Shown here: in pieces, positions 1 to 64,000 of the stretch
How the letters are laid out: every line of letters begins with the position of its first letter
How positions within the stretch are numbered: the stretch's first letter is position 1
Source of the DNA: Escherichia coli
GTDB lineage: Bacteria; Pseudomonadota; Gammaproteobacteria; Enterobacterales; Enterobacteriaceae
DNA length: 64,000 nt
Assembly (NCBI RefSeq): GCF_029227855.1
Contig: NZ_CP074356.1
Strand: one strand, 5' to 3'
The notes under the pieces: generated by a model
Database searches by the model: none
The model's input: the letters and a program-made list of their open reading frames with translations, nothing else
Told to the model about the DNA's origin: nothing
Made by a program: the position numbers and the translations under genes

Positions 1-129
1 CAGCGGGAACTTTAATAGCCCCTGATGTGCCGCAACGCCTCCCAGCAAAGTCACGGTTTCACCTTCCGCCAGGCTACCGATCACCAGCGCGGCATAACCA
101 TATTGTGAGATGAGTGTATTGAGATCCAT
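1..129 (-). CDS. yohD: DedA-family inner membrane protein, N-terminal part only (gene runs off the window start)
   Basis: Reverse-strand ATG at 127-129 gives MDLNTLISQYGYAALVIGSLAEG..., recognised as YohD N-terminus; divergent from yohC. Confidence 0.7.
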   Translation of the reverse strand, partial: MDLNTLISQYGYAALVIGSLAEGETVTLLGGVAAHQGLLKFPL

Positions 130-298
130 AGGCCAGTCTGTCTCCCTTTAGTTGCCTGTAAGCATACACCCTGTGAATAGTTCACGCTGACAAAGGACAT
201 ACATCAGACGCTGCAAATTACATGAGCGAACAAAAAATAATCACAAGCTGACTTATACTTGAACTGTCAGGTTCATGAACTCACAACAAGGGGGCGGT

Positions 299-886
299 AT
301 GAGCCATGTCTGGGGACTGTTTTCCCATCCCGATCGTGAAATGCAGGTGATTAATCGTGAAAACGAAACGATTTCTCATCACTACACCCACCACGTTTTG
401 CTGATGGCGGCGATTCCGGTGATTTGCGCCTTCATTGGCACTACACAGATTGGCTGGAATTTTGGCGATGGCACTATTCTGAAGTTATCCTGGTTTACCG
501 GACTGGCGCTGGCTGTCTTGTTTTACGGCGTTATGCTGGCTGGGGTCGCGGTGATGGGGCGGGTCATCTGGTGGATGGCGCGCAATTACCCACAGCGTCC
601 GTCACTTGCGCACTGCATGGTCTTCGCGGGCTACGTTGCAACTCCGCTGTTTTTAAGCGGTCTGGTGGCGCTTTATCCGCTGGTCTGGTTGTGTGCGCTG
701 GTCGGCACGGTGGCGCTGTTTTACACCGGCTACCTGCTTTATCTCGGTATTCCGAGCTTCCTGAATATCAACAAAGAGGAAGGCCTTAGCTTCTCCAGTT
801 CGACGCTGGCGATAGGCGTGCTGGTGCTGGAAGTGCTGCTCGCCCTTACCGTTATACTATGGGGTTACGGTTATCGTTTGTTCTAG
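299..886 (+). CDS. yohC: Inner membrane protein YohC (Yip1 family)
   Basis: ORF 275-886; internal start MSHVWGLF gives 195 aa, matching the length I recall for K-12 YohC; multiple hydrophobic segments. Confidence 0.85.
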   Translation: MSHVWGLFSHPDREMQVINRENETISHHYTHHVLLMAAIPVICAFIGTTQIGWNFGDGTILKLSWFTGLALAVLFYGVMLAGVAVMGRVIWWMARNYPQRPSLAHCMVFAGYVATPLFLSGLVALYPLVWLCALVGTVALFYTGYLLYLGIPSFLNINKEEGLSFSSSTLAIGVLVLEVLLALTVILWGYGYRLF

Positions 887-1059
887 AAAGTTCTTTTGTG
901 TTGCATTGCTGGCGTAAATGTCAGCAATGCAGCATTTCCTCACGATTCTCCTTTGACGATCGCACTTTTTGCTCGTTATGATGGCGTCGCTAGCCTCAGT
1001 AAATCCTTACTCCGGCGGTGCGCAACCCGTGCGCGTGAACCACTATCTGAATGCTCATC

Positions 1060-1992
1060 ATGCCGAAATTTCGAGTTTCTTTATTTAGCCTGGCCCTGAT
1101 GCTGGCTGTGCCTTTGGCACCGCAGGCCGTTGCGAAAACGGCAGCCGCTACCACCGCTTCACAGCCGGAAATTGCCTCCGGTAGCGCGATGATTGTTGAT
1201 CTGAATACCAACAAAGTGATCTATTCGAACCACCCGGATCTGGTGCGTCCGATTGCGTCTATCAGCAAATTAATGACCGCGATGGTCGTGCTGGATGCGC
1301 GACTGCCGCTGGATGAAAAACTAAAAGTGGATATCAGCCAGACGCCGGAGATGAAAGGGGTCTATTCGCGCGTACGACTGAACAGCGAAATCAGCCGTAA
1401 AGATATGCTGTTGTTGGCGCTGATGTCTTCAGAAAACCGCGCGGCGGCAAGCCTTGCGCACCATTATCCCGGTGGTTACAAAGCCTTTATTAAGGCGATG
1501 AATGCGAAAGCGAAATCGCTCGGAATGAACAACACGCGCTTTGTTGAACCGACCGGATTGTCGGTGCATAACGTTTCAACCGCCCGTGACTTAACCAAAC
1601 TGCTCATTGCCAGCAAACAATATCCGTTGATCGGGCAGTTAAGTACTACCCGGGAAGATATGGCAACCTTCTCTAACCCGACGTATACGCTGCCATTCCG
1701 CAATACTAACCATCTGGTGTATCGCGATAACTGGAATATTCAGTTAACCAAAACCGGCTTTACCAATGCGGCGGGCCATTGTCTGGTGATGCGTACGGTT
1801 ATCAATAATAAACCGGTGGCGCTGGTAGTGATGGACGCGTTTGGCAAATATACCCATTTTGCCGATGCCAGCCGCCTGCGTACCTGGATTGAAACCGGTA
1901 AAGTGATGCCTGTTCCGGCAGCAGCGTTGAGCTATAAAAAACAAAAAGCCGCCCAGATGGCGGCGGCGGGGCAGACGGCACAGAACGATTAA
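1060..1992 (+). CDS. pbpG: D-alanyl-D-alanine endopeptidase (PBP7)
   Basis: ORF 1051-1992; start [25 protein letters not shown] (signal peptide) gives 310 aa; SxxK motif [12 protein letters not shown]. Confidence 0.9.
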
Positions 1993-1999
1993 ATGAATG

Positions 2000-2033
2000 A
2001 CGGATGGCGATACTCTGCCATCCGTAATTTTTA
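2000..2033. terminator. Hairpin between convergent pbpG and dld (acggatggc / gccatccgt) followed by AATTTTT
   Basis: 9-bp inverted repeat with 8-nt loop read directly; T-run on + strand. Confidence 0.55.
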
Positions 2034-3746
2034 CTCCACTTCCTGCCAGTTTTTCCGCTTACTGGTTTTACCGATCCCCGGATTCATGCTGTTGGTCGGA
2101 TCGTTCTCGCGATAAAACTTCTGCAACGTCTCCGGTGCTTTATACAAATGACCGACGTTATGCTCGGCAGGGTACTGCGCGCCGCGCTGCTGTAGCAGTT
2201 CCAGCATCTGTTCTTTCAACGCATGCACATCCACGCCTTTTTTAACGATGTAATCCTGATGGAAGACATAGCACATAAAATGGCCGTAATAGAGCTTGTG
2301 CACCAGCTGGCTGTCGATGTCCGGCGGTAAATGCTCATACCACTCGGTGTCGTTACGCCGCAGAGCGATATCCAGTGCCAGAATGTCTTCGACTTCATCG
2401 GAATGCACCGCCTGATAACGAATTGCTGCGCCCGCAGCGGCGAAACGGTGTAAAAACGCTTTGCTACCTTCCTCCGGCGTACAGACAAAGAAATCGCCTT
2501 CGGCCTGTTTGAAATAATCCACCAGCCACGATTTGGCTTCACCGACGCCATCGCCCGCCATTTTTAACAGCAGATGATGCTCGTATTTATCGCGCCAGTT
2601 TTTCATGCGCGGCGGTAAATGGCTGGGGAACAGGTGACCGAATTTTTGCATCGCACGGTCGGTAAAATGCGGACGGAAGAATTTCACTTTCTCCAGCATC
2701 GCATCGGTGCGCCCCTTGAGATTAAAGAAGAACGGCATCTTGTCGGTGCCTAACTTATCAATCATCAGGAAGGTGTCTTTGCCGTATTTTTCCGCAATAT
2801 CGTAGATATCCCGGTGCATATATTCCCCGGCAACCGGCAGATTTTCGAAATTAGCCAGAATATGACGGCGGATTTCGGTCAGCACTTCCGGCTGGTTGGT
2901 ACCGATATAAAACACCTGCTGATTTTTTTCCGCTTCGAAGGTATCAAGACGTACCGCAAAGACGGCCAGCTTCCCGGCGCAACCAGAAGATTCAAATAAC
3001 CGATCCGGATCGGCGTTATAACGTGCGGGCGTGTCGGCTTCAATATCACGAACGCGGTGGACATAGTCATAATCGTGGGCGTGACGACCATCGTGACGCA
3101 CATCGTCATCTTTGATGCGATCGTCATCCAGCTTGCTAAGGATCTGCTCCGGCGTTTCGCCGAGCTCAATCCCCAGATGGTTCACCAGCGTCAGCTTGCC
3201 ATCTTCATTTATACGCGCGAATAACGACATTTCGGTATACGCCGGGCCACGTTGCACCAGTGAACCACCAGAGTTATTACAGATACCGCCGATAACCGAT
3301 GCGCCTATACACGATGATCCAATCACCGAGTGCGGTTCGCGTCCCAGCGGTTTGAGGGCTTTTTCCAGCGAATAGAGCGTGGTGCCCGGATAGGCCAGCA
3401 CCTGTTCGCCCTTGCCAAGAACGTGCAGCTTGTCGAGACGCAGGGTGCTGATGATCACGATATCGCGATCATAGTCGTTACCGTTTGGCGTCGAGCCTTC
3501 GGTCAGACCTGTATTGGCAGCCTGCATCAGAATAATTTTGTCGGCGGTGACGCAGGCTTTCAGCACCCGCCACAATTCCAGTAGTGAGCCAGGGAAAACG
3601 ACAGCCAGTGCGTCGCCCTGACCAGAACGGAAGCCCTTGCGATAGCGGGCCGTTTTTGCGGGATCGGTGAGCAGGTGTGAAGAACCCACCAGTCGGGCAA
3701 GTTCATTCAAAAAGGCTTTATTATCAGTTGTTGTCATGGAAGACAT
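2031..3746 (-). CDS. dld: FAD-dependent D-lactate dehydrogenase
   Basis: ORF 2031-3779; start MSSMTTTDNKAFLNELARL gives 571 aa as in K-12 Dld. Confidence 0.9.
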   Translation of the reverse strand: MSSMTTTDNKAFLNELARLVGSSHLLTDPAKTARYRKGFRSGQGDALAVVFPGSLLELWRVLKACVTADKIILMQAANTGLTEGSTPNGNDYDRDIVIISTLRLDKLHVLGKGEQVLAYPGTTLYSLEKALKPLGREPHSVIGSSCIGASVIGGICNNSGGSLVQRGPAYTEMSLFARINEDGKLTLVNHLGIELGETPEQILSKLDDDRIKDDDVRHDGRHAHDYDYVHRVRDIEADTPARYNADPDRLFESSGCAGKLAVFAVRLDTFEAEKNQQVFYIGTNQPEVLTEIRRHILANFENLPVAGEYMHRDIYDIAEKYGKDTFLMIDKLGTDKMPFFFNLKGRTDAMLEKVKFFRPHFTDRAMQKFGHLFPSHLPPRMKNWRDKYEHHLLLKMAGDGVGEAKSWLVDYFKQAEGDFFVCTPEEGSKAFLHRFAAAGAAIRYQAVHSDEVEDILALDIALRRNDTEWYEHLPPDIDSQLVHKLYYGHFMCYVFHQDYIVKKGVDVHALKEQMLELLQQRGAQYPAEHNVGHLYKAPETLQKFYRENDPTNSMNPGIGKTSKRKNWQEVE

Positions 3747-3941
3747 TTTCCACTCCTTGTGGTGGCGAAAAAATATCACAAACTAGAATAGCGCCTTGTA
3801 TGACAATTCAGCGAGTGAATATTTTGAAAATTCAGACAATAAACTGAGCATTCTTTTTCTCTCTCCATCATGCTTATGGCAAACTACGGTTTTTGCACCA
3901 TTTTCGCTGCCTCGTCGGGCAACAGAGGAAGAAAAATCCAT

Positions 3942-6239
3942 ATGAAATGGCTATGTTCAGTAGGAATCGCGGTGAGTCTGGCCCTGCAGCCAGCACTGGC
4001 GGATGATTTATTCGGCAACCATCCATTAACGCCCGAAGCGCGGGATGCGTTCGTCACCGAACTGCTTAAGAAAATGACAGTTGATGAGAAAATTGGTCAG
4101 CTGCGCTTAATCAGCGTCGGCCCGGATAATCCGAAAGAGGCGATCCGCGAGATGATCAAAGACGGGCAGGTTGGGGCGATTTTCAACACCGTAACCCGTC
4201 AGGATATCCGCGCCATGCAGGATCAGGTGATGGAATTAAGCCGCCTGAAAATTCCTCTTTTCTTTGCTTACGACGTGCTGCACGGTCAGCGCACGGTGTT
4301 CCCGATTAGCCTCGGTCTGGCCTCGTCTTTTAACCTCAATGCGGTGAAAACAGTCGGGCGTGTCTCTGCTTATGAAGCGGCAGATGATGGCCTGAATATG
4401 ACCTGGGCACCGATGGTCGATGTCTCGCGCGATCCGCGCTGGGGACGTGCTTCCGAAGGTTTTGGCGAAGATACGTATCTCACCTCAATAATGGGTAAAA
4501 CCATGGTGGAAGCGATGCAGGGTAAAAGCCCGGCAGATCGCTACTCGGTGATGACCAGCGTCAAACACTTTGCCGCTTACGGCGCGGTAGAAGGCGGTAA
4601 AGAGTACAACACCGTCGATATGAGTCCGCAGCGCCTGTTTAATGATTATATGCCGCCGTACAAAGCGGGGCTGGACGCAGGCAGCGGCGCGGTGATGGTG
4701 GCGCTGAACTCGCTGAACGGCACGCCAGCCACCTCCGATTCATGGCTGCTGAAAGATGTTCTGCGCGACCAGTGGGGCTTTAAAGGCATCACCGTTTCCG
4801 ATCACGGCGCAATCAAAGAGCTGATTAAACATGGCACGGCGGCAGACCCGGAAGATGCGGTGCGCGTGGCGCTGAAATCCGGCATCAACATGAGTATGAG
4901 CGACGAGTACTACTCGAAGTATCTGCCTGGGTTGATCAAGTCTGGCAAAGTGACCATGGCAGAGCTGGATGACGCTGCCCGTCATGTACTGAACGTTAAA
5001 TATGATATGGGGTTGTTTAACGACCCGTACAGCCATCTCGGTCCGAAAGAGTCTGACCCGGTGGATACCAATGCCGAAAGCCGCCTGCACCGCAAAGAAG
5101 CGCGTGAAGTGGCACGCGAAAGCCTGGTGTTGCTGAAAAACCGTCTCGAAACGTTACCGCTGAAAAAATCAGCCACCATTGCGGTGGTTGGGCCACTGGC
5201 GGACAGCAAACGTGACGTGATGGGAAGCTGGTCCGCAGCCGGTGTTGCCGATCAATCCGTGACCGTACTGACCGGGATTAAAAATGCCGTCGGTGAAAAC
5301 GGTAAAGTGCTGTACGCCAAAGGGGCGAACGTCACCAGTGACAAAGGCATTATCGATTTCCTGAATCAGTATGAAGAGGCGGTCAAAGTCGATCCGCGTT
5401 CGCCGCAAGAGATGATTGATGAAGCGGTGCAAACCGCGAAACAATCTGATGTGGTGGTGGCTGTGGTCGGTGAAGCTCAGGGGATGGCGCACGAGGCTTC
5501 CAGCCGTACCGATATTACTATTCCGCAAAGCCAACGTGACTTGATTGCGGCGCTGAAAGCCACCGGTAAACCGCTGGTGCTGGTGCTGATGAACGGGCGT
5601 CCGCTGGCGCTGGTGAAAGAAGATCAGCAGGCTGATGCGATTCTGGAAACCTGGTTTGCGGGGACTGAAGGCGGTAATGCAATTGCCGATGTGTTGTTTG
5701 GTGATTACAACCCGTCCGGCAAGCTACCGATGTCCTTCCCGCGTTCTGTCGGGCAGATCCCTGTGTACTACAGCCATCTGAATACCGGGCGTCCGTATAA
5801 TGCCGACAAGCCGAACAAATACACGTCGCGTTATTTTGATGAAGCTAACGGGGCGCTTTATCCGTTCGGCTATGGTCTGAGCTATACCACTTTCACCGTC
5901 TCTGATGTGAAACTTTCTGCGCCGACCATGAAGCGTGACGGCAAAGTGACCGCCAGCGTGCAGGTGACGAACACCGGTAAGCGCGAAGGGGCGACGGTAG
6001 TGCAGATGTACTTGCAGGATGTGACGGCTTCCATGAGTCGTCCGGTGAAGCAGCTGAAAGGCTTTGAGAAAATCACCCTGAAACCGGGCGAAACTCAGAC
6101 CGTCAGCTTCCCGATTGATATTGAGGCGCTGAAGTTCTGGAATCAACAGATGAAATATGACGCCGAGCCTGGCAAGTTCAATGTCTTTATCGGCACTGAT
6201 TCCGCACGCGTTAAGAAAGGCGAGTTTGAGTTGCTGTAA
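3942..6239 (+). CDS. bglX: Periplasmic beta-glucosidase (glycoside hydrolase family 3)
   Basis: ORF 3870-6239; start MKWLCSVGIAVSLALQPALA (signal peptide) gives 765 aa as in K-12 BglX. Confidence 0.9.
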   Translation: MKWLCSVGIAVSLALQPALADDLFGNHPLTPEARDAFVTELLKKMTVDEKIGQLRLISVGPDNPKEAIREMIKDGQVGAIFNTVTRQDIRAMQDQVMELSRLKIPLFFAYDVLHGQRTVFPISLGLASSFNLNAVKTVGRVSAYEAADDGLNMTWAPMVDVSRDPRWGRASEGFGEDTYLTSIMGKTMVEAMQGKSPADRYSVMTSVKHFAAYGAVEGGKEYNTVDMSPQRLFNDYMPPYKAGLDAGSGAVMVALNSLNGTPATSDSWLLKDVLRDQWGFKGITVSDHGAIKELIKHGTAADPEDAVRVALKSGINMSMSDEYYSKYLPGLIKSGKVTMAELDDAARHVLNVKYDMGLFNDPYSHLGPKESDPVDTNAESRLHRKEAREVARESLVLLKNRLETLPLKKSATIAVVGPLADSKRDVMGSWSAAGVADQSVTVLTGIKNAVGENGKVLYAKGANVTSDKGIIDFLNQYEEAVKVDPRSPQEMIDEAVQTAKQSDVVVAVVGEAQGMAHEASSRTDITIPQSQRDLIAALKATGKPLVLVLMNGRPLALVKEDQQADAILETWFAGTEGGNAIADVLFGDYNPSGKLPMSFPRSVGQIPVYYSHLNTGRPYNADKPNKYTSRYFDEANGALYPFGYGLSYTTFTVSDVKLSAPTMKRDGKVTASVQVTNTGKREGATVVQMYLQDVTASMSRPVKQLKGFEKITLKPGETQTVSFPIDIEALKFWNQQMKYDAEPGKFNVFIGTDSARVKKGEFELL

Positions 6240-6250
6240 TGCTTTAGTAA

Positions 6251-6275
6251 GGGCGCGACGTTTGCGCCCTTTGCC
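6251..6275 (+). terminator. bglX intrinsic terminator (gggcgc-gacgttt-gcgccc then TTTGCC)
   Basis: GC-rich 6-bp stem read directly, 12 nt after the bglX stop. Confidence 0.6.
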
Positions 6276-6313
6276 TGATGTTCATATCTTAACTTGCTGA
6301 ATTTTCGCCCTTT

Positions 6314-6347
6314 GTAGGCCGGATAAGGCGCTCGCGCCGCATCCGGC
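6314..6347. repeat. REP (repetitive extragenic palindromic) element
   Basis: gtaggccggataaggcgctcgcgccgcatccggc matches the canonical E. coli REP consensus. Confidence 0.7.
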
Positions 6348-6490
6348 AGGAAACGCCGGACCGAATATGCCTCTTAAGTATTTATCTGATTCTGCAACTG
6401 AATCCTTCCGCTCAGGCTAACCCCGCCATTATCAACTATGCTTTTCTCTTAATTCGCTGAAAACAACAGTAAAAGAATGAGGAAAGCATC

Positions 6491-7408
6491 ATGCCACTCT
6501 CAAAGGTCTGGGCAGGTTCACTGGTTCTGATGGCAGCCGTGAGCCTGCCGCTACAGGCGGCTTCCCCCGTTAAGGTCGGTTCAAAAATCGATACCGAAGG
6601 CGCGCTGCTCGGCAATATCATTTTGCAGGTGCTGGAAAGTCACGGTGTTCCTACGGTAAATAAAGTGCAACTGGGAACGACTCCCGTGGTGCGCGGGGCG
6701 ATTACTTCCGGTGAACTGGATATCTATCCGGAATATACCGGCAATGGCGCGTTTTTCTTTAAAGATGAAAACGATGCGGCATGGAAAAATGCCGGGCAGG
6801 GCTACGAGAAAGTCAAAAAGCTCGATGCAGAGCAAAACAAGTTAATCTGGCTGACGCCCGCACCTGCGAATAACACCTGGACCATCGCCGTGCGTCAGGA
6901 TGTGGCAGAGAAAAACAAACTCACTTCGCTTGCTGACCTGAGTCGTTATCTGAAAGAGGGCGGCACCTTCAAACTGGCTGCCTCAGCAGAGTTTATCGAA
7001 CGCGCCGATGCGTTACCCGCGTTTGAAAAAGCCTATGGCTTTAAGCTCGGTCAGGATCAGTTGCTGTCACTGGCTGGTGGCGACACGGCGGTGACGATCA
7101 AAGCCGCTGCCCAGCAAACCTCTGGCGTTAATGCGGCGATGGCTTACGGCACTGACGGCCCGGTCGCGGCGCTGGGGCTGCAAACCTTAAGCGATCCGCA
7201 AGGCGTGCAACCTATCTACGCGCCTGCACCAGTGGTGCGTGAGTCGGTGTTGAAAGAGTATCCACAAATGGCACAGTGGTTACAGCCAGTCTTCGCCAGC
7301 CTCGATGAAAAAACATTGCAGCAACTGAATGCCAGCATTGCTGTGGAAGGACTGGATGCCAAAAAAGTGGCTGCCGACTACCTGAAACAAAAAGGGTGGA
7401 CGAAGTAA
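6491..7408 (+). CDS. osmF: Osmoprotectant ABC transporter periplasmic binding protein
   Basis: 305 aa with signal peptide; first gene of the osmF-yehYXW operon. Confidence 0.85.
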   Translation: MPLSKVWAGSLVLMAAVSLPLQAASPVKVGSKIDTEGALLGNIILQVLESHGVPTVNKVQLGTTPVVRGAITSGELDIYPEYTGNGAFFFKDENDAAWKNAGQGYEKVKKLDAEQNKLIWLTPAPANNTWTIAVRQDVAEKNKLTSLADLSRYLKEGGTFKLAASAEFIERADALPAFEKAYGFKLGQDQLLSLAGGDTAVTIKAAAQQTSGVNAAMAYGTDGPVAALGLQTLSDPQGVQPIYAPAPVVRESVLKEYPQMAQWLQPVFASLDEKTLQQLNASIAVEGLDAKKVAADYLKQKGWTK

Positions 7409-7414
7409 TTTCCC

Positions 7415-8572
7415 GTGACTTATCTACGTATTAATCCTGTTCTGGCGCTGCTGCTGTTGCTGACGGCAATCGCAGCGGCGCTGCCGTTTATCAGTTACGC
7501 GCCTAATCGTTTAGTTTCGGGTGAGGGGCGTCATCTCTGGCAGCTGTGGCCGCAAACGATCTGGATGCTGGTGGGCGTTGGTTGCGCCTGGATGACAGCC
7601 TGTTTTATTCCCGCTAAAAAAGGCAGCATTTTTGCACTCATTCTGGCGCAATTCGTCTTCGTATTGCTGGTGTGGGGAGCAGGAAAGGCGGCGACACAAC
7701 TGGCACAAAATGGCAGTGCGCTGGCGCGTACCAGCCTCGGCAGTGGTTTCTGGCTGGCTGCGGCGCTGGCATTGCTGGCCTGTAGCGATGCCATCCGCCG
7801 AATCTCCACGCATCCGCTGTGGCGCTGGTTGTTGCATATGCAGATTGCCATCATTCCGCTGTGGTTACTGTACTCCGGCACGCTTAACGATCTCTCGCTA
7901 ATGAAAGAATACGCCAACCGTCAGGATGTGTTTGACGACGCGCTGGCACAACATCTGACGTTGCTGTTTGGTGCGGTGCTGCCTGCGTTAGTGATTGGTG
8001 TGCCGTTGGGCATCTGGTGCTACTTTTCCACCGCGCGGCAGGGGGCGATTTTTTCGCTACTCAATGTCATTCAGACCGTGCCTTCGGTGGCGCTCTTTGG
8101 CCTGTTGATTGCGCCGCTTGCCGCGCTGGTTACGGCCTTTCCGTGGCTGGGTAAGCTCGGCATAGCAGGAACCGGAATGACACCCGCACTGATTGCGCTG
8201 GTGCTCTATGCCTTGCTGCCGCTGGTGCGCGGCGTGGTAGTCGGCTTGAACCAGATCCCGCGCGATGTGCTGGAGAGCGCCAGAGCGATGGGCATGAGCG
8301 GGGCGCAGCGATTCCTGCATGTTCAGTTACCGCTGGCGTTACCGGTATTTCTGCGTAGCCTGCGGGTGGTGATGGTGCAAACCGTCGGCATGGCGGTGAT
8401 TGCGGCGTTAATCGGCGCAGGCGGTTTTGGTGCGCTGGTTTTCCAGGGGCTGCTAAGCAGTGCCATTGATTTAGTGTTGCTGGGGGTGATCCCGGTAATT
8501 GTTCTGGCGGTGCTGATCGATGCGCTGTTCGATTTGCTTATCGCACTGCTGAAGGTGAAACGTAATGATTGA
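7415..8572 (+). CDS. yehY: Osmoprotectant ABC transporter permease
   Basis: 385 aa polytopic membrane protein; 7 bp after osmF. Confidence 0.85.
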
Positions 8573-9491
8573 ATTTAGCCATGTCAGCAAACTGTTCGGC
8601 GCACAAAAAGCCGTTAACGATCTCAATCTCAATTTTCAGGAAGGGAGTTTTTCGGTGCTGATTGGTACATCAGGCTCCGGCAAATCCACCACCCTGAAAA
8701 TGATCAACCGCCTGGTGGAGCATGACAGCGGCGTGATCCGCTTTGCCGGAGAAGAAATTCGCTCGCTGCCAGTACTGGAGTTGCGCCGCCGGATGGGCTA
8801 CGCCATTCAATCTATTGGCCTGTTCCCCCACTGGAGCGTGGCGCAAAACATCGCTACCGTGCCGCAATTACAAAAATGGTCGCGGGCGCGGATTGACGAT
8901 CGTATCGACGAATTAATGGCGCTACTGGGGCTGGAGCCAAATTTGCGTGAGCGTTATCCGCATCAGCTTTCTGGCGGTCAGCAGCAACGTGTGGGAGTGG
9001 CGCGCGCACTGGCTGCCGATCCGCAAGTCTTACTGATGGATGAACCTTTTGGCGCACTGGACCCGGTAACGCGCGGCGCGTTGCAACAAGAGATGACGCG
9101 CATTCACCGTTTGCTGGGGCGCACTATTGTGCTGGTCACTCATGATATTGATGAGGCGCTACGGCTGGCAGAACATCTGGTATTGATGGATCACGGTGAA
9201 GTGGTGCAGCAGGGCAATCCGCTGACGATGCTGACTCGTCCGGCGAATGATTTTGTCCGCCAGTTTTTTGGGCATAGTGAACTGGGTGTCCGCCTGCTTT
9301 CGTTACGTAGCGTGGCGGATTACGTGCGTCGCGAAGAACGGGCAGAAGGTGAGGCGCTGGCAGAAGAGATGACGCTACGCGATGCGCTCTCCCTGTTTGT
9401 CGCGCGGAGATGTGAAGTGCTGCCGGTGGTGAACACGCAGGGCGAGCCTTGCGGCACGCTGCATTTTCAGGATCTGCTGGTGGAGGCGTAA
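8565..9491 (+). CDS. yehX: Osmoprotectant ABC transporter ATP-binding protein
   Basis: 308 aa; Walker [13 protein letters not shown] signature LSGGQQQRV; overlaps yehY stop. Confidence 0.9.
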
Positions 9492-9495
9492 GCGT

Positions 9496-10227
9496 ATGAA
9501 GATGTTGCGCGATCCGCTGTTCTGGCTCATTGCTCTGTTTGTGGCGCTGATTTTCTGGCTGCCTTACAGCCAGCCGCTGTTTGCCGCCTTGTTCCCACAA
9601 CTGCCACGACCCGTTTATCAGCAAGAAAGTTTTGCAGTTCTGGCACTGGCTCATTTCTGGCTGGTGGGAATTTCGAGTTTGTTTGCGGTGATCATTGGTA
9701 CTGGTGCCGGAATTGCTGTCACTCGCCCTTGGGGCGCGGAATTTCGCCCACTGGTGGAAACTATTGCCGCCGTTGGACAGACTTTTCCGCCCGTCGCGGT
9801 GCTGGCGATTGCCGTTCCGGTGATCGGCTTTGGTCTGCAACCCGCGATTATCGCCTTGATCCTTTACGGCGTGCTGCCCGTCCTGCAGGCAACACTTGCC
9901 GGGCTGGGAGCGATTGATGCCAGCGTGACAGAAGTTGCGAAAGGTATGGGAATGAGCCGTGGTCAGCGACTGCGTAAGGTCGAGCTACCGCTGGCGGCTC
10001 CGGTGATTCTGGCGGGCGTGCGAACTTCGGTGATTATCAACATTGGTACGGCGACGATCGCCTCAACGGTAGGGGCCAGCACGCTGGGTACGCCGATCAT
10101 CATCGGGCTTAGCGGATTTAATACCGCGTATGTGATCCAGGGGGCGTTACTGGTGGCACTGGCGGCGATCATTGCAGACCGCCTGTTTGAAAGGCTGGTG
10201 CAGGCGCTTAGCCAGCACGCAAAATAA
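9496..10227 (+). CDS. yehW: Osmoprotectant ABC transporter permease
   Basis: 243 aa hydrophobic protein; last gene of the operon. Confidence 0.85.
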
Positions 10228-10315
10228 AGGTATAACCTGCGAGCATGACGCCACCAATTCCGCCTAACGCCATAAACAGGAACAGGGCGATGACCCCAAT
10301 TTTAGCTATGCGCAT
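10208..10315 (-). CDS. yohO: Small membrane protein YohO (35 aa)
   Basis: Reverse-strand [38 protein letters not shown], below the 60-aa ORF-track cutoff; recognised as YohO; 3' end overlaps yehW convergently. Confidence 0.7.
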
Positions 10316-10374
10316 AATGCACTCCTTATGTTAACGAAAGGATTGTACAGTAAAGCGCATTTGTTAACGAATCA

Positions 10375-11106
10375 TTAAATGCCGAGTGGGAAAATATCAT
10401 GGCCTTGTTCCTGCCAACTGGTAAGTTGCTGCTGTTGGGCAGAGGTTCGATTTTCACCGCACCACACCAGCAATGTACGGCCTTCGAACAGTTCAGGGCG
10501 TAGTTGATTGAGCGAGTGGGCGAGGACATCAATGCGCCATCCTTGTTGACTGGCAATCCAGCCCTCCAGCCACAGACGGGTGGTATCGTGAATATTCCAG
10601 CCAACCACCAGCGCATCTTTACCCTGTTTTTTACGTGCCGAAGCCAGACAAATGGCGATGTAGTTGATCAGTACGCCGTCGAGGATCGCCAGCAGCGCCT
10701 GGAGAGTCGGTTGTTGGCACTGAAGTCGTCGGCGCAGAGGAATAAACAGATGCGTGGTGAGTGTCTGGGCGGGGTAATCCTGACCGCGCTCTTTGATCCA
10801 CGTTCGCAGGCTATGCAGATTGCCGCTTTGCAGGTAAGTCAGTAATGTTTCTTGCTGATCGCGCCAGCCGTTCTGCACATCAACATTTTCATTACTGAGC
10901 AGCATTTTAACTTTGCTGACCTGCACGCCGTTGTCGATCCAGCGTTTGATCTCGCGGATCCGGTCAATATCGGCATCGTTGAACAGCCGATGGCCGCCGT
11001 CTGTCCGTTGCGGTTTCAGCAATCCGTAACGCCTCTGACACGCGCGTAACGTGACAGGGTTAATATCACAAAGCAACGCCACTTCACCAATTGTGTAAAG
11101 CGCCAT
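10375..11106 (-). CDS. mlrA: MerR-family transcriptional regulator MlrA (csgD activator)
   Basis: 243 aa; N-terminal MerR HTH (YTIGEVALLCDINPVTLRACQRRYGLLKP). Confidence 0.9.
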   Translation of the reverse strand: MALYTIGEVALLCDINPVTLRACQRRYGLLKPQRTDGGHRLFNDADIDRIREIKRWIDNGVQVSKVKMLLSNENVDVQNGWRDQQETLLTYLQSGNLHSLRTWIKERGQDYPAQTLTTHLFIPLRRRLQCQQPTLQALLAILDGVLINYIAICLASARKKQGKDALVVGWNIHDTTRLWLEGWIASQQGWRIDVLAHSLNQLRPELFEGRTLLVWCGENRTSAQQQQLTSWQEQGHDIFPLGI

Positions 11107-11327
11107 CGTCTCACCCTTGCTCGCGAGGTCCCGGTTTAACTTTAGACGCAGTTTTGCGAACCAGGTAGTTTTGCCCGTTTTTTGTGCATCTATAGGGTGA
11201 TTTTATTTTTGCCAGGCGATTTTGAGTGATCGTACTCACGAATTCTCATTTTTCTGCAAGAGTTCAAAGAAAGTTAAACGCAGGCAATGTATGTTACGCG
11301 TTTTAAAGGGAAGTGTGGTTTGCGGGT

Positions 11328-21864: not shown

Positions 21865-21892
21865 GGGGGAATACCGTTTCCCCCTTTAATAA
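21865..21892 (+). terminator. Intrinsic terminator after the small ORF (ggggga-ataccgtt-tccccc then TTTAATAAAGCTATTTTT)
   Basis: 6-bp GC stem plus T-rich tail read directly; also lies just past the convergent yehK stop. Confidence 0.5.
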
Positions 21893-21894
21893 AG

Positions 21895-22215
21895 CTATTT
21901 TTCTATTTCTTGGTTGAATATATTCTGTAGTTCGCGATTAAAAATGGCTATTACCGTTTCTGGTGATTCGCCCCGTAATTTTCGCTCATCAATAAACTCA
22001 TCTCTTATATAAATCAACGCATCATTTATTAGCGGGTCGACATCCTCTCGATCACGTTGATGAAATGTTGGATGTAGCCGGAATCGCTCCAGTCGGTAGA
22101 CGGAACCTGTAAATAATTCAGAGCATTTATGGATCTCAAGTCTGAAGGAAAACGGATCTTCAGGTACAGGGACCTCATAATCGTAAATAGCAACCAGCTC
22201 TTTTTGCACGATCAT
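21895..22215 (-). CDS. yehK: Uncharacterised protein YehK
   Basis: 106-aa ORF, 60 bp downstream of yehI. Confidence 0.7.
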   Translation of the reverse strand: MIVQKELVAIYDYEVPVPEDPFSFRLEIHKCSELFTGSVYRLERFRLHPTFHQRDREDVDPLINDALIYIRDEFIDERKLRGESPETVIAIFNRELQNIFNQEIEK

Positions 22216-22275
22216 CGCTTTTCCCGGTGGCAGGTCGTGTTAATAACGGGCAGTCGCATCACTGCCCGCTGTGTT

Positions 22276-25200
22276 TTAATGGAAAATGACGTCGGGTGCG
22301 CTTAACGCTTCACTCAAATCAAACACATCAAGTTCGGCAAAAGTGACAGATTTATTGTCACGGTATACATGAAGAGAACGGAAGCTCATTAGCGCTTTGC
22401 TATCAACATTGTAGTGGTTAAAACCGGATGAAAACTTAAGGACCAGCCGGTACTCGCCCAGGTCATAGACAAATGCATTCTCATAGCCTGACTCCCAGCC
22501 TTTGTATCGCATTCCCATAAGTTGCCCAACGGTAGCAGATTTACCTTCCCAGCGATTCAAACTATTACTGGCTGACTCGTCAGGCGTGAGCAGTACTGTG
22601 CGCCGTGCCAATTGGCGAAAAGGCGGCATAATTTCGTAATCGGCAAAAAGCTGTGCAAACTCACTGCGCATTTCTGCTGCCATTTCTAACGGGTGGGCAA
22701 TGCCAATCAGAGCATCGGCAGGCAGGTCAATTGGCTCATCTTGCTCATTGCAGAACTCCCCCTCAGCGGCCACACGAAAGGCGTTGAGTAAACGACGCGG
22801 TTCATTTGCCGGATAAACACCCCATATTAATCGCTGAGTAACCAGACGGGTAAAGGGATGATTAACAAACAGAGAATGAAAATCTGCCAGCGACCAGCGT
22901 CGGGTGGTGCGCAGGGCAGTTTCAAGACGCGGGAGCAGGTTTTTGCTCACCTGAGTGGCATCTTTTTTTAGCCCTTTTAGTCGGGCCAGTGCCTCGGGTG
23001 CTTTCAGTTGATCGTCATCGGCGCGCAACCGGGGAACGCTTTTCTGGCGAACGTTTTGCTGATCAAAGATAACCGGGTTAAGGTTTTCATCGAAGCGAAC
23101 GGTAAATTGCCGTGGACCAAAATCAAAAATCAACGCCTGCGGATCATCAAGACCCAGTGTTGGGACTAATCTGTCCGCTAACTGTTCCTGGCTTAGCCCT
23201 CGATTTTCTGCGACCACCTGAAGAAATTCCGCCGCGTTATCACGTAAGGGGCGGGATTTCGCCCGTTGCGATATATGATGCAGCTGTATCAGTGCCATAT
23301 CATTATTCATCTGAGTAAGTATGTTCAGGCCGCTGACGGCACGGGCAGATTTGCCTTCCTGTGGCCAGGCAAGGATCTGTGTCGTCAGATCCCGTGCCGT
23401 GCTTTCGTCGCCAAAGAGACTTAACGCCAGAAATGCCCAGTTGTCTTTTGCGGGAGCACCAGCTTGTTGCCACGCGGTGAAAAGATCCCAGGCAAAAGCT
23501 GCCAGCGTTTGCGGCTGGCAGAAAGTTTTCAGTTGTTCCAGTCCGCTATAAACGTCCGCCCTGGGTAAAGCGCAGCATTTCGCCGATAATTTCCAGTGCG
23601 TCATCGGTAACAGGCTGATTATTCGTGATAAGGCGCGGCCTGGACCACATTGCCGGCTGCCAGAAATCAGGGGCTTTTGGAATGCGTGTCGGGTAAATCT
23701 CTATTGGACTCTGTTTAAGTAAATGCTCCAGGGCAGGCCATACATCTGTACGCTGCCAGCGGTTTGCCGCGGTTTGCAGCAATTCACCATGTCCCTGTTC
23801 GTAAAGTAAACGTAGGGCAAGTAATGCAGCTTCGCTATTATCGCTGGATTTGGTGAAGACAAGAGGGATAAGTGCAGTAGCCGTATGTTCCGGCCATTGT
23901 AAAATCCACTGGCGAGCCAGATCACGCTGCGCCGCGAAACGTCGCCAGACGCGGGCAACGGGCAGGGCCAGTTCTGTTGCGCCAAAATTTAAAATTAACG
24001 GAAATGTTTCTTTTGGACGATATGAAAAAGCCAACAGCAGACCTGGTAGAGCATCCAATCCGAAGATACTGAGAAAATAGTCCTCACCCGCTAACAGATG
24101 CTTTTTCTCATTGATACGTAGCCAGAAAGTCAAAGCCATCTCACGCGGCAACTGTGCCAATAAATACAGGTTCCAGATACTCTTTTCCCGACGATAGCGT
24201 GAGTAGCTGTCATTTTCCCATATGTTAATTAACACTTCTACGTGACCGCTGCGAAGCGCCTGTTCTGCTAATTGTGCTTCCGGGGAGTTCCAGCCATTCA
24301 GGATCTCTTCAACCCGCCCCTGGTAGTAATGCCACTGAACAATGAGTGAATTGCGTGCAGCATCCAGTTTTCCGGGGAGTATATAATTCAGAAACAGCCA
24401 TACATCATCTCCAAAACCCAGCTCCTGTAGTACAACTCGTCCACTTTTATGTTCCATGCGTTCCGAAAGAGATTCCGTGCTGAAATAACGGGCAGACTCA
24501 GTGGCGGCAAGCCTCTCTCGTTCGCCTGGTTGCCAGTAAACTTGCGGCGTTAATTCGAACGGTGCCAAATCAAGACGTGGAACTGTCATTTTTTTCTTAC
24601 TACGCCACGGTGGTGAAACGAGGATTTCAGGCATTTGGCTGTTATCGGTGCTATCAATAACCGTTTTAGGCGGTGCCGATAAATAACTATTCAGCACTGA
24701 CCGGGCTTGAGTACTTAACCACGGCATCACCTCTTCTGCCAGTTGTGGCTGCGATGCCATCAGCGTTTGTAACAGCGTACGCCAGTATTCATCACGTGCT
24801 TTTTGCTGTGCAGGCAGCTTTTTGTCTTCGATGATTGGATAACCAGGGCGCGTAGGTGGTTCTTTTAGCGCCAGCAGTTCTGCCAGTGCGGCAAGCGTCG
24901 CATGGGGGAAATTTTTACTGTATTTAGCTACACGTTGCAGGCTGGGTTTGTTTTTATCAGCAACTAACAGCAGGGTGCGGATGACCTGCGGATGGTTAAT
25001 TTGTACCAGCAGACTGCCGCAATCTTCTTTATGGGCATACATTGCCAGGCGTGGAACGGCTGCCAGTCCTTGTTCGCGCAAAAGGGCAGCGCAGGCCGCG
25101 TAGCCGAAGTGGTTTTCATGCGACATGTAGCTGGCTTCCCGATCGCTAAATATATCCTGGCTCCAGTAGCGTTCGAGTTTTCTCACCGCTCTGGGGTCAA

Positions 25201-25906
25201 TAGCAACAACTTTTAACCACTCCTTAGAATGAAAATGAGTCCACGGGCATTCAAGGCTTACCAACTCATTGGCGATTTCTGGTTTTTCCGGGAGGATCAG
25301 AGCAATAAAAGGGCGGCGAACTTTGGTTATTCCTGGCAGTGCGGCAATGAGTTTGTCGGCGCAACGCTGCCAGCTGCTTTCCTCTGCCAGAGAGAGATGC
25401 TTACGCAGTCGGAGATCGAATTCGTTATAGGTTTCTGATCGATAACCATAGCCATAATCCTCGTTCTGATACTGCAATGTCACTAGCAGAGGATCACTTT
25501 CATAACATCGTGTAATAAACTGGCGTGCAATCACCACCTCAGTCGCATATTCCAGTCCCTCTTGTTGGACGATTTCGTCGAGCAACTGTTGGCTATCATT
25601 TTGCGCGATACAGGCTAGCGCCGCCATTGTCCGGGCCGGAACTGAGGGTTTGTGTTCGCCAATCAAGTTGATGGCCTGCGTAATGGCCGACTGCCACTCC
25701 AGTGAAAAATTTTCATAACGCCAGACAATGTTTTTTTTCTTCTCAGCTTTTTGTAGCAATTCATCACCCAGTGTCTGGATGAGGCTTTCAGTGATAACAG
25801 GCACCGGTTCGCCCGGCCAACTGCGATGGCTGAGCGGCGTTTTGCCTTTTTTATATTTCAGTTCCACTTGGGCGTTATCCGCCAGCCACGGTAATTCCTT
25901 GTCCAT
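22276..25906 (-). pseudogene. yehI: yehI (MolR-family paralog lacking the N-terminal WGR domain) split by a frameshift near 23546-23604
   Basis: ORF-track pieces 23546-25906 and 22276-23604 are in different frames; start MDKELPWLADNAQ; both halves align with the two upstream paralogs across the break. Confidence 0.65.
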
Positions 25907-25915
25907 GCTCTTTCC

Positions 25916-25990
25916 TTATTCAAACAGGGCTTCAATATCGTTAATGAGTTCGCTGGCGGTGATGTCGTCGAGCACGGAGAACTGCGCTTC
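25916..25990. repeat. Near-identical 3' gene-end tract shared by paralogs B and A (partner at 29723-29800)
   Basis: Includes the identical 27-nt run tcgttaatgagttcgctggcggtgatg. Confidence 0.7.
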
Positions 25991-28900
25991 CTGAGTTGAA
26001 TTACTCCCCCAGCCATAGCTTTCCGCTTTGCCTTCCCATAGCCACAGCTTGCTTAAGACCTGCTCAGCGCTAAGATCGGCTGGTGACATACCCACCGCAA
26101 AACCTTCGTCGATTTCCATGATTAACGACCAGCGACCGAGAGGTTTGATCATCCATCCGATCCAGCCTCCATCCTGTGGTTCGCCCTTTATCCAGCCTTT
26201 ATTTGCCAGCCCCATGACCCGGCCGCTCGGGCATTTTCTGCCTGCCCAGCGGGTCAGTTCGCTGGCGTTGCGCTCGGCTTCTGTCAGGGCGTAACTGTTA
26301 CGTTCAAGCTGACGGAACGGTGGTAGCAGTTCGTAGTCGGCAAAAAGCTGACCAAAGGCGACAGCATCCGTCGGTGATATTTCCAGAACGTGAGGAATGC
26401 CAACAGAGATATCGCCTTCCTGCAAGGTGAAAAGATCATCGTCAGCGGTGCTGTAGCTGTTATCTTCCGCCACCCTAAAGCACGCCTGTAGCTGGTTTTC
26501 GGCGCTATAAACGCCCCAAATCAGACGGCGGGTTAAGTGACGAACCAGCGGATGCTCAACCAGGAAGAGCTGAAAGTTTTCCGGCGACCAGCGGCGGCGC
26601 AGGCACATGGCGGATTCCAGCCTTGCTACCTGCTGGGCGGCGACGGTACGCGCATCTTTTTTCAGCAATTTGTAGCGGTTAACAGCATCGTTTGCCTGTG
26701 ATTCATCATCGCTTTTATTGGGTTTAGGTAAGTCTTTCAGGCGGCTGCCGGAAACATCGCGCACAAACGGTTTTAAGGTTTCATCAAAGCTGACGGTGAA
26801 CTGCCGTGGGCCAAAATCCAGCAGCAGCGAACCGTTATCATCCAGACCGAGAGCCGGTGCTAACCGATCTTCAAGCTCCGCTACCGTCAGTTCGCGACTT
26901 TCGGCAATGTCGGCAATTTTCTCTTTCGCCCGCTCCTGTAATGCTTTGAATTTCAGTTTCTGGGCAATGCCGTTAAGCTGCATCAGGGCGATATCACTAC
27001 TGATAGCGGCGAGGATATCCAGCCCGACGGTGGCGCGTTTATGCTGGGATTCACCAGGCCAGGCGCGTATTAATGGCGTCAGTTTGCGGGCGGTGTTATC
27101 GTTACCGAGAACGCCTAACGCAGTGAACGCCCAACTCTCTTTCGACGGCGCGCCAGCGGTCTGCCAGGCGGTAAACAGATCCCAGGCAAATTCAGCCAGT
27201 GAGTCGGCGGTACAGGCATCTTTCACCTGCAATAATCCCGGATACAGCGCCTCCTCCTGATGGAAGCGGAGCATTTCACCGAGGTGCTGGAGTGCGCTAT
27301 CGGGCAGTGATTGGGCATTTGCTTTTAATACCGGGCGGGTCCAGATCGATGGCTGATAAAAGGCCGGAAGAGTGGGGATTTTTGTCGGGTGATTATCTAA
27401 GGGATCGAGCGCAAGCATAGCGTTCACCGCATTTGTTACTTCCGGCTGGTTATAACGCCGGGCGATTTCTTGCAGTAATGGTTGATGACCGTTTTCGGTA
27501 AGCATACGCAATGCAGCGCGGGCGTTATCCTGTGCTTCACCGGCTTTGCCGAGCGCCGCAGACAGCAGGCCGGTAATGGCGTGTTCCGGGTATTTCAGCA
27601 GCCAGGTGCGGGCGTCTTGTCGTAGGGTTTTGAGTTTGTTGAAGGCGCGGGCGACGGCAGGTGCCAGCTCACTCGCTGCGAAGTAATTCGTTATGGGCAA
27701 GGCTTCCTGTGGATAGCGTGCAAGTGAGTTTACTAACCCAGGTAATCCTTTGAGTCCAAAATGTAACATGGCGTATTCGGTATCGGTATGCGGAGATAGA
27801 GTAAGGGCATTCCATGCTCTTACTGCTTTCTCCAGCGGCAATGTTGTCAAAATCCCCAAATGCCAATAATGCCCGGTAGGTGAATGAAACACCTTAAATT
27901 CACTTATTAAAGTTGAATAATCTTCATTTAGCCATGCCTCAACTACCGCTTCGGGAGCTTTAATATATGTACCAGCGATCCGTCGTTGAAAACCCATCCT
28001 TGCCAACAGATTGGCAGTACTTTCTTCATGACTAACCGTGATGTGTTTTGAATACCAGATATATTTCGCCAAAAGTTGATTACTGATTTCTTCTGTCAGA
28101 TAACTGATTGGCTCAATACCTAATGGTGCTAAATCAAGCACTGGAATCGGCGATTTTTTCTTTTTCGAAAGCCATGGTGGGGAGACTACTATGGCCGGCA
28201 GTAGATCGGCGCTGGCATGGTTTGAGGGCTGTGTCAGTTGTTGCTGGCATGATTTCAGCACTGCAACTGCGGGTGTCGAAAGCCAGGGAATGACCTGTTC
28301 TGCTAGTGTCGGTTGCGAGATAAGCATCGTCATTAGCATAATGCGCCAACTATTCTCTTCTTTTTGCACTAGAAGTTCCGCCAGTGCTGCCAGTGCTGCG
28401 TGTGGGAACGCAGCGCAGGCTTTCGTCATTCGATCGTGACAGCGTTTAGTATGCCCTGCTACACGTATAAGCAGTGTTAATGCGAACGGATGATTGATAT
28501 GACGCAACACATCGGCGCAGTAGTCACTTGCGACATAGGGAGCAAATCGGGGCAGGGCCGCAACACCTTGCTCCTGTAATACGGTGGCTGACCATATCGC
28601 ACCACAATAGTAATCATCAAAAATGGCATATGGCTCGTGATATTTTTCTAATGAGGCAAGAATGTGCTCATCAGTCGCCACTATTTTTAGCCACTCCAGC
28701 GAGGGTAATTTCTTTTGCCCCAGTAGACGCTGGGCAATTTCATGTGCAATTTCTGGTTTTTCGGGCAATAACAAAGCAATTAATGGTTGCCGCCATTCTG
28801 GAATATGTGGAACTGCGGCAATAAGTTTTTGTGCACATTTTTGCCAGAGAGACTCTTCCGCCAGTGATAAATGTTTACGTAGGCGTAATTCAAAGCTGGA

Positions 28901-29710
28901 ATATTGCTGCAAATAATCAGGTGAAATGCCAGACGACAGGAAAACAATATTATTGTTGACATAATCCCATTCAATAGATATTTGTTGAAGATGTATTATT
29001 ACATCAGTAGCATATTCCAGACCGCCTTCCTGAATAATCTGATCCATAACATCCGCACGCTCTTTATATCTCGTGCAGTGCAGTTCAAGTGCCGCGAGTA
29101 CAGCCATTACCGGTGATGGTAATTTTGTCGTTTTCGGGCTGTTAATCAGATCGATCGCCTGAGCGATGAAGTTTTGCCACTCTAAAGTACAGGCGCTGAA
29201 GTCAAATGTAGCTGTTTTGTTATCCCGTTGCGACACGCCACAGGCTAAGCGACGTAACTGGGTTAATTTATCTACAGGTGTAACAGGATCTCCGGGAAAG
29301 CGGCGATGGCTTAAGGTGGTGGGTACGACTTCAAGCGGAAAAACGACAGCAATATCTTTTGCCAGCCACGGTAAAATAACGTCTGTATTTTTGTCAGCCA
29401 CGTAGAATTCTGGTGTAACTGAGGGCTGTTCCTGAATGATGGTAGAAAAGTCAGATAATTCGAGAGATTTCGTTACCGTTCGAGTATGTTTCGATGTAGC
29501 ATTCTCCGCATGTTCCACATACCCCTTTTTCGTTTTCTCCGCAATCAGCTTGAGTTCCGCTTTTTCCGCCGCCGCAGCATCTGCAAAGCTTTTTACCTGA
29601 CTTTGCCCGTTGGTGCCGACTTTGCCCCAACTGATATTCAGTTCGTTTCCCTGCTGCTCCACCGCCCAGAATTTATGTGATTTTTCGTCCTGATAAATAT
29701 AGGTTTTCAT
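25916..29710 (-). CDS. MolR-family protein, paralog B (N-terminal WGR domain, DUF4132-type C-terminal region), 1264 aa
   Basis: Start MKTYIYQDEKSHKFWAVEQQGNELNISWGKVGT (WGR motif); ends ITASELINDIEALFE; SD overlaps the stop of paralog A. Confidence 0.8.
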   Translation of the reverse strand: MKTYIYQDEKSHKFWAVEQQGNELNISWGKVGTNGQSQVKSFADAAAAEKAELKLIAEKTKKGYVEHAENATSKHTRTVTKSLELSDFSTIIQEQPSVTPEFYVADKNTDVILPWLAKDIAVVFPLEVVPTTLSHRRFPGDPVTPVDKLTQLRRLACGVSQRDNKTATFDFSACTLEWQNFIAQAIDLINSPKTTKLPSPVMAVLAALELHCTRYKERADVMDQIIQEGGLEYATDVIIHLQQISIEWDYVNNNIVFLSSGISPDYLQQYSSFELRLRKHLSLAEESLWQKCAQKLIAAVPHIPEWRQPLIALLLPEKPEIAHEIAQRLLGQKKLPSLEWLKIVATDEHILASLEKYHEPYAIFDDYYCGAIWSATVLQEQGVAALPRFAPYVASDYCADVLRHINHPFALTLLIRVAGHTKRCHDRMTKACAAFPHAALAALAELLVQKEENSWRIMLMTMLISQPTLAEQVIPWLSTPAVAVLKSCQQQLTQPSNHASADLLPAIVVSPPWLSKKKKSPIPVLDLAPLGIEPISYLTEEISNQLLAKYIWYSKHITVSHEESTANLLARMGFQRRIAGTYIKAPEAVVEAWLNEDYSTLISEFKVFHSPTGHYWHLGILTTLPLEKAVRAWNALTLSPHTDTEYAMLHFGLKGLPGLVNSLARYPQEALPITNYFAASELAPAVARAFNKLKTLRQDARTWLLKYPEHAITGLLSAALGKAGEAQDNARAALRMLTENGHQPLLQEIARRYNQPEVTNAVNAMLALDPLDNHPTKIPTLPAFYQPSIWTRPVLKANAQSLPDSALQHLGEMLRFHQEEALYPGLLQVKDACTADSLAEFAWDLFTAWQTAGAPSKESWAFTALGVLGNDNTARKLTPLIRAWPGESQHKRATVGLDILAAISSDIALMQLNGIAQKLKFKALQERAKEKIADIAESRELTVAELEDRLAPALGLDDNGSLLLDFGPRQFTVSFDETLKPFVRDVSGSRLKDLPKPNKSDDESQANDAVNRYKLLKKDARTVAAQQVARLESAMCLRRRWSPENFQLFLVEHPLVRHLTRRLIWGVYSAENQLQACFRVAEDNSYSTADDDLFTLQEGDISVGIPHVLEISPTDAVAFGQLFADYELLPPFRQLERNSYALTEAERNASELTRWAGRKCPSGRVMGLANKGWIKGEPQDGGWIGWMIKPLGRWSLIMEIDEGFAVGMSPADLSAEQVLSKLWLWEGKAESYGWGSNSTQEAQFSVLDDITASELINDIEALFE

Positions 29711-29722
29711 TGCAAAGTCCTT
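29590..29722. repeat. Near-identical 5' gene-end tract shared by paralogs B and A (partner at 33388-33520)
   Basis: Includes the identical 37-nt run ctccaccgcccagaatttatgtgatttttcgtcctga in both copies. Confidence 0.7.
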
Positions 29723-32700
29723 TTAATCAAAAAGTGATTCGATGTCGTTAATGAGTTCGCTGGCGGTGATGGCATCAAGCGCGGAGAACGTGAGCGAGGG
29801 CTGTGTACTGTAGCGTTCCCCTGGTGAAGTGATTTTTACGCTTTCAACAGGTAGCAGGTCGCTATACCCCGTTTCGCCATAAATTAATGAAAAATGTTCT
29901 GTTTCAAGTTCGAGAGCGCCATAAGGGGTAGATTTGCGCATCGCATAGACGCTGCCGCTTTCTTCCAGACGTTGCCAGCCTCGACGTTCCAGCCCGACAA
30001 TGCGCCCGGCCTGGCAAAGACGTCCTTGCCAGCGTATCAATTCATGGGTATCACGTTCATTATCAGTAAGGTGGTAATAACCACGATCGAGTTGGCGAAA
30101 GGGAGGAAGCTTTTCGTAATCAGCATAAATTTGCCCAAATGCAGTGGCGGATTCAGGAGATATTTCCAGCACATGCGGTATACCGATGTTTCCTGCTGGC
30201 AGCGTGAATAACTCATCCTGCGCATCGCTGTAAGTGCTGTCTTCTGCGACCCGGAAGCAGGCGATCAGCGTGTTTTCCTCAGTATATACCCCCCATAACA
30301 CCCGTCGGGTTAAGTGACGTACCAGCGGATGCTCCACCAGAAACAGGCGGAACTGCTCTGCCGTCCAGCGTCTGCGCTGGCACATATCCTGCTCCAGACG
30401 ATCAATCTGCTGGCTGGCAATGGCGTGCACATCTTTCTTCAATTGTTTGAAGAGGTTAACGGAGTCAGTTGCCAGTGTTTGATCATCGCTCTGATTTGGT
30501 TTGGGTAAATCTTTCAGGACTTTGCCGTTTGCATCGTGCACTACAGGTTTTAAGGTTTCGTCAAAACCAACGGTGAATTGACGTGGGCCGAAATCCAGTA
30601 TCAGCGAGCCACTGTTATCAAGCCCTAAATCTGGAGCCAGGCGGTCTTCCAGTTCAGCCATAGTCAGCCCACGGTTTTCAGCAACTATGTTGATTTTCTC
30701 GCGGGCATGTTCCTGTAATGCTTTGAATTTAATTTTTCGCGCGATGCCATTAAGCAGCATTAGCGCAACATCGCTGCCAATATCAGCTAATACATCCAGC
30801 CCGTAAACCGCGCGTTTATGCTGGGATTCACCCGGCCAGGCACGGATAAGCGGGGTTAATTTACGTGCGGTGTCGTCATTGCCTAAAATCCCAAGCGAAG
30901 TAAATGCCCAGTTTTCTTTTGCGGGTGCGCCAGCTTCTGTCCATGCCGTGTAGAGATCCCAGCCAAAGTCAGCCAGTGATTCGTGGGTGAAGGTCTCTTT
31001 GATGGTCGCCAGCCCAGCGTAGGAGGTAATGTCGCGTGGAAAGCTCAACATTGTGCCCAGGTGGCGCATAGCGTCATCTGGCAGAGGCAGGTTGTTACTT
31101 TTAAGCCGTGGTCTGCGCCATAAGGTGAACTGATAAAAGCCGGGCAGTGGGGCGATTTTAGCGGGATATTCTTCCAGCGGATCGCTATCGAACAATGTTG
31201 CCAGCGCAGCTAAAACATCAGGTTGGTTGTATCTCCGGCCGATTTCTTCAATCGTTTCTCGCTGGTTTAATTTCACTAGCAGGCGGAATGCCTGGCGGGC
31301 ATATTCCCGATTTTGGCACGGTTTGCCCAGCGCCAAAGGCAGTAGCCCGGCGGCGGCATGGCGCGGGTTATTTGCCAGCCAATTAATGGCATCCTTGTAA
31401 GCCATTTTTTTCTGTAACCGCTGCGCCATTGGTAAGGCTAGTTCACTGGCCCCAATAAAGAGGGTGAATATCCACAGTCGTTGATGATCTCGTTGCAAGC
31501 AGGTCATAAACGCAGGAATGGCCGTACTACCAAAAACTGCCAGAATCTCTTTCTCACCTGAATATCGCTCCTCAATGATTATTTGGTTGAGAAATGAAAT
31601 CGCCTGTTGTCCCGGTAAGTAACAAAGCGCAGATAGATTCCAGCTTTTGTTGGCATTGTTGTGATATTTCGCAAACTCAGCTTTTAGTGCTGGAAAATCA
31701 AAGCGCAACAAGGCATCAACAGCGCTTTGCGGTATATATTTTTTTTCATGTAAGTCATCTTCGCAATGCAGCCATTCATTAAAACCTAATTGCCAAAGGA
31801 TTTGTTGTTCTGGTGTAAAAGGAATGAAAGATGTCTCCCAGCTTTCTTTTTCAATTAGTGGCAGGTCGGTAAATAAGGTTTGCTGTGATGACTGATATTG
31901 CGCGATTTCACTGAATCTGGATATGTCAGTATGACTGATTAACTCTGTAATTCCTGGCGTGATGTCAGTGACTGCAGGGATGGGAAGCACCGGTAAATCA
32001 AATACGGGTATTACATTCGTTTTCTTATTTATTACCCACGGTGGAGCGACAAATAGCTCCGGCAACATATCCGCAGTGGCGTATTCACATTCTTCAGCGA
32101 CTAACTGAGTACGACATTCAGATAAGATGCCTGCCGCTTTAGCATTAACCCAGGGAATGACGTCAGTGACTAAATCTGGCGTGGCGGTAATCAGTTTGAC
32201 AAGCGCTTTACGCCACTGTGCATCTTCATGTATTGCCAGTAAAGTTGCATAAGCGGCAAGAGCCGCAGCGGGATGTTTTTGACAGGCTTTGCTTAAGTAT
32301 TCCAGGTGCTTTTTCTTGCCAATTACACCGAGGATCAGAATTTGAATCGCATCCGGGTGATTCGTTTTCCATAGCCATTTGACAAGATCTTCAGTCTCGC
32401 TGATGCGCTCGAAGAGATAAGTGGGATTGTCAGAATGCTCTTCCGTAAACTCAAGAAGTATCCGGCTTACACCGCGCACCCCATTATTTGCCAGCAACAT
32501 TGCCAGATAAGCGCGAAAATCATGATACAACGGTGGGAAGTCGTATTTTTCTGCTGTAGTCAGAGCGGCGTCATCGGTTACCACCAGTCTTAACCAGGTC
32601 ATCGCCGGAACGTTTTGATCTGCATAACGTAGCGCCATAGCATTGGCAATATCCGGGCGTTCAGGGAGCAGTAACGCCGCAAAAGGTTGCCGTGCTGGGG

Positions 32701-33520
32701 ATAGCGAGGGAATAGCAGCGAGAACTTTATCTACACAGCGTTGCCACTCATCTTCTGAAGCGAGTGAAAGATGATGACATAGACGTTGATGCCAGTTCGG
32801 TAGTGATTCTGCTTTGAGATCAGGGGGAATAATGGTGGTGACGTCGGCTTTTACTGGTTTATATTTGAGTTGAAGAGCGAGAAGGGCGATTTCAACGGTA
32901 GTTTCCAGACCACAGCGAATGACTAAGTCATCGACCAGTTCATCTGTAGAGTAAGAGTTCCATAAATTCCAGAGCAATGCCGCATCAGATTGTATACTTC
33001 CTGTTTGTTGATTATTCAGAATTCGCCTTTGTAACTCGGCAAACGCCAGCTGCCAGTTTTCAGGATAAGAGCGGTAATTATTGTCGGGGTCATATGCCCT
33101 GGTGTTATTCGCGATGCGCTTCCATATTTGGCCATCTTTGTACAGATAATTGATCTCTCTGGGGCGAGAGCGATGAGGAAAAGCAAATCGATTAATATCG
33201 CCAGTTACCGGAATGACTGCATCATCAGCCACCCATGGGCGTTTGTTTTTACTCTCAGGGGAGGTTTCAACTTCAGGAGTGGCTTTGGTGATGGGGGGGA
33301 TATGCACGTTTGCTAAAGCATTTTCCACATAGCCTTTTTTCGTTTTCTCTGCGATCAGCTTAAGCTCCGCTTTTGCCGCTGCCGCAGCATCCGCAAAACT
33401 TTTTACCTGGTTTTGCCCTTTGGTGCCAACTTTTCCCCAACAGATATGCAACTCGTTTCCCTGTTGCTCCACCGCCCAGAATTTATGTGATTTTTCGTCC
33501 TGAAAGATAAAGTGCCTCAT
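29723..33520 (-). CDS. molR: MolR-family protein, paralog A (N-terminal WGR domain, DUF4132-type C-terminal region), 1265 aa
   Basis: Start MRHFIFQDEKSHKFWAVEQQGNELHICWGKVGT; ends ITASELINDIESLFD; first gene after the IS200. Confidence 0.8.
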   Translation of the reverse strand: MRHFIFQDEKSHKFWAVEQQGNELHICWGKVGTKGQNQVKSFADAAAAAKAELKLIAEKTKKGYVENALANVHIPPITKATPEVETSPESKNKRPWVADDAVIPVTGDINRFAFPHRSRPREINYLYKDGQIWKRIANNTRAYDPDNNYRSYPENWQLAFAELQRRILNNQQTGSIQSDAALLWNLWNSYSTDELVDDLVIRCGLETTVEIALLALQLKYKPVKADVTTIIPPDLKAESLPNWHQRLCHHLSLASEDEWQRCVDKVLAAIPSLSPARQPFAALLLPERPDIANAMALRYADQNVPAMTWLRLVVTDDAALTTAEKYDFPPLYHDFRAYLAMLLANNGVRGVSRILLEFTEEHSDNPTYLFERISETEDLVKWLWKTNHPDAIQILILGVIGKKKHLEYLSKACQKHPAAALAAYATLLAIHEDAQWRKALVKLITATPDLVTDVIPWVNAKAAGILSECRTQLVAEECEYATADMLPELFVAPPWVINKKTNVIPVFDLPVLPIPAVTDITPGITELISHTDISRFSEIAQYQSSQQTLFTDLPLIEKESWETSFIPFTPEQQILWQLGFNEWLHCEDDLHEKKYIPQSAVDALLRFDFPALKAEFAKYHNNANKSWNLSALCYLPGQQAISFLNQIIIEERYSGEKEILAVFGSTAIPAFMTCLQRDHQRLWIFTLFIGASELALPMAQRLQKKMAYKDAINWLANNPRHAAAGLLPLALGKPCQNREYARQAFRLLVKLNQRETIEEIGRRYNQPDVLAALATLFDSDPLEEYPAKIAPLPGFYQFTLWRRPRLKSNNLPLPDDAMRHLGTMLSFPRDITSYAGLATIKETFTHESLADFGWDLYTAWTEAGAPAKENWAFTSLGILGNDDTARKLTPLIRAWPGESQHKRAVYGLDVLADIGSDVALMLLNGIARKIKFKALQEHAREKINIVAENRGLTMAELEDRLAPDLGLDNSGSLILDFGPRQFTVGFDETLKPVVHDANGKVLKDLPKPNQSDDQTLATDSVNLFKQLKKDVHAIASQQIDRLEQDMCQRRRWTAEQFRLFLVEHPLVRHLTRRVLWGVYTEENTLIACFRVAEDSTYSDAQDELFTLPAGNIGIPHVLEISPESATAFGQIYADYEKLPPFRQLDRGYYHLTDNERDTHELIRWQGRLCQAGRIVGLERRGWQRLEESGSVYAMRKSTPYGALELETEHFSLIYGETGYSDLLPVESVKITSPGERYSTQPSLTFSALDAITASELINDIESLFD

Positions 33521-33617
33521 TCTGCATCCCTGTAATTTTATCCAGTTGAATGCTGATGCTACCAGTATTTATGCGGGTTAGAGAGAGACAAAATCGCAAG
33601 AAAACAACTTTAGGAAT

Positions 33618-34326
33618 TTATAAATAAATATCCTCCGGCATAGCCGGAGGTTTTTCAAATGCGCCTATAAGGCTCTCTTACCAGCCGCGCCCTAACAGGC
33701 GCACACGATCTGACATTTGCATCCAACTTCGTTACTTACGGCCCGTAAACGGGCTGCCCGGATAGGGAATCGATAACTGCTCTCCCATTTTATCCTCTTC
33801 AAGCTGGTGCTTTATGTAATCCTGTATCTTCGCCGTGTTCTTACCCACCGTATCGACGTAATACCCTCTGCACCAGAACTCCCTGTTCCTGTATTTGAAT
33901 TTCAAATCACCAAACTGCTCGTAAAGCATCAGACTGCTTTTCCCTTTCAGATATCCCATAAAGCCTGATACGCTCATTTTGGGCGGGATCTCCACAAGCA
34001 TATGGATATGATCTGCACAGCATTCAGCTTCCAGAATCCGTACACTTTTCCACTCACACAGCTTTCTCAAAATACAGCCTATTGCTCTACGCTTCTCTCT
34101 GTAGAACACCTGTCTTCGGTATTTTGGCGCAAATACTATGTGATATTTACAGTTCCATCGGGTGTGCGCTAAGCTCTTTTCGTTCCCCATTGGGACCCCC
34201 TTTTGATTTCTTGTTTGACACTTGCAGTTGCCAGACCGCAAGGTGTTTTAACAAATCAAAAGGGGTTTTAATAACTGGCTCAAAGCTGAAAGCTTTCCGG
34301 AACCCCCAGCCTAGCTGGGGGTTTTC
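33618..34326 (-). mobile_element. IS200 insertion sequence (IS200/IS605 family); boundaries approximate
   Basis: Contains a Y1 HUH transposase gene; perfect hairpin cccccagc-cta-gctggggg at 34303-34321; 13-bp inverted repeat ccccttttgattt/aaatcaaaagggg (34197-34265) over the tnpA start; IS200 has no terminal inverted repeats, so ends were set by the expected ~0.7 kb size. Confidence 0.6.
33732..34190 (-). CDS. tnpA: IS200 transposase TnpA (Y1 HUH transposase, 152 aa)
   Basis: MGNEKSLAHTRWNCKYHIVFAPKYRR...HIHMLVEIPP (HUH motif); ORF track extends upstream to 34241 via an alternative start; start coordinate uncertain by about 1 nt. Confidence 0.85.
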   Translation of the reverse strand: MGNEKSLAHTRWNCKYHIVFAPKYRRQVFYREKRRAIGCILRKLCEWKSVRILEAECCADHIHMLVEIPPKMSVSGFMGYLKGKSSLMLYEQFGDLKFKYRNREFWCRGYYVDTVGKNTAKIQDYIKHQLEEDKMGEQLSIPYPGSPFTGRK

Positions 34327-34327
34327 T

Positions 34328-34360
34328 GTGCACAAGAAAAGGCGCTGTCGATACAGCGCC
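34328..34360 (-). terminator. metG intrinsic terminator (ggcgctgt-cgat-acagcgcc then TTTTCTT on the - strand)
   Basis: Hairpin 11 nt after the metG stop; the IS200 sits immediately beyond it. Confidence 0.6.
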
Positions 34361-34371
34361 TTGAAAGGAGA

Positions 34372-36405
34372 TTATTTCACCTGATGACCCGGTTTAGCAC
34401 CGGCATCCGGGCTTAGCAGGAAAATATCTTTCCCGCCAGGACCGGCAGCCATCACCATGCCTTCGGAGATACCGAAGCGCATTTTACGTGGTGCCAGGTT
34501 AGCCACCATAATGGTGTGACGACCAATCAGTGCCTGCGGATCCGGGTAAGCAGAACGAATGCCGGAGAAGACATTGCGTTTTTCACCGCCGAGATCCAGC
34601 GTCAGGCGCAGCAGTTTGTCGGAACCTTCAACAAACTCTGCGTTTTCAATCAACGCCACGCGCAGGTCAACTTTGGCGAAGTCGTCAAAGGTGATGGTTT
34701 CCTGAATCGGATCATCTGCCAGTGGGCCAGTTACTGGCGCGGCAGTGGCTTTCACTTCTTCTTTAGAGGCTTCCACCAGTGCTTCAACCTGCTTCATGTC
34801 GATGCGGTTATACAGCGCTTTGAACGGATTCACTTTATGGCCCAACAGCGGTTGCTGGATACCATCCCAGGTCAGTTCCGTATTAAGGAATGCTTCTGCA
34901 CGCTCGGTCAGTTTCGGCAGTACCGGCTTCAGGTAAGTCATCAGCACGCGGAACAGGTTTATGCCCATCGAGCAAATTGCCTGCAGGTCGGCATCGCGGC
35001 CTTCCTGTTTTGCGACTACCCACGGAGCCTGTTCATCGACATAACGGTTAGCAAGATCAGCCAGCGCCATGATTTCGCGGATCGCTTTACCAAATTCGCG
35101 GCTTTCCCACGCTTCACCAATCACTTCAGCGGCATCAGTGAAGGTTTTGTACAGTTGCGGGTCAGCCAGTTCGCTTGCCAGCACACCGTCAAAACGCTTG
35201 TTGATAAAGCCCGCGTTACGGGAGGCCAGGTTAACCACTTTATTCACGATATCGGCATTCACACGCTGAACGAAATCTTCCAGGTTGAGATCGATATCAT
35301 CAATGCGCGAAGAGAGTTTCGCAGTGTAGTAGTAACGCAGGCTGTCGGCGTCAAAATGATTCAGCCAGGTGCTGGCCTTAATAAAGGTACCGCGAGACTT
35401 AGACATCTTCGCGCCGTTCACCGTCACATAGCCATGAACAAACAGGTTAGTCGGCTTGCGGAAGTTGCTGCCTTCCAGCATTGCTGGCCAGAACAGGCTG
35501 TGGAAGTAAACAATATCTTTGCCGATGAAGTGATACAGCTCGGCGGTGGAATCTTTCTTCCAGTATTCATCGAAGCTGGTGGTGTCGCCGCGTTTGTCGC
35601 ACAGATTCTTGAAGGAACCCATGTAGCCAATCGGCGCATCCAGCCAGACGTAGAAATATTTGCCCGGTGCGTTCGGAATTTCAAAACCGAAGTATGGCGC
35701 ATCGCGGGAGATATCCCACTGTTGCAGGCCAGATTCAAACCACTCCTGCATTTTGTTTGCCACTTGCTCCTGCAACGCGCCGCTGCGGGTCCATGCCTGC
35801 AACATTTCGCTGAAAGAGGGCAGATCAAAGAAGAAGTGTTCAGAATCACGCATTACCGGCGTAGCACCAGAAACCACCGATTTAGGCTCGATCAGCTCAG
35901 TCGGGCTGTAGGTCGCGCCACAAACTTCACAGTTATCGCCGTATTGATCCGGGGATTTACATTTCGGGCAGGTGCCTTTTACAAAACGGTCCGGCAGGAA
36001 CATGCCTTTTTCCGGATCGTACAGCTGAGAGATAGTGCGGTTTTTAATAAAACCGTTCTCTTTCAGGCGAGAATAAATAAGTTCTGACAACTGGCGGTTC
36101 TCTTCGCTGTGCGTCGAGTGATAGTTGTCATAGCTGATGTTAAAGCCTGCGAAATCAGTCTGATGCTCCTGACTCATTTCGCCAATCATCTGCTCCGGGG
36201 TGATACCAAGCTGCTGAGCTTTCAGCATGATCGGTGTGCCGTGGGCATCGTCGGCGCAAATGAAGTTGACCTCGTGGCCGCGCATTCGCTGGTAACGGAC
36301 CCAGACATCAGCCTGGATGTGCTCCAGCATATGGCCGAGGTGGATTGAGCCGTTAGCGTACGGCAGTGCGCACGTCACCAGAATTTTCTTCGCGACTTGA
36401 GTCAT
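34372..36405 (-). CDS. metG: Methionyl-tRNA synthetase
   Basis: ORF 34372-36414; start [29 protein letters not shown] (HIGH motif) gives 677 aa; KMSKS present. Confidence 0.95.
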
Positions 36406-36536
36406 AGTAGGCATTACTTCTTAATAGTGAAAAGGGGTTAGATAGTACCAAATGGGAAAATGTTAAGTAAGTACTTCTCTATATTCTTCAGGTAAACTAT
36501 CAGCTGATGGTTTATCTATACAAAAAAGGAGTCGGG

Positions 36537-37646
36537 ATGAACGAACAATCCCAGGCCAAATCACCAGAAGCCTTGCGCGCAATGGTCGCCGGGACACTGG
36601 CCAATTTTCAGCACCCAACCCTGAAGCATAACCTCACCACGCTGAAAGCGTTGCACCATGTCGCCTGGATGGACGACACGTTGCATGTGGAACTGGTTAT
36701 GCCATTCGTCTGGCATAGCGCGTTCGAAGAGTTAAAAGAGCAATGTAGCGCCGAACTGCTGCGCATCACCGGGGCGAAAGCTATCGACTGGAAACTGTCG
36801 CACAATATCGCCACCTTAAAACGCGTGAAGAATCAGCCGGGAATTAACGGCGTGAAGAACATCATTGCGGTCAGCTCCGGTAAAGGCGGCGTGGGTAAAT
36901 CTTCCACGGCGGTAAACCTGGCGTTGGCACTCGCGGCGGAAGGGGCGAAAGTCGGCATTCTGGACGCCGATATCTACGGCCCATCAATCCCCACCATGCT
37001 GGGCGCAGAAAATCAGCGTCCAACTTCGCCGGACGGTACCCATATGGCACCGATTATGTCTCATGGACTGGCAACCAATTCAATTGGTTATCTGGTCACT
37101 GACGACAATGCGATGGTGTGGCGTGGTCCGATGGCGAGCAAGGCGTTAATGCAGATGTTGCAGGAAACCTTGTGGCCGGATCTCGACTATCTGGTGCTTG
37201 ATATGCCGCCAGGCACCGGTGACATTCAATTGACACTGGCACAAAACATTCCAGTAACTGGCGCGGTAGTGGTCACCACCCCGCAGGACATTGCGTTGAT
37301 CGATGCGAAAAAAGGCATTGTGATGTTCGAGAAAGTCGAGGTTCCGGTGCTCGGTATTGTCGAGAACATGAGTGTGCATATTTGCAGTAACTGTGGTCAC
37401 CATGAACCGATTTTCGGTACCGGTGGTGCTGAGAAACTGGCTGAAAAATACCACACACAGCTGCTGGGGCAGATGCCGTTACACATCTCCTTACGTGAGG
37501 ATCTCGATAAAGGCACGCCAACGGTTATCAGCCGTCCGGAGAGCGAATTTACCGCTATCTACCGCCAGCTGGCTGACCGCGTTGCAGCTCAGCTCTACTG
37601 GCAGGGTGAAGTCATTCCAGGCGAGATTTCCTTCCGCGCGGTCTAA
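36537..37646 (+). CDS. apbC: Fe-S cluster carrier ATPase ApbC (Mrp)
   Basis: ORF 36507-37646; start MNEQSQAKSPEALRAM gives 369 aa; P-loop SGKGGVGKS. Confidence 0.9.
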   Translation: MNEQSQAKSPEALRAMVAGTLANFQHPTLKHNLTTLKALHHVAWMDDTLHVELVMPFVWHSAFEELKEQCSAELLRITGAKAIDWKLSHNIATLKRVKNQPGINGVKNIIAVSSGKGGVGKSSTAVNLALALAAEGAKVGILDADIYGPSIPTMLGAENQRPTSPDGTHMAPIMSHGLATNSIGYLVTDDNAMVWRGPMASKALMQMLQETLWPDLDYLVLDMPPGTGDIQLTLAQNIPVTGAVVVTTPQDIALIDAKKGIVMFEKVEVPVLGIVENMSVHICSNCGHHEPIFGTGGAEKLAEKYHTQLLGQMPLHISLREDLDKGTPTVISRPESEFTAIYRQLADRVAAQLYWQGEVIPGEISFRAV

Positions 37647-37908
37647 CGCCTATTAACCATTCTGGTTATTCTTCATACACCGCAGAGATGTTACATTGAT
37701 GCGGTGTATTTGTTTTTGCCGCATTAATGAACACTTATTTAATACTGCGAATATTCTGCGGACCTTCGTCCGAAACTCTACAAAGTCGATTGATCGTACA
37801 GGCAATGCTTCATTATCATCCTTCGTGGCTGTGTAGTGGATGTACAGCTATAGTTTGTTATGCACTCATTCTATCCAGGCATAACCTTTACTACAGGGAT
37901 AACGTTCA

Positions 37909-38190
37909 ATGAATAAGTATTGGCTGTCAGGAATTATTTTTCTTGCCTATGGATTGGCTTCTCCCGCATTCTCTTCAGAGACTGCCACATTAGCGATTAA
38001 TGGCAGGATCAGTCCCCCAACATGCAGTATGGCTATGGTTAATGGTCAACCTCAACAGCATTGTGGTCAGTTAACGTATGATGTTGATACCCGTCATCAG
38101 GTTTCTTCGCCAGTCAAAGGTGTAACGACAGAAGTGGTTGTTGCAGGTAGCGATAGCAAACGTCGAATCGTGTTAAATCGCTACGATTAA
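37909..38190 (+). CDS. yehE: Uncharacterised secreted protein YehE
   Basis: 93 aa with signal peptide; upstream of the yehDCBA fimbrial operon. Confidence 0.7.
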   Translation: MNKYWLSGIIFLAYGLASPAFSSETATLAINGRISPPTCSMAMVNGQPQQHCGQLTYDVDTRHQVSSPVKGVTTEVVVAGSDSKRRIVLNRYD

Positions 38191-38199
38191 TTTGCCACC

Positions 38200-38486
38200 C
38201 TGGTTTTTTAATCGAATTTAGAAAGCTGAAATCATCCGTGTGAATGATTTCAGCTTTTTTATTGATATCAATAATACCATTTACAAAAATCTGCATTAAT
38301 TAATAGATGTGATAAATATTTAATATGCTTAAGTATTTGTTGTATTTATATTGCAATAGTTAATTTGTTTTAAATCAATAAAACAATATGTTTACATTGC
38401 TGCAACTTTTTTTTGATGTGAGAAATTTGTTTCCAAGAGATACAGACTCTTAACAACCAAAAATAAATTTTATTAAGGAACATATT
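38200..38486 (+). promoter_or_regulatory. AT-rich upstream region of the yehD fimbrial operon
   Basis: Long A/T tracts read directly; typical of H-NS-silenced chaperone-usher fimbrial promoters (inference). Confidence 0.35.
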
Positions 38487-39029
38487 ATGAAACGTTCAAT
38501 TATTGCTGCCGCTGTCTTTTCTTCTTTTTTTATGAGCGCTGGGGTATTTGCCGCAGACGTTGATACCGGAACATTAACCATTAAAGGGAATATTGCAGAA
38601 TCTCCGTGTAAATTCGAAGCGGGTGGCGATTCAGTAAGTATTAATATGCCAACTGTACCAACCACTGTCTTTGAAGGTAAAGCTAAATACTCGACCTATG
38701 ATGATGCAGTCGGTGTAACCAGCAGCATGTTAAAAATTAGCTGTCCGAAAGAAGTTGCTGGTGTAAAACTCTCGTTGATTACCAACGATAAAATAACCGG
38801 AAACGATAAGGCGATAGCCAGTAGCAACGATACCGTGGGGTACTATCTCTATTTAGGTGATAACAGCGATGTCCTGGATGTTTCTGCACCTTTTAACATT
38901 GAGAGTTATAAAACAGCGGAAGGTCAATATGCTATTCCGTTTAAAGCAAAATACCTGAAGCTGACAGATAATTCAGTGCAATCAGGTGATGTGTTATCTT
39001 CTCTGGTTATGCGTGTGGCGCAGGATTAA
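38487..39029 (+). CDS. yehD: Fimbrial major subunit (chaperone-usher pathway)
   Basis: 180 aa with signal peptide. Confidence 0.85.
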   Translation: MKRSIIAAAVFSSFFMSAGVFAADVDTGTLTIKGNIAESPCKFEAGGDSVSINMPTVPTTVFEGKAKYSTYDDAVGVTSSMLKISCPKEVAGVKLSLITNDKITGNDKAIASSNDTVGYYLYLGDNSDVLDVSAPFNIESYKTAEGQYAIPFKAKYLKLTDNSVQSGDVLSSLVMRVAQD

Positions 39030-39109
39030 TAAATAAAATTTCAAGTTTCTCCAGGTAATAAACATGGCCGCTATCCCCATGGCGGCCTTTTAATTTAAGA
39101 GGCATTAAG

Positions 39110-39784
39110 ATGAAAGGATTATTTGCTTTACTCATTTCTTCTATGGTCCTTCCTGCACATGCCGGTATTGTTATCTACGGGACGCGTATTATTTACCCGG
39201 CAGAAAATAAAGAAGTGATGGTGCAGTTGATGAATCAGGGAAACCGTTCTTCGCTGCTGCAGGCGTGGATTGATGATGGTGATACGTCGTTACCACCAGA
39301 AAAAATTCAGGTTCCTTTCATGTTAACGCCACCAGTGGAAAAAATAGGGGCAAATTCCGGGCAGCAAGTAAAAATCAAAATTATGCCGAATAAACTGCCC
39401 ACTAATAAAGAGAGCATTTTTTATCTAAATGTTCTGGATATTCCACCAAATAGTCCAGAGCAAGAGGGCAAGAATGCACTGAAATTTGCAATGCAAAACA
39501 GAATCAAATTGTTTTACCGGCCTGCGGGTATTGCACCGGTAAATAAAGCGACATTTAAAAAGTTACTGGTAAATCGCAGTGGCAATGGATTGGTGATAAA
39601 AAATGACTCAGCAAATTGGGTAACGATTTCGGATGTCAAAGCTAATAATGTCAAAGTCAATTATGAAACTATTATGCTTGCCCCCTTAGAAAGTCAGAGT
39701 ATTAATGTCAAAAGTAATAATGCGAATAACTGGTATCTGACCATTATCGATGACCATGGCAACTATATTAGTGACAAAATTTAA
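39110..39784 (+). CDS. yehC: Periplasmic fimbrial chaperone (PapD-like)
   Basis: 224 aa with signal peptide; operon position. Confidence 0.85.
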   Translation: MKGLFALLISSMVLPAHAGIVIYGTRIIYPAENKEVMVQLMNQGNRSSLLQAWIDDGDTSLPPEKIQVPFMLTPPVEKIGANSGQQVKIKIMPNKLPTNKESIFYLNVLDIPPNSPEQEGKNALKFAMQNRIKLFYRPAGIAPVNKATFKKLLVNRSGNGLVIKNDSANWVTISDVKANNVKVNYETIMLAPLESQSINVKSNNANNWYLTIIDDHGNYISDKI

Positions 39785-42280
39785 TTGCAGGAGCTGCCTA
39801 TGTTGAGAATGACCCCACTTGCATCAGCAATCGTAGCGTTATTGCTCGGCATTGAAGCTTATGCAGCTGAAGAAACCTTTGATACCCATTTTATGATAGG
39901 TGGAATGAAAGACCAGCAGGTTGCAAATATTCGTCTTGATGATAATCAACCCTTGCCGGGGCAGTATGACATCGATATTTATGTCAATAAGCAATGGCGC
40001 GGGAAATATGAGATTATTGTTAAAGACAACCCGCAAGAAACATGTATATCAAGGGAAATTATCAAGCGGTTAGGCATTAATACCGATAACTTTGCCAGCG
40101 GTAAGCAATGTTTAACATTTGAGCAACTTGTTCAGGGTGGGAGCTATACCTGGGATATCGGGGTTTTTCGTCTCGATTTCAGTGTACCGCAGGCGTGGGT
40201 GGAAGAACTGGAAAGTGGCTATCTTCCACCGGAAAACTGGGAGCGGGGTATTAATGCGTTTTATACCTCTTATTATGTGAGTCAGTATTACAGCGACTAT
40301 AAAGCGTCGGGTAATAGCAAGAGTACATATGTACGTTTTAACAGCGGGTTAAACTTACTGGGGTGGCAACTGCATTCTGATGCCAGTTTCAGTAAAACAA
40401 ATAACAATCCAGGGGTGTGGAAAAGCAATACCCTGTATCTGGAACGTGGATTTGCCCAACTTCTCGGCACGCTTCGCGTGGGTGATATGTACACATCAAG
40501 CGATATTTTTGATTCTGTTCGCTTCAGCGGTGTGCGGTTGTTTCGTGATATGCAGATGTTGCCTAACTCGAAACAGAATTTTACTCCACGGGTGCAGGGG
40601 ATTGCTCAGAGTAACGCGCTGGTAACTATTGAACAGAACGGTTTTGTGGTTTATCAGAAAGAGGTTCCTCCTGGCCCGTTTGCGATTACAGATTTGCAGT
40701 TGGCCGGTGGTGGAGCAGATCTTGATGTCAGCGTGAAAGAGGCGGACGGTTCGGTAACCACCTATCTGGTGCCTTATGCAGCGGTGCCGAATATGCTGCA
40801 ACCTGGCGTGTCGAAATATGATTTTGCGGCGGGTCGTAGCCATATTGAAGGGGCGAGCAAACAAAGTGATTTTGTCCAGGCGGGTTATCAGTATGGTTTT
40901 AATAACTTATTGACGCTGTATGGCGGATCGATGGTCGCGAATAATTATTACGCGTTCACTTTGGGGACTAGCTGGAATACACGCATTGGTGCCATTTCCG
41001 TCGATGCCACGAAGTCGCATAGTAAACAAGACAACGGCGATGTGTTTGACGGGCAAAGTTATCAAATTGCCTACAACAAATTTGTGAGCCAAACGTCGAC
41101 GCGTTTTGGTCTGGCGGCCTGGCGTTATTCGTCGCGTGATTACCGGACATTTAACGATCACGTTTGGGCAAACAATAAAGATAATTATCGCCGTGATGAA
41201 AACGATATCTATGACATTGCCGATTATTACCAGAACGATTTTGGCCGTAAAAATAGCTTTTCTGCCAATATGAGCCAGTCATTGCCAGAAGGCTGGGGTT
41301 CTGTGTCCTTAAGTACGTTATGGCGAGATTACTGGGGGCGTAGCGGCAGCAGTAAGGATTATCAGTTGAGTTATTCCAACAACCTGCGACGGATAAGCTA
41401 TACCCTCGCGGCAAGCCAGGCTTATGACGAGAATCATCATGAAGAGAAACGTTTTAATATTTTTATATCGATTTCCTTTGATTGGGGTGATGACGTTACG
41501 ACGCCTCGTCGGCAAATATATATGTCTAACTCAACGACGTTTGATGATCAGGGTTTTGCCTCAAATAATACGGGATTATCGGGAACCGTTGGAAACCGGG
41601 ATCAATTTAACTATGGGGTCAACCTGAGTCATCAGCATCAGGGAAATGAAACAACAGCTGGAGCGAATTTAACCTGGAACGCGCCGGTGGCAACGGTGAA
41701 TGGCAGTTATAGTCAGTCGAGTACTTATCGACAGGCTGGAGCCAGTGTTTCAGGGGGCATTGTCGCCTGGTCGGGTGGCGTTAATCTGGCGAACCGTCTT
41801 TCCGAAACGTTTGCAGTGATGAATGCGCCAGGAATTAAAGATGCTTATGTCAATGGGCAAAAATATCGCACAACAAACCGTAATGGAGTGGTGGTATACG
41901 ACGGAATGACACCTTATCGGGAAAATCACCTGATGCTGGATGTGTCGCAAAGCGATAGCGAAGCAGAATTGCGCGGTAACCGGAAAATTGCCGCACCTTA
42001 TCGCGGCGCGGTTGTACTGGTTAATTTTGATACCGATCAGCGCAAGCCCTGGTTTATAAAAGCGTTAAGAACGGATGGGCAACCATTAACGTTTGGTTAT
42101 GAAGTCAATGATATCCATGGTCATAATATTGGCGTTGTCGGCCAGGGAAGCCAGTTATTTATTCGCACCAATGAAGTTCCGCCATCGGTTAATGTAGCAA
42201 TTGATAAGCAACAAGGACTTTCATGCACAATCACCTTCGGTAAAGAGATTGATGAAAGTAGAAATTATATTTGCCAGTAA
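39785..42280 (+). CDS. yehB: Fimbrial outer membrane usher
   Basis: 831-aa ORF (start may be the internal MLRMTPLASAIVALLLG); operon position. Confidence 0.85.
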   Translation: MQELPMLRMTPLASAIVALLLGIEAYAAEETFDTHFMIGGMKDQQVANIRLDDNQPLPGQYDIDIYVNKQWRGKYEIIVKDNPQETCISREIIKRLGINTDNFASGKQCLTFEQLVQGGSYTWDIGVFRLDFSVPQAWVEELESGYLPPENWERGINAFYTSYYVSQYYSDYKASGNSKSTYVRFNSGLNLLGWQLHSDASFSKTNNNPGVWKSNTLYLERGFAQLLGTLRVGDMYTSSDIFDSVRFSGVRLFRDMQMLPNSKQNFTPRVQGIAQSNALVTIEQNGFVVYQKEVPPGPFAITDLQLAGGGADLDVSVKEADGSVTTYLVPYAAVPNMLQPGVSKYDFAAGRSHIEGASKQSDFVQAGYQYGFNNLLTLYGGSMVANNYYAFTLGTSWNTRIGAISVDATKSHSKQDNGDVFDGQSYQIAYNKFVSQTSTRFGLAAWRYSSRDYRTFNDHVWANNKDNYRRDENDIYDIADYYQNDFGRKNSFSANMSQSLPEGWGSVSLSTLWRDYWGRSGSSKDYQLSYSNNLRRISYTLAASQAYDENHHEEKRFNIFISISFDWGDDVTTPRRQIYMSNSTTFDDQGFASNNTGLSGTVGNRDQFNYGVNLSHQHQGNETTAGANLTWNAPVATVNGSYSQSSTYRQAGASVSGGIVAWSGGVNLANRLSETFAVMNAPGIKDAYVNGQKYRTTNRNGVVVYDGMTPYRENHLMLDVSQSDSEAELRGNRKIAAPYRGAVVLVNFDTDQRKPWFIKALRTDGQPLTFGYEVNDIHGHNIGVVGQGSQLFIRTNEVPPSVNVAIDKQQGLSCTITFGKEIDESRNYICQ

Positions 42281-42295
42281 TAGTCAGGTGGTTCT

Positions 42296-43330
42296 ATGAA
42301 AATTCGCATAATGCTATTTATATTAATGATGATGGTTATGCCAGTGAGCTATGCAGCATGTTATAGTGAGTTATCTGTTCAGCACAATTTGGTTGTTCAG
42401 GGGGATTTTGCACTTAGTCAAACACAAATAGCGACATATGAGCATAATTTTAATGATTCGTCATGCGTGAGTACAAATACTATCACCCCTATGAGCCCGT
42501 CGGATATTATTGTTGGACTTTATAACGATACCATTAAATTAAATTTACATTTTGAATGGACCAATAAAAACAAAATCACGTTGTCAAATAATCAGACCAG
42601 TTTCACCAGTGGTTATTCGGTAACGGTGACACCTGCGGCCAGTAATGCAAAAGTGAATGTTTCTGCGGGGGGCGGCGGTTCAGTAATGATTAATGGTGTT
42701 GCAACATTATCCAGTGCTTCATCATCGACACGCGGGAGTGCTGCAGTACAATTTTTACTGTGTTTATTCGGTGGCAAGTCATGGGATGCATGTGTAAATA
42801 GCTACAGAAATGCATTGGCACAAAATGCAGGTGTCTATTCCTTTAATCTGACATTGTCATACAACCCGATAACCACAACCTGCAAACCGGACGATTTATT
42901 AATTACTTTAGAGAGTATTCCCGTTTCACAATTACCAGCCAAAGGTAACAAAGCAACAATAAATAGTAACAAAGGGGATATTGTTCTGCGTTGTAAAAAC
43001 TTATTAGGTCAACAAAATCAAACATCACGGAAAATGCAGGTGTATTTATCAAGTTCTGACTTGTGGGGCAGTAGTAACACGATCCTGAAAGGTGCGGAAG
43101 ATAATGGCGTAGGATTTATTCTTGAAAGTAATGGTTCGCCAGTCACACTTTTAAATATCACTAACAGCAGTAAAGGATATACAAATTTAAAGGAAGTTGC
43201 TGCGAAGTCAAAACTTACAGATACAACGGTTTCAATTCCGATAACTGCCAGTTACTACGTCTACGATACAAACAAAGTTAAATCTGGCGCACTGGAGGCA
43301 ACCGCATTAATCAACGTGAAATACGACTAA
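42296..43330 (+). CDS. yehA: Fimbrial adhesin-like tip protein
   Basis: 344 aa with signal peptide; last gene of the operon. Confidence 0.8.
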   Translation: MKIRIMLFILMMMVMPVSYAACYSELSVQHNLVVQGDFALSQTQIATYEHNFNDSSCVSTNTITPMSPSDIIVGLYNDTIKLNLHFEWTNKNKITLSNNQTSFTSGYSVTVTPAASNAKVNVSAGGGGSVMINGVATLSSASSSTRGSAAVQFLLCLFGGKSWDACVNSYRNALAQNAGVYSFNLTLSYNPITTTCKPDDLLITLESIPVSQLPAKGNKATINSNKGDIVLRCKNLLGQQNQTSRKMQVYLSSSDLWGSSNTILKGAEDNGVGFILESNGSPVTLLNITNSSKGYTNLKEVAAKSKLTDTTVSIPITASYYVYDTNKVKSGALEATALINVKYD

Positions 43331-43385
43331 TAACAAGCAAGACGAGCAAGTGGCTAATAATAAAAATAATAAGGTGTCTGCATTT

Positions 43386-43413
43386 CCCCCTCTCTTCGAG
43401 GGGGCTTTTTTTT
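43386..43413 (+). terminator. yehA intrinsic terminator (ccccctc-tcttcg-agggggc then T8)
   Basis: Hairpin and T-run read directly. Confidence 0.65.
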
Positions 43414-43750
43414 AGCGATGATAAAAAATCTCACCGTCGTAGGCTTTAATGATTTTACCGTCGGTGTCGCTGATCAACACGTACGCGCCACCCATATAGG
43501 TCCAGTGTGTCCCGGCATCAGGCGCGGGCAGGTTACGTAACTGCCACTGCTTAATGTTGTACTCATCGGTGCGGTACATCTCTGGGACGGTATCGCCTGG
43601 TTTGAAATGCTTAAAGTCAGCAATGAAACTGCTTAACTCATACTTAGAAATTCCCGAGGTATTGGTCGAACCCGCGGTGGCTGGTGCGGCCCAGGCGGCA
43701 CTGGTAACCAGCAAAAGCACACCCAGCAACATCTTATTTTTAATGGTCAT
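43412..43750 (-). CDS. rcnB: Periplasmic nickel/cobalt homeostasis protein RcnB
   Basis: ORF 43412-43930; start MTIKNKMLLGVLLLVTSAAWA gives 112 aa. Confidence 0.85.
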   Translation of the reverse strand: MTIKNKMLLGVLLLVTSAAWAAPATAGSTNTSGISKYELSSFIADFKHFKPGDTVPEMYRTDEYNIKQWQLRNLPAPDAGTHWTYMGGAYVLISDTDGKIIKAYDGEIFYHR

Positions 43751-43968
43751 AAACTCTCCACTTTGGGGATCTGTAATATCAGTCGCATATCTTTCCTGCC
43801 ATACAATATAACTGACAAGCGATATTTTGTTAGTGATCCCATGATTTCGTAAAAAGTGTAAATGAAAGGATGCCCTAAAAGCATCCTTAGCGAGCAGAGA
43901 GTCAGCGGAAATAGCTGATTTAAGAATCATCCTGGGCTGAAGATAACATGCAAGCCTAAAGGATTGAG

Positions 43969-44793
43969 TTATCGCATTATGCCCATGAAGCCATGTACGC
44001 CCATATACACACCAACTAAGCCAATCAACAGACTGGAAAAATAGGGAGCGCGTTTAGCGAGAGTGTTAAATCCGCTCCAGCGTTTTGCGACCTGCTGAAC
44101 GCTGATTGCTGCGCCAACGCCTACGGTGACAAGCGTTAACGCCAGGCCGAGGCTGAAACTGACGACCAGTGTTGCGCCCAGTGTCAGGGCTTTCAACTGA
44201 ATGCAAATCAACAGCACGGTAATTGCTGCCGGGCAGGGGATAAGGCCACCGGTTAAGCCAAATAGCAAAATTTGCCAGTTGGTGACCTCTCTACCATCAA
44301 AGCGTCGTTTAATGTCATTGGCATGGGCTCGTGCATGGGCATCCTGATACTCGCCATGTTCGTGATGGTGATGATGTCCATGGTCGTGGTGATCTTCGTG
44401 ATCGTGGTGATGATGCTCATGATCATGCTCGTGCATATTCTCCAGCCAGTTGCGTTCGCCGCGCCAGGTACGCCAGAACATCCAGAACGCGGTGCTAATA
44501 ATGATCACTGCGGAAATCAACTGGAGCCACGGTTCTGCTGATTGAGCAGTAAAGCGTTTGCTGATCACCATCCCGCCAAAGGCAATTAACCAGACCACTG
44601 CGGTATGCGAAATAGTTGCTGCCAGTCCAAGCATCACCGCCTGTTTAATGGTGCCTTTGATGGCGATGATAAACGCCGCCATCATCGTTTTTGAGTGCCC
44701 CGGTTCCAGGCCATGAAGCGCACCAAGTAAGATGGCGCTGGGGATGAAGAACCAGGCGTTTCCTTGCTGAAGAAGTGTTGTAAATTCGGTCAT
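43969..44793 (-). CDS. rcnA: Nickel/cobalt efflux protein RcnA
   Basis: 274 aa; histidine-rich loop HEHDHEHHHHDHEDHHDHGHHHHHEHGEY. Confidence 0.9.
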   Translation of the reverse strand: MTEFTTLLQQGNAWFFIPSAILLGALHGLEPGHSKTMMAAFIIAIKGTIKQAVMLGLAATISHTAVVWLIAFGGMVISKRFTAQSAEPWLQLISAVIIISTAFWMFWRTWRGERNWLENMHEHDHEHHHHDHEDHHDHGHHHHHEHGEYQDAHARAHANDIKRRFDGREVTNWQILLFGLTGGLIPCPAAITVLLICIQLKALTLGATLVVSFSLGLALTLVTVGVGAAISVQQVAKRWSGFNTLAKRAPYFSSLLIGLVGVYMGVHGFMGIMR

Positions 44794-44830
44794 GATAATA
44801 ATTCTTAGTATTAATTCGGCAATCTGATTC

Positions 44831-44864
44831 TACTCCCCCCCAGTACCTGATACTACCCCCCAGT
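44831..44864. promoter_or_regulatory. Two RcnR operator sites in the rcnA-rcnR divergent region
   Basis: tactccccccagta (44831-44844) and tactaccccccagta (44850-44864), the TACT-G6-N-AGTA type motif on the opposite strand. Confidence 0.75.
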
Positions 44865-44913
44865 AGATTAATAGTGCTATGATTTTTCATATTCTTGTTA
44901 ACCAGGTGTTGCC

Positions 44914-45186
44914 ATGTCTCATACAATCCGTGATAAACAGAAACTGAAAGCGCGTGCCAGTAAGATTCAGGGCCAGGTCGTGGCGCTCAAGAAAATGCTC
45001 GACGAACCGCATGAATGCGCTGCAGTATTACAACAGATTGCTGCTATCCGTGGCGCGGTAAACGGTCTGATGCGGGAAGTGATTAAAGGCCATCTGACGG
45101 AACACATCGTTCACCAGGGGGATGAGCTAAAACGTGAAGAAGATCTGGATGTCGTTCTGAAGGTGCTGGATTCTTATATCAAATAA
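44914..45186 (+). CDS. rcnR: Ni/Co-responsive transcriptional repressor RcnR
   Basis: 90 aa; divergent from rcnA. Confidence 0.9.
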
Positions 45187-45279
45187 TTTCACAACGTTAT
45201 TGTAATACCGCCGTTTTTCCCCGTTTACAACGCGTGCGCTGGACATTACCATCCTCCTCTGCGATTTATTATCGCAACC

Positions 45280-45408
45280 AAACGACTCGGGGTGCCCTTC
45301 TTTGTGAAGGCTGAGAAATACCCGTATCACCTGATCTGGATAATGCCAGCGTAGGGAAGTCACGGACCACCAGGTCATTGCTTCTTCACGTTATGGCAGG
45401 AGCAAACT
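45280..45408 (+). ncRNA. TPP riboswitch (THI element) in the thiM leader
   Basis: aaccaaacgactcggggtgccc...ggctgagaaatacccgtatcacctgatctggataatgccagcgtagggaa carries the conserved CUGAGA THI-box core, directly upstream of thiM. Confidence 0.85.
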
Positions 45409-46197
45409 ATGCAAGTCGACCTGCTGAGTTCAGCGCAATCTGCGCACGCGTTACACCTTTTTCACCAACATTCCCCTCTTGTGCACTGCATGACCAACGA
45501 TGTGGTGCAAACTTTTACTGCCAATACCTTGCTGGCGCTCGGCGCATCGCCAGCGATGGTTATCGAAACCGAAGAGGCCAGTCAGTTTGCGGCTATCGCC
45601 AGTGCCTTGTTGATTAACGTTGGCACGCTGACGCAGCCACGAGCGCAAGCGATGAGTGCTGCCGTTGAGCAAGCAACACGATCACAAACGCCCTGGACGC
45701 TTGATCCGGTTGCGGTTGGTGCGCTCGATTATCGCCGCCGTTTTTGTCTGGAACTTCTGTCCCATAAGCCAACCGCCATACGTGGTAATGCTTCGGAAAT
45801 CATGGCATTAGCTGGCGTTGCTAATGGTGGACGGGGAGTGGATACCACTGATGCCGCAGCTAACGCGATACCTGCTGCACAAACACTGGCACGGGAAACT
45901 GGCGCAATCGTCGTGGTCACAGGCGAGGTGGATTATGTTACCGATGGTCATTGCACCGTTGGCATTCACGGTGGCGATCCGCTAATGACCAAAGTGGTAG
46001 GAACTGGCTGTGCATTATCGGCAGTTGTCGCTGCCTGTTGTGCGTTACCAGGCGATATGCTGGAAAATGTCGCATCTGCCTGTCACTGGATGAAACAAGC
46101 CGGAGAACGCGCAGTCGCCAGAAGCGAGGGGCCAGGCAGTTTTGTTCCACATTTCCTTGATGCGCTCTGGCAATTGACGCCGGAGGTGCAGGCATGA
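45409..46197 (+). CDS. thiM: Hydroxyethylthiazole kinase
   Basis: 262 aa as in K-12 ThiM. Confidence 0.9.
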
Positions 46198-46994
46198 AAC
46201 GAATTAACGCTCTGACGATTGCTGGTACTGATCCGAGTGGTGGTGCGGGGATTCAGGCCGATCTTAAAACCTTCTCGGCACTTGGCGCTTATGGTTGCTC
46301 AGTGATTACTGCACTGGTGGCGCAAAATACCCGTGGCGTACAGTCGGTGTATCGCATTGAGCCTGATTTTGTCGCCGCCCAGCTCGATTCGGTGTTCAGC
46401 GATGTGCGAATCGACACCACTAAAATCGGTATGTTGGCGGAAACCGATATTGTTGAAGCGGTGGCAGAACGGTTGCAACGTTATCAGATCCAAAACGTGG
46501 TACTCGACACCGTTATGCTGGCAAAAAGCGGCGACCCACTGCTTTCACCTTCGGCAGTTGCCACGCTACGCAGTCGATTATTGCCACAGGTTTCATTAAT
46601 AACGCCAAACTTGCCCGAAGCTGCCGCCTTGCTCGACGCGCCACACGCGCGCACCGAACAGGAAATGCTGGAACAAGGGCGATCGCTGTTGGCGATGGGC
46701 TGTGGCGCAGTGCTAATGAAAGGTGGTCATCTGGATGATGAGCAAAGCCCGGACTGGCTGTTTACTCGCGAGGGAGAACAACGATTTACTGCACCGCGCA
46801 TTATGACCAAAAACACCCACGGCACTGGTTGTACGCTCTCTGCGGCGTTGGCTGCACTACGCCCGCGCCATACAAACTGGGCTGACACCGTACAGGAGGC
46901 AAAAAGCTGGCTTTCATCGGCGTTAGCCCAGGCCGACACGCTGGAAGTTGGTCACGGTATTGGTCCGGTTCACCACTTCCACGCCTGGTGGTGA
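46194..46994 (+). CDS. thiD: Hydroxymethylpyrimidine/phosphomethylpyrimidine kinase
   Basis: 266 aa; overlaps thiM stop. Confidence 0.9.
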
Positions 46995-47049
46995 GCACCG
47001 TACTATAGCTGCTTTGGTTATTGTCAGCCTTTGGCACTGACATTCAGGG

Positions 47050-47877
47050 ATGAAACCAATGCAGCTAAGAATCACCAGTCGAAAAAAACTCACCGCTTTA
47101 TTATGCGCTCTTAGGCTAATTTCCATCGTTGCGATTCATCCGCGTCAGACGGTGAATTTTTTCTATTCGACAGCAATTCAGATTAAAGACTACATCCACT
47201 TCTACGGTTATCGCCCGGTTAAATCTTTCGCTATTCGCATTCCTGCCAGTTACACCATTCACGGAATAGATGTTTCGCGCTGGCAGGAGCGAATCGACTG
47301 GCAGCGGGTGGCAAAAATGCGCGATAACGGTATTCGCTTGCAATTTGCCTTTATCAAGGCGACGGAAGGCGAAAAGCTGGTGGACCCCTATTTTTCGCGT
47401 AACTGGCAACTAAGCCGCGAAAATGGCCTGCTGCGCGGGGCGTATCATTATTTTTCCCCGTCGGTATCCGCTTCAGTTCAGGCGAGATTATTTCTGCAAA
47501 CGGTGGATTTCTCACAAGGCGATTTCCCTGCCGTGCTGGACGTAGAAGAACGGGGAAAATTATCGGCAAAAGAATTACGCAAGCGGGTAAGTCAGTGGCT
47601 AAAAATGGTCGAAAAAAGTACGGGGAAAAAGCCGATTATTTACTCAGGAGCCGTTTTTTATCACACGAATCTGGCGGGCTTTTTCAATGAATATCCGTGG
47701 TGGGTGGCTCATTACTATCAACGTCGTCCGGACAATGACGGCATGGCCTGGCGCTTCTGGCAGCATTCCGACCGTGGACAGGTAGATGGCATCAATGGTC
47801 CGGTGGATTTTAATGTGTTTAATGGCACGGTGGAGGAGTTGCAGACATTCGTTAATGGGATTAAAGAAACTCCTTAA
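47050..47877 (+). CDS. yegX: Glycoside hydrolase family 25 (lysozyme-like) protein
   Basis: 275-aa ORF; gene order thiD-yegX-yegW. Confidence 0.8.
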   Translation: MKPMQLRITSRKKLTALLCALRLISIVAIHPRQTVNFFYSTAIQIKDYIHFYGYRPVKSFAIRIPASYTIHGIDVSRWQERIDWQRVAKMRDNGIRLQFAFIKATEGEKLVDPYFSRNWQLSRENGLLRGAYHYFSPSVSASVQARLFLQTVDFSQGDFPAVLDVEERGKLSAKELRKRVSQWLKMVEKSTGKKPIIYSGAVFYHTNLAGFFNEYPWWVAHYYQRRPDNDGMAWRFWQHSDRGQVDGINGPVDFNVFNGTVEELQTFVNGIKETP

Positions 47878-47928
47878 ATAAGAAGCAGTGATATACTCCC
47901 ACCAGACTCCCTGGCAGGAAAAAGACAA

Positions 47929-48675
47929 ATGGAACAAGCGCATACCCAGCTGATTGCCCAACTGAACGAACGTATTTTAGCGGCGGATAACACGCCGCTT
48001 TATATTAAGTTTGCCGAAACGGTAAAAAATGCCGTGCGCAGCGGGGTGCTGGAGCATGGCAATATTTTGCCCGGTGAGCGTGATTTAAGTCAGTTAACCG
48101 GCGTTTCGCGCATTACGGTGCGCAAGGCGATGCAGGCGCTGGAAGAAGAGGGCGTGGTGACGCGTTCGCGTGGTTACGGTACGCAGATCAACAACATCTT
48201 CGAATACTCGTTGAAAGAAGCGCGAGGTTTTTCTCAGCAGGTGGTATTGCGCGGGAAAAAGCCCGATACACTATGGGTTAACAAGCGTGTCGTGAAATGT
48301 CCCGAAGAAGTCGCGCAGCAGCTAGCGGTCGAAGCAGGAAGTAATGTCTTTTTGCTTAAGCGTATTCGCTATGTCGATGAAGAAGCGGTATCAATTGAGG
48401 AATCGTGGGTTCCTGCGCATTTAATTCATGATGTTGATGCCATCGGAATTTCTCTTTATGACTACTTCCGCAGCCAGCACATTTACCCACAACGTACGCG
48501 TTCCCGCGTTAGCGCCCGGATGCCGGATGCCGAGTTTCAGTCACATATTCAGTTAGATAGCAAAATACCGGTGCTGGTGATCAAGCAAGTGGCGCTTGAC
48601 CAACAGCAACAGCCTATTGAGTACAGCATCAGCCACTGTCGCAGCGATCTATACGTTTTTGTGTGCGAGGAGTAG
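47929..48675 (+). CDS. yegW: GntR/HutC-family transcriptional regulator
   Basis: 248 aa; N-terminal HTH (ERDLSQLTGVSRITVRKAMQALEEEG). Confidence 0.85.
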   Translation: MEQAHTQLIAQLNERILAADNTPLYIKFAETVKNAVRSGVLEHGNILPGERDLSQLTGVSRITVRKAMQALEEEGVVTRSRGYGTQINNIFEYSLKEARGFSQQVVLRGKKPDTLWVNKRVVKCPEEVAQQLAVEAGSNVFLLKRIRYVDEEAVSIEESWVPAHLIHDVDAIGISLYDYFRSQHIYPQRTRSRVSARMPDAEFQSHIQLDSKIPVLVIKQVALDQQQQPIEYSISHCRSDLYVFVCEE

Positions 48676-49614
48676 TTCCTCGCGCGTTGGCGCACAATCA
48701 CCGCCCCGATGCCCGACAACCCACGACGCCACTGCATTGCCCAGTAATACGGCATCCGCCAGTGGCAGACCAGAGGCTAGCCCGGCAAGTACGCCACCTG
48801 CATGACTGTCGCCCGCCCCAATGGTGTCTACTACTTGCGTTGGAAATGCCGGAATGCAGCCAGAAGCGTCGTTGCTGAAATACCATGCGCCCTCTTTATC
48901 GAGACGAATGATCAACGGCGCGGCAAATTTCTCCTGCCATTGCTTGCCAAGTGTTGTTATCTCTGCGGATAAAGCAAAACGTTCGGCGGCAATCTCAGCC
49001 TCCTGACGATTGAGTGACACTAAAGGTCGACAGGCCATGATCCGCGCCAGCAATGCATCCGGGATATCGCCAATACGTGGGCCAAAATCGATAAACGGCG
49101 TCACGTCTTGCAGCTTTTCCAGCCATTCCACTAATAATTCGCCGCAGGGCGAGGCCAGTTGATAACCGGAAAAATAGAGCAGGCTGCCAGGCGCAACGGT
49201 TAATCGCGCCAGCCACTGGCGATTCCACTGATTTTCCACACCGCTGAATGACATAAAAGTGCGTTCGCCATCCGGCTCAACCAGCGCCAGACACCAGCCG
49301 TTATCACCTTCGGCGTTATCGATCAGGCTGATTAAGCCCTCTTTTGCCATCCGGTTGCGAATAATCTCCGCCCACACGCCCTGACCGAGCGGCAAGGCGT
49401 TACCCGCTTCGATGCCGAGGCGCTTTAACGCCACGGCAATATTCAGTGCGCAGCCGCCAACGTTAACGCTCTGCTGTTTCAGTTCGATATCGCACCCACG
49501 CCAGGGGAGGGCATAAGCGTCGGCGATCACATCAATGACCGCCGCGCCGACGACCATCACCGGCTGACGCGTGGCTAATTCAGGCAGCAGCGTGTGTAAT
49601 CGAGCGCCGCTCAT
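48649..49614 (-). CDS. yegV: PfkB-family sugar kinase
   Basis: 321 aa; DTxGAGD motif (DTIGAGDSHAG); 3' end overlaps yegW convergently. Confidence 0.85.
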   Translation of the reverse strand: MSGARLHTLLPELATRQPVMVVGAAVIDVIADAYALPWRGCDIELKQQSVNVGGCALNIAVALKRLGIEAGNALPLGQGVWAEIIRNRMAKEGLISLIDNAEGDNGWCLALVEPDGERTFMSFSGVENQWNRQWLARLTVAPGSLLYFSGYQLASPCGELLVEWLEKLQDVTPFIDFGPRIGDIPDALLARIMACRPLVSLNRQEAEIAAERFALSAEITTLGKQWQEKFAAPLIIRLDKEGAWYFSNDASGCIPAFPTQVVDTIGAGDSHAGGVLAGLASGLPLADAVLLGNAVASWVVGHRGGDCAPTREELLLAHKNV

Positions 49615-50615
49615 ATCGCCTCCCGTTGTTGGCGATACTTCGCCAGCGCCGTGGCATAGCGGTTGAAATCAAGCTGATTTACCGCATCCAGTTCCGCCTT
49701 TAACGCAGGAACGATAGCGTTAATGCCATGCAACGCGCCGCAGATTGCCGTCGCCATAGCACCGATGGTGTCTGTATCGCCGCCAAGGTTAGCGCAGAGG
49801 ACGGCGCAACGGTTCGGATCGGTTTGTGCCAGTTCAACCAGCGCAATGGCGCACGGAACGGACTCAATAGTGCTGGTACCTGCGCCAACGACCTGGTAAA
49901 GCTGTTCGCTGGCGGATTCGGTGCCGTCGGCATTGCGCACAATTTTCAGCGCAATCTCCAGGCGCGCCGCCAGTGAGGCGCTGAAGGTAGTGATGCGTTT
50001 TTGTTGAGCATGTCGCGCAATTGAAGGCAGTGAATCAACAATTGCTGACCAGCTTTCTCCGTCAATGGCACGAGAAATCGCCCATGCGATGACTACCGCC
50101 CCCGCAACCGCCAGATCGGATTTATGTGTCGGGCTGGAGGCCAGCGCCACATCATCAATAAAGGAATCAACATCACGCGCCGGAAGCAAACAACCTAATG
50201 GCGAGACGCGCATCGCTGCGCCGTTGGTCACGCCGTTATTTTCCAGTTCAGCAACGGGTTTACCGTCGCGAATGGCGTTAAGCGCAATCTTCGAGGTCGG
50301 ACCTAGTACGTTTTTGTTAAAGGCGTCGAAACGCAGCGCCCAGTCGAGAATATTACGCCCAATCAGATCCGGATCGATCTTGCCTTTACGTTCCAGTAAC
50401 GCATCCGCCAGACACAGCGCCATCGAGGTATCGTCGGTGAATTCGGCGCGGTTAAAATAACAGGCCGCGTTATTCTCCTTTGGTCCAGGCAGAAAACGGT
50501 CAATCCAGCCAAAGTGTGCTTTAACGCGGCTGCGTGGCCAAAGCTCGGAGGGCATCCCCATCGCATCCCCTAACGCCTGCCCATAAAGAGCACCGAGAAT
50601 ACGTTCTGTTTTCAT
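49611..50615 (-). CDS. yegU: ADP-ribosylglycohydrolase-family protein
   Basis: 334 aa; operon with yegT/yegV. Confidence 0.85.
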   Translation of the reverse strand: MKTERILGALYGQALGDAMGMPSELWPRSRVKAHFGWIDRFLPGPKENNAACYFNRAEFTDDTSMALCLADALLERKGKIDPDLIGRNILDWALRFDAFNKNVLGPTSKIALNAIRDGKPVAELENNGVTNGAAMRVSPLGCLLPARDVDSFIDDVALASSPTHKSDLAVAGAVVIAWAISRAIDGESWSAIVDSLPSIARHAQQKRITTFSASLAARLEIALKIVRNADGTESASEQLYQVVGAGTSTIESVPCAIALVELAQTDPNRCAVLCANLGGDTDTIGAMATAICGALHGINAIVPALKAELDAVNQLDFNRYATALAKYRQQREAI

Positions 50616-51889
50616 TTAACTTCCCCTTGTGTCAACGCAATATCGCGATCATCGACCTTGATAGCCGTAATTTCGTTGTCGGATTCGCGGAAAAAAATCA
50701 TGAACAGCACGGCGATAATGGCAATCATCACCGCGCCAAAAGTCCACATCCCGGACCAGTTGAAAGTCAGTCCGTTTACCGGTTCCTGATAAGCGAACAT
50801 CTTTTCCATCATCACACCGCCAAGACGATAGCCGAGCAAACTGCCGAAGCCCTGGCAGCAGAGTGTGATCAGCCCCTGCGCGGCGGTACGCATATGCACG
50901 GGGGCTTTTTTATCGACATAGATGTAAGCGGTAACGTAGTAAAAATCGTAACTTACGCCGTGCAGCAAAATGCCGAGGAACAGTAACGCGTAGGTGAAAT
51001 ATTCATCCGCACTACCGTAAATAAAGAAGCCATAGCGGATCGCAGCGGTGACCAGACCAAGTAATAATACCTTTTTGATACCAAAGCGTTTGGTGAAAAA
51101 CGGCAATGCCAGCATAAAGAAGATTTCAGAGAACTGGCCGAGCGTCATCCAGCCAGTGGCGTTTTTCATACCGACTTCGGTCAGATAACCGTTGGCAAAG
51201 ATGTAATAGAACGCCAGTGGCATCGCAAACAGGAATGAACAGAAGAAAAAGACGAGGAAGTTTTTATCGCGCAGCAGGATCAGCGCATCCAGGCCGAGCA
51301 TGACTTTAATGTCCATTTTGCCGGTGCTTTTTGGCGGCGTGTCGGGCAGGAAAAACGCAAACACACCGAGCAGAGCAGAACTTCCGGCGGTAATCAGCAG
51401 CGGGATGTTAGTCGGAGAGATATCGGCATAACCCAGCATTTGCGGCAAAAATCCACATGCAAGACCGGAGGCAATCCAGCCGATAGTGCCCATCACACGA
51501 ATGCGTGGGAAATCACGCTCCACATCCGGCACGTTGGCAAAAGCGATACTGTTAGTCAGCGCAATGGTCGGCATATAGGTTAGCGAGTAGGCCAGCAGTA
51601 ACGGGAAGAACCCGGCAAAAGTGGTCTGTTGCGCAGCGAAATACATCAGCGCCGCACCAGCGAACATCAATACCGCCAGCACTTTCTGCGCCGAGAAAAA
51701 GCGGTCAGTGATGGAGCCAACCAGAATTGGCGACAGGATCGCCGCAATGGCGGTACAGGCATACGACCAGCCAATTTCTCCGGCACTAAAACCGCTTTTA
51801 CTTAACCACAACCACAATGGCACAAACCACGCGCCCCAGATAAACCATTCAACAAACATCATGAACGACAGCTTTGCTGTTGTTTTCAT
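50612..51889 (-). CDS. yegT: Nucleoside permease (MFS, NupG/XapB-like)
   Basis: 425 aa, 12-TM-like hydrophobicity. Confidence 0.85.
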   Translation of the reverse strand: MKTTAKLSFMMFVEWFIWGAWFVPLWLWLSKSGFSAGEIGWSYACTAIAAILSPILVGSITDRFFSAQKVLAVLMFAGAALMYFAAQQTTFAGFFPLLLAYSLTYMPTIALTNSIAFANVPDVERDFPRIRVMGTIGWIASGLACGFLPQMLGYADISPTNIPLLITAGSSALLGVFAFFLPDTPPKSTGKMDIKVMLGLDALILLRDKNFLVFFFCSFLFAMPLAFYYIFANGYLTEVGMKNATGWMTLGQFSEIFFMLALPFFTKRFGIKKVLLLGLVTAAIRYGFFIYGSADEYFTYALLFLGILLHGVSYDFYYVTAYIYVDKKAPVHMRTAAQGLITLCCQGFGSLLGYRLGGVMMEKMFAYQEPVNGLTFNWSGMWTFGAVMIAIIAVLFMIFFRESDNEITAIKVDDRDIALTQGEVK

Positions 51890-52145
51890 CTTTTAATTCC
51901 TTCATGACAGGTAATGTAAGGTACGCGATGACAATACCATTTAATAATACCTTTTAAATACCTTTGCGGTGAAAACTTGACCGCGGTAACATTTTTTCTG
52001 ATGAATCGAGCCAACAGAAAACGCTGAAAAAACATCCAAAAGATGGAAAAACTCGCCTGTAACGATCAGGATTATGATTGCCCGCAAAAGGCGGGCCAGG
52101 ACAATCCATAGCCGATATCCAATCGGAATTTACGGGAGCATAGTA

Positions 52146-53198
52146 ATGACAGATATTGCGCAGTTGCTTGGCAAAGACGCCGACAACCTTTTACAGCACC
52201 GTTGTATGACTATTCCTTCTGACCAGCTTTATCTCCCCGGACATGACTACGTAGACCGCGTGATGATTGACAATAATCGCCCGCCAGCGGTGTTACGTAA
52301 TATGCAGACGTTGTACAACACTGGGCGTCTGGCTGGCACAGGATATCTTTCTATTCTGCCCGTTGACCAGGGCGTTGAGCACTCTGCCGGAGCTTCATTT
52401 GCCGCTAACCCGCTCTACTTTGACCCGAAAAACATTGTTGAACTGGCGATCGAAGCGGGCTGTAACTGTGTGGCGTCAACTTACGGCGTGCTGGCGTCGG
52501 TATCGCGGCGTTACGCGCATCGCATTCCATTCCTCGTCAAACTTAATCACAACGAGACGCTAAGTTACCCGAATACATACGATCAAACGCTGTATGCCAG
52601 CGTGGAGCAGGCGTTCAACATGGGCGCGGTGGCGGTTGGTGCGACTATCTATTTTGGCTCGGAAGAGTCACGTCGCCAGATTGAAGAAATTTCTGCGGCT
52701 TTTGAACGTGCGCACGAGCTGGGCATGGTGACAGTGCTGTGGGCCTATTTGCGTAACTCCGCCTTTAAGAAAGATGGCGTTGATTACCATGTTTCCGCCG
52801 ACCTGACTGGTCAGGCGAACCATCTGGCGGCAACCATAGGTGCAGATATCGTCAAACAAAAAATGGCTGAAAATAACGGCGGCTATAAAGCGATTAATTA
52901 CGGTTATACCGACGATCGCGTGTACAGCAAGTTGACCAGCGAAAACCCGATTGATCTGGTGCGTTATCAGTTAGCTAACTGCTATATGGGCCGCGCAGGG
53001 TTGATAAACTCCGGCGGTGCTGCAGGCGGTGAAACTGACCTCAGCGATGCAGTGCGTACTGCGGTTATCAACAAACGCGCTGGCGGAATGGGGCTGATTC
53101 TTGGACGTAAGGCGTTCAAGAAATCGATGGCTGACGGCGTGAAACTGATTAACGCCGTGCAGGACGTTTATCTCGATAGCAAAATTACTATCGCCTGA
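52146..53198 (+). CDS. fbaB: Class I fructose-bisphosphate aldolase
   Basis: ORF 52074-53198; start [19 protein letters not shown] gives 350 aa. Confidence 0.9.
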
Positions 53199-53237
53199 TA
53201 CGCCTTATACGAACAGCACTACCCCGTATGACGGAAA

Positions 53238-53260
53238 AGGCGTTTACGTCGCATCCGGCA
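53238..53260. repeat. REP-like element downstream of fbaB
   Basis: ggcgtttacgtcgcatccggca resembles the REP consensus. Confidence 0.5.
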
Positions 53261-53283
53261 TAAAAACACGCGCACTTTGCTAC

Positions 53284-53310
53284 GGCTTCCCTATCGGGAG
53301 GCCGTTTTTT
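53284..53310 (+). terminator. Intrinsic terminator downstream of fbaB (ggcttccc-tatc-gggaggcc then T7)
   Basis: Hairpin with one G-U pair and T-run read directly. Confidence 0.6.
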
Positions 53311-53371
53311 TGCCTGTCATTCTGATTAATTTTCGAATTGTCGTTTTTGTGATCGTTATCTCGACATTTAA

Positions 53372-55571
<2,200 letters not shown>

Positions 55572-55580
55572 GGACGGTAT

Positions 55581-56033
55581 ATGACTAACCTGTTTGTTCG
55601 TAGCGGAATTTCTTTTGTCGATCGTAGCGAAGTTTTAACCCATATCGGTAATGAGATGCTCGCGAAAGGTGTGGTTCATGATACCTGGCCACAGGCATTA
55701 ATTGCCAGAGAAGCAGAATTCCCTACCGGGATAATGCTTGAGCAGCACGCCATTGCAATACCGCATTGTGAGGCGATTCATGCTAAGTCGTCAGCCATTT
55801 ATCTGTTAAGGCCAACAAATAAAGTTCATTTTCAGCAAGCGGATGATGATAACGACGTGGCGGTATCGTTGGTTATTGCGTTAATTGTGGAAAATCCGCA
55901 GCAGCAATTGAAACTTTTACGCTGTTTATTTGGCAAGTTACAACAGCCCGAGATCGTCGAGACACTAATCACTCTTCATGAAACCCAGTTAAAGGAATAC
56001 TTCACAAAGTATGTTTTAGATTCAGACGAATAA
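55581..56033 (+). CDS. gatA: Galactitol PTS EIIA component
   Basis: 150 aa. Confidence 0.9.
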   Translation: MTNLFVRSGISFVDRSEVLTHIGNEMLAKGVVHDTWPQALIAREAEFPTGIMLEQHAIAIPHCEAIHAKSSAIYLLRPTNKVHFQQADDDNDVAVSLVIALIVENPQQQLKLLRCLFGKLQQPEIVETLITLHETQLKEYFTKYVLDSDE

Positions 56034-56063
56034 ATCCCTCTGTAACAATAAAAAGGACTATTT

Positions 56064-56348
56064 ATGAAACGCAAGATTATTGTCGCTTGCGGAGGCGCGG
56101 TTGCGACCTCTACGATGGCGGCGGAAGAAATTAAAGAGTTGTGTCAGAGTCATAATATTCCTGTTGAATTAATCCAGTGTCGGGTTAATGAAATAGAGAC
56201 CTATATGGATGGTGTGCATTTGATATGTACTACCGCCAAAGTTGACCGTAGTTTTGGCGATATTCCGTTAGTTCACGGCATGCCTTTTGTTTCTGGTGTC
56301 GGTATCGAAGCATTACAAAATAAAATTCTGACTATCTTACAGGGGTGA
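56064..56348 (+). CDS. gatB: Galactitol PTS EIIB component
   Basis: 94 aa; [17 protein letters not shown] with active-site Cys. Confidence 0.9.
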
Positions 56349-56351
56349 CCT

Positions 56352-57707
56352 ATGTTTTCAGAAGTCATGCGTTATATTCTCGACCTCGGCCCTACGGTGA
56401 TGCTGCCGATTGTCATCATTATTTTTTCTAAAATATTAGGCATGAAGGCAGGCGATTGCTTTAAAGCAGGTCTGCATATCGGGATTGGCTTTGTTGGCAT
56501 TGGCCTTGTGATTGGCTTAATGCTGGATTCCATTGGTCCGGCGGCGAAAGCGATGGCGGAAAATTTCGACCTGAATCTGCATGTGGTCGATGTCGGCTGG
56601 CCGGGCTCTTCACCAATGACCTGGGCGTCGCAAATTGCGCTGGTGGCGATTCCGATTGCGATTCTGGTTAACGTGGCGATGTTACTGACCCGTATGACGC
56701 GGGTGGTAAATGTTGATATCTGGAATATCTGGCATATGACCTTCACCGGCGCGTTGCTGCATCTGGCAACCGGTTCATGGATGATAGGGATGGCGGGTGT
56801 GGTAATTCACGCGGCGTTTGTTTATAAGCTCGGCGACTGGTTTGCCCGCGATACCCGAAATTTCTTTGAGCTGGAAGGCATTGCTATTCCGCACGGTACG
56901 TCGGCGTATCTGGGGCCAATTGCGGTGCTGGTCGATGCTATCATCGAGAAAATCCCAGGCGTTAACCGAATTAAATTTAGTGCCGATGATATTCAGCGCA
57001 AGTTTGGCCCATTTGGCGAACCTGTCACCGTGGGTTTTGTGATGGGGCTGATTATCGGCATCCTCGCGGGTTACGATGTCAAAGGTGTATTGCAGCTGGC
57101 GGTAAAGACGGCGGCAGTTATGCTGCTGATGCCGCGGGTGATTAAACCCATCATGGATGGTTTAACGCCCATCGCTAAGCAGGCCCGTAGTCGTTTACAG
57201 GCGAAGTTCGGCGGTCAGGAGTTCCTGATTTGCCTTGATCCGGCGTTGCTGCTGGGGCATACGGCGGTGGTATCGGCAAGCCTGATTTTTATCCCTCTCA
57301 CCATTTTAATTGCTGTTTGTGTTCCGGGTAATCAGGTGCTGCCGTTTGGCGATCTTGCAACTATCGGCTTCTTCGTGGCGATGGCGGTCGCGGTGCATCG
57401 TGGAAATCTGTTCCGCACCTTAATCTCGGGTGTCATCATTATGAGCATCACCCTGTGGATCGCGACGCAAACTATTGTTTTGCACACCCAACTGGCGGCT
57501 AATGCTGGGGCGTTAAAAGCCGGGGGTATGGTGGCTTCAATGGATCAGGGCGGTTCTCCCATTACCTGGTTACTGATTCAGGTTTTCTCCCCGCAAAATA
57601 TTCCCGGTTTCATTATTATCGGTGCCATTTATCTTACCGGTATTTTCATGACCTGGCGTAGAGCGCGCGGCTTTATTAAACAAGAGAAAGCCGTTCTCGC
57701 AGAATAA
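56352..57707 (+). CDS. gatC: Galactitol PTS EIIC permease
   Basis: 451 aa polytopic membrane protein. Confidence 0.9.
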   Translation: MFSEVMRYILDLGPTVMLPIVIIIFSKILGMKAGDCFKAGLHIGIGFVGIGLVIGLMLDSIGPAAKAMAENFDLNLHVVDVGWPGSSPMTWASQIALVAIPIAILVNVAMLLTRMTRVVNVDIWNIWHMTFTGALLHLATGSWMIGMAGVVIHAAFVYKLGDWFARDTRNFFELEGIAIPHGTSAYLGPIAVLVDAIIEKIPGVNRIKFSADDIQRKFGPFGEPVTVGFVMGLIIGILAGYDVKGVLQLAVKTAAVMLLMPRVIKPIMDGLTPIAKQARSRLQAKFGGQEFLICLDPALLLGHTAVVSASLIFIPLTILIAVCVPGNQVLPFGDLATIGFFVAMAVAVHRGNLFRTLISGVIIMSITLWIATQTIVLHTQLAANAGALKAGGMVASMDQGGSPITWLLIQVFSPQNIPGFIIIGAIYLTGIFMTWRRARGFIKQEKAVLAE

Positions 57708-57754
57708 TTTTTACCTGAGGGGGAGGTTATCCCCCTTAATAATCAGGAGTTTTT

Positions 57755-58795
57755 ATGAAATCAGTGGTGAATGATACTGATGGTATCGTGCGCGTTGCAG
57801 AAAGCGTCATTCCTGAAATTAAACATCAGGATGAGGTGCGGGTAAAAATTGCCAGCTCGGGATTATGTGGTTCCGATTTACCCAGGATATTTAAAAATGG
57901 TGCACATTATTATCCAATAACGTTAGGCCATGAATTTAGCGGCTATATTGATGCGGTGGGATCCGGTGTTGATGATTTACACCCTGGCGATGCGGTTGCC
58001 TGTGTGCCGTTATTACCCTGTTTTACTTGTCCAGAGTGTCTAAAAGGGTTTTATTCCCAGTGCGCAAAATATGATTTTATTGGCTCGCGGCGTGATGGTG
58101 GATTTGCTGAATATATTGTCGTTAAGCGAAAAAATGTCTTTGCTCTACCCACGGATATGTCTATTGAGGATGGGGCTTTTATTGAGCCGATTACCGTTGG
58201 CCTGCATGCTTTTCATTTAGCGCAAGGTTGTGAGAATAAAAACGTTATTATTATTGGTGCCGGAACCATTGGCCTGCTGGCAATTCAGTGCGCTGTCGCG
58301 CTGGGAGCAAAGAGTGTGACGGCTATCGACATTAGCTCAGAAAAACTGGCACTGGCAAAATCTTTCGGTGCGATGCAAACATTTAACAGCCTTGAAATGA
58401 GCGCGCCGCAAATGCAGGGCGTTTTACGCGAGCTGCGCTTTAATCAGCTTATCCTCGAGACGGCTGGTGTCCCGCAAACCGTCGAACTGGCGGTAGAGAT
58501 TGCCGGGCCTCATGCCCAGCTGGCGCTGGTGGGCACGTTGCATCAGGATCTGCATTTAACATCGACAACGTTTGGCAAAATATTACGTAAAGAGCTGACG
58601 GTTATCGGCAGCTGGATGAACTACTCCAGCCCTTGGCCGGGGCAGGAGTGGGAAACGGCGAGCCGGTTGCTGACAGAACGTAAGTTAAGCCTGGAGCCAT
58701 TAATCGCTCACCGTGGAAGCTTTGAAAGCTTCACCCAGGCGGTGCGTGACATCGCTCGTAATGCTATGCCGGGCAAAGTGTTGCTCATTCCCTGA
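57755..58795 (+). CDS. gatD: Galactitol-1-phosphate 5-dehydrogenase (Zn-dependent MDR family)
   Basis: 346 aa; GHEFSG zinc motif and GAGTIGL NAD-binding motif. Confidence 0.9.
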   Translation: MKSVVNDTDGIVRVAESVIPEIKHQDEVRVKIASSGLCGSDLPRIFKNGAHYYPITLGHEFSGYIDAVGSGVDDLHPGDAVACVPLLPCFTCPECLKGFYSQCAKYDFIGSRRDGGFAEYIVVKRKNVFALPTDMSIEDGAFIEPITVGLHAFHLAQGCENKNVIIIGAGTIGLLAIQCAVALGAKSVTAIDISSEKLALAKSFGAMQTFNSLEMSAPQMQGVLRELRFNQLILETAGVPQTVELAVEIAGPHAQLALVGTLHQDLHLTSTTFGKILRKELTVIGSWMNYSSPWPGQEWETASRLLTERKLSLEPLIAHRGSFESFTQAVRDIARNAMPGKVLLIP

Positions 58796-58894
58796 AACCG
58801 CGGGCCAGCGTGATGCTGGCCCGGTATTGTGCAAAACAGATCATTCACCAATGGTCCCCCTTCGTTTACACTAGCCACAATTGAATATGGGTAA

Positions 58895-59674
58895 ATGACG
58901 ATGAATTCATTCGAGCGAAGGAATAAGATCATCCAATTAGTGAATGAACAGGGAACCGTGCTTGTTCAGGATCTGGCGGGAGTATTTGCTGCCTCGGAAG
59001 CGACAATCCGTGCCGATTTGCGCTTTCTCGAACAAAAAGGCGTGGTTACGCGCTTTCATGGCGGTGCGGCGAAAATAATGTCCGGTAATAGTGAAACCGA
59101 GACCCAGGAAGTCGGGTTTAAAGAGCGATTTCAGCTCGCCAGCGCGCCAAAAAACAGAATAGCGCAGGCGGCAGTCAAAATGATCCACGAAGGGATGACC
59201 GTTATTCTCGACAGCGGAAGTACGACAATGCTTATCGCCGAAGGATTAATGACCGCCAAAAATATCACGGTGATTACCAACAGTCTCCCGGCAGCATTTG
59301 CCCTTTCCGAAAATAAAGACATTACTCTGGTCGTCTGTGGTGGGACCGTCCGCCATAAAACACGCTCGATGCATGGTTCCATTGCCGAGCGTTCATTGCA
59401 GGATATTAATGCCGATTTAATGTTTGTCGGTGCTGATGGTATTGATGCGGTTAATGGTATTACGACCTTTAATGAAGGTTATTCGATTAGCGGGGCGATG
59501 GTTACAGCCGCAAATAAAGTGATTGCCGTTCTCGATTCATCGAAATTTAATCGTCGCGGTTTTAATCAGGTACTGCCAATCGAAAAAATTGACATTATTA
59601 TTACCGATGATGCCGTGTCAGAGGTGGATAAACTGGCATTGCAGAAGACACGGGTGAAATTAATTACGGTGTAG
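58895..59674 (+). CDS. gatR: DeoR-family repressor of the gat operon, apparently intact
   Basis: 259-aa uninterrupted ORF with N-terminal HTH and DeoR C-terminal sugar-binding domain. Confidence 0.85.
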   Translation: MTMNSFERRNKIIQLVNEQGTVLVQDLAGVFAASEATIRADLRFLEQKGVVTRFHGGAAKIMSGNSETETQEVGFKERFQLASAPKNRIAQAAVKMIHEGMTVILDSGSTTMLIAEGLMTAKNITVITNSLPAAFALSENKDITLVVCGGTVRHKTRSMHGSIAERSLQDINADLMFVGADGIDAVNGITTFNEGYSISGAMVTAANKVIAVLDSSKFNRRGFNQVLPIEKIDIIITDDAVSEVDKLALQKTRVKLITV

Positions 59675-59696
59675 TATTGCTCTGTATGCCGGATAA

Positions 59697-59728
59697 AGTT
59701 TTTACACCGCATCCGGCATTACGGATTC
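59697..59728. repeat. REP element between gatR and yegS
   Basis: tgccggataaagtttttacaccgcatccggca. Confidence 0.65.
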
Positions 59729-59755
59729 TCCCTGGTTCAAGAGAGAATAGTGTGA

Positions 59756-60655
59756 TTAACGCAACAATGGGCAATCTGGTGGTAATCGACAACGCAACGC
59801 CGCCGGAAGTATTTCAATATGAAAGTTTTGTCCGCTCAACGGTTCGCCATCAAGATTAAAAGTGATTTCGTGTGGGGCTTGTATATCAAACCACGACGAA
59901 GCGCCTTCGATAATATTCGGGTTATCTTCGTCAGATTTTAATGTTGATACGAGAGCCGGAAGAATTTCATCGCCGGTAAAAATGCGCAGTTGCAGCAAGC
60001 CATCGTTAATTAACGCGTTCGGGCACAATTGCTGACCGCCACCGGCCTGACGCCCGTTACCAATACCAATGACCAGGGCGTCACCTTGCCAGTGAAAGTT
60101 TTCACCGCGGATCTCACAACGGTCCGGTTGCAGAGTATCCATGCGCATTAAGCCATGAATGATGTAAGAGACGCCACCCAGCGCGGCTTTTAATTTTTCC
60201 GGCGTTTCTGTGGTAATACGCGTCCCAAATCCGCCTGTCGCCATATTAATAAAACAGGTTTGTTTGTTGACCTGCGCCATATCTATCGCAATGGCGTCAC
60301 CGGCAATTGCCAGTTTCAGCGCCTTATCCAGTGCCTCAGGAATCCTTACACTGGTGGCAAAATCATTGGCGGTTCCTAATGGCAAAATTCCTAGCGCGGG
60401 TATGTCATCCCCCTCACACTGAATCAACGCCGTAGAAACTTCATTAATGGTGCCATCGCCACCACCGGCAATCACCGTTGCGACGCCCAACTTCCGGGCC
60501 TCCTCTACATATCGTGCGGCATCGCCTTTCTCCCAGGTGACCCGCACATGGATCGTCATTCCTTCCTCACGCAACAGCATAATTGCTTCGCGCAATGGTA
60601 AATTGTCAGTACTTTTGCCATTAAGAATCAGTAAGCTGGCGGGAAATTCTGCCAT
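59756..60655 (-). CDS. yegS: Lipid kinase YegS (DAGK_cat family)
   Basis: 299 aa; GGDGT motif ([11 protein letters not shown]). Confidence 0.9.
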
Positions 60656-61069
60656 GATCGTATGTGCCTTTATGATTGGTCTGTAGATAGTGTATAGCAG
60701 AAAAGAAAAGGTGGAGTCAGAACAGGATGAAAGTCGGAGGATAAAAAATCAGTTCAAGTATGGAGGATTCAGTGGTTACCACCAGGAGCTTGCAATGGGG
60801 ACAGTGAATGTTAACGGTAGCCACCGGTAAATTTCAAAAAAGAGCATATACCTAATATTCAACTAAACAGTGGCATCTTCAATATACTATTAAAAATATA
60901 TTAACCCCCCCATGGGGTTACCCGGAAGGGCCTCCGTGTATGTAATTCCTACTTATGTAGGAAATGTTGTACAGAACATTTATTATAATCCTATTCAATT
61001 ATAATAATCATGCCATTATTATATTTAAACACCAGAGCGTGTCGTTGGTATTTAATGGGGGAAGGTGAG

Positions 61070-61387
61070 ATGAAAAAGATAGCTGCTATATCATTAATTA
61101 GTATTTTTCTTATGTCTGGTTGTGCTGTGCATAATGATGAAACAAGTATCGGTAAATTTGGTCTTGCATATAAAAGTAATATTCAGCGTAAACTCGATAA
61201 CCAATACTACACCGAAGCCGAAGCTTCTTTAGCCAGGGGCAGAATTTCTGGTGCAGAAAATATAGTAAAAAATGATGCAGCTCATTTCTGTGTTACTCAG
61301 GGCAAAAAAATGCAGATAGTTGACCTGAAGACAGAAGGTGCAGGATTACATGGCGTCGCTCGTCTGACATTCAAATGTGGAGAGTGA
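61070..61387 (+). CDS. yegR: Small lipoprotein YegR
   Basis: ORF 61010-61387; start MKKIAAISLISIFLMSGCAVH (lipobox) gives 105 aa. Confidence 0.8.
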   Translation: MKKIAAISLISIFLMSGCAVHNDETSIGKFGLAYKSNIQRKLDNQYYTEAEASLARGRISGAENIVKNDAAHFCVTQGKKMQIVDLKTEGAGLHGVARLTFKCGE

Positions 61388-61556
61388 GAATATTTTTTGG
61401 TAAGCGTCAAACATGCGCGTTCTGATTGTGCGTAGCCGGAACCTGTACGAGCACGATGCCGTTAAGTGAAAGGCATCGTGCTATGAAGGGGGATTCTATC
61501 GATGTGGTCAATGGAAGACGGTCACCTGGGATCAATCCGTCTCTATGGTTTATGCA

Positions 61557-61644
61557 CAAAAAATAAGCCCGTGTAAGGGAGATTACACAGGCTAAGGAGG
61601 TGGTTCCTGGTACAGCTAGCATTTTATGGGTTATGTTTTTCAGC
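61557..61644 (-). ncRNA. cyaR: CyaR (RyeE) Hfq-dependent sRNA
   Basis: Reverse complement reads GCTGAAAAACATAACCCATAAAATGCTAGCTGTACCAGGAACCACCTCCTTAGCCTGTGTAATCTCCCTTACACGGGCTTATTTTTT, which I recognise as CyaR including terminator hairpin and U-tail; directly downstream of yegQ. Confidence 0.85.
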
Positions 61645-61678
61645 GAAACAGATGATAACCTTAATAAATGCAGCTGTA

Positions 61679-61694
61679 TGTGATCGGTTTCTAA
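61679..61694 (-). promoter_or_regulatory. Probable CRP site (tgtga-tcggtt-tctaa) centred about 42 bp upstream of the cyaR 5' end
   Basis: One consensus half-site and one degenerate half-site at class II spacing; cyaR is known to be CRP-activated. Confidence 0.5.
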
Positions 61695-61728
61695 GAATTT
61701 TCCATCCGGGAAAAATAATCGAAATTAA

Positions 61729-63090
61729 TCACTTACCGTGGGGGTTACGCGTGGTTTCCCCGGAGAAATTACGCATCAGCAGCGCGTAATTTAGCTCAAG
61801 ATCCTGCGGCACCGGGATCCACACAGTATAACCATCGCCCGGTGCGACCGGCATTGCTTCGCCTTTGGCGTTTTCCATGTGCTCAAGGGTAAAGTTAATG
61901 TTCCCTTGCGGCGTCATCAGCTCAAGGCTGTCGCCAACGGAGAATTTATTTTTCACCGCTACCGCCGCGAGGTCGCCCTTGCGCTCACTGGTAAACTCAC
62001 CAACAAACTGCTGGCGGTCAGAAACTGAATAACCGTATTCGTAGTTCTGATAATCGTCGTGAGTATGACGACGCAGGAAACCTTCGGTATAGCCACGATG
62101 CGCCAGACCTTCCAGGGTTTCCAGCAGGCTGGTATCGAATGGTTTTCCCGCAGCTGCGTCATCGATAGCTTTACGGTAAACCTGCGCGGTGCGTGCGCAA
62201 TAGTAGAAAGATTTGGTACGGCCTTCGATTTTCAGCGAATGCACGCCCATTTTGGTCAGGCGTTCAACATGGGCGATGGCGCGCAGATCTTTCGAGTTCA
62301 TGATGTAAGTGCCGTGCTCATCTTCAAACGCGGTCATATACTCGCCCGGACGCTGGGCTTCTTCGATCATAAACACTTTGTCGGTTGGTGCGCCGATCCC
62401 CAGCGTCGGTTCAACGTTTTGCACCGGAATCGGTTCGTACTTGTGTACGATGTTGCCGACGTCATCTTCTTTCCCTTCCTGGACGTTATACTCCCAGCGG
62501 CAGGCGTTGGTGCAGGTGCCCTGGTTCGGGTCGCGCTTGTTGATATAGCCAGAGAGCAGGCAGCGACCGGAGTAGGCCATGCACAGCGCGCCGTGAACGA
62601 AGATTTCGATCTCCATATCTGGCACCTGATTGCGGATCTCTTCAATCTCTTCCAGTGACAGTTCGCGAGAGAGGATCACGCGGGTCAGACCCATTTGCTG
62701 CCAGAATTTCACCGTCGCCCAGTTCACGGCGTTAGCCTGTACTGAGAGATGGATCGGCATTTCAGGGAAGTGCTCGCGCACCAGCATAATCAGCCCTGGA
62801 TCAGACATAATCAGCGCATCCGGCCCCATTTCCACCACCGGTTTCAGGTCACGGATAAAGGTTTTCAGCTTGGCGTTGTGCGGTGCAATGTTGACCACGA
62901 CATAAAACTTTTTCCCCAGCGCGTGGGCTTCATTGATGCCGAGCTGAAGATTTTCGTGGTTGAATTCGTTGTTGCGCACACGCAGGGAGTAACGCGGCTG
63001 GCCCGCATAAACAGCATCTGCGCCATAAGCGAAAGCGTAACGCATATTTTTCAGCGTTCCCGCCGGGGAAAGGAGTTCCGGTTTAAACAT
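61729..63090 (-). CDS. yegQ: Peptidase U32-family protein
   Basis: 453 aa; conserved Cys-rich U32 core. Confidence 0.9.
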   Translation of the reverse strand: MFKPELLSPAGTLKNMRYAFAYGADAVYAGQPRYSLRVRNNEFNHENLQLGINEAHALGKKFYVVVNIAPHNAKLKTFIRDLKPVVEMGPDALIMSDPGLIMLVREHFPEMPIHLSVQANAVNWATVKFWQQMGLTRVILSRELSLEEIEEIRNQVPDMEIEIFVHGALCMAYSGRCLLSGYINKRDPNQGTCTNACRWEYNVQEGKEDDVGNIVHKYEPIPVQNVEPTLGIGAPTDKVFMIEEAQRPGEYMTAFEDEHGTYIMNSKDLRAIAHVERLTKMGVHSLKIEGRTKSFYYCARTAQVYRKAIDDAAAGKPFDTSLLETLEGLAHRGYTEGFLRRHTHDDYQNYEYGYSVSDRQQFVGEFTSERKGDLAAVAVKNKFSVGDSLELMTPQGNINFTLEHMENAKGEAMPVAPGDGYTVWIPVPQDLELNYALLMRNFSGETTRNPHGK

Positions 63091-63291
63091 AATTCTCTCG
63101 TTCTGATGACAGGTCAGATCCGCTTCACCTGATGAAGCGGCCAGGGGAGTGCCCCCACTTTAAGGGCGGGCATTGTAGCGCAATCGTCGGGGTTGGCTCC
63201 AGTGTAATTGTGATGAGCTTTTCGATGCCTGGCGTACAATTGACATCAGAATTGAGTATATTTACGACCGTGAATGTTAAGGAGTTAAAAC

Positions 63292-63897
63292 ATGTGGATG
63301 TTAAAGAAGGGATTCACTCTGGCTCTGTTGGTTCTGTTTTCTCTGCCCGCTACTGCCGGTCTTTCGCTGGAGGAGACTGCTCGCAAGGTGATTATCGGCT
63401 TTCAGCAAGAAGATGCTCAATTAATCAACTCATTAATTGATAAAAAAACGGGGTTGTATGTTCTTTTCCACCGTGGCGCTTCGATGGATGTCGAAAATTT
63501 TAAGTCAATTGATTTTAAAACGCCTGTTCCCGAGTATTTGCTGTGGCCTTCGGCAGGGGAGCATATTCCGCGAGATGAAGAGTTTGATAAGAAAACTATC
63601 CCGGAATTTGACTGTGAACGTGGCTGGAATAAGCACGGATATTTTATTAGCAGCAGCGATACACACCATAAAGTCAGCCGTAATTTGGTCTTCACGCAGA
63701 TGTTTGGTTCACCGCGAAACACTATTTCTGATGCGCAGATTGCCGCAGCGCGTCGAATGGAGTACGGGGCCGTGCGTGTGGTCGCTGCGCCAGAAAAGGG
63801 TAGCGACGGACTGGTATTTTATTTAAGTCAACTTTACGGTTATGACACTGACTGGTATCTGACGGTGGTGGATCAGATTGGTGATTGTGGGGCGTGA
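63292..63897 (+). CDS. Hypothetical secreted protein (201 aa), not assigned
   Basis: AAGGAG 7 nt upstream of ATG; N-terminal signal peptide MWMLKKGFTLALLVLFSLPATA; divergent from yegQ; I could not match it to a known K-12 neighbour. Confidence 0.6.
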   Translation: MWMLKKGFTLALLVLFSLPATAGLSLEETARKVIIGFQQEDAQLINSLIDKKTGLYVLFHRGASMDVENFKSIDFKTPVPEYLLWPSAGEHIPRDEEFDKKTIPEFDCERGWNKHGYFISSSDTHHKVSRNLVFTQMFGSPRNTISDAQIAAARRMEYGAVRVVAAPEKGSDGLVFYLSQLYGYDTDWYLTVVDQIGDCGA

Positions 63898-64000
63898 TAA
63901 AGATTTATCCGCCCGCAAGCAGTGATGTTATTTGAAGGGAATGTAACCCCATAATCTGTTGTGAAGTTCCGGATTGCGGGTAAAAAGCGCCTGAAGTTGC

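Follow-up and report, generated by a model that had tools for sequence, protein, structure and literature searches.

The divergent genes yegS and yegR of Escherichia coli are separated by a spacer that contains two short, perfect palindromes, and the question is what, if anything, each of them does there. We analyzed a 64,000-nucleotide stretch of E. coli contig NZ_CP074356.1, hereafter the window, in which open reading frames and the RefSeq annotation place the lipid kinase gene yegS at 59756-60655 on the minus strand and yegR at 61070-61387 on the plus strand, leaving 414 bp between the divergent genes. The yegR product, 105 amino acids long with a lipoprotein-type signal sequence, matched no family in a Pfam search. 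Downstream of yegR follow the sRNA CyaR (RyeE; 61561-61646, minus strand; Rfam RF00112, 100.7 bits, E-value 1.4e-20) and yegQ/trhP. The measured transcription start of yegS (Kim et al. 2012, PMC3415461), located in the window by means of its published upstream sequence, falls at 60682 on the minus strand, 27 nt 5' of the ATG. The orthologue table for K. pneumoniae in the same work runs from yegQ straight to yegS, which is consistent with yegR being an insertion on the Escherichia side. Maharjan 2013 names both yegR and yegS and leaves the region between them unmentioned.

Some features of this neighborhood vary among strains and are recorded here as separate observations. The gene gatR, encoding a DeoR-family repressor of 259 amino acids (58895-59674, plus strand), is intact in the window, whereas the K-12 copy is split by IS3E. 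A P2-type prophage remnant (ogrK, yegZ, 'PR-X') lies between cyaR and yegR in K-12 (L012:3184-3989) and is absent from the window (61388-61560). The expression of yegR, yegZ and ogrK moves together (Seo et al. 2015; expression values only), and this joint change suggests read-through from the yegR promoter in K-12. An 11-bp inverted repeat, AGCACGATGCC...GGCATCGTGCT, is located 3' of yegR at 61450-61484; neither of its strands has a T-run.

Hairpin 1 (TAACCCC-CCCAT-GGGGTTA) has arms at 60902-60908 and 60914-60920 around a 5-nt loop, and hairpin 2 (TTCCTAC-TTAT-GTAGGAA) has arms at 60946-60952 and 60957-60963 around a 4-nt loop. Both are perfect 7-bp inverted repeats, as the initial annotation had described them, except that its first coordinate, 60903, was one base off. 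The yegR ATG lies 149 nt past the end of hairpin 1 and 106 nt past the end of hairpin 2. Two 7-bp stems with at least three G/C pairs are more than expected in 414 bp of Markov-1 random sequence (0.07 expected, P ~0.013); it should be noted that the same 120 bp contain further perfect 7-bp inverted repeats, all AT-rich, at 60962-60981, 60983-61004 and 61001-61022. Comparison with shuffled sequences separates the two hairpins. The fold of hairpin 2 goes far beyond its composition (z of -4.7 and -6.0, with none of 200 shuffles as good), and that of hairpin 1 remains at the level of its own dinucleotide shuffles (z of -0.18 and +0.07), because a C-run beside a G-run nearly always pairs. The 70-bp segments that contain hairpin 1 and hairpin 2 are both single-copy, with a median of one place per genome, so neither palindrome is a dispersed repeat of the REP, BIME or ERIC type, and the possibility that they belong to a known repeat family, which the initial annotation had raised, is thereby settled.

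The comparison of hairpin 2 with known operator motifs was productive, as this palindrome shares its inverted repeat with other promoters controlled by EvgA. Five K-12 regions of EvgA targets were scanned with the 18-mer from yegR, and sites with two to three arm mismatches were found upstream of every expected target, i.e., TTCTTACGCCTGTAGGAT at emrK/evgA, TTCTTACAACTGTAAGAA at frc, GTCTTACAATTGTAGGAA at yfdX, TTCTTACAGCTGTAGGCA at safA and TTCTTACAGGTGTAGGCT at ydeP; the few remaining matches with three mismatches in the scanned regions are all intragenic. The EvgA consensus used below was derived here from these five regions. At yegR, all 14 arm positions fit half-sites TTCYTAC with a 4-bp center, and the pattern TTCYTACN4GTARGAA occurs once in the 64-kb window, compared to 0.02 expected occurrences. 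A matrix built from the five sites, with yegR excluded, also gave the yegR site the top score in the window, but 26 of 200 random 64-kb sequences scored as high; we relied on the arm pattern and on conservation instead, because the central positions of a five-site matrix are overfitted. Position 11 of the yegR box is T as in the other five sites, while position 8 is T where they have A, a comparison that involves only five reference sites. The boxes at the other targets occur in either orientation, 111-251 nt from start codons, and several are imperfect palindromes that retain the half-site consensus. Such imperfection, together with the two orientations and the varied distance, fits a site bound by protein as DNA rather than a folded hairpin. 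In K-12, a second EvgA-like box, ATCTTACAGTTGTAGTTA, is found upstream of yfdX (L009:14501-14518), 38 bp from the main box, and yfdX may thus have a tandem pair of predicted EvgA boxes, unlike yegR.

Taken on its sequence, 60946-60963 is an 18-bp EvgA-type operator, and the link between EvgA and yegR has already been described. An 18-bp inverted repeat of EvgA sites was reportedly defined by Masuda and Church in 2003, and Itou and colleagues are said to have observed EvgA binding at yegR in 2009. According to a review, EvgA binds the yegR promoter (PMC8147483), and in one transcriptome yegR is up 11.9-fold alongside yfdX, ydeO and ypdI (PMC5811628). The gene downstream of the box is thus one at which EvgA binding has been reported and which is counted with the acid genes under EvgA control (PMC8147483; PMC5811628). 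The same palindrome could conceivably serve another regulator of the NarL/FixJ family instead, such as RcsB, GadE, NarL or YdeO-linked factors: half-sites within this family are alike (TAGGA-like), and the box contains TACTTAT, a match to the NarL heptamer TACYYMT. The arrangement of the half-sites speaks against this assignment. The order TCCTA...TAGGA with a 4-bp center is that of the five EvgA-target sites, and it differs both from TAGGA...TCCTA of RcsB and from the 7-2-7 layout of NarL. Moreover, it is EvgA that the literature names at the yegR promoter (PMC8147483), and it is with EvgA targets that yegR is co-induced (PMC5811628), so that we consider a different regulator of this family very unlikely.

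The box is conserved, and hairpin 1 is not; the conservation across E. coli on which the initial annotation had made its proposal depend was thus found for the second palindrome and lost for the first. The box is unchanged in 16 diverse E. coli sequences. Of 5417 genomes, 5036 carry an identical copy of a 30-mer that includes it (60942-60971) and the other 382 have one mismatch, which in both of the examples that we read falls outside the box. Over the 70 bp from the box onward, identity is at least 99% in 4252 genomes and 95-99% in 1143. The deep-branching strain N96 has the exact box within differing flanks. In a sister Escherichia lineage (L022), whose YegR is 92% identical, both arms are kept at nearly the same distance from the ATG (107 versus 106 nt), the flanks have diverged, and the 4-bp center is AAAC instead of TTAT, so that position 8 is A and position 11 is C. 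Directly next to the EvgA box, on the side of a downstream TATAAT, is the inverted repeat AAATGTT-GTACAG-AACATTT (60962-60981); its central TGTACAGAACA is retained in L022, and its arms are kept in neither L022 nor N96. We considered this repeat as a CRP site and rejected it, as its spacing is 2 bp too short.

Outside Escherichia, yegR homologues that are 82-84% identical occur in a Klebsiella sp., an uncultured Cedecea sp. and an Enterobacteriaceae MAG (L024, L025 and L026), in a neighborhood other than that of E. coli, just 3' of another coding region. No EvgA-like site was found near the homologues in these three genomes, and this absence fits a scenario in which yegR would have come under the acid regulon of EvgA within Escherichia.

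A candidate -10 hexamer of the yegR promoter, TATAAT at 60984-60989 (plus strand), can be read from the sequence 20 nt after the box. It is retained in N96 and reads TGTAAT in L022. N96 has lost a second TATAAT, at 61000-61005, which in L022 reads TATAAC; another promoter candidate, TTCAAT-17-TATTAT, lies further downstream. If the first hexamer is indeed the -10, transcription would start near 60996, the box would probably overlap the -35 element, and its center would be at about -41.5, which is a class II arrangement. It should be noted that the spacing between box and -10 varies among EvgA targets, and the geometry at -41.5 is therefore uncertain. The start sites of Kim et al. 2012 include that of yegS and none for yegR or the EvgA regulon; the missing yegR start agrees with a gene that is silent unless EvgS is activated. 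The spacer between yegS and yegR is, in addition, marked as bound by H-NS (Shimada et al. 2014, PMC3946193).

Put together, these observations support, with high confidence on our part, an explanation in which hairpin 2 is the EvgA operator that switches on yegR and hairpin 1 has no conserved role. EvgA is a NarL/FixJ-type response regulator that EvgS activates at mildly acidic pH; under this explanation, a dimer of phosphorylated EvgA would bind the inverted TTCCTAC half-sites and turn on yegR. Hairpin 2 would act as a double-stranded DNA operator, not as a hairpin formed in vivo. Hairpin 1 would be a palindrome that arose where a C-run came to abut a G-run in a fast-evolving spacer between the promoters of yegS and yegR.

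The initial annotation had also offered a structured leader as a possibility, and this proposal is not supported. The palindromes lie approximately 220-280 bp from the yegS start and, given its position at 60682, outside the yegS leader; most likely, the box is upstream of the yegR start and hence outside the yegR leader as well. A longer leader is nevertheless conceivable, one that begins at a promoter upstream of 60900, carries both palindromes at the 5' end of yegR and regulates the gene at the RNA level. A constitutive yegR promoter, TAAACA-18-TATATT, has been predicted upstream of both hairpins in K-12 (Shimada et al. 2014, PMC3946193), although as a hexamer prediction rather than a mapped start, and the 90 nt at 60896-60985 fold at -26.2 kcal/mol with both hairpins formed. 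This fold is, however, ordinary (z of -1.6, with 13 of 200 shuffles as good), hairpin 1 is neither conserved nor covarying, and an Rfam search of 60400-61800 matches only CyaR. The sequence of hairpin 2, for its part, recurs at other EvgA targets as a DNA motif, often imperfect, in either orientation and at the variable distances from start codons described above. Regulation of yegR through such a leader thus appears highly improbable.

The DNA around hairpin 1 evolves in quite another manner than the box. In an alignment of eight genomes, pairwise diversity along the spacer rises from 0.016 beside yegS through 0.078 in its middle part to 0.19 in the 70 bp of hairpin 1, drops to 0 within the box and is 0.043 between the box and the yegR ATG. 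For E. coli, the spacer as a whole shows unusual variability, and most genomes are 90-95% identical to the window. The hypervariable segment (60876-60945; pairwise diversity 0.19) includes hairpin 1 and a 9-bp indel, and 35 of its 71 alignment columns segregate among the eight genomes. Only 174 of 5426 genomes match these 70 bp at 99% identity or more, 2056 match at 80-90%, and approximately 1,970 have no match. The complete 7-bp stem is present in three of 13 distinct variants, its carriers being the window, strain CE2050 and a contaminating 'Citrobacter' MAG, which represent the allele type of the window; the full stem thus appears to be confined to the lineage of this strain. At the same place K-12 reads TAAAGCCCCCATGGAGTTA, and hairpin 1 is absent from N96 and L022. 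In a 17-sequence alignment, the two middle pairs of the stem form in three of 13 and two of 12 distinct rows, and no covariation was detected beyond that of shuffled alignments, 177 of 500 of which reach the observed level. A 30-amino-acid open reading frame that begins with an ATG in the loop of hairpin 1 (60912-61004) was likewise rejected as a candidate, since K-12 has a stop after four codons. We conclude that hairpin 1 is a palindrome owed to base composition, in a spacer that evolves neutrally or as a hot spot, and that has no conserved function that we could detect.

One function that could be assigned to hairpin 1 is that of an intrinsic terminator or insulator on the minus strand, stopping transcripts that come from the region of the yegR promoter and run towards yegS or ending a short divergent RNA. 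That neither palindrome is followed by a T-run, as the initial annotation had it, is true of the plus strand; on the minus strand, ATATATTTTT comes after hairpin 1, and TAACCCCATGGGGGGGTTA with this tail is called terminator-like by a simple consensus scan. Such a scan also yields promoter-like sites on the minus strand at 61045-61018 and 61029-61001, and the minus strand of most E. coli variants folds at -10 to -18.5 kcal/mol, with stems rich in G-U pairs. As the minus-strand RNA of most alleles still forms some stem, a weak structural role of hairpin 1 may exist. For termination, however, the evidence is unfavorable: the fold is at shuffle level (z of -0.38 for 61 nt), the pairing register moves between alleles with no covariation, the 9-bp deletion in the K-12 allele removes the T-run, and N96 and L022 lack the element. 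In addition, the measured yegS promoter is downstream of hairpin 1, and the text of a Term-seq supplement has no entry for yegS or yegR, which is weak evidence. We regard a terminator or insulator at hairpin 1 as quite unlikely.

A single regulator could also have used the two palindromes as operators that cooperate. The initial annotation's idea of a pair of binding sites is borne out insofar as hairpin 2 matches the repeat of EvgA promoters, at a gene where binding of EvgA has been reported (PMC8147483); the pairing itself is not. The centers are 43.5 bp apart, i.e., about four helical turns, and the two EvgA-like boxes of K-12 yfdX, 38 bp apart, offer a precedent. The sequences of the two palindromes are, however, unrelated, the yegS-yegR spacer contains no further EvgA-like site with up to four arm mismatches and no extra half-site, and hairpin 1 is variable or absent where hairpin 2 is invariant. 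Cooperation of the two is extremely improbable.

What remains mildly unusual is how diverse the 70 bp beside an invariant operator are. The core of the palindrome reads CCCCATGGAG in K-12, CCCCATGGGG in the window and CTCCATGGAG in strain F1E4, and CCTCATGGGG is also found. The hypervariable segment may be a quasi-palindrome mutational hot spot. A broader version, in which these 70 bp are a mutational or adaptive hot spot, the palindrome is perfected differently in each lineage and the alleles could tune the expression of yegR or yegS, seems to us unlikely. If it were true, the perfected palindromes could have come about through template-switch mutagenesis or selection, and the alleles could adjust the silencing of yegR by H-NS and its activation by EvgA differently among E. 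coli lineages or, alternatively, minus-strand read-through towards yegS; EvgS signaling is already known to vary naturally, and this would be a parallel case.

These results would pin the reported interaction of EvgA with yegR to 60946-60963 and show that few elements of the spacer, which elsewhere evolves fast, are as conserved as this operator. They also indicate, through hairpin 1, that base composition can be all there is behind a neat G/C hairpin. Because the regulator site has been described in the literature, the finding as such is already known, and its importance beyond annotation is slight.

Among known systems, structured RNAs and leaders offer no counterpart: Rfam returned CyaR alone for 60400-61800, and covariation was not above that of shuffles. 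The minus strand of hairpin 1 resembles a Rho-independent terminator in that its stem is G/C-rich and the tail behind it is A/T-rich and includes a T5 run, but 6 nt separate the stem from the start of the T-run, which K-12 has lost by deletion, the stem is at shuffle level and unconserved, and no gene lies upstream on the minus strand. Hairpin 1 therefore falls short of an intrinsic terminator on either strand, the plus strand having no T-run and the minus-strand candidate being unconserved with z near 0.

Hairpin 2 is comparable to several activator sites. The lux box of LuxR is a class II activator site centered at approximately -42.5, and the yegR palindrome would be alike, centered at about -41.5 and over the -35, if TATAAT at 60984-60989 is the -10; the other EvgA targets differ from one another in the distance between box and -10. 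BvgA, which acts at the virulence promoters of Bordetella, is the closest homologue of EvgA and binds heptad inverted repeats. Its repeats resemble the yegR box in their inverted TTTCCTA-like half-sites and in the kind of protein that binds them, a NarL/FixJ-type regulator acting as a phosphorylated dimer. Apart from the other organism and regulon, the difference is that BvgA primary sites are usually further upstream, with low-affinity secondary sites extending to the -35, and no such secondary sites were detected in the yegR spacer. The closest likeness is to the EvgA sites of emrKY, ydeP, safA-ydeO, yfdX and frc/yfdW, which share with the yegR box the 18-bp length, the inverted TTCYTAC half-sites, the 4-bp center and the placement 100-250 bp upstream of an acid-induced gene. 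Apart from the T at position 8, where the other five have A, the yegR box is distinguished from them as the most symmetrical of the set, with 14 of 14 arm positions in agreement.

Follow-up and report, generated by a model that had tools for sequence, protein, structure and literature searches.

Several integrating elements use the 3′ ends of tRNA, tmRNA and sRNA genes as attachment sites, such as P4 at leuX and various elements at ssrA. At these sites, crossover occurs in the 3′ terminal hairpin of a gene for a small stable RNA, and the integrating element restores the 3′ end of that gene. The same holds for the P2 site at cyaR, except that the target is an Hfq-dependent regulatory sRNA and not, as for P4 at leuX, a tRNA. 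We take this preferred, cyaR-side site to be the locI of the P2 literature on Escherichia coli C. It was reportedly characterised by Yu, Bertani and Haggard-Ljungquist in 1989 and by Barreiro and Haggard-Ljungquist in 1992, together with a 27-bp core that locI and the phage attP have in common. Occupation of the corresponding K-12 site by a phage remnant is also said to have been described in 1992. In E. coli K-12 MG1655, the annotated order is trhP, cyaR, 'cryptic prophage PR-X' (629 bp, containing ogrK and a yegZ pseudogene) and yegR. PR-X is derived from P2, consisting of ogr, the 3′ end of D, the P arm and a truncated second core. A preliminary description of the DNA analysed here had placed such a P2-like remnant between cyaR and yegR in K-12, and the MG1655 annotation bears this out.

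Here, we describe the same site in a stretch of 64,000 nucleotides from another E. coli strain (contig NZ_CP074356.1; hereafter the window). We conclude, with a probability of about 0.9, that the interval at 61388-61557 is the flank of an unoccupied P2 attachment site (locI), whose core lies in the CyaR terminator. The core sequence, AATCTCCCTTACACGGGCTTATTTTTT, has a single exact match in the window, at 61558-61584 on the minus strand, and is the sequence annotated as the attP feature of P2 (AF063097, 24356-24382). It makes up the loop-proximal 3′ half of the CyaR terminator stem and the U-tract. The cyaR gene itself occupies 61558-61646 on the minus strand. Its covariance match to RF00112 (61561-61646) scores 100.7 bits, compared with a gathering score of 47, and is full length (model positions 1-85). 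The terminator spans 61593-61566 followed by a T-run, and its U-tract extends to 61558, which is also the cyaR 3′ end according to the K-12 annotation. Upstream of cyaR lies its conserved neighbour yegQ/trhP, a 453-aa open reading frame on the minus strand (61729-63090) to which matching E. coli records give the name trhP/yegQ. In some E. coli the core differs by one base, reading GCCTGTG in place of GCCCGTG (for example, our locus L005, around 1020-1046). This variant converts a U-G wobble in the CyaR terminator to a U-A pair and still matches the P2 core at 26 of 27 positions.

On the other side of the core, yegR occupies 61070-61387 on the plus strand and encodes a predicted lipoprotein of 105 aa. 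The gap between its stop codon and the core is 170 bp and contains no phage gene. The preliminary description had put this gap at about 170 bp, as measured here, and although the gap is real, the span it gave (61388-61556) ended one base short, the last base being 61557. Its further statements, that no Ogr-like open reading frame is present and that the 3′ end of cyaR acts as the attachment site, agree with our results. Indeed, tblastn searches with P2 Ogr, K-12 OgrK, P2 Int and gpD gave no coding match anywhere in the 64 kb (best E = 0.15). In an occupied site, a P2-type integrase would have recombined the bacterial core with its identical counterpart in attP of the phage. The prophage would then separate the core from the 170-bp interval, ogr adjoining cyaR and int adjoining the interval. 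Because the phage brings an identical copy of the core, cyaR would remain intact in such a lysogen.

Comparison with K-12 places the two strains at the same chromosomal site, with the same flanking sequences, in different states. The distance from the cyaR 3′ end to the yegR stop codon is 788 bp in K-12 and 170 bp in the window. Pairwise BLAST and MAFFT alignments carry the window across both K-12 flanks without the intervening PR-X, all 629 bp of which are missing, and BLAST, MAFFT and tblastn each show that the ogrK gene and the yegZ (D′) fragment found beside cyaR in K-12 are absent from the window. The segment spanning gatR, yegS, yegR, cyaR and yegQ (59198-63181) is about 4% diverged from K-12, and the adjacent gatD segment is 99.65% identical. 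Only three records are at least 99% identical to the window over 61000-61800, a span in which strain E300010 does not differ from it at all. By sequence comparison, 59198-63181 is a locally divergent haplotype around the attachment site. Within it, gatR (58895-59674) is intact and encodes 259 aa, and in K-12 the gene is split by IS3E; gatD precedes it at 57755-58795, and yegS follows at 59756-60655 on the minus strand. Beyond yegQ, the match to K-12 ends, and positions 63182-64000 contain neither yegP nor baeR. A 201-aa open reading frame in this part (63292-63897) belongs to no Pfam family. Among 5426 complete E. coli genomes, only 6 have the 0.9 kb concerned, annotated there as encoding a hypothetical protein and a HEAT-repeat protein, and it looks like a rare insertion running past the end of the window.

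The same set of 5426 complete E. coli genomes shows how the site is used across the species. The sequence from yegR to yegQ is held in one place in 4562 of them, and the site is interrupted by more than about 0.9 kb, or rearranged, in about 860 (some 16%). The K-12-type deletion joint was found in 359. The empty state is thus the common state in E. coli. In other strains, the match to the window breaks precisely at the edge of the core (query position 585). For example, int, C, cox and replication genes adjoin the core on the yegR side in strain STO_Bone2 and in record ON470606, and tail genes, D and ogr abut cyaR in strain elppa10. Integration at the core predicts this orientation, in which int faces yegR and ogr faces cyaR. 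ON470606 was also considered as a phage attP sharing about 190 bp with the interval, and was rejected as such, being a prophage record that includes host flank (yegR, yegS and gatR). With no remnant in the window and the prophages of other strains joined at the core, the preliminary description was right to regard the site as unoccupied. Further, of the two findings that it had named as refuting it, neither was obtained: the K-12 interval is not of the same length, and tblastn gave no ogr-like open reading frame. The search for copies of the attachment core returned the one exact core and, as next best, a 19/27 match at 60743-60769.

An unoccupied P2 site at cyaR is already known biology, and the ordinary state in E. 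coli. Compared with the P2 attB locI of E. coli C, the window has the same exact 27-bp core in the same place, at the cyaR 3′ end between yegQ and yegR, and both are without a prophage. Nothing essential differs, the window being a minority flank haplotype with 12 extra bp. These 12 bp (61533-61544, AGAGACGGATTG on the minus strand) are missing from most E. coli, and 8 of the 12 match the IHF region of P2. The long form is represented by about 223 records that are at least 95% identical over 61470-61600, and the short form by 5179 records in the 80-90% band, which puts the haplotype of the window at about 4% of complete genomes. A second difference lies just after the yegR stop codon, where 948 E. 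coli genomes carry 169 extra bp of AT-rich sequence (our locus L005, 694-862). This segment is absent from both the window and K-12, and its deletion point in the window is 61392/61393. We infer that the strain could be lysogenised by P2 at 61558-61584. Unlike K-12, it would offer a free preferred integration site, useful for lysogenisation or P2-based engineering. The full-text literature searched, which did not include the primary papers of 1992 and 2004, yielded no link between the P2 site and yegR, yegQ or cyaR.

The site in the window may be secondarily empty, an earlier P2-like prophage or K-12-type remnant having been lost through Int/Cox excision or recombination between flanking repeats. 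A precise excision would regenerate attB without a trace, and about 16% of complete genomes have an interrupted site. The divergence of yegS-yegQ from K-12, set against the near identity of gatD, suggests recombination around the site and would fit such a loss. We consider this history unlikely, however, as precise excision is not available to the K-12 remnant, with int missing and the right-hand core truncated, and most genomes are in the empty state to begin with. Such a loss does not conflict with our main explanation of the present sequence.

Compared with K-12 and with P2 lysogens, the site is indeed unoccupied, and yet it does not appear to be virgin DNA. We collected 120 cyaR loci from species-representative genomes by the pattern of conserved CyaR positions, counting the matches listed only; this sample is without E. 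fergusonii, Salmonella and the named cryptic Escherichia species. In 63 of the 120 loci listed, which come from Enterobacterales as diverse as Providencia, Yersinia, Enterobacter and Citrobacter, yegS lies 79-527 bp beyond cyaR in the same orientation, and in 8 more it is more distant. YegR is encoded in none of the 120 outgroup loci listed. The closest uninterrupted relative among the matches listed is E69, a genome labelled E. coli in a one-genome-per-species collection, whose YegS and GatR proteins are 94% and 98% identical to those of the window. The alignment of E69 with the window runs through the final base of the core (99.3%), breaks off there and resumes at the yegS leader, and therefore delimits an E. 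coli-specific block of 788 bp, at 60770-61557. On the far side of this block, the outgroup comparison and the E69 alignment together define an ancestral yegS leader (60656-60742), which with yegS spans 59756-60742 on the minus strand.

The block is absent from E69 and from the 63 outgroup loci listed, and its boundaries are the end of the core and a degenerate second core. The latter, AATCCTCCATACTTGAACTGATTTTTT (60743-60769, minus strand), matches the core at 19 of 27 positions and sits at the far edge of the block, its position coinciding with the boundary defined by E69. Apart from the core itself, no sequence on either strand of the window matches the core better; with the T-run left out, the agreement is 13 of 21 positions (empirical p = 3.9e-4). 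K-12 and three other E. coli retain the second core in drifted form (16-19 of 27 positions). The block is AT-rich, with a GC content of 0.32-0.42 compared with about 0.50-0.55 in the flanks, and the part 5′ of yegR (60770-61069) has a GC content of 0.32-0.38. A terminator-like hairpin, TAACCCCATGGGGGGGTTA, followed by a T-run, lies in this AT-rich part at 60902-60920 on the minus strand, oriented towards yegS. Neither tblastn nor DNA searches against phages found phage genes inside 60743-61557, and the interior of the block has no independent match among phage genomes.

Sequence resembling P2 attP lies at the ends of the block, clearly so on the P side and only over a short stretch on the P′ side. 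On the P side, the relic at 61485-61557 (minus strand) resembles the flank of P2 attP, and the alignment of the interval with attP continues past the core, through the annotated IHF site and the P-arm site of Int, to enter the ogr terminator. Outside the core, the local alignment has a score of 21, compared with 8.1 +/- 1.3 for shuffled sequences, none of 2000 of which reaches 21. A 15-mer, CATTGACCACATCGA (61499-61513), is identical in P2, the window and all E. coli flanks examined. Within it, the Int arm-type repeat TGACCACA is intact at 61503-61510. The same motif recurs twice, as GTGTCCACA, in the annotated P′ arm of P2, and it is therefore a phage-functional element. The bacterial copy has only degenerate versions of the second P-arm repeat and the IHF consensus. 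On the P′ side, about 40 bp next to the second core (60770-60809) were compared with the 40 nt left of the P2 core, giving a positional score of 9 against -6.6 +/- 3.3 for shuffled sequences, 1 of 5000 of which reaches it. The match is short, and as a free local alignment it has only modest significance, being equalled by 27 of 2000 shuffles. Where P2 has the ogr terminator, the interval has a hairpin (61450-61482, plus strand) with an 11-bp stem, AGCACGATGCC and GGCATCGTGCT, around an 11-nt loop. It lacks a U-tract. As an intrinsic terminator this hairpin was rejected, since a terminator scan made no call and the folding z-score is about -2 on either strand.

In our view, an older P2-type insertion at the same core probably brought yegR with it, and the 170 bp are probably its left end in a decayed state. 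The resemblance to P2 might also run in the other direction, the interval being ancestral host intergenic DNA and the P arm of P2 a copy of host sequence downstream of cyaR, with no fossil involved. Host-derived 3′ ends are indeed found in phages whose integration targets are tRNA or sRNA genes, and the 27-bp core is itself CyaR sequence that is conserved across genera. Yet none of the uninterrupted outgroup cyaR loci among those listed, E69 included, has P-arm-like sequence, and the empty-site flanks of eight other species score 6-9 against the P2 P arm, which is the level of shuffled sequence. These uninterrupted loci lack the whole block, and the bacterial 15-mer holds an integrase arm-type repeat that is functional in the phage and recurs in its P′ arm. 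Moreover, the second core is preceded by P′-like sequence, which copying of one host flank cannot give. A host origin is thus very unlikely. The idea that the interval encodes a small protein is less probable still: a 71-aa frame (61407-61622, minus strand) and a 46-aa frame (61426-61566, plus strand) both exist mechanically, but the former crosses the cyaR terminator, neither resembles Ogr by tblastn or follows a promoter-like site, and the 12-bp and 169-bp indels among strains fall in this region.

If an older P2-type insertion did occupy the site, then yegR is its apparent cargo. YegR has no family in a Pfam scan, and precomputed protein-database domains give only the YegR family PF27694, which is almost confined to E. 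coli and Shigella. Homologues with 77-83% identity lie in unrelated context and are followed by the gene for a 110-aa lipoprotein, and a 52% homologue in an Enterobacter lies among IS3, IS110 and Tn3 elements. DNA homology between the loci of these homologues and the window is limited to yegR alone. More broadly, YegR-family genes with 48-83% identity were seen in unrelated chromosomal contexts. One set has the conserved 110-aa lipoprotein partner and lies between glutaminase and nitroreductase genes, and another adjoins a MerR regulator. The 169-bp segment found after yegR in other E. coli was considered as a repeat or mobile element, and rejected as either, being a single-copy gene fragment. 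It codes for the N-terminus of the partner lipoprotein, whose gene lies after yegR homologues elsewhere (tblastn E = 6.5e-7). This fragment of a partner gene implies that the ancestral block held yegR and at least the start of its neighbour, in which case the window haplotype would since have lost the piece at 61392/61393. Retention of the 12 bp and loss of the 169 bp are what piecemeal decay would produce.

A parallel at the same gene is found in the type strain of E. albertii, NBRC 107761 (our locus L011, 4957-8400), where a P2-type relic with two ends, located at the cyaR attachment site, encloses cdtA, cdtB and cdtC. The order is core, truncated P arm, IS fragment, cdtA, cdtB, cdtC, 96 bp, second core, ancestral leader and yegS. 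The Cdt proteins match the Pfam families CDtoxinA and Exo_endo_phos. The 96 bp are 84% identical to the Cox-site region and core of P2, and the second core matches at 23 of 27 positions. Both this relic and the E. coli block lie between cyaR and yegS, are flanked by cores and have kept their cargo, and both are devoid of phage structural or integration genes. They differ in age and content. The E. albertii relic is younger and clearer, as judged by its second core and Cox-site region, and its cargo is a toxin operon; decay has gone much further in the E. coli block, which carries yegR. Further, P2 arms, ogr, D or int follow cyaR at loci in Citrobacter, Buttiauxella and Enterobacter, showing that the site is used across genera. 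In Enterobacter sp. Bisph1, a variant P arm follows cyaR with an Int fragment only 1.6 kb away, and this locus is possibly a small relic. In SCPM-O-B-8794, a genome labelled E. coli, cyaR is followed by an IHF-like region and then by different arm repeats, which suggests a P2 relative that may have a different integrase arm specificity.

We envisage that an older P2-type integration would have placed about 0.8 kb with yegR, the size to which the block has since decayed, between cyaR and yegS, where it is now presumably fixed in E. coli. The insertion would originally also have carried the start of the neighbouring lipoprotein gene, and would have left the degenerate second core beside the yegS leader. 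The left core would still be used by later P2 phages because selection on CyaR preserves it. The weak points of this older-insertion reading are that the second core matches at only 19 of 27 positions, that the P′-side match is short and that there is no phage gene within the block.

If the reading is correct, each later P2 integration lands beside a leftover P arm with one intact integrase arm-type site. This leftover arm could affect the efficiency or direction of P2 recombination relative to secondary sites, although we give such a functional effect only a slight chance. It also raises a testable question, namely whether a leftover integrase-binding arm beside attB contributes to the site preference of P2. 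An older insertion would also provide an origin for yegR, an orphan gene of E. coli. In this scenario, elements in several genera would have landed again and again, over long times, at the same sRNA terminator.

Follow-up and report, generated by a model that had tools for sequence, protein, structure and literature searches.

The DNA analyzed here, hereafter the window, is a stretch of 64,000 nucleotides of the Escherichia coli contig NZ_CP074356.1 (RefSeq assembly GCF_029227855.1), and close to its right end it carries a gene for a putative exported protein of 201 amino acids that we call ORF201 (Table 1). As the original prediction had placed it, ORF201 lies upstream of yegQ, that is trhP, and divergent from it, with an intergenic gap of 201 nt between the two genes. 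The same prediction had expected yegP or the genes on the baeR side at this point: yegP and baeR are present, but they are located just past the window end, with ORF201 and a convergent HEAT-repeat gene intervening. In E. coli JNEC-KY178 (NZ_AP045174.1), which is 100% identical over the region and encodes ORF201 under the same protein accession, WP_096931894.1, the gene order past ORF201 is a convergent gene for a HEAT repeat domain-containing protein, followed by yegP, baeR and baeS.

Table 1. Features at the right end of the window (positions count from the first nucleotide of the window).
Feature	Position	Strand	Remarks
trhP (yegQ), divergent core neighbour of ORF201	61729..63090	-	ORF list and RefSeq annotation
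Putative structured 5' leader and promoter region of trhP	63091..63181	-	core genome; shared divergent intergenic region
Strain-variable insert, left part	63182..64000		2,235 bp in total, running past the window end to the equivalent of ~65416; junction mapping
Perfect TTGACA	63240..63245	+	possible -35 of ORF201, without a good -10; unproven
Shine-Dalgarno sequence AAGGAG	63279..63284	+	7 nt 5' of the ORF201 ATG; kept in Escherichia alleles
ORF201 coding sequence	63292..63897	+	ATG start, 201 aa and stop; RefSeq WP_096931894.1, 'hypothetical protein'
Predicted Sec signal peptide of ORF201	63292..63357	+	residues 1-22, cleavage ATA/G; hydropathy and AXA motif, heuristic
Cys108 codon of ORF201	63613..63615	+	predicted disulfide partner of Cys199
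Cys199 codon of ORF201	63886..63888	+	within the conserved C-terminal D-C-(G/S)-A motif
HEAT-repeat gene, convergent, 466 aa	63928..64000	-	last 24 codons in the window (73 nt inside), cut by the window end; continues at L001 15838-17238

The open reading frame proved intact, and the strong Shine-Dalgarno (SD) sequence that had been noticed is in place before its ATG. The N-terminus reads MWMLKK / GFTLALLVLFSL / PATA|G, where a basic n-region is followed by a hydrophobic core of 12 residues and an A-x-A cleavage motif, so all the parts of the signal peptide that had been called clear are recognizable. The leader reaches a maximum 11-residue Kyte-Doolittle mean of 2.65 and, as a heuristic prediction, shows the features of a Sec/signal peptidase I substrate (charged n-region, h-region of ~10-15 residues, small-x-small motif). 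A signal peptidase II lipobox, [LVI][ASTVI][GAS]C, is absent from ORF201, which reads ...PATAGLS without a cysteine at this point; the E. coli B2 allele has an atypical N-A-G-C at the same position. The predicted mature protein would comprise about 178 aa (~20.2 kDa, pI ~5.2), with C108 and C199 as its two cysteines. A consensus scan of the plus strand for promoters and terminators gave nothing convincing for ORF201. Its G+C content is 0.469, compared with 0.539 for trhP and 0.50 for the window.

The core match stops 91 nt upstream of trhP, at window position 63182, and the insert begins there. Junction mapping showed that K-12 holds only 21 nt at the insert site, against 2,235 bp in the source strain, and the distance between yegP and trhP in K-12 is only 146 bp. 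Two identical junctions are common to all the Escherichia forms of this gap that we tabulated. ORF201 is the only gene of the gap in E. whittamii and in another E. coli lineage, and the source strain carries ORF201 plus the HEAT gene. Compared with the ORF201-only genomes, the HEAT gene constitutes a clean insertion of ~1.5 kb, 3-4 nt past the ORF201 stop codon. The gap of E. fergusonii contains genes for a PcfJ-like (404 aa), a DUF1266 (238 aa) and a DUF4034 (702 aa) protein, then ORF201 and then the convergent HEAT gene; that of the E. coli B2 strain Nissle has the same content without the HEAT gene. By junction mapping, this trio is inserted immediately upstream of ORF201, and in B2 strains ORF201 starts 60 bp downstream of the DUF4034 gene on the same strand. 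In Klebsiella aerogenes, a homologue with 56% identity stands alone, directly between trhP and baeR, and in Klebsiella sp. MISC125 a homologue with 50% identity is accompanied by two small genes. K-12 and most E. coli have a gap that is either empty or occupied by a toxin gene of the RelE/ParE family. This gene, found at the same site in many E. coli with its start at most 121 nt from trhP, represents an alternative cargo.

The three-gene block PcfJ-like/DUF1266/DUF4034 (404/238/~702 aa) was also observed in Salmonella, being common to the trhP-baeR interval of E. coli B2, E. fergusonii and that genus (L002 7846-11895 in Nissle, L012 3891-7940 in E. fergusonii and L022 15953-19993 in Salmonella); in Salmonella the block is reversed with respect to its flanks. 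Regarding the HEAT protein, it has no signal peptide and shows generic HEAT similarity only, and its gene is present in E. fergusonii too. We considered this neighbour as an Rhs immunity protein resembling K-12 YibA, the HEAT protein encoded beside rhsA, and dropped the idea as there was no significant similarity to YibA (E 0.35). Among these changing contents, ORF201 is the constant element of a variable trhP(yegQ)-baeR locus in Escherichia, Klebsiella and Salmonella.

The Salmonella counterpart of this site has been described as the 'yegQ locus', where a 14-gene islet, t0721-t0736 or SAIDI-1, lies between yegQ and a gene of ~700 aa, t0737/STM2135 (Barretto & Fowler 2020, PMC7400221). SAIDI-1 was proposed to be mainly an array of orphan immunity genes against type VI secretion (T6SS) and contact-dependent inhibition (CDI) systems, and the islet of Salmonella Paratyphi C at the same locus is reported to hold a HEAT/PRK09687 gene beside PAAR and Rhs genes (PMC7400221). 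The yegQ-proximal t0721 was set apart by its G+C content of ~50%, roughly the genome average, against ~34% for the islet, and by homologues at the yegQ locus of other gamma-proteobacteria without an islet; no function was assigned to it (PMC7400221). Beyond that report, we found no functional data in the literature on DUF4034/DUF1266, on the t0721/STY tags or on trhP regulation.

In the Salmonella record that we analyzed (fbaB-yegS-...-yegQ-...-baeRS-mdt), the first gene divergent from yegQ encodes an ORF201 homologue of 205 aa with 44.5% identity over its full length. The protein falls in a cluster of 842 sequences, each of which bears the name 'hypothetical'. Beyond its gene come small genes in an array, a TPR gene and, on the opposite strand, the DUF4034/DUF1266/PcfJ trio, and STM2135 agrees with the DUF4034 gene in size and position. 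Since t0721 of Salmonella Typhi, like ORF201, lies immediately upstream of yegQ and points away from it, we consider it the ORF201 counterpart by gene order, an equivalence drawn from position and from the Salmonella homologue and not from the t0721 sequence. Unlike Typhi, the source strain lacks the immunity-gene array, and only the HEAT gene stands beside ORF201. The comparison shows that one and the same locus, modular and recombining, is represented by the trhP-yegP gap in E. coli and by the SAIDI-1-carrying 'yegQ locus' in Salmonella.

With the ORF alone as query, we found a homologue in 304 of 5,426 complete E. coli genomes (5.6%, ~1 in 18), which makes ORF201 an accessory gene in this species. 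The source-strain allele (at least 95% identity) occurs in six of the 5,426 genomes, and an allele with ~87.7% identity is present in 296 others, among them Nissle 1917, NU14 and ATCC 11775. All the E. coli copies are single-copy, chromosomal and annotated as 'hypothetical protein', so no conserved, annotated core gene occupies this position in E. coli. The suspicion that ORF201 could be an accessory gene lacking a counterpart in K-12 was thus well founded within E. coli, and it needs to be qualified beyond the species: homologues of ORF201 occupy the position immediately upstream of yegQ/trhP, in divergent orientation, in E. coli, E. fergusonii, E. whittamii, K. aerogenes, Klebsiella sp. MISC125 and S. 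enterica. A position conserved across three genera indicates an old resident, patchily retained or recombining, and no recent arrival.

Two other origins were considered and rejected. That ORF201 is recent foreign DNA is ruled out by its same position in Escherichia, Klebsiella and Salmonella, and that it is phage or plasmid cargo was discarded as no relatives were found in viral contigs, phage genomes, PHROGs or true plasmids. The sole 'plasmid' match was a mislabelled segment of the Salmonella chromosome. This record, CP075030.1 (PLSDB 'plasmid' pCFSAN022626, 301,781 bp; L021/L022), carries the chromosomal core genes fbaB, yegS, yegQ, baeSR, mdtABC, yegD and alkA in chromosomal order, and it is probably a misassigned chromosomal segment. 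Several E. coli assemblies contain frameshifted or truncated ORF201 alleles (P0008, P0009, P0012, P0015, P0018 and P0020), and one truncated form of 114 aa has 38 member sequences; these alleles reflect either ongoing pseudogenisation or assembly errors.

The dN/dS of ORF201 ranged from 0.15 to 0.34 across all Escherichia pairs (Nei-Gojobori), compared with 0.005-0.05 for trhP in the same pairs. These values denote a gene that is functional yet fast-evolving, under purifying but relaxed selection, and it has been lost from ~94% of complete E. coli genomes. Between the source strain and Nissle, dS was 0.32 for ORF201 and 0.089 for trhP. The E. fergusonii allele shares 91% amino acid identity with the source ORF201 and the E. 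coli B2 allele 83%; as the allele of another species is the closer one, the history of ORF201 alleles is incongruent with the species tree. This pattern fits old allelic lineages that moved by homologous recombination via the conserved flanks. The purifying selection on the orthologues, together with the RefSeq annotation and a family of ~207 representative clusters, indicates that ORF201 is not a chance open reading frame.

A word-indexed search with ORF201 retrieved 21 clusters, almost all from Escherichia, and an exhaustive profile search retrieved 207 representatives at E<=1e-3 (96 at E<=1e-10), mostly of 190-230 aa and matched end to end; a scan of genome contigs matched one species representative. 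Named sources of the relatives include Prevotellaceae and Holophagales MAGs. Neither ORF201 nor any of 122 relatives had a family match in Pfam, NCBIfam, PADLOC, PHROGs or PDB sequences. Judging from these comparisons, ORF201 appears to belong to an undescribed, cross-phylum family without a Pfam or NCBIfam model. A hydrophobic N-terminal leader is present in 117 of the 122 members and a lipobox-like motif in ~34. The motifs of the family are P-x-F-D-C...W-x-K-x-G and, at the extreme C-terminus, W-Y-L-T-(I/V)-x-D-(R)...D-C-S-A, and its near-invariant residues are G54, G62, C108, G116, E157, F176, W188, D194 and C199. The positions of C108 and C199 are both cysteines in 118 members and neither is in 4, with no case of a single one (n=122), which is the pattern that a disulfide would be expected to leave in exported proteins. 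In about a dozen members, the domain forms the C-terminal end of longer exported proteins, whose N-terminal part consists of MORN_2, LRR or unknown regions.

An AlphaFold2 model built on the 122-sequence alignment reached a pLDDT of 88.2 and a pTM of 0.83, while with 10 close sequences the pLDDT was 40. The order of its elements is two N-terminal helices, a beta-hairpin, an insertion, a strand, two helices and three strands ending near C199; the insertion (residues 71-115, 45 residues, mostly coil) holds C108. By structure comparison the model has the alpha+beta cone of NTF2-like proteins, with helices on a curved antiparallel sheet, and the Foldseek search against the PDB was not significant. 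Compared with members of this superfamily, such as SnoaL polyketide cyclases, ketosteroid isomerases and structural-genomics proteins (e.g. PDB 3bb9, 3gzb and 3f40), ORF201 is ~50-60 residues longer, has the 45-residue insertion, is predicted to be exported and contains a conserved, predicted disulfide. It also differs in lacking a sequence-profile match to NTF2-clan families: none of the 122 members reached SnoaL, DUF4440 or the other Pfam families of the clan, with just sub-threshold hints to Tim44 and TcpC, and a profile search against PDB sequences gave noise only. In this sense, the modelled ORF201 would be best described as a distant, enlarged and exported member of the NTF2-like fold class, outside every curated family.

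Taking these data together, we give about even chances to ORF201 being a stand-alone functional gene whose product, a small protein of an undescribed NTF2-like family, acts as a binding protein in the periplasm. The protein would be exported by Sec to the periplasm via its predicted signal peptide, and DsbA would then form the Cys108-Cys199 disulfide, tying the C-terminal tail to the insertion. The cone may act alone and bind a small molecule or an envelope component in a pocket, as suggested by the fold class and the conserved residues, with the near-invariant E157, R/K162, D194, W112 and W188 as candidate pocket residues. Alternatively, the conserved Gly, Cys, Trp and Phe of the family could be purely structural. 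ORF201 would work outside any multi-gene machine or toxin-immunity pair, and the gene itself is autonomous, as it is the only gene that separates trhP from yegP/baeR in E. whittamii, some E. coli and K. aerogenes.

Its rapid evolution, its scattered occurrence among strains and a locus that hosts immunity islets (PMC7400221) fit a role related to antagonism at least as well as a housekeeping binder. In its specific form, this alternative takes ORF201 as an orphan periplasmic immunity or inhibitor protein against an envelope-targeting toxin or hydrolase of competitors (T6SS, CDI or similar), belonging with the defence islets of the yegQ locus. ORF201 resembles orphan T6SS/CDI immunity proteins in being small, exported (by prediction, to the periplasm), fast-evolving and strain-variable, with an islet-hosting locus in Salmonella where t0721, which corresponds to ORF201 by position, is the yegQ-proximal gene of the proposed orphan immunity array. 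Its protein evolves about ten times faster than TrhP, its genealogy departs from the species tree, frameshifted alleles are on record and fusions to MORN_2 or LRR repeats occur in some distant members, all of which would suit such a role. The neighbours of the homologues tell against it. We surveyed ~27 contexts, namely 9 enterobacterial and 18 distant loci (4 exact look-ups and 14 from a metagenome scan), and none had T6SS, effector, Rhs, PAAR, VgrG, Hcp, CdiA or toxin genes beside the homologue, so a cognate effector neighbour is lacking in all of them. Across the 87 neighbouring ORFs of the 18 distant loci, no Pfam family appeared more than twice and there were no adjacent paralogues; the genes abutting the homologues encode a SRAP peptidase, methyltransferases, a tRNA-editing domain, an epimerase, a WG-repeat protein and unknowns. 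Searches of Pfam, NCBIfam, PADLOC and PDB sequences did not match ORF201 to any known immunity family either, and motifs conserved across phyla suggest one biochemical role and not co-evolution with diverse toxins. Additionally, the authors who described SAIDI-1 separate t0721 from the immunity genes on account of its G+C content and its occurrence at the locus without an islet (PMC7400221). The neighbour survey thus weakens an immunity-like role, which we regard as unlikely, at something like one chance in five.

The HEAT protein of the source strain, or the PcfJ-like/DUF1266/DUF4034 trio of B2 E. coli and E. fergusonii, could also form one multi-gene system with ORF201. The five genes are contiguous in E. 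fergusonii, the 60-bp spacing on one strand in B2 strains would suit a common unit, and Salmonella has the trio and an ORF201 homologue in one interval. Nevertheless, ORF201 does without all these genes in E. whittamii, some E. coli and K. aerogenes, its distant homologues have none of them as neighbours, and the Salmonella trio lies ~9 kb off on the other strand. S. Typhimurium LT2 has the ~700-aa gene STM2135 but lacks t0721 (PMC7400221), and the HEAT gene is a clean, separate insertion whose product has no signal peptide. Such a system is therefore the most improbable of the explanations weighed here. Hardly more probable is that in E. coli ORF201 is a decaying relic without current function, kept merely for want of deletion so far. 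Its absence from ~94% of complete genomes, the truncated and frameshifted alleles listed above, a dN/dS far above that of the flanking core gene trhP and the lack of a clear promoter in the consensus scan would be in line with decay. Against this, dN/dS is well below 1 in all Escherichia pairs, 302 of the 304 E. coli copies span at least 80% of the gene, and ORF201 retains an intact SD sequence, signal peptide, cysteine pair and C-terminal motif; moreover, the B2 allele cluster comprises 412 sequences, with one exact sequence on at least 1,000 contigs.

Beyond the stand-alone periplasmic binding protein, a wider proposal can be made, which we put forward as a speculation with odds well below even. 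ORF201 would be the enterobacterial representative of an undescribed family of exported, disulfide-stapled NTF2-like proteins spanning Proteobacteria, Bacteroidota and Acidobacteriota, whose conserved acidic/basic pocket would have a new periplasmic activity. This activity might be the binding of small molecules or an enzymatic reaction in the envelope, or ORF201 might represent a new class of protective inhibitor, independent of effectors, that seeds the interbacterial-defence hotspot at yegQ. As a separate observation from the distant loci, a homologous gene of the beta-lactamase family (PF00144) lies one or two genes downstream of the ORF201 relative at two unrelated metagenomic loci (L010 7695-9020 and L046 1773-3170). 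This is the sole neighbour that recurs across loci besides closely related contigs and generic methyltransferases, and the cases are too few to interpret.

By itself ORF201 matters little, as conserved hypothetical proteins with a predicted export signal are numerous, and this one had been annotated before and mentioned in passing in PMC7400221. Variability of the locus next to yegQ was already known, and in this sense ORF201 is a modest and unsurprising curiosity. Its conserved position across three genera does correct the notion of foreign DNA at this point. The family could become a database entry, given ~207 representative clusters, a confident NTF2-like model and a covarying cysteine pair, and it is readily testable, as a homologue exists in Nissle 1917 and in strains of the CFT073 type.

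The leader of trhP may be of greater interest than ORF201. The 91 nt between trhP and the insert junction are nearly invariant across Escherichia, Klebsiella and Salmonella, and they contain an invariant TACAAT followed by three hairpins. In the central 9-bp stem every pair is kept in 7 of 7 sequences from the three genera, with both-sided compensatory changes at 4 pairs. Paired cells amount to 100% overall, compared with 39-63% in slid controls, and none of 500 shuffles attained the covariation score that was observed. A search of Rfam returned no match to the leader, even at E<=10. On the strength of these seven sequences, it may be an undescribed structured cis-regulatory leader. On the other side of trhP, between this gene and yegR, the window contains the small RNA CyaR (61561-61646, minus strand; Rfam RF00112, 100.7 bits). 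The source strain lacks the P2-remnant genes ogrK/yegZ, which in K-12 come after cyaR, and in E. whittamii a full P2-like prophage occupies the site on the cyaR side.
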